In this document: positions 1 to 64,000 of the stretch, in pieces
Numbering within the stretch: the stretch's first letter is position 1
Layout of the letters: the number at the start of each line of letters is the position of its first letter
Assembly (NCBI GenBank): GCA_000004695.1
Contig: CM000155.2
Coordinates: forward strand, 2,624,001-2,688,000
Length of the DNA stretch: 64,000 bases
Reading direction: 5' to 3'
Source of the DNA: Dictyostelium discoideum
Lineage: Eukaryota
Translations under genes and position numbers: made by a program
Notes under the pieces: generated by a model
The model's input: the letters and a program-made list of their open reading frames with translations, nothing else
What the model was told of the DNA's origin: nothing
Databases searched by the model: none

Positions 1-307
1 TTTTTAAAAGGTAATTGCTTATTATTTAATTTTTTTTTTTTTTTTTTAATGTTGACCAACATAATAAATATTGGTTGCCCCTAAAGGAAATAATCAACTA
101 ATAGAGGTTTATTTATGAATTTTTAATTTTTTAAAATTATTATTTTGGTTTTGATTAAAATATACTAGATTAAAAAAGAATTTTGATTTTTAAAAAAGAT
201 GTTATAACTATTATAATTTGTGTCTTTTTTTAATGCTTCTTTCGATGGGCCTGTCCAAGTTACTTTTTTAATTATTAAAATTAATCCAAATTGTGGTTTT
301 CCTAATC

Positions 308-319
308 GGGAATCGAACC
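308..319 (-). promoter_or_regulatory. External B box (ex-B, GGTTCGATTCC on the tRNA strand) about 32-42 nt downstream of tRNA-Ala copy 1
   Basis: The plus strand reads gggaatcgaacc, whose reverse complement ggttcgattccc matches the pol III B-box consensus GGTTCGANTCC. It lies just 3' of the tRNA on the minus strand. This is the Dictyostelium-specific ex-B arrangement known from the literature. Confidence 0.6.
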
Positions 320-350
320 TTTGATCCCATTTTTGATGATTAAAAATAAA

Positions 351-423
351 TGGAGAAGAAGGGTATCGATCCCTTTACCTCTCGCATGCTAAGCGAGCGC
401 TCTACCATCTGAGCTACATCCCC
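351..423 (-). tRNA. tRNA-Ala (anticodon AGC)
   Basis: The reverse complement reads GGGGATGTAGCTCAGATGGTAGAGCGCTCGCTTAGCATGCGAGAGGTAAAGGGATCGATACCCTTCTTCTCCA. It folds as a cloverleaf with a G3:U70 pair, the anticodon loop cTTAGCAtg, and a T-arm GGGATCGATACCC. It is 73 nt long and CCA is not encoded. Confidence 0.9.
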
Positions 424-492
424 TTTGATGATTTTCTTTTTTAAATACTCGAATAGGACGACATTTTTATTAATTACAATTAAAAAAACAAT

Positions 493-575
493 TGCAAGAG
501 GCGAGATTCGAACTCGCGAACCGAATGGATGAGATCTTAAGTCACACGGATTTAACCAGACTTTCCTACCCTTGC
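493..575 (-). tRNA. tRNA-Leu (anticodon UAA), class II with a long variable arm
   Basis: The reverse complement reads GCAAGGGTAGGAAAGTCTGGTTAAATCCGTGTGACTTAAGATCTCATCCATTCGGTTCGCGAGTTCGAATCTCGCCTCTTGCA. It has the anticodon loop CTTAAGA, the T-arm GCGAGTTCGAATCTCGC, and a 7-bp acceptor stem. It is 83 nt long. Confidence 0.8.
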
Positions 576-885
576 TTTAGATGAAAACTTTATTTTTTAA
601 GAAATTTTAGACCACCCTAAAATGAGATTGAAAACAACCATCTCTTTTTTTGATTATTTCATTTTTCATATAAAAAGACTAATATATTTCAATTATAATT
701 TTATTAAAATAAGCAAACATTATACAAATTTAAATTAATATTTTCAAATAATTATTTTATTAATCATACCACTCATCTAACAATAAATATAAATTAATTT
801 TCATTTCGGATTAATATTCTAATATTCTCATTGTTAAAACTATAAACAAATATACAAATTAAAAAAATTTAAATTATTTCCCCCT

Positions 886-984
886 GATCTCAACACAAAA
901 GTCAAATTTAAATGGTCATATGATTTTGTTCTTGAGAATGAGATCTCTGTATTACCATTTGAATTTGATTTTTGTGTTGAGATC
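886..984. repeat. Imperfect 30-bp inverted repeat (hairpin) with a ~39-nt loop
   Basis: Arm 1 at 886-915 reads gatctcaacacaaaagtcaaatttaaatgg. Arm 2 at 955-984 reads ccatttgaatttgatttttgtgttgagatc, and its reverse complement matches arm 1 at 28 of 30 positions. It sits between the tRNA genes in otherwise pure A/T DNA. Confidence 0.7.
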
Positions 985-1721
985 GGGTTACAAAACCATG
1001 TTTTTTTATTGGCCCGTAAGAATTTCTTGCAGATTTGATTATCCAATTCAACAAAAAAAATTTGGAGTTAAAAGCGTGTAAGGCGTTGTGGTGGATGATA
1101 AATGAATGGAATATAACGAAAGCAAAAGTTCTTCGTTTTTACATCAATTATTAAATTAAAATATTAAAATATTAAAATTATTAAATTTTTTAACTCAATT
1201 CTTTTAATTATTTATTTCAAAATTTGTTTTAATAGAAATTATATATTCTTAAATTAGTATATTATTATAAATATTTTATTATAGTAAAAACTTTCAACTG
1301 ATTTTACATAGTATAAAATGTAAATTAAAAAATTGCTATTGTCAGTTTTAAAAGTATATTACTCAGCAATGAAAATTGTTATAAATAAATTAAATTTCTA
1401 TAAAAGGTAAGATTGAACTTGTTATGCAGTAGTCTTTTACAATTTCAATTTTAATATCTTTGATTTTTTTGTTGTAGTTGTTTTTATTACAAATTAGTAG
1501 AGATCTTTTGTTGATTGCAGTGTGAAGTTTTTAAACTTTGTTGATGTAGTCTAAGTTTACAGATTTTAACCATTTTTTGAGTATAATATAATAGTCTAAT
1601 GTTTCATTTTCAATTCTTCTTCATTAAATTTAATTTAAAAAAAACATATTGTATTAAAATGATTAAGTAAAATATATTAAATAAAGATATTGTTAAATTA
1701 AAGGATTAGGTGATACTTTAT

Positions 1722-1733
1722 AGAATCGAACCT
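1722..1733 (-). promoter_or_regulatory. External B box downstream of tRNA-Ala copy 2
   Basis: The plus strand reads tagaatcgaacc, whose reverse complement is ggttcgattcta. It has the same spacing of about 30-40 nt from the tRNA 3' end as the first copy. Confidence 0.55.
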
Positions 1734-1761
1734 TTGATCTAAATTTTGTGATTAAAATAAA

Positions 1762-1834
1762 TGGAGAAGAAGGGTATCGATCCCTTTACCTCTCGCATGC
1801 TAAGCGAGCGCTCTACCATCTGAGCTACATCCCC
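1762..1834 (-). tRNA. tRNA-Ala (anticodon AGC), second copy
   Basis: The 73-nt sequence is essentially identical to the copy at 351-423, and about 50 bp of 3' flank is also similar. This is a tandem duplication with about 1.4 kb spacing. Confidence 0.9.
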
Positions 1835-2117
1835 TTCGATGAATATTTATTTTAAATACATAGAAATATACATAAAAATTTTAAAAAAAATTAATTCCAA
1901 ATTTTTCATAATAACAAAACAACAATTTTTGGTATTATAAAAAATTAATTCCAAATTTTTTATAATAACAAAACAACAATTTTTGGTATTAATTATAATA
2001 TAGTTTTTTTTAAAGTTTTATTTTTTTTTTTTTTTATTTTTTTTTTTTTAATTATTATTATTTTTTTTTTTATTTTTTTTTTTTTATTTTTTTAATCAAT
2101 TAATTTAAATAAATAAT

Positions 2118-2835
2118 TTAATTACTTAAAGAGTGACTAATTTTAGTGGCAACAGCTAATTGAGAACGAGTTAGAGAGGATAAATAAACGATCATCAATA
2201 AATCTTTGACACTATTGTTGATAACTTTATCCATGACTTGAGCATTTGCTTTTGGTAAGGCTTGAATAGTTTTAGCGAGGAAACGACCAAGACGTGGATC
2301 ACCTTGAATTTCACCTTTTTCAACAGACTCTATATAGGAGGTGATGGATTCGAGCATTTCGTCGAGTTTTGTTAAAGAACCTTGAAGTGATTCCAATTCA
2401 GAGAGTAAACTAGTTGATTGTTGATCGTATTTAGTTTGAGCGATTGATTCGAGACCAGCATTCTCTGCTTCAAATGTTAATATCTCTAATGGAAGTTGTG
2501 AAAAGTATGAACCCAATGATGATTCTGGATTCAAACTGAGATTATGTGCCATATAGGCATGAATACCCATAGTATCATTTGTAAGTCCAGTATCAACAGT
2601 CAAATGAATTGGTGTGCTATTACCCATTTCATCACGATAGAAATTATTAATATGAACTGAATTTTCATTAATATCATTACCAGTTGCATACCACCCAATA
2701 ATTGGTTCTCTTGGTGATGATTTCAAATGTAAATCTAACATTTTTCTTTGATATTCCATTTCAACTGCAATCTAAAATAAATAAATAAATAAATAAATAT
2801 TGTTAATTATTTTATAATAAATCATTTAATAAAAT

Positions 2836-2888
<53 letters not shown>

Positions 2889-3304
2889 AAAGTTTTTTTT
2901 TTTTTTTTTTTTTTGGGTATTATTTGTTTTTTTCCTTTTTTTTGGGTATTATATGTTTTAATTCCTGTAAAAGTAAAAAAAAAAAAAAAAAACCCAAAAA
3001 TAGGTATGATCTTTTTTTTTTTTTTTTAATTTTTTAATTTTTTTTTTTTTTTTTGAAAGTATTTCATAATTCTTTTTTTAATTTTATTATAGTTGAAACT
3101 TACTTGTTCAGTTTCAGAGTGAACAACTGGAAAACAATTTCTAATTTCTAAAACACCATCATTATTAAAACCTAAAAGTGTACCAATGACACGATCTTGA
3201 CCAACATTTCTTCTAATGTAATGATCTAATATATTGAAAATTACAACTGGATGTACTTTTACTGTAACTTGTGATGGTAAAAAGATTGATGTTTCTTTTT
3301 GCAT
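2118..3304 (-). CDS. eIF3f: Eukaryotic translation initiation factor 3 subunit F (MPN domain), two exons
   Basis: The exons are 3104-3304 (ATG..PVVHSETEQ, followed by a GTAAGT donor) and 2118-2771 (ttttag acceptor, IAVEMEYQRKML.. to TAA). The joined protein is 284 aa. It shows clear similarity to human eIF3f in the motifs RVIGTLLG, GWYATG, IHLTVDT and DLLMVTYL. Confidence 0.85.
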
Positions 3305-3600
3305 TATTTATATATGTGTATATATGCTGTGTGTGGATGAGTGGTGTTTTTGTGAAGTCTGTGGTGTGTTGATCACTGATCTTTTTTTTTTTATTCAAAT
3401 TTGTGAATTTATTTATTTTCAAAAAAAAAATTAAAAAAATTAAAAAAAAAAAAAAAAAATAAAAAATTGAAAAAAATAAAAAAAACGAGCCTCTGAAAAA
3501 AAAAAAAAAAAAAAAAAAAATTAAAAAATGAAAAAAATAATAAAAAAAAAAAAAAAAATTTGGGAGAAATTAATTGAAAATAATTTATAAATGGGGGGTG

Positions 3601-3633
<33 letters not shown>

Positions 3634-3688
3634 TCTATTTATTTTTAGATATATTAAAAATATATATCGAAATTACAATTGTTTAATC

Positions 3689-4554
3689 ATGAATACATTC
3701 ACAAATGATGGTAGTTTTATGGAACAATTTCTAAAAAGACAAGTATGGTCACAAAAATAAAAATTAAAACAATAATTATTTTTTATTTTTTTTTATTTTT
3801 ATTTTTTTTTTTTTTTGTGTGTGGTTTCCTTCTTTTATTAATTTTATTTTAATTTTTATTATTATTAGAGATTAGCAAATGAAGACTCAGAGGATCAACA
3901 ACAACAACAACAGCAGCAACAACAAAGTGGATATGACCAAAATAATTCATATTATGGTGGATCATATGATCAAAATTCATACTATGGACAACAACAACAA
4001 CAACAACAACAACAGCAACAACAACCACCACCACCACCACCTCCACCAGGTGAAGAACAGTGGGGTCAGAATCCATATGGTGGTGGATTTTCACAACAAC
4101 AACAACCACCACCACCACCACATCATCATCACCAACAACAACAATATCACCACCAACAACAGCATCAACAACATCAACAACAACAACAACAAGGTGGATA
4201 CATGGGAGGAAATGGACCAAATCAAATGGCGCCACACTATCAAAATAAAGGTGCAGGTGGACAATTGGAACCAACAAAAATCGTTTGGGCAGGTAATATT
4301 AATCCAGAATCAACAGAAGAAGAAGTACGTCATTTATTTTCACAATTTGGATACCTTCAAGCTATTAAAATCATACCAAATAAACAATGTGCTTTCATTA
4401 CTTTTGCAGATGTAAATTGTGCAATTCAAGCTCAATTTAATTTAAATGGTACAATATTTAGAGGTTTACCTTTAAAACTTGGTTTTGGTAAAGTAAGTAA
4501 AAAATTAAAATTAAAATTAAAATTAAAATTAAAATAATTTTCTAAATTTTTAAT

Positions 4555-4611
<57 letters not shown>

Positions 4612-5954
4612 CTCAAATAAAGGTTGAAAATGCACCACAAGCAAATTTTGGAGGTGGTAGATTTGATCAATATAATAAACCACATCAAGAAGAAACACCA
4701 ACTAAAAATTTATGGTTAGGTAATGTAAATTCAAATGTTTCATACGAATTATTAAAACAAATTTTTGATCAATTTGGAAATGTAGATACAATTCGTATTT
4801 TACATGGTAGAGGTTGTGCATTTGTAAATTTCTTTACAGTTGAATCTGCTGCAGCCGCAAGAAATGGTTTAAATGGTACAATGGTATGTGGAATGCCATT
4901 GAAAATTAATTTTAGAAAAGAGGAAGATTCTAGACATATAAGTGGATTTAGAGGTGGTGATAGAGATAGTAGTGGTAATGAAGGTGGATTTAGAGGTGGT
5001 CCTCCAGGTAATATTGGTGGTGGTGGTAGTGGAGAAGGTGGATATAGAGGTGATATGAATAATAGAGATAGTAGAGAAAGAGGTGGAGGTGGAGGTGGTG
5101 GTGGTGGTGGTAGTAGTGATGGTAGACCACCAAGACCATTCAGAGAAAATCAAATCCCATTACCAGCACCACCACCACAATCACCACAAGAACAACAAAT
5201 CATTGATAAACTTGCGGAATATGTAGCAAGAACAGGACCACGTTTTGAAACTTTTACATTTGAAAAACAAAGAAATAATCCATTATTTTCATTCTTAAAA
5301 CCACGTTCACCCGCAAATGATTATTATAAATGGAAACTATGGACAATTAGAAATCCTGATACTCATTCATCAAATAATGATACAAATAATGAGACTCAAT
5401 CACCATCAAATCAACAAGAAAATCAACAACAACAACAACAACAACAACCACAACAACCACCACAACAAGAAAATCAACAACAACAACAACAAATTAATTA
5501 CCCATCATCATTTTTAAATGAAAATGAAGTTAAAGAATTTAAAGATATTTTAGAAAAATTAACACCAAGTAAACCATCAGTTACAAATTGTAAGAATTGG
5601 ATAATGTCACATACAGAGAATTCGTTAGAGATAATATCGATAATAGTTGTAAACTTTCAAACGATATCATTAACATTTGCACAGAAATTGAATATACTAC
5701 ATGTGTTAAATGATTGTTTACATAATAGTGTCACCAAAAGAAGTTCTCCAAATGATTGGATGTCTGATGATTTCGCTAGATCAATTAAAGATTATTTACC
5801 ATTTATCATTGGTAGTACAGGTAGTGGTGAATCACCTGATAATCAAGAGAAAGTTTTAAAAGTTTTATCAATTTGGGATAATCAAAAATTTTATCCAAAA
5901 GATTTCATTGAATCTTTAAGAAGTGATGTAACTGATAATGAAGATTCTCAATAA
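3689..5954 (+). CDS. U2 snRNP-associated SURP motif protein-like (polyQ/H N-terminus, two RRMs, a SURP motif and a C-terminal CID/RPR domain), three exons
   Basis: The exons are 3689-3742 (MNTFTNDGSFMEQFLKRQ, GTATGG donor), 3869-4492 (ends with GTAAGT) and 4623-5954. The RRMs contain KIVWAGNI..CAFITF and LWLGNV..CAFVNF. The SURP motif IIDKLAEYVARTGPRFE..YYKWKLW and the CID segment match human U2SURP/SR140. Confidence 0.75.
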
Positions 5955-6266
5955 AATAAAATTAAATAAAATAAAATAATTAATATTTAATTAATTATTA
6001 ATTAATTATTAAAATAAAAGATAAAATAAAAATAAAAATAAAAAAATAAAAAAAAAAAAAATAATAAATTATTATTATTATTATTTTTATATTTAAATAA
6101 CTATTTTTATTATAATTATTTTTTAAATTTAAATTTTGCGAGAGTGTTTGTACAATTTTAATTCCTCCATATGTTACTTTTGAGACTTGATATATATATA
6201 TGTAAATAGATTTTTTTTTTTTTTTTTTTTTTTTTTTCAATTTTTGTTTTCAATTTTTGTTTTGCT

Positions 6267-7132
<866 letters not shown>

Positions 7133-7683
7133 TTTTTAAAAATTTTTTAAATACTTATTATATTTTATTCAATATAAATTTTAATAAGAATAAAGTTTTT
7201 TATTTTTTTTTTTTTTTTTTAAACAAATAAGACTTTTTTTCTTTTTTTTTTTTTGGATTTTATTTTATGAAAATAAAATAAAAAAAAAAAAACAAACAGC
7301 AAGAATAAAATTATAAGGTGTAAATTATGAAAACTATTTAATAGTCTGGTGAAATGAAAAAAAAAAAAAAAAAAAAAAAAAAAACCAAAAAAAAATTTAA
7401 TTAAAAAAAAAAAAAAAAAGAATTCAAATTGTTTTCAAATAAACATAATATTAAGGCTGGTAACTGAATTCAAAAATTTTTTTTTTTATTTTTTAATTTT
7501 TTTTTTTTATTTTTTTTTATTTTTTTTTCAATTTTTTTTTAATTTTTTTTTTAATTTTAATTTTTAATATTAATTAAAATTTAAAGATTGTTGTGATCTT
7601 TCAAAATATATATATCAATTACAAATTTAATTAAATTTATATACATACATTTTATGTATATATATTATTAAATATAAGATTAG

Positions 7684-8667
7684 ATGGGACAACAACAATC
7701 ACAAAGTCAACAAATATTTGAAAATAATCCATATAATAAGAATGGATATCATGTTTTACAAGTTCATCCAAATTCACCAAGTACAGGTAAATTAGTACCA
7801 TTTTTTGATTTTATAGTTGCAGCCAATCAGGTTATATTTGAAAAAGAGGATAGCAGATTCTCTGATACATTCAAGAGTAATATTGGCAAATCTGTGCAAT
7901 TAATAGTATATAATATAAAGAGTGATACAACTAGGGAGGTTTCAATTACACCAAGTACAACTTGGGGTGGTCAGGGGTTAGCAGGTATTTCAATTCGTTA
8001 TTGTAGTTGGGAGAAAACCCTTGAAAATGTATGGCATGTTTTAGATGTTTATTTAAATTCACCAGCACATGAAGCAGAACTTCAAACTAGATTAGATTAC
8101 ATAGTGGGTACACCAGATTTAATTTTAAATGAACAAGAAGATTTCTTTACATTAATTAATAATAATATGTATCGTCCAATTCAATTATACGTTTATTCTT
8201 CTCTAACTGAACAAATTAGATTAGTAACAATTACTCCAAATAAAAATTGGGGTGGTTCTGGTAGTTTAGGTTGTGATATTGGTTTTGGTTTATTACATCG
8301 TATACCTACTAAACAAATGTTAACTTCACCAATGATAAATCATAATTCACAACAACAACAACCTCAACAACAACAACCACCACAAATACAACAACAACAA
8401 CAATCACCTCAACCACCACAAATACAACAACAACAACAACAACAACAACAAATAAATGCGCAACAACCAATACATCCTTCACCAATACATATACAGCAAC
8501 AAGTCCAACAACAAAACCAATTTTTAACACCACAAAAGGAAGATACCAATCCAATTACTAAGAATGAAGAACAGCAACCAATAAAATTCGATTTATCCGA
8601 ACAATTATTAAATGCACCAACTGTTGTTACTTCAAATGATAACCAGTTTAGTAAAGTTCAATTGTAA
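7684..8667 (+). CDS. Golgi reassembly stacking protein (GRASP55/65 homologue), single exon
   Basis: It begins MGQQQS, an N-myristoylation-type start. It has two GRASP PDZ-like repeats with the motifs YHVLQVHPNSP, PFFDFIV, TPS..WGGQGLAGISIRYCS and ITPN.NWGGSGSLGCDIGFGLLHRIP. The C-terminus is Q/P-rich. Confidence 0.85.
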   Translation: MGQQQSQSQQIFENNPYNKNGYHVLQVHPNSPSTGKLVPFFDFIVAANQVIFEKEDSRFSDTFKSNIGKSVQLIVYNIKSDTTREVSITPSTTWGGQGLAGISIRYCSWEKTLENVWHVLDVYLNSPAHEAELQTRLDYIVGTPDLILNEQEDFFTLINNNMYRPIQLYVYSSLTEQIRLVTITPNKNWGGSGSLGCDIGFGLLHRIPTKQMLTSPMINHNSQQQQPQQQQPPQIQQQQQSPQPPQIQQQQQQQQQINAQQPIHPSPIHIQQQVQQQNQFLTPQKEDTNPITKNEEQQPIKFDLSEQLLNAPTVVTSNDNQFSKVQL

Positions 8668-8669
8668 AT

Positions 8670-8685
8670 AATAATAGTAATAATA

Positions 8686-8772
<87 letters not shown>
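8670..8772. repeat. (TAA)n microsatellite in the GRASP 3' flank
   Basis: This is a direct read. Confidence 0.9.
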
Positions 8773-8963
8773 CGTACATACTGTATTAGTGGTATTTTTA
8801 TATTATAATAAAATTCATGCCTTTATAAAAATTCATACTTTTTTATTTTTTTTATTTTGTTTTTTTTTAAACATGGAAAACTTTATTATTTTTTTTTTTA
8901 GTAACTAAATAATAATACCTATTATTAATGTCAGACAAATAATTAAACTTTAATTGTTGTAAT

Positions 8964-9009
<46 letters not shown>

Positions 9010-9194
9010 TATTTAAATTTAATAAAACTCTATCTTTATTAATAATTTCGCCATGGTTTTAATTTTTAAAAAATTTAACTCTCAGGAATGATTATTTTTA
9101 TCATCAAAGTATAATAAGTTCACACTGGTATACTATATTTTTTTTTCATTTTTATTTTTATTTTTTTAATTTATTTATTTTTTAATTGTGTTTT

Positions 9195-9873
9195 TTAAAT
9201 TTCCATATCATATTTACAAAGTGTATTAATTTCGCTATTTAATAATTGTCTAAGTGGAGTACCATCTCTATTATCTACCCATCTCTTTTCAACAGAGTCA
9301 TAGTCGAATCTTTTTGGACCACTCAATGGTGATGACCACCAAATTTGTCTGTTTGGAGTTTGTTTATTAATTACATAGGTTCCTTTATTTCCAACAATAA
9401 TTGTTAAAACACCATCCTAATATTTAATTAAAAATAATAAAAATAATAAATAAATATAATTTTTTTTTTTATTTTTTATTTTTTTTTTATTTTTTTTTTT
9501 TATAAATATTTACATTTCCTTCAACTTCAAAACCTTCGCATGTATTTGCTTCTGATAAAATCTCCAATCTGTCAACAAATAATTCAAATTCTTCATCTAC
9601 AATATCATGAAATAAATTAACATCACTTATTGGTTTAGTATTATTATTAATTGTACTAAATGATTTTGATAATTGTTGTTGTTGTTTATTGTGAGTGGTG
9701 ATAATGAAGATATTTGTTTTTGATACTGATGATTGTTTGTTGTTGTTGTTTATTGATGACCATTTAGAAGTTGAACTAATATTATTAATTAAAATTCTAT
9801 TTCTAATTGATGAGAATAATAATAATTTAGTATGTGTTTTATTTGATGCTTTGTTTAAAAAGTTGAAAATCAT
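9195..9873 (-). CDS. fxn: Frataxin (mitochondrial), two exons
   Basis: The exons are 9514-9873 (N-terminal presequence, then ..DEEFELFVDRLEILSEANTCEGFEVEGN, GTAAAT donor) and 9195-9416 (DGVLTIIVGNKGTYVINKQTPNRQIWWSSPLSGPKRFDYD..). This matches the frataxin signature GVLT..G..GTYVINKQTPN.QIWLSSP.SGP.R.D. Confidence 0.85.
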
Positions 9874-9964
9874 TTTTTATTTTTTTTATTTTTTCCCAAA
9901 TAATGGAATTCGTGTAATTATGAAATTAAAAAAAAATAAAAAAAAAAAAAATAAAAAAAAAAAA

Positions 9965-10014
<50 letters not shown>

Positions 10015-10574
10015 ATATTAAATACATTGGGATTTGTTTTTCAAAATATCTTTCGGTGGATTTCCCAAAATATTCTTTAATATCAATATTTACATTTTTA
10101 AAAATAAAATAAAATAAAATAAAACGAAAAAAAAAAAAATTAAAATGAAATAAAAAAAAAAAAAAATTATATATATAATTATTATATTATTCAAGAAAAT
10201 TATTTTAAAATGTTATTAAAATTAGAAAAATAAAAAATAAAAAAATTTTATTTCACCATTAAGATAAAAATGCAATCCATCAAATAAAAAATTAGAAACA
10301 AAAATTTTTAAAATAGTAAAAAATATTACCAGAGCCAGTTTTACTATATTTAGACGTCTTTAAAAAGATTCTGGTGACGGATCTATTAAGATCTACCACA
10401 AAAAAAAAAAAAAATTAATTTTTTTTTAAAATTTTATTTTTTTTTACTAAAATTTAACGAATACTAACACAAAAAAACAAAAAATAAAAAAAAATACAAA
10501 AAAAAATAAAAATACAAAAAAAAATAAAATAATAATATTAGTCAAAAAAAAAAAATCGACTAAAATTCGTTTAC

Positions 10575-10611
<37 letters not shown>

Positions 10612-10710
10612 TTTTTTCTTAATCCAAAAAGGTTGGACCTAGAAAATAATAATAATAATAATAATAGTTTGGAAAATAATTTTTTTGAAAATTTTGAAAC
10701 CCCAGGGTAA

Positions 10711-10750
<40 letters not shown>

Positions 10751-11153
10751 ATTAAACTAATTTATTATTATTTTTATAATATTTATATTTTAATTATTAT
10801 TATTATTATTACTTCTTTTTTATTTAATTATTTCTTTTTTCTTTTTTTTTTTAAAAAAAAAAAAAAGATTATTTTTTAAAGTTTTTAGAAATGTTTATTT
10901 AAAATATTTAATTTTTTCATATTTATATAGATCAGAATTATTAATTGATAATAAAGTTACTAGAGGTGTACCAACATTTCCAAAATTATTAAATAATGTT
11001 ACCATTTCAAAAGGTTCAGGATTTTGTAACTTTTTTTGTAAAAATTTATTTTTAGGAAATTCAGAAGAGAATAAACAAATTAAACAATTATTAAAAAAGG
11101 AAGGTTTAGATAAATTCTCATTTTTATCAAATTTTTATATTAATAGTTTTGTT

Positions 11154-12470
11154 GTGGATAATTTATCGTTATCAGTGTTTCAAGATTATGGTAGTTTTGT
11201 TAAAACACCAATACCAATTTTAAAAGATTTAAAAATTATTTGGAAAAAAGAACATGATGATACTCAACAACCAACAAAAGAAATTGAATTTTTAAAACAA
11301 TATGTTAATTTAAAAAGTGATTATTTACAAATTCAAAAATTATCAATGTTAAAAATTAATGATACCGCTGTCACCATATCAACCATTAAACATTTAGAAA
11401 TTAGAAATTTAAATAATATTAAATTAAATAATATTGAAACCCCATTACCAAATAGTTTAACAAAGTTAACGATAGGGGAGGGGTATGAGTATCCATTATC
11501 TACCGATATGGTACATGGTGGTATTAAATGTTTAAACGTTGGTTACAAATGGAATTTTAATTTATCAAATAATACAACACCAACAAATTTAACACAATTA
11601 ACATTAGGTGATTGTTATAATCAGTCATTTACTAATGAAAGTTTCCCAAATAATATTAAGATTTTAAAATTGGGTAGAGATTTCAATCAATTTTCATCAC
11701 TTGAAAATTTAAATCCAAATATTCATACATTGAAATTTAATAATAATTTTAATAATCCAATATTCTGTGAATTAAAATTACCAAATTCAATTACAACATT
11801 AGAATTTGGTGATCATTTTAACCAAGAAATTAATGAAAATACCTTTACAAACTGTCATGGTTTAAAGAATTTAAAATTTGGTAAATCATTTTCAAAAATT
11901 TTATCTTTAAATAATGTTCCACATTTTATTGAAAAATTAATAATACCATTTAAAACTAAACTTTTAATTACTGATCAACAATTATTTAATAAATTCTATT
12001 CAATTGAAAATCAATTAAAATTAAATAATAATCATTTAAGAATTAATTGTAAACATATTTTAAATAATAATGATAATAATAATAATATCAGTGAATTTAA
12101 ATTTCCAATTAATTGTAATTCAGTAACATTTGAAGATAATTCTTATATTGAATATGTTAATAGAATTTTACCAAATTCTATTAAATATTTAGAATTTGGT
12201 GAAAATTTTAGAAATGAAAAATCACCAGATCAATTTAATAAGAGATTAACAATTAGAGCAAGAGATATACCAAGAAGAACAACTCATTTATCAATTCAAT
12301 CTAAAGATGTAATTTTGGATTATATTCCATCAAATATTACTCATTTAAAAACTTGTTCAAATTATTCTCATCCAATTAATATTTTACCTTTTAATCATTT
12401 AGTTTCACTTAAAACAAGTTTATCAAATGTTTCTTATTTAAAAAAAACCAATTTTAATGATTTAGTTTAA
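11154..12470 (+). CDS. FNIP-repeat protein (Dictyostelium FNIP repeats); the 5' end is unresolved
   Basis: The repeats include LPNSLTKLTIGEGYEY, FPNNIKILKLGRDFNQF, LPNSITTLEFGDHFNQE and LPNSIKYLEFGENFRNE. The reading frame is open from about 10863 with no in-frame ATG until codon ~65 of the 438-aa ORF (the ORF-track entry begins on GTG). The start is therefore in an unrecognised upstream micro-exon, or the gene is a pseudogene. Confidence 0.55.
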   Translation: MDNLSLSVFQDYGSFVKTPIPILKDLKIIWKKEHDDTQQPTKEIEFLKQYVNLKSDYLQIQKLSMLKINDTAVTISTIKHLEIRNLNNIKLNNIETPLPNSLTKLTIGEGYEYPLSTDMVHGGIKCLNVGYKWNFNLSNNTTPTNLTQLTLGDCYNQSFTNESFPNNIKILKLGRDFNQFSSLENLNPNIHTLKFNNNFNNPIFCELKLPNSITTLEFGDHFNQEINENTFTNCHGLKNLKFGKSFSKILSLNNVPHFIEKLIIPFKTKLLITDQQLFNKFYSIENQLKLNNNHLRINCKHILNNNDNNNNISEFKFPINCNSVTFEDNSYIEYVNRILPNSIKYLEFGENFRNEKSPDQFNKRLTIRARDIPRRTTHLSIQSKDVILDYIPSNITHLKTCSNYSHPINILPFNHLVSLKTSLSNVSYLKKTNFNDLV

Positions 12471-12769
12471 ATTAAAAAAATAAAGAAAATTTATGATTAT
12501 TATTGTGAGTTAAATAAATTAAAAAAAAATTTTTTATTTCTTAAATCATAATAATCAAAAATCATTTTGTGTGTTAAATAAATTAAAAAAATGTTTTTAT
12601 TTCTTTTTTTATTAATTAATTCAAAAATCATAATGGTTACATTAATTTTTTTTATATTTAATATCATTTAGTGTATTTTCGAGTTTTCTATTTATTTAAA
12701 TTAAATCCATAATAAATAAAATTAAATAATTGTTTTAAAAAATAAAAAAAAATAAAAAAAAAAAAAAAA

Positions 12770-12804
<35 letters not shown>

Positions 12805-12825
12805 CCCAAACCAAATCGGAATTGG

Positions 12826-12869
<44 letters not shown>

Positions 12870-12917
12870 CATTTAATTTTTTTTAAAAAACGAACGAAAA
12901 AAAAAAAAAAAAAAAAA

Positions 12918-14502
12918 ATGACCCCAAGTTTAAAAGATTTAGGTAATCAATTTTATACAAAAGGTGATTATGATAAAGCTATTGAATTATATAAACAAGG
13001 TATTCAAGAGATATTAGATGATAATAATATAGTAAATGAAGATAGTAATAATCAATTATCATTAATAACAAGTAATTTATCAATTTCATATTATCAATTA
13101 AAAAGATATCAAGAATCATTAGAATGGGCATTAAAATCAATAGAATATAATCCAAAATCAGCAAAACCATATTTAAGAGCTGGTGATGCATATATTGAAT
13201 TATCAAATTATAAAGATGCAAAAGAGAAATATTTATTATGTATTAAAAATATAAATACAAATGATGAAACCGCTAAAAATTTATTAAATCAAGCTTCAAA
13301 CTCTTTACAAAATGCAAAGATGAAACAATTTTATCAACCAATTCTAGAAGGTTCACCAGCATTATATGATCGTGTTGAAATTAAATATTTAGATTCCATT
13401 AGAGAGAAAGCATTATTTGCAAAAGTACCAATTCAAAAAGGTGAAATCATTTTCTCTGATTTACCATTCATTCATCAATTAAGTGTTGATAGTTTTAAAT
13501 TACATCATAATGATATTTGTAATCATTGTATTAAATTCATTGATTCATCAGCAGCAATAATAAAATGTAATAATACAAATGGTTGTAAATATCAATATTG
13601 TAGTGAAAAATGTAAATTAGAATCATTTAGTTATCATAATCAATCATGTATGAATAATTCAGATTTGGTTTTATCCTCAAATCATCCAATTTCAAAATAT
13701 AGAGCAATGGTTGAAAATGTACCAACTTCAACTCAATTACTTTTGGTTGAATCTTTAATTTCAATGATTAGTCATTTATTAAAAACAAAACAAGCAAAAA
13801 ATTGTAATTTAGCACTTGGTACTATCACTCATTTAAAAAGAGGTCCATTAATGGCTCAACAATCTTCTTTTAATGGAAAGAATCTTGAAGATTTACAAAA
13901 ACAATATCAACCTTTACTTTCACTTTTAGAAGATGCCTATGGTTTAAAATTAAAAGAACATTTAGATGATCAATTATTAAAAAATGAATTTAAAAAATGT
14001 AAGATCATTTAAAAAAATAATATAAATTATTAATTAATTAATAATAATAATAATAGATACTAATTTTAAAATTATAGTATTTAGTGTTGATTTTTATGAT
14101 AATTTATTAGGTATGATTAATTTTAATTCAACATCAACAGTTGTTAAATCTGGAAAAAAAATTGAAATTCAAGTACCAGTTACAACAACAGGTAAGGGAA
14201 AGAAATCTAATAATCAAGTAAAAACTACAACTAAAACAATTGAAAATTCTTGTTGGGGTGTTGGTTTATTCCCAATTTTCTCATGTATGAATCATTCTTG
14301 TTTTCCAAATGTTGAAATTTCAAATGAAATAATTGATGGTGTTACTTCTGTTAGAATGGTTGTAAAAGCTAAAAAGAATATACCTGCTGGTTCTGAAATA
14401 CTTCATTCCTATTGTGATGAAACTTTATCAAATAAAGAGAGAAAAGATATTTTATTCTCTCAATATGGTTTTAAATGTACATGTAATAAATGTTCAAAAT
14501 AA
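12918..14502 (+). CDS. SET and MYND domain protein (SMYD-like) with an N-terminal TPR, two exons
   Basis: Exon 1 runs 12918-13998 (MTPSLKDLGNQFYTKGDYDKAIELYKQG.., a TPR; then the MYND zinc finger CNHCIKF..CKYQYCSEKCKLESFSYHNQSC). A GTAAGA donor sits at 13999. Exon 2 runs to 14502 and carries the SET core GVGLFPIFSCMNHSCFPNVE and a post-SET CTCNKCSK. The acceptor is either 14078 or 14111, which are 33 nt apart; both are in frame and differ by 11 residues. Confidence 0.7.
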
Positions 14503-14703
14503 AAAAAATTTAAAATAAAAGTAAAAAAACGATATTAAAGTGTTTGTGGTTTTCGATTTTTTATTTTTATTTTTATTTTTATTTTTTATTTTTTATTTTT
14601 TTTTTTCATTCGTTTTTTAAAAATTTTTTATTTTTTTTCATTTTTTTTTTTTTTTTTTTTTTTTCATTTGGTAATTTTCTTTTAGAAATAAATAAAATAA
14701 ATA

Positions 14704-16881
<2,178 letters not shown>

Positions 16882-17913
16882 TTTAATTAATAAAATCATT
16901 TAACTTTGATTTATTTTTTTTTTTTTAAAAAAAATTATTTAAATAGATTTATTTATTGAATTGAAAAATTTATTTGTTTAGAAAAAAAAAATCATTAAAA
17001 CCCACCCATTTACTTCTTTTAATTTCAAGATTAAAATAGTTCTTGGTGGTAGGGTTATTAAAAATAAATTTAAGAATTTTTTCAAACTTTATAAATAATT
17101 GATTACTTTTAGAATTCTTAATACTTTTTTTTTTTTTTTTTGGATATTTTGTTGATATTTTTATTTTATTTTTTTTATTTTTATTTTTTTTATTGAAAAG
17201 AAGATATTATAAACTCTTATAAATGGTGAATCATATTTATCCAATTTACAATTTTTAAATCAGTTGAAAGAATAAAATTATTTCGATTGTACCATTTAGT
17301 TATGTAGAATTTTTAATTCATTGAAACTTTAAAATCTTAAAAAAAAAATATTCTGCGACCCGTTAAGTTTTTAATATAAAATATTAAATGAAAAGCCCCA
17401 ACATAAAATGTAGAATGAATTATTTTGATTTACGGTGATTAATTAATTTTTTTTTTTTTTTTTTCTCGCTATGACCCAACGAGATTTTCTGAAAAAAAAT
17501 ATAAACATGGATCCATTAAAAAAAAAAAATTCTCCAAAAGCAAAGAAAAATTTTTTTGTTTGCTTTAAGCGAATATCATTTGTTAACAATTTTAATTTTC
17601 TAAACAATTATTTTAAAATAACACCAATGTTTTTTTTTTTAAATAATTTTTTTTTCTGTAAAATAAACCAGATCAACTTTATATTTTTTTTTTAAAAAAA
17701 AAATCTTCAAAAACTAATAAAAATTTAAAGCGAAATATCGTTCGTAAACAATTTTAATTGTCTAAAAATTTTTTTTTTTTCTAAACACCCAACCATTTTT
17801 TTTTTTTTTTTTTTTTTTCTTATTGATTTTATTAAAATAATATTCTTGAAAGACAAAAAAAACGTGAATATTGGGGCTTAATTTGTCATACAGACACACA
17901 AGAGAAAGATTGG

Positions 17914-17968
<55 letters not shown>

Positions 17969-18030
17969 CTTATTTAAACCAAAAATTATTCTTACATTTT
18001 GTTCATTATCATTCTAAACTAATATTAAAA

Positions 18031-19476
18031 ATGATTAAATTATCAAATTTTATTTTATTATTCTTTATTTATATAACCATTTTGCTTGTAAATTCTCAAG
18101 ATATTTACGTTAATTACAACGTTCCAAAAGGTTACAGTACTTTCGATGAATGTGGTGATTGGAATACTCCTTGTGTTTCCATAGAAGATGCCGGTAAAAG
18201 AGCCATTTCAAATTCAATTGCTTCTGGTGTAGATCAATTTATCACTATTGTTGGAAATGTCGATGGAACCACATCAGCCTCATTTAGTAACTTGTACAAG
18301 TATTGTGGTACTTTAAATATCAGATCATATAATAACGTACCTGTTACAATTGATGGATCATCTTCAACTACTCCATTTATTACTATTGAAGAGAATGAAG
18401 TTGTGAGTTGTAACAAAAAAAGAAGATATATATTTAGATTCTTACAATTTGAAAACTGGGATCAAACTTTAGCAAAAATTAACATTAATCAAGAAACAAA
18501 CCTTGCCTCTATTGAAGACTCAAAGAATGTTGCTATTGCATTTTTTAACTCTAAATTGACTTCAATAAGTAGTCTTTCTCTTATATATCCAAAGAATATT
18601 GGATATGAATATAATCAGATTGCAACCTCAATTACCTTTAATACTTTAGTAGCTGAAAAATTAACATCATCTTCAACTCTCTTTGCACCAAATTCAATTA
18701 CCAACTATTTACCCCCAGTTTACATAGTTGGTGGTACAACTAGTTTCTACTCTGCCACCTTTAATGATAATAACTTTACTACCACTCCCTTCATTTATAC
18801 TGTTGGCGGAGAGTCAAGATTTACTTCAAGCATAGTTTTTAATAATAGTATCTTTTGTACTCCATTTTCATTTGCAAATGCAGCTATTGGAACTTATAGA
18901 AATTTAGTTTTCAACGACTATAAACTTACAACTTTAGTTCAAGCTACCGGAACACCAGTTTTATCTTATTCTTTAATGAATATTCATGTAACTTTAAATA
19001 CAGCCCAAGATGTCCCATCTGGTTTCTGTTCTATCAATCAATATTTGGGTTATACTTTTAGTGACTCATTCATTGTTGTAAAGGATAGTGGTAGCTCACC
19101 TATCTATTCAAATGTTTACCCATCATCATCTTCAAATCGTATTCCTGTATTAATTGATAATTCTAATGTTTCCTTTTGGCCTTACCTTAATTTAGTTGAA
19201 ACTAGTTTTGATTTTAATTTTGTCAATAGCCAGATAAGCTTGTATTATCCAATAGGTGATTCAAATGGTATTATTAGAGGAAGTAATTCAACTATAATGT
19301 TACATTCAGTAGAAGATAATAGCGTTGCTTGTGGTTGTTCAAATTGTCATTTCGATAGCATGATCGGTACAATAGAATGCCCAATAGTCACACCAACTCC
19401 ATCAACCTGTATGTGTTCTTGTCCATGTGTATCATCCTCATCATCCTCATTATCATCTTCATCATTTTCATTATAG
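18031..19476 (+). CDS. Hypothetical secreted Ser/Thr-rich protein with a cysteine-rich C-terminus
   Basis: It is a 481-aa single ORF with the N-terminal signal-peptide-like segment MIKLSNFILLFFIYITILLVNSQ. It has many N-x-S/T sites, a C-terminal CGCSNCHFDSMIGTIECP..CMCSCPC, and a poly-Ser tail. I recognise no homologue. Confidence 0.55.
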   Translation: MIKLSNFILLFFIYITILLVNSQDIYVNYNVPKGYSTFDECGDWNTPCVSIEDAGKRAISNSIASGVDQFITIVGNVDGTTSASFSNLYKYCGTLNIRSYNNVPVTIDGSSSTTPFITIEENEVVSCNKKRRYIFRFLQFENWDQTLAKININQETNLASIEDSKNVAIAFFNSKLTSISSLSLIYPKNIGYEYNQIATSITFNTLVAEKLTSSSTLFAPNSITNYLPPVYIVGGTTSFYSATFNDNNFTTTPFIYTVGGESRFTSSIVFNNSIFCTPFSFANAAIGTYRNLVFNDYKLTTLVQATGTPVLSYSLMNIHVTLNTAQDVPSGFCSINQYLGYTFSDSFIVVKDSGSSPIYSNVYPSSSSNRIPVLIDNSNVSFWPYLNLVETSFDFNFVNSQISLYYPIGDSNGIIRGSNSTIMLHSVEDNSVACGCSNCHFDSMIGTIECPIVTPTPSTCMCSCPCVSSSSSSLSSSSFSL

Positions 19477-19747
19477 AAATTAATAATCAATACAGCCAAT
19501 AGTAGATTTTAAAATAATACAAGTAAATTTTTTTTTTCAATTATTTATAAAAAATAATATCGTTTTTTAATAATAATATTGTTCTTTATTTAATTTATAA
19601 ATAATAATATTGTTCTTTATTTACAATTTTTTTTTTTTAAATTTCAATAAGCATTTGTTCAATTTTTATATGGCAAAAAAAGAATTTATTTTTGGTTTTT
19701 TTTTTTTTTTTTTTTTTTTTTTATTTTTAAATTTTAATATTTTAAAA

Positions 19748-20329
19748 ATGAATGATAACATCGATATTGTTTTTTTTAAATGTTGGAGAAATATTGTAAT
19801 TAATAGGGAGATTTTTTATTATGTATCACTATATAGACATCAAATTGAGTATTGCGTTGAAGGAGTAAGCGAACTAGGAGAAGTTGATTTAGAGATAAAG
19901 AATAAAATAATAAATTTAACTTATATGGGTCACGAAATGATTAAATATTGTTCAAGTTTTAATGATTATACATCATTAAAAAGAATAAAATTTACAAATA
20001 ATTCAATGGCTTCAATTAATGGATCTGTATTTCCTGATACAGTTGAAGAGGTTATTTATCCATGGGGTAATAATAGTGTAAATACATATCTTTCAAACCT
20101 TCCAAAATCAGTTACTTCAGTTAAAAATGTATTTTATAAATTTAGTTTAAAACCAGAATATCTTGCAGTTAATCAATATAAACCAACATTGCCACAAAAA
20201 TTATCAATTCCAAATTCAATTAAATCAATGAGTTTTAGTAAATTTTCAAAATTTAATCAAACTTTAAAACCATCGCAACAAAATGAACGAAATAATAATA
20301 ATAATAACAATAATAATAATAATAATAAT

Positions 20330-20373
<44 letters not shown>

Positions 20374-21364
20374 TGGTGATGATAAAATTAAAATACCAAA
20401 ATCAATTACATCACTTGACCTTGGAATTAATTTTATGAATGGTGGTAAAATATTAGAAGTTGGATCAATACCAAATTCAATTAAAATATTAGATTTAGGT
20501 TATTATAATTTAGAGTTATTAGAAAATGTAATACCAGATTCAGTAACATATTTAAAAGTTTATCATCCAAATAAAAATCAATTAATTTTACCAAAGAATT
20601 CAATTAAATCATTGTTAATAAGATATAATAGTATAATACCTGATAATAAAACTAGTATCAATATCCAATCAATACCATCAAGTGTAACAAAATTAGATTT
20701 AGAAACTGGTGTATTTCCAATTGATTCAAATTCAATACCATCAAGTGTAACACATTTAGAATTTAGAGAGAATTTTAATATACCAATTACAAAATCATTA
20801 CTTGAATCATGTAAAGATAGTTTAAAAATAATAAAAATACCAAACTCTTTTAATTTAATTATTGAAAATGATTCATTAAATCAATGTTTAAATTTAAAAA
20901 CTTTGGAATTTTATGAAAAGGTCAATTTAGGTTATTTCAATAGAAATGAAATTGGTTGGAATAAGGATAATTTACCATTGGATTTCTTTCCGATTTCTTT
21001 AACTTCTTTATCATTGGGTAATGGGTTTGATCAATTATTAAAACCTGGTTTATTACCACAATCATTACGTTCTCTTTATTTAGGTTCTTCTTTTAATAAA
21101 CCTTTGTTATTAAATTCTTTACCAAATGGTTTATTAGTTTTAAAGTTTAACCAAGATTCAAGATTTAATCATCCAATTGAGGTTGGAGTTTTACCAGTTA
21201 CATTAATTACTTTAGAATTTGGTTATGCATTTTCTTTTAAAATTACTGACCCAAATATTCTTCCAAAATCTTTACAATATCTAGTTTTACCAAGTGAAAC
21301 ATCTTCAATTTCAAAGAATGCAATTCCTAAATCAATTAAAGATTTAAGATATCTTTATTTTTAA
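19748..21364 (+). CDS. FNIP-repeat protein, second copy, with a polyN linker
   Basis: The ATG at 19748 lies in an AAAATG context and is in frame with the ORF-track entry. The FNIP repeats include IPNSIKILDLGYYNLE, IPSSVTKLDLETGVF, IPSSVTHLEFRENFN, LPQSLRSLYLGSSFNKP and LPVTLITLEFGYAFS. Confidence 0.7.
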
Positions 21365-21692
21365 TAAAATAAAAAAAAATTAAAGAATTAACATCTAATT
21401 CCTTATTATAAAATCTTACAAGGATTCGGAAAAATGAGAAAGATATTTATTTCCTCCCATGGGATTTTTTTTTTTTTTTTGATTCTTAGATTATAAATAA
21501 CTTTCACATAATAATAAAATGTAGAAAGTTACAAAAAAAAAAAAAAAAAAATGAAAGAGAGCACATGTGCCCAAAAAAAGTTATTATCAAATAAAAATGA
21601 ATTAATAAATCCAATACAATTTACCAACCAACCAATTAATTTATAATAATTATATAATTAAATTAATAGTTTATTTTGTTTGTTGTCTTTAA

Positions 21693-21728
<36 letters not shown>

Positions 21729-22199
21729 AAATAAATAAATAAATAAATAAATAAAAATAAAAATAAATATAAAAAATTAAAATAAATCAATATAATGGTA
21801 TCAAAGTTAAATCAATCATGAGAATAATATTAAATCAATATTAACAAAAAAAAGTGCCACTCAAAAAAATAAAAAAACACAAATCCAAAACACCTAAATT
21901 TTAATTATTCACATTTATTATTTATTTAAAAATAATAAAAATAAATAATTTATTAAGGTGCAATTGAAGATATTGCAATTAGTTAGTGTGGTTTTAAAAA
22001 TAAAAAAAAAAAAAAAATAAAAAATTATTTTTATTCTCAAAACCCTAAGACTTACCCTCTGAATTTAAAAAATTTGCAACAAAAAATATTTTGAAAAAGG
22101 GGTTAACAAAAAAAAAAAAACCACACTTCATTTATAAATGGAGCATCACACCCAAGCTCATTTCTCCAGATCCTCTATATTTATAATTTTATGGTTTTT

Positions 22200-22202
<3 letters not shown>

Positions 22203-22284
<82 letters not shown>
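22203..22284. repeat. (ATT)n microsatellite
   Basis: This is a direct read. Confidence 0.9.
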
Positions 22285-22285
<1 letters not shown>

Positions 22286-22549
22286 TTTATATTTTATTTT
22301 ATTTTTTTTTTTTTTTTTTTTTATTTTTTAAATTTTTTTTTTTTTTTTCTTTATTAAAAATTATTTTTATTAATTTTTTATTTTATCTTTTTTTTTTTTA
22401 TCTATTTATTTATTAAAAATTATATTTTCCAGTAATAATTAAATTTCTCTTTTTATATTTATCTAAATTATTAATAAAGCCAAATTCAAAAAAGTAAAAT
22501 TTAAATAAAAATGGAATAAACAATGTCTCTTATCACCAATAACTAAACT

Positions 22550-23170
22550 ACAATTAAAATAATTTGATGCCATTTCAAATCTGAGTGTTGTTTGTCATAT
22601 ATGGTATAATAAATAAAGATAATAAAGCACTTGCTTGTCGAGGTCTTATCACAGTTTCTGGTAACAAATTATTGACAAGTGACAATGAATTCAAAGTTAA
22701 AGTATTAGCAAATAATTAAAATACTACAGTAATTGTTTAAAATGAAAAGATATTAATAGTTAGAGCTGATAACATGGAGCGTCCACTCTTTGTTTCAACA
22801 TTTATTGGGAATAAACTCGGACCATATTCAATTTTGACATATTGAGATCCAAGGATTACAGTTATTAGATCGATTAAAAATAAAAGAGATGGTATTTCAA
22901 TAAGAGTGGGTGGTATTAGTTTACAAAGTATTTATTTTCAAGATTAGGACTTGAATCAGTTTCTCTTTCATGTAATTTACAATGTGGTTCTTCACCAAAT
23001 GAAACATTTTATTATAGTAATTCAAAATTAAGTTCAAGTGAAACTGATATTACAAATAGTACTGATTATTTATCATGCTATTCAAATTTAATTGTTGATG
23101 AAACATCAGGACTTTTATATCTCCAATTAGGCTCAACATCATTTAATTGTGTAAAAAACTCTTTCAAATA
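22550..23170 (+). pseudogene. Island of lower A+T with fragmented protein-like reading frames (candidate gene relic or unmodelled multi-exon gene)
   Basis: One stretch reads ..[75 protein letters not shown] and ends at a stop, and upstream pieces such as MERPLFVSTFIGNKLGPYSILTY are interrupted by stops. No consistent splice model could be built. Confidence 0.3.
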
Positions 23171-23323
23171 AAAAAAAGAAAAAGTAAAATTAAAACTTTA
23201 AAAACTTTTATTTTAATTGAAATTCAGTTTTTTTTTTAGATATTTTTAATTCAAAATCAGTTTTTTTTAAAATTTTTTTTAAATTTTTTTTTTTTTTTTT
23301 TTTTTTAAATAAAAGAAAATTGG

Positions 23324-23489
23324 ATGATGGAAGAATATCAAGAAATAAATAAAATTTTACATGAAATTGATGATGGTAATACTAAAAGAAAAGTTCAATT
23401 GGTAAAAAATAAAAAGGATGGAAAGGTAATTGAATTTTCATTTCCCACTATTTTTTTTTTTTTTATTAATAAATCTCAATCTAATGAAA

Positions 23490-23524
<35 letters not shown>

Positions 23525-23989
23525 CTTTCCAAAATTATAACAACAGTTATATGTTTGTAAAACTATAGATTTTAATAATAATAATGAAACGAAAGATAGT
23601 AAGGTTAAAAGAGAAAGAGAATATTTATTTTTAAAACAATATTCATCACCTAGCTTTTCACATTTAAATATTGCTAAATACATTAAACACTTTGAAACCA
23701 GAGATAATCATGGATACCTTCAAAAATTAACAATAATAATAGAATATTATGAGGGTGGTGATTTAACTAATTTAAAGAATTTAAACGAGTAATTAATCTT
23801 TTTTTTTTCAATTTATTTGTTTTTTTTTTTTTTTATTCTAATTTTTTTTTTTTTTTAAATAAAAATTAAAAGAGTCCTACCAAAAGATATAATTTACCTC
23901 TTTTTTACAATGTTAGTCATTTTAAAAGAATTTAAAAATTCAATTATTCATAGAGATATTAAACCTGGTATGTAATAATTGAATTTTTG

Positions 23990-24065
<76 letters not shown>

Positions 24066-26980
24066 ATAAACCCCTAACTCCTTAATAATAAAAATAAAGA
24101 GAATATATTTTTCGTTAAAAATGGACCAGATCTAGAATTTTATTTAGGAGATATGGGAAGTTCCTCAATGGTTATAACTGATCAAAAAAATACACTTATT
24201 GGTACAAATCAATATATGGCGCCTGTAAGATTTCTTTTTTTTTTTTATAAAAACTCATATATTAACAATATTAAACTGAAAACATTTATTTTTAATTTAT
24301 AGGAAATTGATTTAGGTGGATATACATGTAAAGTTGATATTTATAGTCTAGGTAAAACAATGTTATCACTTATCACTTTAGTTCATTCACCAATGAATTC
24401 AATTTTTGAATCATTATTTCAATTATGTACATTAGAGAATTTCAAAATAAGGCCATCAATAGATCAATTAATTGAATTTGTTTGTAGACAGTATGATCAA
24501 TCAAGATATACTATATCATTGTCAAGTTATACTCATCCAAACACAAGATCAATCATAAAGTATTTTAAAGATAAAAAATTCAATATACTCAAAGAAGGTG
24601 AAAAAATCAATTTTAAAATTGACATTCAAAGTAAATTTTACAATTGTATTAGTGTATATAGGGGTTTCGCTTATAATGAATATATAGTTGAAGAAGAGGA
24701 GAAAGAAAAGGAAGAATATCAAAAGGAAGAAAATCAACAATCAATTCCAAATGTTTTATCCATTGTTGAATTAATTCAACCACCATTACAGGATCTCTCC
24801 AAAGATTTTGAGAATGTATTAATAAATCATATAAATTACATTAGAGATGGTGGTATTAATGGATCTATTAGATCACTATTACATCCTGATATAATTATCA
24901 AGACTAAATGTGATAGGGTAAAAGGTTTTGAAATAAAGGCTCACTCTAATATTACTAATACCGAAGGTTTATTCATTGAAAATGCACATTTAATTTATAA
25001 ACCAGTCAATTTATCTTGGAAAAAGATATTCTTAGAAAGAGAAGACGAAATCACTCCAGATGTTCAATTAAAAGCTGTCTTCTTATCTTTATTGGTAGCT
25101 TTTAAAATCTCAAACGATGAAAATGATTTTTTAACCGGTACACTATTTGATAAACTCATGGAACATATTTATTTTGTGAAATCACCGTCACTACCACCAC
25201 CATCACAAATTTCACCAATTAAAGAACCACTCTCTTCTTATGAACTAAAGATTTCTTTCCCTTTCAACCATAGGGCTCATATCTATGGTGTAAAAGTACC
25301 TTTAAACCCAAACTATTTAAATTTGTTTTTTGGTGGTGAAATAAAGGATACTTTAATATCAAATCTTATTCAAACATTGAATGTATTTATTATTATTATT
25401 ATTATTTATTATTATTTATAATTATTTTAAAATTGTATTATTAATGTAATTTTTATTTTATCAGATATTAGCTCCAAACAATTTACAATATAAAAGCATT
25501 TTAATTAAATTAATATCAATTATTTTAAAAGAAGAGAAAAGAATTTTAAAATCATATTCAAATTTAGGTTTAGAGATTTATTTCAAAGAGTTTAATGAAA
25601 TAATTAAAAATGAAATTGCTTTAGAGGGTATTGTATCAGATAAATTATTAGTTTCAAAGATAGATACAACAAAGAAAATTGAAAAGATAAGAGGTTTTAG
25701 AAATGGTCATTCAAATTCAGATGCAGATATTTATATTTCAGAGTTTAAAGGAAAATATTATGCAATTGATAAATTTGAACATATACCCGGTCTTTTTGAA
25801 ATATTGGAACCATTTTCAAATAAAGCAATCGATGATTTTAATCAACATTTCAAATTCATTTCAACTTTTGTTGATGTCAACGAATCTTTTGGATTAGTGT
25901 ATACAATATTCGAATTACCATCATCCTTAATTAATTCTTATCAAACTACAAGAAAATCATGTGAAAATAAAAATATATTAGATAAAGATAAAACATTTAG
26001 AAATTTATTAAATCAACATCTCTCATATTATCAAAATATTCAAAATAATAGATATAAACTAAATGGAACTGATTTAACAAGTAAAAAATTAAGCTTCACG
26101 GAATGTAAGTTAAAAAACAAAATAAATAAATATATATATTCATTACAACTATTTATGTATTAAAATACACAATTTTTTTTTAATTTTTTTTAAAAATAAA
26201 ATAAAAAAAGATCAATATAATATAATTATTTCAAATGATTGTGATATACATTATTATTTTAGTTTTGTAGGTAAAAATGGTTCAGGTTTAGTTCAATCAT
26301 TCTTTGATATAGGTGCATGGGTTTATGGCGATGAAAATGTTAAAAAAATTAAAGTTTTATCATTTTTTTATTTATTACAGTGCTTATTTGATTATCAAAC
26401 AAAAAATACTCATAATAGTGTTGATATTGATTTCCCAAATATTCTCTATTATCTAAAGAAATTTTATTATTCATCACTTGTTGATTATGGTCTCAATGGA
26501 ATGGATTCTTCAAGTAAAATATTCAACTATGATTTGAATAATTCATATTCATTTATAAAAATTGGATTTTTAATTTATAATATTTTAGATTTATACAAAC
26601 CAAATATTATTCCAGATCAAACATTATATTATGATTCCGATCTAATAGTAATGTTACTAGAGAATAGTTCTAATGTAAGTTAGATTATGCTTTTATAAAA
26701 TACTATTTTGTATGTTTTTAGTTATTTATTAAAATTTACTTTTTTTTTTTTAATTAGAAATTTTTATGTTTTAGAAAACAATATTATTCAGATTTAGATA
26801 AAACAAAATTAAAATTAACTCCAGAGAATATTGTACCACAAAATAATGATAATGATAATTCAATAATTTTATTACCATTATTAATTATTAAAGATGATAT
26901 TACATCATTTCATTTCTTTGATTATAACCTTAAAGATTCAATTAAAACTATAGAAGATTTTAATAATGAAAAAGAGTAAG

Positions 26981-27011
<31 letters not shown>

Positions 27012-28524
27012 TTTATTATTTTTATTATTTTTATTATTATTATTATTATTATTTTTCTCATTTTCAATTGCTTTTTAAAGTTATTCAAATATAGTTATAA
27101 TTAGATGTTTATTATATTATCTACAAAACATTCAAAAGAATCCATCAAATGCAAATTCATTGGTTTTAATTAATTTAAATTTATTTGAAGAAAATGAAAG
27201 TACTGATAATGAATCATTTTTATTTTTTGATATCTTTTATTTAATTAAACAACTACATGGTCTTTCAACAATAATTGATAGTTGGGTAAGTTTGGAATCA
27301 TTTTATAACCACTTTATTATTAGATATTTCTTCATCTATATATATAATACTAATTATTCCAAAATTTATATAGGATAACTTTATTTCATCATTATCAAAA
27401 CCTATATCATTGGTTTCAAATTATATTCAAACCAATTTAAAAAAGATATTAGATGATCCACTATCAATAGATATACTATATAATGATGAATCAATGAGTC
27501 ATTTCAAACCTTTTATATATGATAAAATTAAGGAAATAAAAAAAAACGTTTGGTTAATTAGAGATAAAAATAATAATGTAATTTTTTATCATTTATATAT
27601 ATAAAAAAAAACAATTTTATTAACATATATAAATGTTTTTTTTTTTTTATAGAATTATATTAGAAAATTAAGTGGATACATTAAATCTAAATTTAAAGAA
27701 GTTGAGAAATATGGTTTTGAATTCATAGATGATGTTTCAATTTCAAATCCTTATTTAAAAATTGCAGTAGAAAATGGTTGGCCAATTTCATTTTTATCAA
27801 GCCATTTTAAAAGAGATAATTCAAATCTTTTTGATTATTTATTTAATAAAGAGTTAATAATATTAGAATTATTGAAAGAAAAAGGAGTTGATGGGATTTC
27901 TCAATTGGAATCCTATTTTGTTGAAAATAATATCATTTATATTTTGACAAAGTACCATGGTGATTATTCAAATTTAGAAGAAATCAATGAATTAAACCAA
28001 GAGGATTTATTTGAAATTTTAGTTCAAATGAGTGACAAATTGAAGATATTAGAAAGTTTACAAATATACCATAGAGATATTAAACCTGAAAATATATTAT
28101 TTAAACGTGAAATTGTTAATGGTAACATTCAATCAAAAGTATGTCTAATTGATTTCAGTATCTCTGATTTTGGTTTTATTCTTAAAACAAATGAATCCGG
28201 TTCAAAAATGTATCAAGCACCTGAAATCTATCAAGAAGAATATAGATCAAAAGAAAACGATATTACAAATCAACATTATAAATTGGACATTTACAGTTTA
28301 GGTTTTACATTATCTCATTTAATGAAAAAATTCAATTGTAACCCTCCTTCATTAGTTCAAATTGTCAAAAAGATGATAAAACATAAGGCATGTTTTTTTT
28401 TTTTTTTTTTTTTTTTTGATAATAAAAAAAAAACACCTACTAACATTTAATATTTTTAATTTAGCCTGATGAACGTATAAGTTTAGATGATTTAATAGTT
28501 TTGTTGAAACAACCAACTTTATAA
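23324..28524 (+). CDS. Large multi-exon protein with two protein-kinase-like domains (the N-terminal one with HRDIKPEN and YMAPE, the C-terminal one with HRDIKPENILF and MYQAPE). The model is approximate and shows apparent frame disruptions
   Basis: The approximate exons are 23324-23425, 23547-23758, 23875-23967, 24100-24224, 24303-25382, 25465-26104, 26271-26674, 26758-26976, 27081-27288, an exon ending at 27577 (its start was not resolved), 27653-28387 and 28465-28524. Most junctions use canonical GTAAGT/GTATGT donors and AG acceptors with matching phases. Three problems remain. A +1 frame change occurs near 23697-23702, between ..NIAKYIKHFET and RDNHGYLQKLTIIIEYYEGG. A frame change occurs near 26935-26945 inside exon 8. 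The last intron (28388-28464) needs a GC donor (AAG|GCATGT) to stay in frame. Confidence 0.45.
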
Positions 28525-29070
28525 ATTTTCAACAAATCATTCATTGTATTTTTTTTTTTTTTTTGTTGAATTTGTATGGAAAAAAAAAATTTTAAATTAA
28601 TTTAAAAATAAATAAATAAATTAAATAAATTTACAAAAAAAAAAATAATAAAGAACGGAAATAGAAAAAAGAATGAAAAAAAAATAAAAAAAAAAAAAAA
28701 GAAAAATAAAAAGAAAAGTATTGTTTCACCAAAACAAAATATCTCTATTTTTATTTATTTTTTTATTTTTTTTTAATTTTTTTTTTTTTTTTTGACTCTC
28801 CACAATCCAAAAGAACCCATTGAATAAAATTTTTAATTTTTCGAGACGTGTGGATGGAAAAAAAAAAAAATTAAATTAAAATTTAGGTTGATCAAAAAAA
28901 AATAAAAAAAAAAATAAAAACAATAGAAAATATCATTTTTTTTTTTTATTTTTTTATTAATAATATATTTTTTTTTTTTTACAATTGTTTTTTTACTTTT
29001 CCAATTTTTTTATTAATAACTTTTATTTTTATTTTTTAGATGTATATATTAATTTAAATTATACCACTGG

Positions 29071-29109
<39 letters not shown>

Positions 29110-29193
29110 AAATAAAATAAAAAAAAAAAAATAAAATAAATTATACCACTAATATAAATAAAAAAAAAAAAAGGAAAAAGGTAAAAAGGAAAA

Positions 29194-30513
29194 ATGAAGA
29201 ATATGTTAAATATAATTTTAACATTGACAATAATTTTTATAGGATTAATTAAAATTTCAATATCAAGTGATAGTGGATCATCAGAAAATGGTATTTATTT
29301 TTATACATATGATACAATTTGCGAATTTACAAATTCTATAAGAGATGACGATCAGTATGAATTATATTATGTACAAGCACCATTGATGTATGCAATTTAT
29401 GGTGATCTTTTCGAAAAGATTAATGCTTATCATAGTGGTGTTGGATTTTATAATTTAAATGGTGGGCCAAATATATCAATAGATTATTTCGCAGGTCCAA
29501 CCCTAGAGGATGCATTAATACCACAGAATATTACAAAAGATTCACAAGGAAATTATAATTTAACATGGAATACTTATGGATTAATAGAAGTTACCAATTA
29601 TATTAATGAAACTTATTGGAGTAAAAGAGAATTGATTATGTATGGACTTACAGGCTTACAAGTCAAACAGTATTTAAGTTGGGCTCCAATATATAACCAA
29701 ACTCATCCAGTTTATAATTTATTTAGTATTGCATCAGCTGATGCCAGTGGTAGTGGTGATAATGGTTATTTAGAAACAATATTACATAATTTAGGTATTG
29801 GTGGTGGTGGTGGTGGTAGTGGTAGTGAAAATTTAATAGTTTATCAAAATAGTAGTACTTGTGATGATTTCGTCTGGGCAAGTTTTAATACTATTTATCA
29901 ATTAGGTGGTACTTTAGTTGGTATGCAAAGTAATCCTCCAAAAGATCAAATAACATTATTTACAACTGATGAACCAACTATTGTGGATTATAATAATATT
30001 ACACAAAGGAATCAATTGGCAAGCTTTTATATTAATTTAATGGGTATTGCAAATAAGAATGAAAGTGCTCTTCAAATATTCCAAGAATTAATATCATTAT
30101 TTAATGGTACATTCTATTGTTATATAGATGGTGTTTATTATGAATTACATTTATCCAAACCAACACCAATTTCATTTACATATCAACCATCACCAATGCC
30201 AACAGGTCAAAGAAATTCAAATTCTATAGAAACACTTAATAATTGTTATTCGAAATCTTCAACTGATAATCAATCATTTTTCAATAGATTTTCAAAAATT
30301 CAAATCATTTTCATATCTATAGCTATTGGATTTGGTGTTGTAATAATATTATACATATCAATTGGTATTATGGTTAATAAGTCTAGAGGTAAATCTGGTA
30401 CAAACTTAATTCCAAATAAAAAATTATGGACTTCCATTGGTTCTAAATTTAAAAGAGATAATAATAAAAATAATTATAAACCATTGTTATATAATGAAAA
30501 TACAATTCAATAA
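29194..30513 (+). CDS. Hypothetical type I membrane glycoprotein (signal peptide, large N-glycosylated ectodomain, a single C-terminal transmembrane helix)
   Basis: It is a 439-aa single ORF beginning MKNMLNIILTLTIIFIGLIKISIS. It has many NxS/T sites and a Gly-rich tract, a transmembrane segment IQIIFISIAIGFGVVIILYISIGIMV, and a basic tail. Confidence 0.55.
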   Translation: MKNMLNIILTLTIIFIGLIKISISSDSGSSENGIYFYTYDTICEFTNSIRDDDQYELYYVQAPLMYAIYGDLFEKINAYHSGVGFYNLNGGPNISIDYFAGPTLEDALIPQNITKDSQGNYNLTWNTYGLIEVTNYINETYWSKRELIMYGLTGLQVKQYLSWAPIYNQTHPVYNLFSIASADASGSGDNGYLETILHNLGIGGGGGGSGSENLIVYQNSSTCDDFVWASFNTIYQLGGTLVGMQSNPPKDQITLFTTDEPTIVDYNNITQRNQLASFYINLMGIANKNESALQIFQELISLFNGTFYCYIDGVYYELHLSKPTPISFTYQPSPMPTGQRNSNSIETLNNCYSKSSTDNQSFFNRFSKIQIIFISIAIGFGVVIILYISIGIMVNKSRGKSGTNLIPNKKLWTSIGSKFKRDNNKNNYKPLLYNENTIQ

Positions 30514-30606
30514 AAATAAATAAATAAAAAAAAACAAAGTAAAAAATAAATAAAAAAATAAATAAATAATTTTTTTTTTTTAATCAATCTTATTTATAAA
30601 ATTCTT

Positions 30607-34323
<3,717 letters not shown>

Positions 34324-34438
34324 ATTATTAATGTATATGTAAATAAATATATATAAATATATATCCTATTACATATACGAATATATGTAATATTAATTTA
34401 TTTATTTGTAATTATTATTTTTTGATTTTAACAATAAT

Positions 34439-34477
<39 letters not shown>

Positions 34478-34869
34478 AAAAAAAAACTTCCAAATTTAAA
34501 TTTTTTGGAGGGAAAATAATTATTTATTTTTGGAAAAAAAAAAAAAAAAAAATTAATTATAAATCATTAAGAACATTTCTTAGACTTTAAATTCTTATGG
34601 AAATTATTTATTATTAAATATCTTGATTAAATTTATTTTAAAAAAAAAAAAAAAAAAAAAATAGATAGATATCTTTAGAGGCCACTAAAAAAAAAAGTAA
34701 ATATTTTCGGAGGTCATATAAAAAAAAAAAAAAAAATTTAAAACCCAAATTATTATAATATTACTACAAAAATTTTAATTTACTTCCTCTTGTTCTTTTA
34801 TTTATAAATTTAACTAAAAAAATAACAAAAAAAAGGTTTATCCAAATTTTTTTTTTTTTTTTAATTTTT

Positions 34870-36323
34870 TCACTTCCATTTAGATATTTGAACCAATCTA
34901 TTTATTAATCTTAAATATTGTAAATCTTTTTCTAAATCTTTTCTTATTTCTAAATCATGATAATTCATTATTTTAAAAACATTACATGGTTGAACTAAAA
35001 TATATATATATATATAATTAGAATATTGATATCTTTTAATTTGAAATAATTATAATTATTATACATACCAGGTAATTCATAATTAGAAGTGACTAAACCT
35101 GCATATTCGGATGTTGAAACTTGATCAGAAAAAGTGATAGCTAAAATGGGAACAATACCCAAAGCAATTGATTCTTTCATTCTTTTTTCCATTTTTCTCA
35201 TTGTTTCAACACTGGTGAAACTTTTTATTGATACAACAAATAAGAATACATTAACTGAAAATTCTGGTTTAGGAATACTGCCAATATTAAATTTTTCATT
35301 AATTGCTAAATTATTATAAACTCTACCCTGAACTTTATATTTTAATTCTATATCACTATCACATAATCCCCACTATTTATAAAAAAAAAAAAAACCCATT
35401 GATTAGTTTTATTATAATTAAATAATTAAACAATTATAATAATAATTAACTTACAGTATCTACGAATGAAATATCAAAACCACTTAAAAATGAATTTGAA
35501 AATGGATCATTTGAATAATTTGAATCGATAATACTTTTAATTGATCTATAAGTGATACGATTAGTTGAGAAATAAGTGCTACCACCATGTTCTTCAGAGA
35601 AATTTTGTTGAATTGTAGAAGATAAATTGAAAAGATTAATTAAACCCATAATTAAAGAAGTTTTACCTGAAGAAGCACAACCTTCCAAACCAATGGTTAA
35701 ACGTTTATTTGGTTTTAAATCACCTAAATACCAACTGATATTTGGATACATATTACTGAAATAATTAACACCAATATCCAAAGTAAATTGTACATTTATA
35801 TTAAACATTGGCTGAAATGAACAACCTAAATTTCGTTGAAATTCATTAAAAGTTATTAATTGTTTATAATATGTACCTGTTGTTGAAGTTGTTGATGCAA
35901 TGATTGCTGCTGCTGCTGCTGATGTTATTGATGATGATGATGATGATGTTGTTGTTGTTGTAGTCATTGTTGAAGTATTTGTAATTGATGGATGAAGACT
36001 TAGTGTATTAGGTATTTCAATTGATTGAGAACCATAAAATTTATTTGTAAATATAATTTTCGTACCTTTTACAACATTATTTTGAATATCTTTTGGTGAA
36101 ACTATAACCATAATCTCCAAATTATCCTTAATTGGTGATAATGTTTGACTTGAAATTAAAAATGCTTCAATTCTAATTGGTAAATTATAAACTTCTCTAA
36201 AATGAATTTTAAATTGATAAAGTTTATTATTCTCCTGATGATTTGTTAATGAAATATTTGAATTAGAAGAGGATGATATCGGTATTGGTTGTGGTAATAT
36301 ATTTAAACTATTACTATTATTAC

Positions 36324-36380
<57 letters not shown>

Positions 36381-37407
36381 TAATACTATTATTATTTGTA
36401 CATTTTGTATTTTTATTATTTAAATTTGCTGATAATAATTCATTTGAAAAATTATTAAATGGTTTAATATCTTTACTTGAAATATTTTCATTTTCTTCTT
36501 TATTTTCTTCTTTATTTTCTTCTTTATTTTCTTCATTTTCTTCATCATCAGTATCTTCATCATTATCATTATCATTATTATTATTACTATTAATTAATAC
36601 ATTTTGATTTATTGAATAAATTGTTTTTAAAGTTGATTTTATATTATCAATAATATCATTTTTAAATGAGAGGGTAGTTTCTTTAAAAGGTTCATTATTA
36701 TTTTTATCTTTAATAATATTTAAAAGTTGATAATTATCTTTAAGTATTGATAAATGTTGTTTATTTGATTGATTATAAATTTGATCGATTGAGTAGTCTG
36801 TTATTTTAAAGATTGGTGGTATTGTTGGAGGTGATTGAGTGGTTGAATGTTTGGTAATGAGTGAATTGATTAATTGAACTTTATTATCTAATAAAGATTT
36901 GGTTTTTAAATATAGTTCTTCATTATCTGTAAATAGGGTTTCTAAAGTTCTTTTAATATCAAGCTCTAAAATTTGTAAAATTTGATGTAACTGTTTGAAT
37001 TTATCCGATAATTGATTCATATTACTTTGATGATTTAATTTAATTTTTTGGAATTGTTGTTCAACAATTTGTATTTTTTTTTTACTTTTTTCTTTAAATC
37101 TTTGAGATTTGTTATAAGTTTCATTTAAATCTTTTAATGTATTTTGTATCATTGATTTTGAAATTAATGAAAATGAGTGACCTTTATGTCCAATACTACA
37201 GATACAAACTAAACATACAGGAATTTTACAATCTTCACAAAAACTACAAATTTCACTATCACTATGTTCAAAACATTTTATATCAAATATTGTTGTTGGT
37301 ATTATTGTTGTTGTTGTGGTTGATGATGATGTTGTTGTAGTGGTAGTTGTCATCGTTTGTAATGGTGATTTTTGTGAATCATTTTCCATTATATTTTTAA
37401 AAACCAA
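34870..37407 (-). CDS. B-box zinc finger / coiled-coil protein with a C-terminal P-loop NTPase (GTPase-like) domain, three exons
   Basis: The exons are 35455-37407 (B-box-like CFEHSDSEICSFCEDCKIPVCLVCICSIGHKGH, a long coiled coil, a polyN and acidic linker, and a Walker A motif GLEGCASSGKTSL), 35069-35372 (WGLCDSDIELKY..MRKMEKRMKESIALGIVPILAITFSDQVS) and 34870-34994 (..DLEIRKDLEKDLQYLRLINRLVQISKWK, then stop). All junctions are canonical and in frame, giving about 793 aa. Confidence 0.65.
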
Positions 37408-37842
37408 CTTTTGTTAATATATATATATAGATATTTTGTTTTGTTTTGTTTTGTTTATTATTAAATTTTTGTTGTGTTTTATTTTTTTTTTTTTTTTTTT
37501 TTTTTTTTCAACTCTTGTGTTGGCGGTTTGATGACATATTTTTTTATTTTTTTTTATTTTTTTTTTTTTTTTTAATTTTTTTTTTTTTTATTATTTTTTT
37601 TATTATTTTTTTTTTTTAGTTTTTTTTTTTCCTCTTTACATTTTTACATCTTTCAAGACAGTGTTGTTTTTTTTACTTTTTTTTTTTTTTTTTTTTTTAT
37701 ATATATATTAATAAATATGATTATGGTGATTGTGATTGACAAGCACCAAATAATTTCCCAAATTATTTATCTTGTGTTTTTTTAAAAAAGTAATAATTTA
37801 TTTATTTTTATTTATTTATTTATTTTCTTATTTTTTTCTTAT

Positions 37843-40745
37843 TTAGGCATTTGTTGTGTTATTAGTATTATTAATTGAGAAAGTTAATAAAGTTTTCATT
37901 GAATTTAAATATTCTTGTAATTCAGTGACTGATTTAATTGAATTTTCAGAAACATTTTTGGCAATTGATTGAGTATTTAAAGTTTCAAGAATAGTTGATT
38001 TGTTATTATCATCTTCAGTTAAAGATAATTTTGATAATGATTTTTCATTAATAATATTTGATAAATTTAAAGAATCATCAGAAAGTTTTTTAACTAATGT
38101 TTCTAAATCTGTGCGAATAGTAGTATGATATTCTTCTTTCTTCTTTGCTCTTTTACCTGGTAATGCAGAGTTCACTAATAATGCTATGAATGAGAACCAA
38201 GTGATTGGTTCAATAAAACTTGATACAACCATACGACTTGATCTAGATAAACTATTCAAACTATTACCTAAAACAACAGATTCTCTAATATTATCACTTA
38301 AAACTTTAACAATTTCAGTAATTTCATTATTAATTAATTCTAATAATTCTTTAACTTGTTTTAATTTCTCTTCATTAACTAAATATTTTATAAAAAATAA
38401 TAAAAATGAATTAATAATTATAAAAATTTTAATAATGATAATAATAATAATAATTTAAATACATTACATTCTTTTAATAAATTTAAAATTAAATTTAATA
38501 ATTTAAAATTATTTAAAGTTGAAATACGAGTTAAATTATCAATTTTATGAGAATTGATAGAATTTAATTTAGTTGTAGTTGATTCAAGTGAAATTAATAA
38601 TTGATTAAATTGATTTAAATCAATTGGTGATTGAGTTGAAATTAAATATAGAATATTTAAAATTTGTCTACGATAGGTTAATTGTAAAAGAAGAGTTGAT
38701 TTCTCTGTATTTTCAAAATAGAGTGAAGTGATACCTTGAATTTGATTTTCAACTTGTTTGATAGAGTCGGAATTAGAGGTGGTAGTTGGATTAAATTTAT
38801 CAAAGATAGTATTATCATGATTGAATGAAAGGGCATTCAATACTTCATTTGAACAATCGAAATTAATTGGATCAGTACTTGAGATTTGAGATTTACAAAT
38901 TTCAACGAATTGAGAGGCAGTGAAATTAGCATTTGGTAATTTTTTAAAACGAATTAACATGAAATTAAATAATTGTCTTTCAGTTTCGTAAACTGATTTT
39001 TGGAAAGAGTTGGCAACTTTAACTTGGAATTTTTGAATCTCTGTGATTTTACTGTAACAACCATTTTGATAACAAGCAGCAACATAATCAGCTGTCGATT
39101 CATTTTCATTGTAGAATTTAGCAGACTTTTCAAAAGCGTTAATTGCATTGGAGAAACAAGTTGGTTCACGAATAAATTGATCAGCGACTAAATGACCGAG
39201 TGTATCATATTGAATATTTTTAATGTTTAAAATTTTGAAATGATTACTTGCCAATTGATGTGCGCCCAATTCAAAGTATAATGAAAGAAGGTAAAGATTG
39301 AATTGATAGTTTTTGGTTGAAATGGAATGAGCAAACTCCAAGATAGCGGCACTTTCTAAAAGTAATGAAACTTGTTTGGTTTTTTCATATTGATCCATTA
39401 AGAGGAAATGACAAATTAAAATTAAATCATCACCTGGATAACGTTCAGATTCAATTGCCAATGGGAATTTCTTTGTATTGTATTGATATTCTTCAAGGAT
39501 TTCTTTAATGATTTTGATTGATTCTTCAATACTCATTTCCAATTGTAAACCTAAAACTCTGGATAACTTGTGATAATTTGAAAGTTGGCTAATATGATTA
39601 GCTTCATCTTTATCCAATGATACTAATTTATAAATACGATCCATAATTTCTTTACGTTGTTCAATGGATTTTTTAGTTTCAATAAATTGTAAATATTTCT
39701 TTAAATCTGAATAGAGTACTGGTTTTGTACCAAATTTAGTGAAATAATTTAAAATTAACTCTATGAATTTATTAAAGACTGGACCATCGATGTTTGCAGC
39801 AGGATTACCATTGGCGGTGGTGGTAGTTGTCAATAATCTATAGTAAATTTCAATCTCTGCTAATAATGGACCACGTAATAAATGTTTACTGGTTTGTTGT
39901 GATTGAATATTTTGAATGAATTGTTTGGCATCGTCAATCTTTGAGATATCATTGAGTGACCAAATGTTATCGAAATAACCCATATAGCATGACCATTCAT
40001 CCGGTTCATATTTTGTAAGGATTTCAGAGTAGTTATTGGCTGCTTCTTGATGATTACCCAACTTTTGATTAAGGTCACCTAAAATCTTTAAACGTTCAGT
40101 TGCAACATTATAAAGTTCACCCAATTTGCCTTTAATAAGGTTAAGATGTTCACTGGTTTTACCTTGAATATCCAATACGGTTTCATACATATAAAGATGT
40201 TCACTTGTTTTGATTTTACCTTCTTCTACTAATTTCTCTGCTAACTTTTGTGATAAACCAATAAAGAGTTGGTTTGAAGGGTTGTCATGAACCATCGATA
40301 AAATGGTCATTAAATACCAAAGACTATGTTGATGAGATGGGAAATTCTTTTGTAAATCTAGTATGACTTGTTGTTGTTGTTTATAATCTCTAACCTTTGC
40401 ATATGCTAAAAATAAACCTTCTGCTAGATTTTCGTTCTTTGGATAGGCTTTAACTGATGCTTCGTAAACTTTGGTCATTTTGTATCCTTGTTGAACTGAT
40501 TTATAAAAGTAATTTAAATTTGATAATAAAGTTTCATTATAGTGTCCAATGAATGCAACTTCATCTGCACATTTAATTGCCTCTTCATTTTCACCCAATT
40601 TAATTAATGTAATTGCTTTTAAAACTTTGACAATATTTGTATTTTCATCCTTCTTTTTTGTTAAAAGTGCATTACATAATTTTAATGATTGTTTATTATT
40701 ACCAGAATCTAAAGCTGAATAAATTCCACTTAATTTATTACTCAT
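37843..40745 (-). CDS. naa25: N-alpha-acetyltransferase 25, the NatB auxiliary subunit (MDM20 homologue); TPR-rich; two exons
   Basis: The exons are 38468-40745 (GTAATG donor, phase 1) and 37843-38378, giving about 937 aa. The N-terminus IYSALDSGNNKQSLKLCNALLTKKKD..VLKAITLIKLGENEEA aligns with human NAA25 IYDYLDNGNNKMAIQQADKLLKKHKD..VLKAIGLQRTGKQEEA. Similarity continues through the TPR region. Confidence 0.8.
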
Positions 40746-41090
40746 TTTATTTTAAATTGGATAATTGAAAAAAAAAAAAAAAAAAATGAAAAAAAAAAAA
40801 AAAATCATTTTTAAAAAAAATCCACAAAAAAAAAAAAAAAAAAAAAAAAAAAATGATCACAAAAACGTTCAATTTTGATTTTTGTTTTTATTTTTTTTTT
40901 TGACAAAAGACAAATTTTATTTTTGATTTTTTTTTTTTTTTTTTTAATAAAAAAATGATTTAATTATGAATTTAGTATTTATAAATAGATCACTAAAAAT
41001 GATATAAAATATTAAAAAAATGAATGTAATTATTCTGTTTTTTTTTTTATTTTTTTTTATTTCAAGACTTAGAGGATAAAAAAAAAAGAT

Positions 41091-41140
41091 TCATAAATTC
41101 ATATAAAAAAGATTCATAAATTCATATAAAAATAAAAACT
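41091..41140. repeat. Tandem duplication of a 25-bp unit (gattcataaattcatataaaaaa)
   Basis: This is a direct read and the two copies are adjacent. Confidence 0.8.
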
Positions 41141-41566
41141 AAAAAAAAAAAAATAAAAATCAGAGAGGCCTTACAGTTAACATTATTTATCTAATTTATG
41201 ATTTTGCTGTTTGTTTAGCTTTGCTTCCAAATTTGTAATAAAAAAATTAAAATTGAAAAATTATGGGTTTATTATTTTTTTTTTTTTTTTAAGAAAAGCA
41301 CGTGGCTTTATTGAATCTTTCATTATTATTTTAATTTTCTTTAAATTGATTTATTAAAGTTGATTTACCAAAAGTTGCAGTTTTGGATTTTAATACTGAT
41401 CGTGCTCATTTCACACTTGGTTATTTTGCTGGTCAAAACAGGAGTTGTTGGATTTGTAAGCCCGGTGAATATAAAATGGTCATTGTTTAAAAAAAAAAAA
41501 AAAAATAATAATCCAAAGAACTTTTTTTAAATACAGGATATTATTTATTTTAAAAATTTTGATTAA

Positions 41567-46007
<4,441 letters not shown>

Positions 46008-46071
46008 TATTTATTTATAATATATTTTTTAAATTTTAAAAAATATATATATATTTTTTAATTACCACCCA

Positions 46072-46118
<47 letters not shown>

Positions 46119-46222
46119 TTTGCCTATCCAATTTTTAAAAATTTTCAAACCCCAAAGGTTTTAAATTTTTATTTTTATTCATTTAAATGGACAAGGACCT
46201 CATATAAATAAATAAATAAAAC

Positions 46223-46268
<46 letters not shown>

Positions 46269-46578
46269 TAATTTAAAAACACACCCACAAATTTGTAAAT
46301 GGATAAAAATAAATAATAAAATTGTGTTGAGTGGCTATCAGTTTAGTGGTATTTTTGTTTGAAAAAACTTTTTATGTTTTTTAAAAAAAAAATTTGTATA
46401 CAACAAAAATTAAATTATGTTTAAATGGGGCAGTTGTTTTTTTATTTATTATTAAATTTTACAATAAACTTAATGTTTATATTGTAATATTAAATTGAAA
46501 TTAGTTGACTTGGTTATAAAATTTTAATAAAAATATATAATAAAAAGAAAAGAAATAATATATTAATTTTAGTTTTTT

Positions 46579-51380
<4,802 letters not shown>

Positions 51381-52068
51381 CTTTTTTTCTTTTTTTTCTT
51401 TTTTTTCCAACAAAAATAAATATGAAATAAATAAAAATAAATGTAAAAATCTATTTTATTGTTATTATTTTAAGGGATAATTATTATAAAAAAAAATTTT
51501 GATTCTATTTTTTTATACGAAAAAAAAAAAAATAAAAAAAAAAATAAAAAAAAAAATAATAAAAAATAATAATTGTAATAAAAATAATTGAATATATATA
51601 TTATATATATTATACAATCAAAAAATCATTGTGTGAGTATAACCCCATTTAACCCATTTTTCAACTGTTTTTTTATTTTTTATTTTTTATTTTTTTTTTT
51701 GTAATTTACTTCACCCCAAAACAGTTCCTATTGCATTTATTTTGAAGCATATTCAGTAATTGTAAAGTGTAAAAAATTTTTAAATTTACAAATTTCCTTT
51801 TTTACCCAATAGAAAATTCTATTTTGTGTGTGTGAGTGTGCATATATATCTTTCCCCTAAAAAAAAAAAAATGAATTGTGTAATATGAGAGGTAAACAAA
51901 AATTGATAAAAAATAAAAAAAAAAATAAAAAAATAATTATTTTTATTTTTTTTTTTATTAAAATTTTTTCACGTTTTCCACCAATAATCGAACTTGTTCT
52001 GTGAAAATAATTATATGTAAATTTAATTGATTAATTAATTAAAAATAAATAAATAAAAAAATAAAAAA

Positions 52069-52278
52069 ATGATAAATAGAAAACCAACAAGAATTGAATT
52101 AAATATGGAAGATATTGAAGAGTATGAACAACTAAAAAAAGAACAAACTAATTCATATAAACAACAGCAACAACAACAACAACCAACTACAATTTCAACC
52201 CCAAAACAATACCCACTCTTAAACACTACCCAACCACCAAAGAAAACTACTGCCCAAATCATTGGTTATGATCAATAA
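52069..52278 (+). CDS. Hypothetical small protein (69 aa), with a charged N-terminus and a Q/P/T-rich tail
   Basis: The ATG-initiated ORF reads MINRKPTRIELNMEDIEEYEQLKKEQTNSYKQQQQQQQPTTISTP... It is less AT-rich than its flanks, uses typical coding codons (CAA, CCA, ACT), and ends at TAA before a (taattaa)n tract. Confidence 0.35.
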   Translation: MINRKPTRIELNMEDIEEYEQLKKEQTNSYKQQQQQQQPTTISTPKQYPLLNTTQPPKKTTAQIIGYDQ

Positions 52279-52499
52279 TTAATAATTAATAATTAATAAT
52301 TAATAATTAATAATTAATATATACAAAAAAAAAAAAAAAAAAAACATCATCCTAATAGATTAGATGCTTTTATTTTATATTATTTTAAAAAATATTTAAA
52401 TAAAATCCATATATAATGTAATATATTATTACCAAAATAAAAATAATAATAATTATCTTTTTTTTTTATTTGTTTAATTTTTTTTTTTTTTTTTTTTTT

Positions 52500-54068
52500 T
52501 CAAGCAAAATTCTTTTTAATAAAATTTCTAATTGGATCATTTCCTTCTTCTTTAACAACTAAAGTTTTTAAAGGATCATGAGACCAAATATAATAATCTT
52601 GTTCTTTTGCAAATTTTAATGTTGCAATATAACAATCATTTGTTGGAAATGAATTATAGAGTACAGATTTAGTATAAGTGATACGATTTCTTTCAGCTTC
52701 CCAAAGTAAGATTTGTTCAGCGACGACATCTGGTATTGGTTGACCAGAGTTGGCAGCATTTGGATGACTATTATGTCTAACAAAGTCAATGATTTGGTCA
52801 GCAGTTATACCATGAATCAAAGCGGTTCTAATACTCTCCCTCGTAATGATACCAACCGCTAAATTCGGTAACCTATATAACATCTTGACGAACAAACTCA
52901 ACAACGAGATTTGCAAAGAGGAAGAGGTGTATGCGTAAAGTCTGTAATTCGTCTCCAACACTATATAGCCCTGCTCCTTCTGAGTCTGAGTTCTCTCTGA
53001 CGAAATACTTTGTATCAACGACAACGTTTTACCAGTGGTCAATGAAATGATTAACCGAGTTGGATAAAACAGTATACTGCTATCAGTCCTCATATAAATC
53101 AAGCCAAACTGCTTCAATGCGAATAAATACTCTTTCTGCTGCTCAGACAATTCTGAAACTAAATAACCTCTACCCAAATTCAAAAATGATAACCTAAATA
53201 AAAAACTTAACAAATCATTTCTCGATCCGCTTCCTTTACCTTTCTTTTTCTCCAAATCATCCAAATAAACAATTAACAATGTCCAAATTTGTGTATAAAC
53301 ATCTTTTAATAAAAATTTAAACCCCTCTGATGTAATTGATAATCCATCACCCTCTTGTTTCGTTAAATTTGATGATAACAATAATTCCGATATTAACTTT
53401 GATGGTTGAACTGTATCATCCGATAAAAAATATAAAACTTTCTCCCATTGTGATTTTGAATATGAATCTAAATCATCAATACTTGGTGGTTTATGATTAT
53501 CTTTTATACTACTATTATTTGAAAATATTACTTGATTGCTTTAAAAAAATAAAAAAATAAATAAAAAAATTAGTAAATAATAATAAAAATAAAAAAATAA
53601 ATAATAAATAATAATTAAAATTTACACTTGAACTAATGACCTCTTTATATTATCTTGAAATAATGGATTTAATCTAATTGTTTGTTCAGTTTGTTGTTGT
53701 TGCTGTTGTTGTTGCTGTTGTTGTTGTGATGATGATTGTTGTGATGATTGTTGTTGTTGTGGTTGAATTGGTTTATTAATTTTATCTAAAAAGATAATTT
53801 TTAAATCAAATAATTTCTTTAATGATTCTTTATGTTGTTGTATTGATGCTTGTGTTGACCAATCCTTTGCTAAACTTAGAGGATAAGTATCAACTAATAA
53901 CATCTTTAATATATATTGTTTTGATCTTGGTGGTAATGATCTTAGAATTGCTTGACATGTCCATGGATCTTTATATAATTCTTCTAAATCTTTTGAATCT
54001 AAACTTGCTAAATATTGAAATACTTTTGAAAGTGTCATATTTATCTCTCTCTCTTTTCCAAACCCCAA
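52500..54068 (-). CDS. gtf2h4: General transcription factor IIH subunit 4 (p52 / Tfb2 homologue), two exons
   Basis: The exons are 53626-54068 (..LEELYKDPWTCQAILRSLPPRSKQYILKMLLVD.., a polyQ tract, ..LNPLFQDNIKRSLVQ, GTAAAT donor, phase 2) and 52500-53538, giving about 493 aa. The Tfb2 signature LY..P..C.AIFR.LP..AK and the conserved C-terminal region are present. Confidence 0.8.
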
Positions 54069-54104
54069 TAAATAAATGAAAAATAAAAAAAATAAAAAAA
54101 AAAA

Positions 54105-54137
<33 letters not shown>

Positions 54138-54242
54138 TGAAAAAATAAAAATAAAAATAAAAATTGTTTTTTTTATGAATTTCATATGAAACCAAGAAAA
54201 TAGATTTTTTTTTTTTTTTTTAATTTTAATTTTTATTTTTTT

Positions 54243-56181
<1,939 letters not shown>

Positions 56182-56200
56182 TTATTATTTATGAAAATAC

Positions 56201-56331
<131 letters not shown>

Positions 56332-56685
56332 TTAAAAAAAGAATCAAATGTTAAGAAAAAATTTCTTTTTAACCAATAAAAAAAAAAAAAAAAAAAAAAA
56401 AATGTTTATCAACTATTAAAATTAATTACAATATTTTTTTATTCCATACTTTCAAAAGTTTAAATTTTCCTATTTTTTTTTTTTTTTTTTTTTCCAAAGA
56501 TCTTCCACGCACGCAAGCAACAATTTCAAAAAAAAAAAAAAAAAAAATTAAAAAAAAAAAAAAAAAAAAAATTAAAAAAAAAAAAAAAAATTTTTGATTT
56601 TCACTTCATTATTAATTTTTTTTTTTTGACCATCAATTTGGGAAAATAAAAAAAAAAAAAAAAAAAAAAAAAAATAATAATAATA

Positions 56686-57061
56686 ATGAAAGTTTTAAAT
56701 AATTTATTATTATTTGTATTTTTAATATTCTTAGTTGGTTCAAATGTTGTTAATTCAACAAGCCAAACATGGATAAATCAAGATGTTCAACGTTCAATCG
56801 ATGTTACAACTCACCTCTCTAAAGAGAGTATCTCAATCAAAGCAAAATCATTAACCGATAAAAATGATATCTATCAAATTTCATTCAACTCTAAATATCA
56901 TGTTTCAATTCAAGCATTAGATTCTCAAAATAATGAATTAAAAGTTTATTTATCACCAAATTCAATCAATATTAAAGAAGGGTGAGTAAAAAAAAAAAAA
57001 AATAAAAAAAAAAAAAAAAATAAAAGATTTAAATATTAAATATCACACACCCACCCACACT

Positions 57062-57094
<33 letters not shown>

Positions 57095-58211
57095 CAGTAT
57101 TAATACTAATATTAAATAATTTAGATTTAAAACTTATAATATTGAATTAAAAAATAAAGTTAAAAAAGATGAAATTGTACAATTAAAAGTTAAAGTTACA
57201 TCAATGATTGAACAAATGATACCATATCCAAGTGAGATTAAACAAGGTCAAACTCAATTGGTATTATATTTGAATAATCATTACTTTACATCACCATACA
57301 AGACAGAGACACAAAAGACAACTGTTAAATTAGCATCAAGTAAGGTTGAATCTTACAGTGAGGAGCAACCAACCTCATTGAAGGGAATGACAGTCACCTA
57401 TGGTCCATACAGTGCAATTGAAGCATTCTCAGTAAGCCCAATGCGTATTCACTATGAGAATGGGTCACCATTTTTCGTACTCACCAATCTATTGAAAGAG
57501 TATGAAGTCTCACATTGGGGCAACCTCGCTGTGGAGACTCATTACCAATTGGAGAATAAGGGTGCCCATTTGGTAGGCGCATTCTCTCGTTTGGACTACC
57601 AACGTAACCCATCAGTAAACCCAAACCAAATCGCAGAGGTAAACGAAGCCGTGCCACTTTCAGCCACCGATTTCTACTATCGTGACTCGATTGGCAACAT
57701 TTCCACCTCCTCCTACCAATATCTCGCCAATCGTATCAACTTTAAGATTCAACCACGTTTCCCATTGATGGGTGGTTGGAAGAATACCTTTTACACTGGT
57801 TACAATCTCCCAATTGAGAAATTCCTCTCTGTCGATACCCTCACCGGTCAATATCATCTCAATGTTACCTTTGGTGTTGGTATTGACAATGTTTACGTTG
57901 AGAATCATATCTTGAAAGTCGTACTCCCAGAAGGTGCCACCGATATCAAAGTCCACGCTCCATTCGCTTTCACTCAATCTGAAGAAAATCGTAAAACTTA
58001 TCTCGACACCATCGGTCGTCCAGTTGTCGTCATCAACATCAAAGATACCGCCTCTGAAAACTATCGTTACATTCAAGTCACCTATAACCTCTCATCACTC
58101 TCTATCTTCCATGAACCATTATTAGTTATTGGTGCTGTCTTTACACTTTGTATTTTCATTATTTTATATTCACGTTTTGATTTATCAATTTCAAAATCAA
58201 AACAAATTTAA
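56686..58211 (+). CDS. ost1: Ribophorin I / oligosaccharyltransferase subunit 1, two exons
   Basis: The exons are 56686-56981 (signal peptide, then [23 protein letters not shown].., GTGAGT donor, phase 2) and 57125-58211, which ends with a C-terminal transmembrane segment. Blocks such as [42 protein letters not shown] and RFPLMGGWK align with human RPN1. Confidence 0.85.
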
Positions 58212-58287
58212 AATAAAATAAAAAATAATAAAAATAAAAAAAAAAAAAATAAAACTTATATATATAAAAAAAAAAGTTTATTTTATT

Positions 58288-58817
58288 TTATTGAATATAA
58301 TTATCTTTTCTAATAAAATCTCTATTTTGTTGTTTATAGGTTGTTTGAATTAAATTATAAAAAAATGTGTAATAGAATAAGAGATTATCATATTCACCAT
58401 TGTATTGATTATTATTTTGAGATAAATGAAATTCTTTGAAAAAGTAATAGATTGCTTCTATGGTTGCTAGATAACTGTCACCATGACGTTGGTGTCTCCA
58501 AAACATTGTTTTTTGCATATCGATCTTTACACATTTTATACCTTGTAATTTTGGATGTTTTAATATCTTTCTTGCATTATGCCATTGTGATTCAACGAAT
58601 AACACTTTCTTAATATTACTAAAATCAATATCCTTTACAAAACATGAATCTTCTGAAGGATATAACAATATAGTTTCATCTAAATTATAATCTGGTATTT
58701 CCTCTGGAAATTCTATAAATTTTACATCCTCATATGCTATAACTTTGGAATGAATTGCTGTACTTTTACTAATTAATTCGGTTGGATGATGAATACTTTA
58801 AATAAAAATAATTAGTA

Positions 58818-58905
<88 letters not shown>

Positions 58906-59203
58906 TTATTATAATTACTTACACATCAACATTTAAAGGTAATTTTAATTTTGGTGAGTTTTCAGGATCACCTAATGGTAAACAACAGTCATAACAAAAA
59001 TATTTTCTCTTTTTTTCACATTTTGTACAAATGGTTCTACTAATATCAATCATATGATCGAATGTATGTAATTTTAAATCTGATAACCATGATTGATCAT
59101 CTTTAACATTATCTAATACACCAACTGTTGATTTTAAATTATTATTTATATTACTTCCTTTTGGTTTTGGTTGTTCGTTTGAATCAACCTCTGTTTTTTT
59201 TAA

Positions 59204-59238
<35 letters not shown>

Positions 59239-59332
59239 TACTATTACTATTATTATTATTTGTAGTGGTATTTATAGTTGTTGTTTTTGTTTCTTCTTTT
59301 ATTGTAGTTGTTGGATTTTCAGGATTTTCCAT
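58288..59332 (-). CDS. DTW domain-containing protein (DTWD1/2-like tRNA acp3U aminocarboxypropyltransferase family), two exons
   Basis: The exons are 58923-59332 (polyN N-terminus, a Cys cluster CTKCEKKRKYFCYDCCLP, GTAAGT donor, phase 2) and 58288-58795 (..LLYPSEDS..VLFVESQWHNARKIL.. with the DTW-like motif). The intron carries an (ATT)n repeat. Confidence 0.6.
58820..58910. repeat. (ATT)n microsatellite inside the DTW-gene intron
   Basis: This is a direct read. Confidence 0.9.
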
Positions 59333-59408
59333 TATTCTTTGTATTTTTATTTATTTTAGAAATGAAAATGAAATTAAAATTATAAAAAAAAAATCTTGTG
59401 ACATATTC

Positions 59409-59453
<45 letters not shown>

Positions 59454-60278
59454 TTTTAACTTTTTTTTTTTTTTGAGAAATTTTCCAAATATTTTATTAT
59501 ATGACGATATAAAGGGGGGTTTAAATCAAAACTAAAAGTAAAAAAAAAAAAAAATTATTCTTTTGAAAAATGTGAGTTAATGATAGGAAATAGAGTTATT
59601 TTGGTTGGACTACAAAATGTTCCCAATTAGTCTATTTGGTAGTTGTATAAGAAAACATTGGTTTAAAGAGTAATAATGAGGGTGAAGTAAAAATGAATAA
59701 ACAATAAATAAAATTAAAATTAAAAAAATTAATTAGTTTTATTTTATTAATTAATTTTACTAATTTTTTGATTTTAAAAAACAGCAATTTATATTTTATT
59801 TTATTTTTTCCAAAAACAATTTTTTATTAGTTAATTTTTGGAAAGAATAAAAAGGAAAAATAAGAATAAACCTTAAAAAAAAAAAAAAAAAAAAAAAGAA
59901 AATAATAAAAATAAAAAATAACCCAATTTAATCAAATCAATTTATATATATATATTTTTTTTTTAATATTAGATTGTATTATGGATAAATATATATATAT
60001 TTTTTTCAATTACCCATAATTTTCCAAATTATCAAATAATAAAAATAATAAAAATAATAACAATATTAGTAATATGCTTAGTTGTAAAGAAAAAAAAAAA
60101 AACTGTCAAAGGAATTCCGATTTCATTAATTGGATTCGTTTTTTCATTTTTTTCAGAAAAAAAAAAAAATTAAAAAAAAATAAAAATATAAAATAAAAAA
60201 AATAAAAAAAATAAAAAAAACAAAAATTAAAAAAAAACAAAAATTTCAAACATTTTAATAAATTCCAAAACAACGAAA

Positions 60279-61396
60279 ATGAGCGAAACCACTGCAACCT
60301 CAACTACAACAACAAAAACAACAGATAAAGACAATGTAAATAATAATAATAATAATGAAAATAAAGAAGAAAAACAACCAATTAATATTATAGTTTTAGG
60401 TATGGCCGGTAGTGGTAAAACTACTTTATTACAAGTAAGTTTGAATTATATTTCTTTTTTTTTATATGCCGTATACATACCACACACAAATATAATAAGA
60501 ATAAAAAACTTATTATTTTATTTTTTTTTAAAAAAAAAGAGAATTAGAGCACATTTATATGAAAATAAAATACCAGGATATATTATAAATTTAGATCCAG
60601 CTGTTAGTAAATTACCATATACACCAAATATTGATATTAGAGATACAGTGAATTATAAAGAAGTTATGAAACAATTTAATTTAGGACCAAATGGGGGTAT
60701 TGTTACATCATTGAATTTATTTAGTACTAAATTCGATAAGGTATTGGAGATTGTTGAAAAGAGATCATCATCATTGGACTACATTATATTGGATACACCA
60801 GGACAAATCGAAGTATTCACATGGAGTGCATCAGGTACTATCATCACTGAATTGATGGCATCATCATTTCCAACTGTATTGGTATACGTTGTCGATACAC
60901 CACGTACCGTTGATCCTACTACCTTCATGTCCAATATGTTGTATGCCTGTAGTATAATGTACAAGAGTAAGCTACCAATGGTTGTGGCATTCAATAAGAT
61001 CGATATCACCAATCATCGTTTTGCAGAGGAGTGGATGTCTGATTTTGACTCTTTTCAAGACGCCCTCACCAACGATCCAACTTATATGGGCAATTTAACA
61101 AGATCACTTTCATTGGTTTTAGAAGAATTTTATTCAACACTTCAAAGTGTTGGTGTATCAGCTGTTGATGGTTCTGGTATCGATGAATTCTTTGAAAAGA
61201 TTGGTTTGGCCGCTCAAGATTATCATAAATACTATAAGGCTGACCTTGAAAAAATTAAAAAACAAAAATCTGATAAAGAACAAGCTGAAGCAAATAAAAA
61301 TTGGGAAAAATTAAAAAGAGATTTAGAAGAATCAAAAGGTGCAAAAGTTGAATATGATTTTAAAAGTATGTTTATTAAAAATTTAAATATATATGT

Positions 61397-61440
<44 letters not shown>

Positions 61441-61716
61441 ATAATAATAATAATACATAATTATTAATAATTATTTTATTTAATTTTTAATTTTTTTTTT
61501 TTATTTTAATCCAGAGGAAAAGAAAAGAGAAAACCAAGAAAAAACTAAAAATATTTATGATGATGAAGAGGATGATTATAGAGATGATCGTGATATGGAA
61601 GATTCAGGTGAATATGAAAGTTATGAAGATGAACAAGAAGAAGGTGATTATGAAAATGAAGAAGAAAGATTAGAAGATCAACGTGCATATGAATCTTTAA
61701 TGAGTTCAATTAAAAA

Positions 61717-61723
<7 letters not shown>
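60279..61723 (+). CDS. gpn1: GPN-loop GTPase 1 (XAB1/GPN1 homologue), three exons
   Basis: The exons are 60279-60434 (..[22 protein letters not shown] donor), 60540-61365 ([41 protein letters not shown]..; GTATGT donor, phase 1) and 61515-61723 (acidic tail). Long blocks match human GPN1 exactly, for example IDIRDTV.YKEVMKQ and [22 protein letters not shown]. Confidence 0.85.
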
Positions 61724-61752
<29 letters not shown>

Positions 61753-62278
61753 AAAATATTTGTTTTGTTTATTTTAATTTATTTTTAAATGAAATTGGTA
61801 GGTCTAAGAAACATTATTTTTTTTTTTCCTTTTTTTTAATTTTTGGAATATAAATAGGATAGACCCCTTTTTAAGAATTTTCTATTCCATAAAAATAAAT
61901 TCCACATCACTTTTATATTTATTTTTTTTTTTTATTTTTTTTTTTTTATTTTTTTTTTTTTATTTTTTTTTTTAAAGATATTTTCCATTTTTTTATTTTT
62001 TTTATTTTTTTTTTTTTATTTTTTTTTTAATTTTTTTCTTTTTTTTTTTTTATATTTTTTTAAAAAACACTCTCGCACTCACAATCGATTAATTAATATA
62101 AAAGTTTTATATTTTAATTATATATTTTTTTTTTTTTATTTATATTCCGAAATCGTTGTGTGTTTTTTTTTTTTTTATATTTAGTTTTATATATAACAAT
62201 TAAAAGTTTTTTTTTTTTTCCTCCCTTTGTAAATATAATAATTATAATAATAAAAATCAAATATAAAAATAGTAAAAA

Positions 62279-62624
62279 ATGATGAAAAAAAATAAACCAA
62301 CAGTAGCACAAACTTTATCACCAGAAGAAGAACAAGCAAAATTCTTTGAAGAAGCTAAAAACAATGTTATGATTCAAGGTCATCACATGAAATTATCTTT
62401 GGATAACTCAAAATTAATGGATGCACTCAAGTATGCCTCAAACATTATCAATGAACTCCGTACAAGTTTACTTTCACCAAAATCATATTATGCTCTCTAT
62501 TTAGTTGCTTTTGATTATCTTCAATACTTGAATACTTATCTCTATGAAGAGAAACATGGTAAGAAAATGATTGAACTTTATGAAGTTGTACAACATGCTG
62601 GTAATGTTTTACCAAGATTGTAAG

Positions 62625-62655
<31 letters not shown>

Positions 62656-64000
62656 GTTTTTTTACAAAATACTAATAATGTGTATATATATATTTTTATT
62701 TTTTTATTTTTTTTTTTACAATAGATATTTATTAATTACAGTTGGATCAGTTTATATTAAAACTAAACAAGCACCAGCAAAAGATGTATTAAAAGATTTA
62801 ATTGAAATGTGTAGAGGTGTTCAACATCCAACAAGAGGTTTATTTTTAAGACATTATCTTAGTGAAGTTACCAAAGATAAATTACCAGATATTGATTCAT
62901 CCGTTGAGAATGGTACAGTTATGGATTCAATTGATTTCATCATTCAAAATTTCACAGAGACTAATAAACTTTGGGTACGTATGCAACATCAAGCTCCAAC
63001 CAAAGATAGAGAGAGAAGAGAGAATGAACGTTTAGAGTTAAGATTATTGGTCGGTAAGAATTTATCACGTTTAGCACAACTCGATGGTGTTGATCAAAAA
63101 ACATATAGTGAAGTGGTTTTACCAAAGGTCGTAGAACAAATCATCAATTGTAAGGATAAAATCGCTCAACAATATTTAATGGAAATCTTAATTCAAGTAT
63201 TCCCAGATGAATTTCATTTGGCTACACTCGATATTATTCTTCAAACTTGTGCTCAACTTCAATCTGGTGTTGATGTTAAAACTATCATTGCTTCACTCAT
63301 TGATAGACTTGCTAACTTTGCAACTCGTAATGCTGATCTTGTTCCAGATAATATTAAAATTTTCGATATCTTTTTCAATAATGTTAAAGAAATTATTCAA
63401 GTAAGTAAAATTTTTTAAATATATATATTATTAATTATTAATTATTAATTATTTATTTATTTATTTTATTTTATTTTTTAGGCAAGACCAAATATGGAAT
63501 TACAAGATATTTTAGGATTACATGTATCTTTATTAAATTTAACACTTAAATGTTATCCAACTAATAAAGATAATGCTAATGAAGTATTAGGATTATGTCA
63601 ATCAATTATTGTTAATAAGGCCAAAGAAGATATTAACAAACCAACATGTGTTAAACAAATCATTCAATTATTACAAATTCCATTGGATGTATTCAAGAAT
63701 GTATTGGTTGTATTGAAATTGAGTAACTATCAACCATTGATTTCATGTTTATCATATAACAATAGAAAGAAGGTTTCATTGGATATTGTAAACAATACCA
63801 TCAACAATAGTACAATCATTGAAGAGCCAGAAGCAGTTAACAATCTCTTGGAGACCATTCAAACCTTGATCAAGGATGAACAAGATCAACCAGATATGGA
63901 TGACATCGATAAGGAAGACTTCCAAGAGGAACAAAATAAAGTCGCCTCACTCATTCATCTCTTTGATAGCGAAGATCCAGAGAAACTATTCAAGATTTAC
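62279..64000 (+). CDS. vps35: Vacuolar protein sorting-associated protein 35 (retromer), 5' portion; continues beyond the window
   Basis: The exons are 62279-62619 (..KLMDALKYASNIINELRTSLLSPKSYYALY.., GTAAGT donor), 62725-63400 (YLLITVGSVYIKT..CRGVQHPTRGLFLRHYL..WVRMQHQ..FPDEFHL..) and 63482 to beyond 64000. The match to human VPS35 is strong throughout. Confidence 0.9.

Follow-up and report, generated by a model that had tools for sequence, protein, structure and literature searches.

Gene Identity and Exon Structure

Positions 23324–28524 (+ strand) of the window, the whole 64,000-nucleotide stretch of Dictyostelium discoideum DNA analysed, correspond to the D. discoideum AX4 gene DDB_G0293292, which is DDB0219988 in the kinome. 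The best overall explanation of the locus, held with high probability, is that of an intact and functional DDB_G0293292, an atypical tandem kinase of the group Other/Dicty9 with a GC–AG last intron. The gene is already catalogued, and the newer NCBI annotation (P0121, 1,388 aa), identical to the spliced model minus the first Met, already agrees with the 1,389-aa GC–AG model.

DDB0219988 was described as one of three dual-domain ‘Other/Dicty9’ kinases, together with DDB0230037 and DDB0231281 (Goldberg et al. 2006, PMC1420674). Membership in Dicty9 was confirmed by the sequence and motif line, which are identical to those of DDB0219988 in Table S2, where the listed sequence, beginning MMEEYQEINKILHEIDDGNTKRK, equals the spliced model (PMC1420674). 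Both entries represent the same gene with two ePK domains, both lacking G52 and carrying DMG and DFS in place of DFG; at the gene level no difference exists, but the present model is 18 residues longer than the deposited AX4 protein. Functional, biochemical or genetic studies of DDB_G0293292 or of any Dicty9 kinase were not found in the literature, where only the 2006 kinome paper was encountered.

The coding sequence (23324–28524, + strand) comprises 12 exons that total 4,170 nt with the stop codon, and is a single open reading frame of 1,389 codons with the frame unchanged throughout. The preliminary description had placed a 12-exon gene with mostly canonical splice signals at exactly these coordinates, which the spliced model bears out, with GT donors at 10 of the 11 introns. 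Exon 1 (23324–23425) ends in phase 0 at the donor AAG/GTAATT and is followed by exon 2 (23547–23788) and by exon 3 (23873–23967), whose end encodes HRDIKP and the first base of the Glu codon. Exon 4 (24100–24224) encodes the segment ENIFF ... GDMGSS ... YMAP, and exon 5 (24303–25382) completes the N-terminal kinase domain and begins the linker. Exon 6 (25465–26104), exon 7 (26211–26674), exon 8 (26758–26975), exon 9 (27081–27285) and exon 10 (27374–27577) follow in the spliced model. Exon 11 (27653–28387) encodes most of the C-terminal kinase domain and ends in ...KMIKHK at phase 0, and exon 12 (28465–28524) encodes PDERISLDDLIVLLKQPTL and the stop codon, corresponding to kinase subdomain XI and including the invariant Arg.

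The dual-kinase architecture proposed earlier was recovered by Pfam, which gives two protein kinase domains. The peptides on which the proposal relied are present in the spliced product, namely, HRDIKPENIFF at aa 141, GDMGSS at 163 and YMAPEIDLGG at 185 in the N-terminal part, and HRDIKPENILF at aa 1265, DFSISDFG at 1292, MYQAPE at 1311 and PDERISLDDL at 1371 in the C-terminal part. A second kinase gene was absent from the ORF listing of positions 17000–36000. The paralogue P0004 originates from a locus with different neighbours; this Dicty9 paralogue has the same architecture and most of the intron positions in common with DDB_G0293292.

Continuity of the Reading Frame

Single-nucleotide skips had been suggested at about 23700 and, within exon 8, at about 26940. 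At the first site the peptides NIAKYIKHFET and RDNHGYLQKLTIIIEYYEGG, previously assigned to two frames, are contiguous in one and the same frame (stop-free at 23541–23789), the peptide NIAKYIKHFETRDNHGYLQKLTIIIEYYEGG at aa 75 bridges the supposed break, and coding across exon 2 is continuous. The second site lies inside the stop-free segment 26758–26976, and exon 8 is likewise continuous. The runs of A residues said to occupy 23695–23702 and 26938–26945 do not exist: the sequences at these positions are AAACCAGA and TCAATTAA, respectively, with no A-run in either.

In the independent D. discoideum assembly L004, all exons are identical to those of the window, including exons 2 and 8 (the latter at 100%), and the differences are limited to the lengths of intronic homopolymers; because the exon sequence is identical, sequencing error is excluded. 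True breaks of the frame at about 23700 and 26940, whether caused by error, decay or programmed frameshifting, are therefore of negligible probability: each site falls within a single stop-free frame, homopolymers are absent from the coordinates in question, L004 is identical there and the annotated AX4 protein is continuous across both. No support for such disruptions was found, the sole true frameshift being a 2-bp deletion at 25038–25039, which belongs to other samples and not to the window.

Gene decay, programmed or otherwise unusual processing, and local sequence errors had been offered as explanations of frame breaks that do not exist; since these were reading errors, there is no unusual processing or decay to explain. 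Programmed ribosomal frameshifting or recoding was rejected, as no change of frame is needed and no homopolymer or slippery run occurs at the coordinates given for it. A pseudogene or decaying gene was also rejected, in view of the uninterrupted 4,170-nt ORF, the identity of the L004 exons and the dN/dS values of 0.48 and 0.35 obtained against the two orthologues.

Conservation and Natural Variation

These dN/dS values are alike for the N-terminal domain, the linker and the C-terminal domain. DDB_G0293292 is under moderate purifying selection, a dN/dS of 0.35–0.5 representing only moderate constraint. The D. discoideum gene agrees with D. cf. discoideum in the position and phase of each of its 11 introns, which D. 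citrinum and the paralogue locus also retain, with one or two extra.

Other samples carry a genuine frameshift allele in which 2 bp, the AG at 25038–25039 in exon 5, are deleted; the sequencing runs associated with it are SRR26869257, SRR26869268 and SRR28564540. The presence of this allele suggests that DDB_G0293292 may be dispensable, and the natural allele could provide a ready loss-of-function strain.

Probable GC–AG Structure of the Last Intron

Intron 11 (28388–28464, + strand) is 77 nt long and has the structure AAG/GCATGT ... TACTAAC ... TTTAG/CC. The earlier proposal of a GC donor for the last intron was upheld, since translation reaches the conserved C-terminus in frame only with the GC at 28388–28389. 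In L001, L002 and L003, the corresponding introns, orthologous and paralogous, interrupt the gene at this very codon boundary, likewise in phase 0, with GTATGT or GTAAGT as donors. The CTAAC core of the branch-site-like element TACTAAC is located at 28440–28444, and the next AG follows approximately 20 nt further on, at 28463–28464. The GC donor is also present in the DNA of the independent assembly L004.

Splice sites were scored with a matrix built from 46 donors and 45 acceptors of the DDB_G0293292 gene family only, which discriminated donors well and was of little use for acceptors. With positions +1/+2 ignored, the context of the GC donor scores 6.4, above 31 of the 46 training donors. 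The acceptor at 28464 scores low, 2.7, yet above the 0.9 of the annotated acceptor, both values coming from this small matrix. The peptide xD(E/K)R(I/L)(S/N)L... of exon 12, with the invariant Arg, is conserved in P0002, P0003 and P0004. The segment 28465–28498 has a GC content of 29.4%, which is exon-like (23.4% in exons and 11.2% in introns). In exon 12 the differences from D. cf. discoideum are mostly synonymous (dN/dS 0.25), and the exon is open up to the conserved stop codon.

The DNA thus has the features of a U2-type GC–AG intron: the donor flanks conform to the consensus, a branch site and an AG acceptor are present, and relatives have a GT intron at this position. From these features we infer that the GC at 28388–28389 is the donor used in vivo. 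As in other U2-type GC–AG introns, GC at +1/+2 is accompanied by an otherwise consensus donor, AAG/GCATGT, and both the branch site and the AG acceptor are of the normal kind; the intron derives from a GT intron, found at the same site in the sister species. What sets it apart is its rarity in this genome. A U12-type intron 11 was rejected, because GCATGT is not a U12 donor consensus.

In the D. discoideum lineage, the donor of intron 11 probably changed from an ancestral GT to GC when C replaced T at +2. Functional GC donors typically have G as the last exon base (−1), and the accompanying change that produced it here (AAT to AAG) should strengthen pairing with U1. Intron 11 would be a clean case of the conversion of a GT donor to GC, in a species with GC–AG in about 0.1% of its introns.

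Spliced junctions were sought in metagenome contigs, where neither the GC-donor junction AAACATAAG/CCTGATGAA nor the annotated one had an exact match. The GC–AG intron predicts the junction AAACATAAG/CCTGATGAACG. Two Logan-derived cluster members examined for transcripts still contained the introns and were genomic contigs.

GC–AG introns account for 3 of 3,309 introns (0.09%) in D. discoideum (supplement, PMC3033335), and because of this rarity the prior for the use of any single GC donor is low. The same rarity speaks for another explanation, in which the T-to-C change at +2 crippled the last donor and the C-terminal kinase loses subdomain XI, an early decay confined to the 3' end. In this case, according to the computed products, either intron 11 is retained or the cryptic GT at 28392 is joined to the normal acceptor, giving ...KHKAS* with the junction AAGGCAT/CCTGATG; that both terminate early, that a loss-of-function allele occurs in other samples and that purifying selection is only moderate also speak for such decay. 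However, the context AAG/GCATGT lies above the median of the gene family (+1/+2 ignored) and carries the −1 G, exon 12 combines its open frame and low dN/dS with exon-like composition, and an independent annotation (P0121) picked the GC–AG model. A crippled donor is therefore considered improbable, and a functional GC–AG intron is preferred.

Reference Protein Model of AX4

The AX4 reference protein P0001 (XP_629228.1, Q54C38; 1,371 aa) matches the spliced model at 100% except for two junctions, the last intron and the acceptor of intron 8, at both of which the reference is probably wrong. In the AX4 model the last intron is a GT–AG intron of phase 1 at 28392–28498 with the donor CAT/GTTTTT; the junction reads AAGGCAT/TTTTGTTG and the protein ends in ...KHKAFLLKQPTL. 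This model has the advantages of being deposited, of canonical GT–AG sites and of exact mapping to the window. Against it, the context of the annotated GTTTTT donor scores −2.0, below all but one of the 46 training donors, the acceptor scores only 0.9, and the intron passes over the first AG after TACTAAC. Its phase and position are absent from every orthologue and paralogue compared, and the conserved peptide of subdomain XI, with the invariant Arg, is removed. The correctness of the AX4 model at this intron is accordingly very unlikely.

At intron 8, two in-frame 3' sites lie 24 nt apart, with the candidate junctions GAAAAAGA/TTATTCAAAT and GAAAAAGA/ATGTTTATT, and the two may be used alternatively. 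The AX4 annotation begins exon 9 at 27105, and therefore YSNIVIIR, eight conserved residues, is lost. P0002 and P0003 retain the sequence DYSNIVIIR, the paralogue P0004 has DYSNIIILR in its place, and the peptide is also present in P0121. With the upstream acceptor, AG at 27079–27080, exon 9 begins at 27081 and has a length of 205 nt, as in L001. The matrix favours the annotated site (5.9 vs. 3.3), contrary to the evidence of conservation. Q54C38 is thus probably short by 18 residues, comprising YSNIVIIR and the subdomain XI peptide, and its replacement would be the 1,389-aa GC–AG model.

N-Terminal Kinase Domain

The N-terminal protein kinase domain (23324–24512, + strand; aa 1–258) is NEK-like by its best PDB match and was recognized by Pfam Pkinase (PF00069) with 97.6 bits at a cut-off of 31.7. 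Residues K39 of beta3 (YVCK), E59 of alphaC, D143 of HRD, N148 and D164 (DMG) are all invariant among relatives. The Gly-loop is degenerate (DDGNTK): IDDGNTKRKV corresponds to IGEGSFGKA of NEK1, one Gly is retained and the canonical GxGxxG is absent. Of the Gly-loop and the DFG motif, whose loss was noted earlier, the loop is degenerate and DFG is replaced by DMG, in which the Asp, D164, is retained.

A domain counts as a pseudokinase when the VAIK Lys, the HRD Asp or the DFG Asp is missing. All three are kept in the N-terminal domain, and the kinome paper, whose criterion of activity is the presence of the equivalents of K72, D166 and D184, all of which this domain has, lists it as ‘active, qualified’. 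The designation of this domain as a pseudokinase is thus unsupported, because the catalytic residues are kept and the Pfam score is above that of the C-terminal domain. Nor was the second domain confirmed as the better conserved one: with Pfam Pkinase it scores 57.3 bits, against 97.6 bits for the first.

The best PDB relatives of the N-terminal domain are NEK1 (E = 2.4e-18) and NEK2 (2.5e-15), and the alignment with NEK kinases spans VAIK, HRD, DFG and APE. DDB_G0293292 differs from them in the degenerate Gly-loop, in DMG for DFG, and in the dual-domain architecture and linker, which have no NEK counterpart. In the kinome classification the gene belongs to a Dictyostelium-specific family and not to NEK (PMC1420674).

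C-Terminal Kinase Domain and Relationship of the Two Domains

The C-terminal protein kinase domain (27461–28524, + strand; aa 1087–1389) was also recognized by PF00069 (57.3 bits, cut-off 31.7), with an alignment that begins only at profile position 45. Residues D1267 of HRD, N1272 and D1292-F1293 (DFS) are invariant, and the alphaC Glu is E1192. The beta3 Lys has two invariant candidates, K1130 (NYIRK) and K1161 (PYLK); Table S2 of the kinome paper remarks for this domain ‘PYLK ... K72 alignment questionable’ (PMC1420674). The domain is without a Gly-loop and contains a large insert between beta3 and alphaC, and the second ‘DFG’ (1297) is not conserved in relatives. The comparison with ULK2 gave E = 1e-9.

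Neither domain has lost the catalytic Asp, the Asn or the metal-binding Asp, and neither has a glycine-rich loop. In the kinome paper, both are ‘active, qualified’, with G52 the only lack in each (PMC1420674). Judged by its residues, the protein is most likely an atypical yet catalytically competent tandem kinase. The two domains are also related in sequence (E = 3e-11, 34% identical over 128 aa), as expected if they arose by internal duplication. The protein comprises a NEK-like N-terminal kinase and, separated from it by a lineage-restricted linker of ~830 aa, a C-terminal kinase that is more divergent; one kinase domain may regulate or prime the other across the linker.

Linker and Comparison with Other Tandem Kinases

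In the linker, a candidate cryptic third kinase-like (pseudokinase) fold was delimited in the predicted structure at 25648–26563 (+ strand; aa ~610–879); the VAIK Lys, HRD and DFG are absent from it. The predicted structure is the sole pointer to a kinase fold here, which is possible. Pfam gave no match on the linker of DDB_G0293292 or on the linkers of distant relatives, and searches of PDB sequences with linker profiles retrieved no kinase. When linker profiles of 4 and 7 sequences were aligned by hhalign with that of the N-terminal kinase, the probabilities were 0.3% and 1.5%, respectively. The first AF2 model (4 sequences) had a pLDDT of 44.8, too poor to use, and its Foldseek matches were weak.

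A wider reading would be that Dicty9 kinases are kinase–pseudokinase–kinase triads, in which the dead centre scaffolds or regulates the termini, combined in this gene with a recent functional transition from GT–AG to GC–AG with a compensating −1 G; this combination is tentative and somewhat more doubtful than probable. A third, dead kinase-like fold in the linker is not described in the 2006 kinome paper (PMC1420674), and, if true, it would make Dicty9 more interesting for work on the regulation of tandem kinases.

The resemblance of DDB_G0293292 to JAK JH2–JH1, GCN2 and RSK/MSK is one of general fold and architecture only, with no family-specific sequence relationship. In contrast to these systems, its terminal domains both retain the catalytic residues and lie ~830 aa apart.

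Gene Identity and Genomic Context

The locus at 23324-28524 (+) is DDB_G0293292, an ordinary, intact gene that was catalogued before. The best protein-search match of its spliced product is the AX4 'hypothetical protein DDB_G0293292' (XP_629228.1, UniProt Q54C38, 1,371 aa), which maps to the window exon by exon with zero mismatches, and the window is accordingly AX4 sequence. Protein search also found full-length relatives, namely, proteins of D. cf. discoideum (82% identity) and D. citrinum (72%) and a paralogue (33%). The neighbouring genes agree with the orthologous loci: a FNIP-repeat gene lies upstream, and a single-exon ORF for a CLN5 homologue of 439 aa (29194-30513, +) and an ORF of 1,238 aa with a kinesin motor-like N-terminus (30607-34323, -) were also found. 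The window has a G+C content of ~22%, with long homopolymer A/T tracts in the intergenic regions and short, AT-rich introns; two tRNA-Ala(AGC) genes and one tRNA-Leu(TAA) gene are located at its start (351-423, 493-575 and 1762-1834, -).

Reading Frame, Exon Structure and Selection

Twelve exons, joined at obvious splice signals, give 4,170 nt, a multiple of three, encoding 1,389 aa with no internal stops. The preliminary description was right about the number of exons, where the gene begins and ends, the presence of two kinase domains and the GC donor that the last intron requires, and every peptide quoted there is present in this product. That description also placed 1-nt skips at about 23700 and 26940 and proposed resequencing of A-runs at 23695-23702 and 26938-26945. 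Three-frame reading showed that each site falls within one stop-free segment, 23541-23789 in frame 2 (reading ...NIAKYIKHFETRDNHGYLQKLTIIIEYYEGGDLTNLKNLNE) and 26758-26976 in frame 0, and the A-runs are absent, the sequences there being AAACCAGA and TCAATTAA, respectively. In the independent D. discoideum assembly L004 (GCA_054883475.1) all exons are identical to those of the window. Accordingly, the frame breaks are counting errors of manual reading and not features of the DNA. L004 differs solely in two homopolymer lengths: the poly-T run in intron 1 (~32 nt, 23490-23525) is 8 nt shorter there and the poly-A run in intron 3 (~74 nt, 23990-24063) 56 nt shorter, representing either length polymorphism or assembly uncertainty. 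Much of introns 5 and 8 is formed by trinucleotide repeats of the (TTA)n/(ATT)n type (25383-25464 and 26976-27080), which create long spurious I-, L- and Y-rich ORFs in other frames.

Exon structures of the relatives were rebuilt from their annotated proteins. All 11 intron positions and phases are common to the window gene and D. cf. discoideum, and the same introns, plus one or two extra, are kept in D. citrinum and the paralogue. By the Nei-Gojobori method, comparison with D. cf. discoideum gives a dN/dS of 0.48 and comparison with D. citrinum one of 0.35, with similar values in the N-terminal domain, the linker between the kinase domains and the C-terminal domain; these rates point to moderate purifying selection and not neutrality. 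Decay of the gene is rejected, given the uninterrupted reading frame, the common intron structure and these dN/dS values.

The Probable GC-AG Last Intron

Both orthologues, like the paralogue, have their final intron after the same codon in phase 0, with donors AAT/GTATGT, AAT/GTAAGT or CAT/GTATGT. The window donor at exactly the same place is AAG/GCATGT (GC at 28388-28389), and the same GC in assembly L004 shows that it is not a sequencing error. The GC-AG intron is therefore real in the DNA, as had been proposed. GC donors strongly prefer G at position -1; in agreement with this, the T at the end of the exon has become G (AAT to AAG).

In a position matrix built from 46 undisputed donors of the window gene and the loci of its relatives, the GC donor, with positions +1/+2 ignored, scores 6.4, above 31 of the 46, and the AX4 reference donor CAT/GTTTTT (28392) scores -2.0, below all but one. 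The acceptor AG (28463-28464) is the first AG after a branch-site motif, TACTAAC, from which it is separated by ~20 nt. It is improbable that the last donor is disabled, leading to intron retention or to the use of a cryptic GT, the latter with a product ending in ...KHKAS and a stop. The 60-nt last exon encodes PDERISLDDLIVLLKQPTL, kinase subdomain XI, with an Arg invariant in 4/4 sequences; its differences from D. cf. discoideum are mostly synonymous (dN/dS 0.25), and in G+C content (29%) it resembles exons (23.4%) and not introns (11.2%). The intron of the reference model (28392-28498, phase 1) has a structure present in no relative compared, and it deletes the conserved peptide. The GC-AG intron is very probably used in splicing. 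In sequence collections, Logan contigs for DDB_G0293292 have the introns in place, and neither the GC-donor junction nor the reference-model junction was found in the metagenome collection.

Such introns account for 3 of 3,309 in D. discoideum (0.09%; Iwata and Gotoh 2011, supplement, PMC3033335), and because of this rarity the GC-AG assignment, besides being right, is mildly noteworthy. It would correct the AX4 reference protein model, and the same structure has been adopted in a newer NCBI annotation, made on another D. discoideum assembly (KAM9944370.1, ACTFIT_009067, 1,388 aa), which equals the GC-AG model but begins at the second Met.

The reference protein departs from the conserved structure at two junctions, lacking 18 residues that are present in the newer annotation. 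The second junction is the acceptor of intron 8, placed at AG 27103-27104 in the reference model and at AG 27079-27080 in our model and the newer annotation. The extra 24 nt (27081-27104) encode YSNIVIIR, identical in both orthologues and YSNIIILR in the paralogue. A small acceptor matrix favours the reference site (5.9 versus 3.3 for the upstream site); the two acceptors are mutually in frame, and both may be used alternatively.

Kinase Domains

Pfam protein kinase domains were found at aa 1-258 (97.6 bits) and aa 1087-1389 (57.3 bits), so that the N-terminal domain is the better preserved, and not the second one, as previously described; the intervening 833 aa gave no Pfam match. The N-terminal and C-terminal domains are themselves related (34% identity over 128 aa, E = 3e-11). 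Both the two-kinase-domain identity and the family membership of the protein have been published: the Dictyostelium kinome paper, in its Table S2, gives this exact sequence, DDB0219988, as Other/Dicty9, and it is among three proteins in which both ePK domains belong to Dicty9, a family that the paper traces to one kinase class duplicated in tandem (PMC1420674). The paralogue is the counterpart of DDB0230037. A literature search on the gene and the Dicty9 family found no other paper mentioning either.

The N-terminal domain, aligning best with NEK1 and NEK2 (E = 2.4e-18), retains the beta3 Lys K39 (YVCK), alphaC E59, HRD D143, N148, D164 (DMG) and APE, the glycine-rich loop being its only degenerate element. 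It had been proposed to be a pseudokinase; by the activity criterion of the kinome paper (K72, D166 and D184; PMC1420674) it is not one, K39, D143 and D164 being present. The C-terminal domain retains HRD D1267, N1272, alphaC E1192 and the invariant D1292-F1293 (DFS; DFG in the paralogue). The relatives do not share the 'DFG' found further on, at 1297. In this domain the beta3 Lys could be either K1130 or K1161, a long insert precedes alphaC, and the Gly-loop is absent.

Most likely, DDB_G0293292 encodes an atypical tandem kinase that is probably active; in each domain, the catalytic loop and the metal-binding Asp would be under selection. The absent Gly-loops suggest unusual nucleotide handling, and, if other two-kinase proteins are a guide, one domain probably regulates its partner across the large linker.

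The Linker

The linker is lineage-restricted: only eight relatives came up when 1.84 billion representative proteins were searched exhaustively with HMMER. The order of strands and helices at aa ~610-880 appears kinase-like by eye. At the sequence level, Pfam detected no kinase homology in the linker, hhalign of linker profiles from four and seven sequences against the N-terminal kinase profile gave probabilities of 0.3% and 1.5%, respectively, and no kinase was among the matches of profile searches against PDB sequences. Structure prediction from four sequences was poor (pLDDT 44.8); with seven sequences of greater diversity, pLDDT was 60.9 and pTM 0.66, and the elements followed the order beta1-beta2-beta3-alphaC-beta4-beta5-alphaD-alphaE-beta-beta-alphaF. 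In Foldseek, the best 50 matches of this model all had the protein-kinase-like fold (PAN3, MLKL and RNase L pseudokinases; PERK, GCN2), with a best E-value of 6.6e-4 but TM no higher than 0.3-0.4. This medium-confidence prediction makes a third kinase-like fold at aa ~610-880 a tentative candidate, with slightly less than an even chance. The VAIK Lys, HRD and DFG are all absent from this region, so that any kinase fold here would be catalytically dead.

A Frameshift Allele in Other Samples

A 2-bp AG deletion in exon 5 (window 25038-25039), located neither in the window sequence nor at the sites of the supposed frame breaks, was found in genomic contigs from at least three runs (SRR26869257, SRR26869268 and SRR28564540). 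A disrupted copy of the gene thus exists in some D. discoideum material. The deletion causes a frameshift, and the protein breaks off after residue ~434, ending in ...KKIFLERRRNHSRCSIKSCLLIFIGSF and a stop; the haplotype has the appearance of a loss-of-function allele of natural or laboratory origin. Its intron 4 is longer by two T (at 24234), and its intron 6 lacks 11 bp (26171-26181).

Follow-up and report, generated by a model that had tools for sequence, protein, structure and literature searches.

Computational analysis of the window (the whole 64-kb stretch of Dictyostelium discoideum DNA that was analyzed) resolved a gene of three exons on the minus strand. The encoded 787-aa protein consists, in this order, of a T/S-rich tail, a B-box2, helices over about 190 aa, a disordered linker, a split beta-rich domain, and a C-terminal G domain. 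The gene is built as follows.

34870..37389, minus strand: whole coding region, ATG to stop, 787 aa, three exons
37389..35455, minus strand: exon 1, 1,935 nt
35373-35454, minus strand: intron 1, 82 nt, GTAAGT..AG, GC 0.11
35372..35069, minus strand: exon 2
34995..35068, minus strand: intron 2, 74 nt, GTATGT..AG, GC 0.09
34994..34870, minus strand: exon 3, stop included

The sequence-only reading had drawn the gene from 34870 to 37407 and proposed a B-box fused to a GTPase-like domain that continues over two further exons. The 3' end at 34870 was exact. However, 37407 is the TTG of a mechanical ORF, and because the first ATG lies at 37389, the residue numbers given with that span were 6 too high. 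The fusion is real and independent of the splice model, since the uninterrupted exon 1 alone carries the protein from the B-box through Walker A to the Asp-Thr of G3.

Homology was used to test the three-exon model. When AG-acceptor combinations were compared, a single one kept the 787-aa frame open, and exons 1, 2, and 3 matched successive segments (90-202, 203-303, and 306-345) of a profile built from paralogues only, which bears out the continuation of the conserved domain over the two further exons. The invariant DxWG was recovered only on removal of intron 1, the unspliced ORF ending in ...FVDTVS and a stop. An exact-sequence look-up showed the 787-aa product to be absent from the protein collection, which holds fragments equal to single exons (P0012 and P0006), as would be seen if the fusion were a gene-model artifact and the exons belonged to separate genes. 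We consider this vanishingly unlikely, given that one open exon covers B-box to G3, that the exons match consecutive parts of a profile from which this gene was excluded, and that DxWG is restored only when intron 1 is spliced out. Additionally, the introns are short, have GT..AG ends, and contain 9-11% GC versus 19-28% in the exons, and the annotated Dictyostelium citrinum orthologue (KAN0022118.1) is collinear and 81% identical. The folded parts of the two proteins are 82-90% identical with at most one gap column each, whereas in the gap-rich linkers identity is 41-69%. No second family member was found in the 64-kb window by tblastn and profile search. A scan of the locus for bacterial promoters and terminators, which is irrelevant to a eukaryotic locus, gave no excess over shuffles.

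The N-terminal third of the protein carries these features.

37285..37389, minus strand: N-terminal T/S-rich low-complexity tail, aa 1-35, sequence read directly
37168..37284, minus strand: B-box type 2 zinc finger, aa 36-74, ligands C39 H42 C51 C54 C59 C62 H68 H71
36844..37167, minus strand: coiled-coil helix region, aa 75-182, from AF2 helices, heptads, and TRIM alignment
36583..36843, minus strand: Pro-rich break (183-193) followed by helices 201-230 and 244-269

The ligand pattern is consistent with the zinc-binding B-box that had been read from the sequence. The spacing of the ligands (C39-x2-H42-x8-C51-x2-C54-x4-C59-x2-C62-x5-H68-x2-H71) covers all eight B-box2 positions, the pattern occurs a single time when the window is translated in all six frames, and every ligand is invariant in the D. 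citrinum orthologue, whose B-box is 87% identical. The Pfam zf-B_box score (E value of 1.3e-4, 22.5 bits) was just below the curated 24.1-bit cut-off. In a phmmer search of the PDB, the B-box/coiled coil of TRIM5 was found (E value of 0.008), followed by TRIM72 and TRIM63; TRIM54, TRIM39, TRIM3, MID1, and KAP1 chains were matched as well. Asn-rich low-complexity matches aside, all of the best PDB matches were TRIM B-box or B-box/coiled-coil chains, and several of the alignments continued through B-box and coiled coil together. The similarity to the best of them, TRIM5 (5w9a and 4tn3) and TRIM72, is subthreshold (E values of 0.008 to 0.07).

AF2 predicted helices at 78-152 and 157-182 (pLDDT of 60 to 73) and further ones at 201-230 and 244-269. 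Heptad periodicity was strong only at about residues 85 to 180, as judged by a crude, purpose-written, and uncalibrated score, and residues 75-182 aligned with the coiled coils of TRIM5 and TRIM72 right behind the B-box. Thus, what had been described as a coiled coil of about 200 aa is better divided: some 100 aa form a coiled coil, and about 70 aa are additional helix. The region from 183 to 269 is 85% identical to the orthologue and gap-free, and the two helices after the Pro-rich break would, by their position, correspond to the helical L2 region of TRIMs.

Some of these results would also fit another small zinc finger followed by a generic coiled coil, the TRIM likeness being superficial. 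The Pfam score is under the gathering value, a two-sequence N-terminal profile reached E values of only 0.07 to 0.9 against TRIM chains in the PDB, the region has no confident AF2 fold (pLDDT of <40 for the B-box, where the model is poor because only two sequences cover it), and residues 29-268 found no matches in a large protein database. We nevertheless regard that reading as rather improbable, as all eight ligands are spaced as in B-box2, the helix begins a few residues past the last His, as in TRIMs, and the best PDB matches other than the Asn-rich ones are TRIM chains, several of them across both elements.

The likeness to TRIMs covers the B-box-2/coiled-coil part only, since a RING is missing. 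Neither Cys nor His is found in residues 1-35, the 787-aa protein has no Pfam RING match, no minus-strand ORF of at least 40 aa lies between the ATG and the neighboring gene, and the D. citrinum orthologue likewise begins MEN.... In this the protein resembles RING-less TRIM-like proteins with the TRIM5/TRIM72 scaffold, in which the B-box2 ligand pattern is followed by a long helix. TRIM coiled coils form antiparallel dimers, and by analogy we assume that this protein would do the same and that its B-box would mediate lattice formation.

TRIM23 (ARD1), the sole classical TRIM with a C-terminal GTPase, has the order R-B1-B2-CC-ARF (PMC2533329), so that B-box, coiled coil, and G domain follow one another as they do here. 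On this parallel, the gene could be read as encoding a genuine E3 ubiquitin ligase of the TRIM family, akin to TRIM23, with a GTPase that regulates ligase activity. However, TRIM23 has a RING, two B-boxes, and an ARF-family G domain, while the present protein is RING-less and has one B-box, a disordered linker of 120 aa, a beta domain, and a septin/GIMAP-like G domain. The Cys/His-free N terminus, the lack of an ORF of at least 40 aa on the minus strand upstream of the ATG, the like start of the orthologue, and a G domain that has no Pfam Arf match and finds septins as its top profile matches make a TRIM23-type ligase extremely unlikely.

Between the helices and the P-loop domain lie the following segments.

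36226..36582, minus strand: disordered linker, aa 270-388, rich in N/D/E and containing a poly-Asn run, pLDDT of 23 to 38
35992..36225, minus strand: beta-rich domain, first half, aa 389-466, common to vWA-type paralogues
35875..35991, minus strand: T/S/A-rich low-complexity insert in the beta domain, aa 467-505, pLDDT of <50
35710..35874, minus strand: beta-rich domain, second half, and connecting helix, aa 506-560

The linker of about 120 aa, noted earlier as polyN/acidic, aligns with its D. citrinum counterpart at 67% identity and with 23 gap columns. The beta-rich domain behind it had been overlooked. Its first half has AF2 strands at 391-394, 405-413, 424-432, 444-449, and 453-458 (pLDDT of 65 to 90); it matched positions 2-82 of the paralogue-only profile and the DDB_G0269482-type protein P0002 (BLASTP E value of 9e-11), and it had no sequence match in Pfam or the PDB. 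The second half (strands 505-514, 529-534, and 542-548 and helix 551-558) can be aligned across the family. The insert between the halves is missing from all paralogues and is 41% identical to the orthologue, with indels.

The C-terminal domain contains the nucleotide-binding motifs.

34873..35709, minus strand: G domain, TRAFAC GTPase fold, aa 561-787, spanning both introns
35659..35682, minus strand: G1 (Walker A), GCASSGKT, aa 570-577, with G570, G575, and K576 invariant in 19 family members
35563..35565, minus strand: candidate G2 (switch I) threonine T609, an invariant column of the family alignment
35367..35460, minus strand: G3 (Walker B), D644-T645 and W646-G647, split by intron 1
35124..35135, minus strand: G4-like motif TFSD, aa 725-728, after strand 721-725
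34924..34965, minus strand: NYhdleiRkdleKD, aa 757-770, the family's C-terminal signature, which coincides with the G5 position and with the beginning of the final helix

Walker A lies within GLEGCASSGKTSL at residues 567-579. T609 is assigned to switch I by its position in the model, a loop predicted with low confidence, as switch I would be expected to be. D644 and G647 of G3 (DTWG) do not vary within the family. In the C-terminal signature, Y758 and D770 do not vary either, K769 shows a conservation of at least 90%, and R764 is present in nearly all members. The residue after DxxG is hydrophobic instead of the catalytic Gln, as in the nearest structural relatives. No conserved arginine finger was identified in the family alignment, the Arg of the "EGR" after switch II not being invariant.

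That the C-terminal region should match some NTPase profile held only narrowly for the single sequence, whose best curated profile was MMR_HSR1 (E value of 0.15). The 787-aa protein reached no curated Pfam threshold and had no Septin, AIG1, or IIGP match, and the C terminus alone gave no matches in a single-sequence PDB search or an NCBIfam scan. The family profile, searched against the PDB, found septin G domains first (E values of 2e-7 to 2e-6), with alignments across G1 to G4. The predicted structure of the domain matched only TRAFAC GTPases, and Toc34, GIMAP7, and GIMAP2 were among the best Foldseek matches. PADLOC defense-protein models gave Walker-A-level noise only. The septin and fold matches identify a G-domain fold of the TRAFAC class, closest to septins, GIMAPs, and Toc34, and they uphold the claim that a GTPase-like domain follows the Walker A motif.

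The nucleotide specificity is less clear. At the G4 position, the family has T[FH]xD or N[FYM]xN where the canonical motif is [NT]KxD; TFSD keeps the T and the D and has no Lys. With N-x-x-N in part of the family, guanine specificity is therefore uncertain. The domain could accordingly be a degenerate P-loop, either a pseudo-GTPase or a scaffold that binds ATP or another nucleotide, with no switch cycle and the role of a passive adaptor. The noncanonical TFSD, the NFxN, NYxN, and NMxN of other members, which do not have the guanine-specifying Asp, the lack of a curated GTPase model above threshold, and weak P-loop-only matches to many ATPase families all fit such a domain. We think it unlikely, if a serious minority reading. 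No variation was seen in G1, the G2 Thr, or the G3 DxxG across 19 members that, the 86% identical orthologue excepted, are only 17-34% identical to this gene, which is the pattern that would be expected of an active nucleotide site. Additionally, the fold matches are GTPases and not ASCE ATPases, and the ATPase matches are confined to 25 to 30 residues around Walker A.

A phmmer search of 1.84 billion representatives returned 28 matches, and every named one came from Dictyostelia, Pellita, or Pelomyxa, with E values of 4e-44 for D. discoideum vWA paralogues and 1.5e-27 for Tieghemostelium. The named relatives are amoebozoan "hypothetical proteins," usually of the order vWA, beta, and G. A profile of 15 paralogues, with this gene excluded, matched the beta and G parts of the 787-aa protein at an E value of 5e-51, and all of the invariant family columns (G, GK, T, DxxG, G, P, Y, and KD) are kept in it. 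Searches of 5.8 billion proteins with a word-indexed method, using the C-terminal domain, the family alignment, and the N-terminal region, gave no matches; these three null results carry no weight, since the 86% identical orthologue in the parent collection was missed too. No specific paper came up in literature searches on a paralogue ID or on a B-box with a GTPase in Dictyostelium. As far as these searches show, the G-domain family would be restricted to Amoebozoa, and it has so far no curated profile, name, or paper that we found. The suggestion of an amoebozoan-specific GTPase family thus agrees with the named matches, but the usual head of the family is vWA and the B-box/coiled coil is the exception, observed in no members but this gene and the orthologue from D. 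citrinum.

The vWA-type proteins, which include D. discoideum DDB_G0269482 (Q55DY0, "VWFA domain-containing protein"), Tieghemostelium DLAC_07402, Cavenderia DFA_00464, and Pelomyxa Pelo_17473, are all uncharacterized. Their beta and G domains are homologous to those described here (E values of 4e-44 to 1e-5) and have the invariant residues in common. They start with a vWA domain, and five of the eight relatives scanned at full length passed the Pfam VWA cut-off (E values of 1e-8 to 2e-19), while the 787-aa protein has no Pfam VWA match and starts with B-box and coiled coil. In many of them a C-terminal tail follows, in which zinc ribbons, a kinase, or a weak signal of the ubiquitin-like/PB1 kind is seen, none of which is present here, and the long low-complexity inserts of this gene are absent from them.

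With the "paraseptin" group of septins, GIMAPs (AIG1), and Toc34-Toc159, the protein shares the G fold, the hydrophobic residue after DxxG, and a G4 that opens with T or N, and septins are its top sequence-profile matches. It differs from that group in its distinct NY..R...KD signature at the C terminus and in the beta domain that obligatorily precedes the G domain, and its G4 is TFSD versus AKAD in septins. Neither Pfam Septin PF00735 (26.2 bits) nor the curated AIG1 model of GIMAPs matched the 787-aa protein; Septin gave weak matches in 8 of 19 relatives, at 14.1 to 15.9 bits in the full-length relatives scanned. No septin unique element or N-terminal polybasic region was seen: the protein ends about 20 residues past the last G-domain helix, and the beta domain precedes G1. 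The interferon-induced proteins IFI44 and IFI44L, which we take to have GxxGxGKSS, THxD, and a C-terminal NY...KD-like motif, are a lead only, and no IFI44 was among the 28 phmmer matches. Arginine fingers have been noted in paraseptin GTPases, and Amoebozoa have been reported to be without septins (bioRxiv 10.1101/2024.03.25.586683).

On balance, we lean toward reading the gene as a RING-less, TRIM-like self-association module tethered to a beta and G module, which together would form a self-assembling, nucleotide-gated scaffold. What the computations show is the structure of the gene, the order of its domains, its place in the family, the G fold, and the conservation of the motifs. In this lineage, the vWA domain would have been swapped for the B-box/coiled coil. 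The B-box2, the coiled coil of about 100 aa, and the further helices would make up the self-association module, which the disordered linker would tie to the beta and G domains. We infer that the G domain binds and hydrolyzes nucleotide, probably GTP, because nothing is missing from G1, G2, and G3, and G4 still has its T and D. The hydrophobic residue in place of the catalytic Gln after DxxG suggests that cycling may proceed via nucleotide-dependent dimerization of the G domains instead of a separate GAP. Nucleotide-dependent G-domain dimerization or polymerization is established for septins, GIMAPs, and Toc34. The B-box/coiled coil would be a constitutive dimer that permits higher-order contacts, and nucleotide-dependent G-G contacts would connect such dimers, so that oligomers or lattices form on whatever target the beta domain recognizes, possibly in a role such as cell-autonomous defense.

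A broader and more speculative proposal, which we rate as improbable, is that Amoebozoa, without septins, have their own paraseptin-like GTPases as assembly switches, this gene being a convergent analogue, itself RING-less, of the TRIMs and immune GTPases of animals that forms nucleotide-gated lattices on intracellular targets. The heads (vWA and B-box/coiled coil) and tails (ubiquitin-like, zinc ribbons, and kinase) would then be interchangeable sensor and output modules, TRIM5, GBP, IRG, GIMAP, and IFI44 would be the animal counterparts, and the targets could include bacteria-containing vacuoles in a professional phagocyte. A constant beta and G core with swapped heads is what sensor and assembly proteins of conflict or signaling systems typically show. 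As Dictyostelium is a genetically tractable phagocyte, the proposed combination of TRIM-like scaffold and dimerizing GTPase is directly testable. Even if the function proves to be mundane, the analysis defines a new GTPase subfamily and corrects the domain map of the gene.

The fusion of a B-box and coiled coil to a GTPase-like domain, noted in the sequence-only reading at 34870-37407, was confirmed, and its interpretation was supported with four corrections, which concern the start codon, a missed beta domain, the RING and the usual vWA head of the family. The window is strongly AT-rich (GC of about 0.13 to 0.37 per kb) and contains poly-Asn coding tracts, and its proteins have their nearest relatives in Dictyostelium. 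A mechanical minus-strand ORF, 37407..35446, ended in FVDTVS and a stop codon, immediately at GTAAGT, and enumeration of AG acceptors left a single combination with an open frame, which gave a product of 787 amino acids from three exons:

37389-35455, minus strand, exon 1 (1,935 nt)
35372-35069, minus strand, exon 2
34994-34870, minus strand, exon 3

The introns (82 and 74 nt) had a GC content of 9 to 11%, versus 19 to 28% in the exons. The start initially read at 37407 was a bacterial-style TTG; the first ATG lies at 37389, and the earlier residue numbers were 6 too high. Against an HMM made from 15 paralogues, with this gene and its orthologue left out, the three exons matched successive, nonoverlapping segments (90-202, 203-303 with an E value of 4e-17, and 306-345), in agreement with a conserved domain that continues through two further exons. 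The family-invariant G3 motif, DxWG, is cut by intron 1 as DT/WG and becomes whole only after splicing. The annotated Dictyostelium citrinum orthologue, KAN0022118.1, was 81% identical and collinear across all 787 residues. The three-exon model is thus supported by homology, not by RNA. Since exon 1 alone covers everything from the B-box to Walker A, plus half of G3, the fused architecture is independent of any intron. The protein collection held no record of the exact 787-aa product; two of its short entries, P0012 (32 aa, identical to exon 3) and P0006 (68 aa, 85% identical to a portion of exon 2), probably stem from prokaryote-style ORF calling applied to Dictyostelium contigs.

The intergenic regions on either side of the gene are filled with very long homopolymers of A or T, reaching about 45 nt (34430-34480, 34640-34740, and 37480-37700). 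None of the flanking genes is functionally linked to the fusion:

30607-34323, minus strand, kinesin with long poly-Asn tracts (motor domain, E 3e-108)
38418-40745, minus strand, NatB MDM20 subunit (E 1e-94)
29194-30513, plus strand, CLN5 homologue (E 7e-11)

Just downstream of the NatB-subunit ORF, and on its strand, a 138-aa ORF without a Pfam match (37843-38259, minus strand) may belong to that gene as an additional 3' exon and not be a separate gene. Elsewhere in the window there were a small minus-strand tRNA cluster (351-423, 493-575, and 1762-1834; two tRNA-Ala(AGC) and one tRNA-Leu(UAA)) and two long ORFs with Walker A motifs, GPPGTGKT at 55409 (minus strand, ORF 54243-55436) and GMAGSGKT at 60399 (plus strand, ORF 60279-61460), which are probably unrelated P-loop genes.

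Residues 39 to 71 follow the pattern C-x2-H-x8-C-x2-C-x4-C-x2-C-x5-H-x2-H, with all eight B-box2 ligand positions, and this pattern occurred once in the six-frame translation of the 64-kb window. Pfam zf-B_box matched with an E value of 1.3e-4 and 22.5 bits, slightly short of the 24.1-bit cutoff. Asn-rich low-complexity matches aside, the best PDB-wide phmmer matches were exclusively TRIM chains, led by the TRIM5 B-box/coiled coil (E 0.008 across residues 39 to 180) and followed by TRIM72, TRIM63, TRIM54, MID1, and KAP1; with a two-sequence profile, TRIM5 and TRIM3 were still on top, weakly (E 0.07 to 0.2). These matches are consistent with a B-box, and the TRIM-like label covers the B-box2/coiled-coil part only: residues 1 to 35, T/S-rich and devoid of Cys and His, leave no RING. 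The full-length AlphaFold model, only two sequences deep at the zinc finger, did not fold this finger with confidence (pLDDT <40), and helices were predicted at 78-152, 157-182, 201-230, and 244-269. A crude, purpose-written, uncalibrated heptad score was high at 85-180, fell at the Pro-rich 183-193, and partially recovered at 197-266. The coiled coil, first put at about 200 aa, is better read as about 100 aa of coiled coil with some 70 aa of additional helix after it, an arrangement that may, by analogy, correspond to the coiled coil and L2 region of TRIMs.

The polyN/acidic linker was placed at residues 270 to 388 (N/D/E-rich, disordered, AlphaFold pLDDT 23 to 38). Between it and Walker A lies a conserved beta-rich domain that the first domain map left out (residues 389-466 and 506-560; about nine predicted strands, pLDDT 65 to 90), without a sequence match in Pfam or PDB and broken up in this gene by a T/S/A-rich insert absent from all paralogues.

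The C-terminal sequence alone had MMR_HSR1 (E 0.15) as its sole Pfam match and no match in NCBIfam or PDB. HMMER, run in full against 1.84 billion representatives, gathered 28 relatives, and in an alignment of 19 of them G570, G575, and K576 (G1), T609 (candidate G2), D644 and G647 (G3), and also G661, P720, Y758, and D770 were invariant. Against PDB, the family profile matched the G domains of septin-12, -3, and -9 (E 2e-7 to 2e-6, aligned from G1 to the G4 strand) and IRG proteins (E of about 1e-4). The AlphaFold model built on the family alignment had a pLDDT of 82.7 and a pTM of 0.81. Foldseek put Toc34 first (E 6e-6); the first ten matches also included GIMAP7 and GIMAP2, mixed with Cin4, EF-Tu, SelB, and Arl1, and one septin and IRGB10 were further down. 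Where scores were shown, no curated Pfam GTPase cutoff was reached by any of the 19 members listed at E <= 1, and this protein itself scored far under such cutoffs. Because of these motifs, matches, and scores, the C-terminal domain, proposed earlier to be P-loop GTPase-like, is a G domain; its family is uncurated and lies nearest the septin/GIMAP/Toc34 group, which the model-based fold search alone does not separate from other TRAFAC GTPases. Its G4 motif (35124-35135) is noncanonical, TFSD; in the family alignment most dictyostelids show T[FH]xD, and Pellita, Pelomyxa, and Acytostelium show N[FYM]xN, a split that hints at differing nucleotide specificity of the two groups. This gene may plausibly be guanine-specific.

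All relatives with names were amoebozoan, annotated as "hypothetical" or "VWFA domain-containing," as anticipated for an amoebozoan-specific family: D. discoideum (DDB_G0269482 and others), D. citrinum, D. dimigraforme, D. purpureum, Tieghemostelium, Cavenderia, Acytostelium, Synstelium, Pellita, and Pelomyxa. Their usual order is a vWA domain (Pfam E 1e-8 to 2e-19), beta domain, G domain, and variable tail, with a B-box only in this gene and its D. citrinum orthologue. Read most simply, the lineage of D. discoideum swapped the vWA head for a B-box/coiled coil and kept a constant beta and G core. Folded parts were 82 to 90% identical to the orthologue with at most one gap column each, versus 41 to 69% with many indels in the linkers, a pattern that fits purifying selection acting on each module.

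Many vWA-type paralogues (P0005, P0002, P0004, P0008, P0010, and P0014) carry, after a Q/P/S-rich linker, a C-terminal domain of about 80 aa with weak ubiquitin-like/PB1 signals (in P0005, TUG-UBL1 E 0.006 and PB1 E 0.06), which this gene lacks. The nondictyostelid members P0013 and P0019 (Pellita and a metagenome) and P0018 (Pelomyxa, 1698 aa) have other outputs, either C-terminal zinc-ribbon arrays or another vWA together with a protein kinase domain (E 1e-11); the tails are therefore modular on the same beta and G core.

This gene combines known kinds, a TRAFAC G domain and a B-box/coiled coil, with no new principle, and its function is predicted. In architecture its nearest precedent is TRIM23 (R-B1-B2-CC-ARF; PMC2533329), which is set apart from this gene by a RING and an ARF-type G domain. 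Dictyostelium reviews name one TRIM37-like TRIM and one GBP, this gene not among them (PMC5758549), and Amoebozoa are reportedly without any septins (10.1101/2024.03.25.586683). A septin-like family in this supergroup is therefore mildly notable.

Septins, GIMAPs, and Toc34 are G proteins activated by nucleotide-dependent dimerization, and TRIM coiled coils form dimers. In the dimerization-activated relatives the residue after DxxG is not Gln, and likewise it is Leu in this gene. By analogy, the B-box/coiled coil would form a constitutive dimer from which two G domains are suspended by long flexible linkers, nucleotide-dependent G-G contacts would join dimers into higher-order assemblies, and the beta domain would be a candidate target-binding element. 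Analogy with animal TRIM, GIMAP, IRG, and GBP proteins, together with the modular diversification of the family, suggests a possible role in defense.
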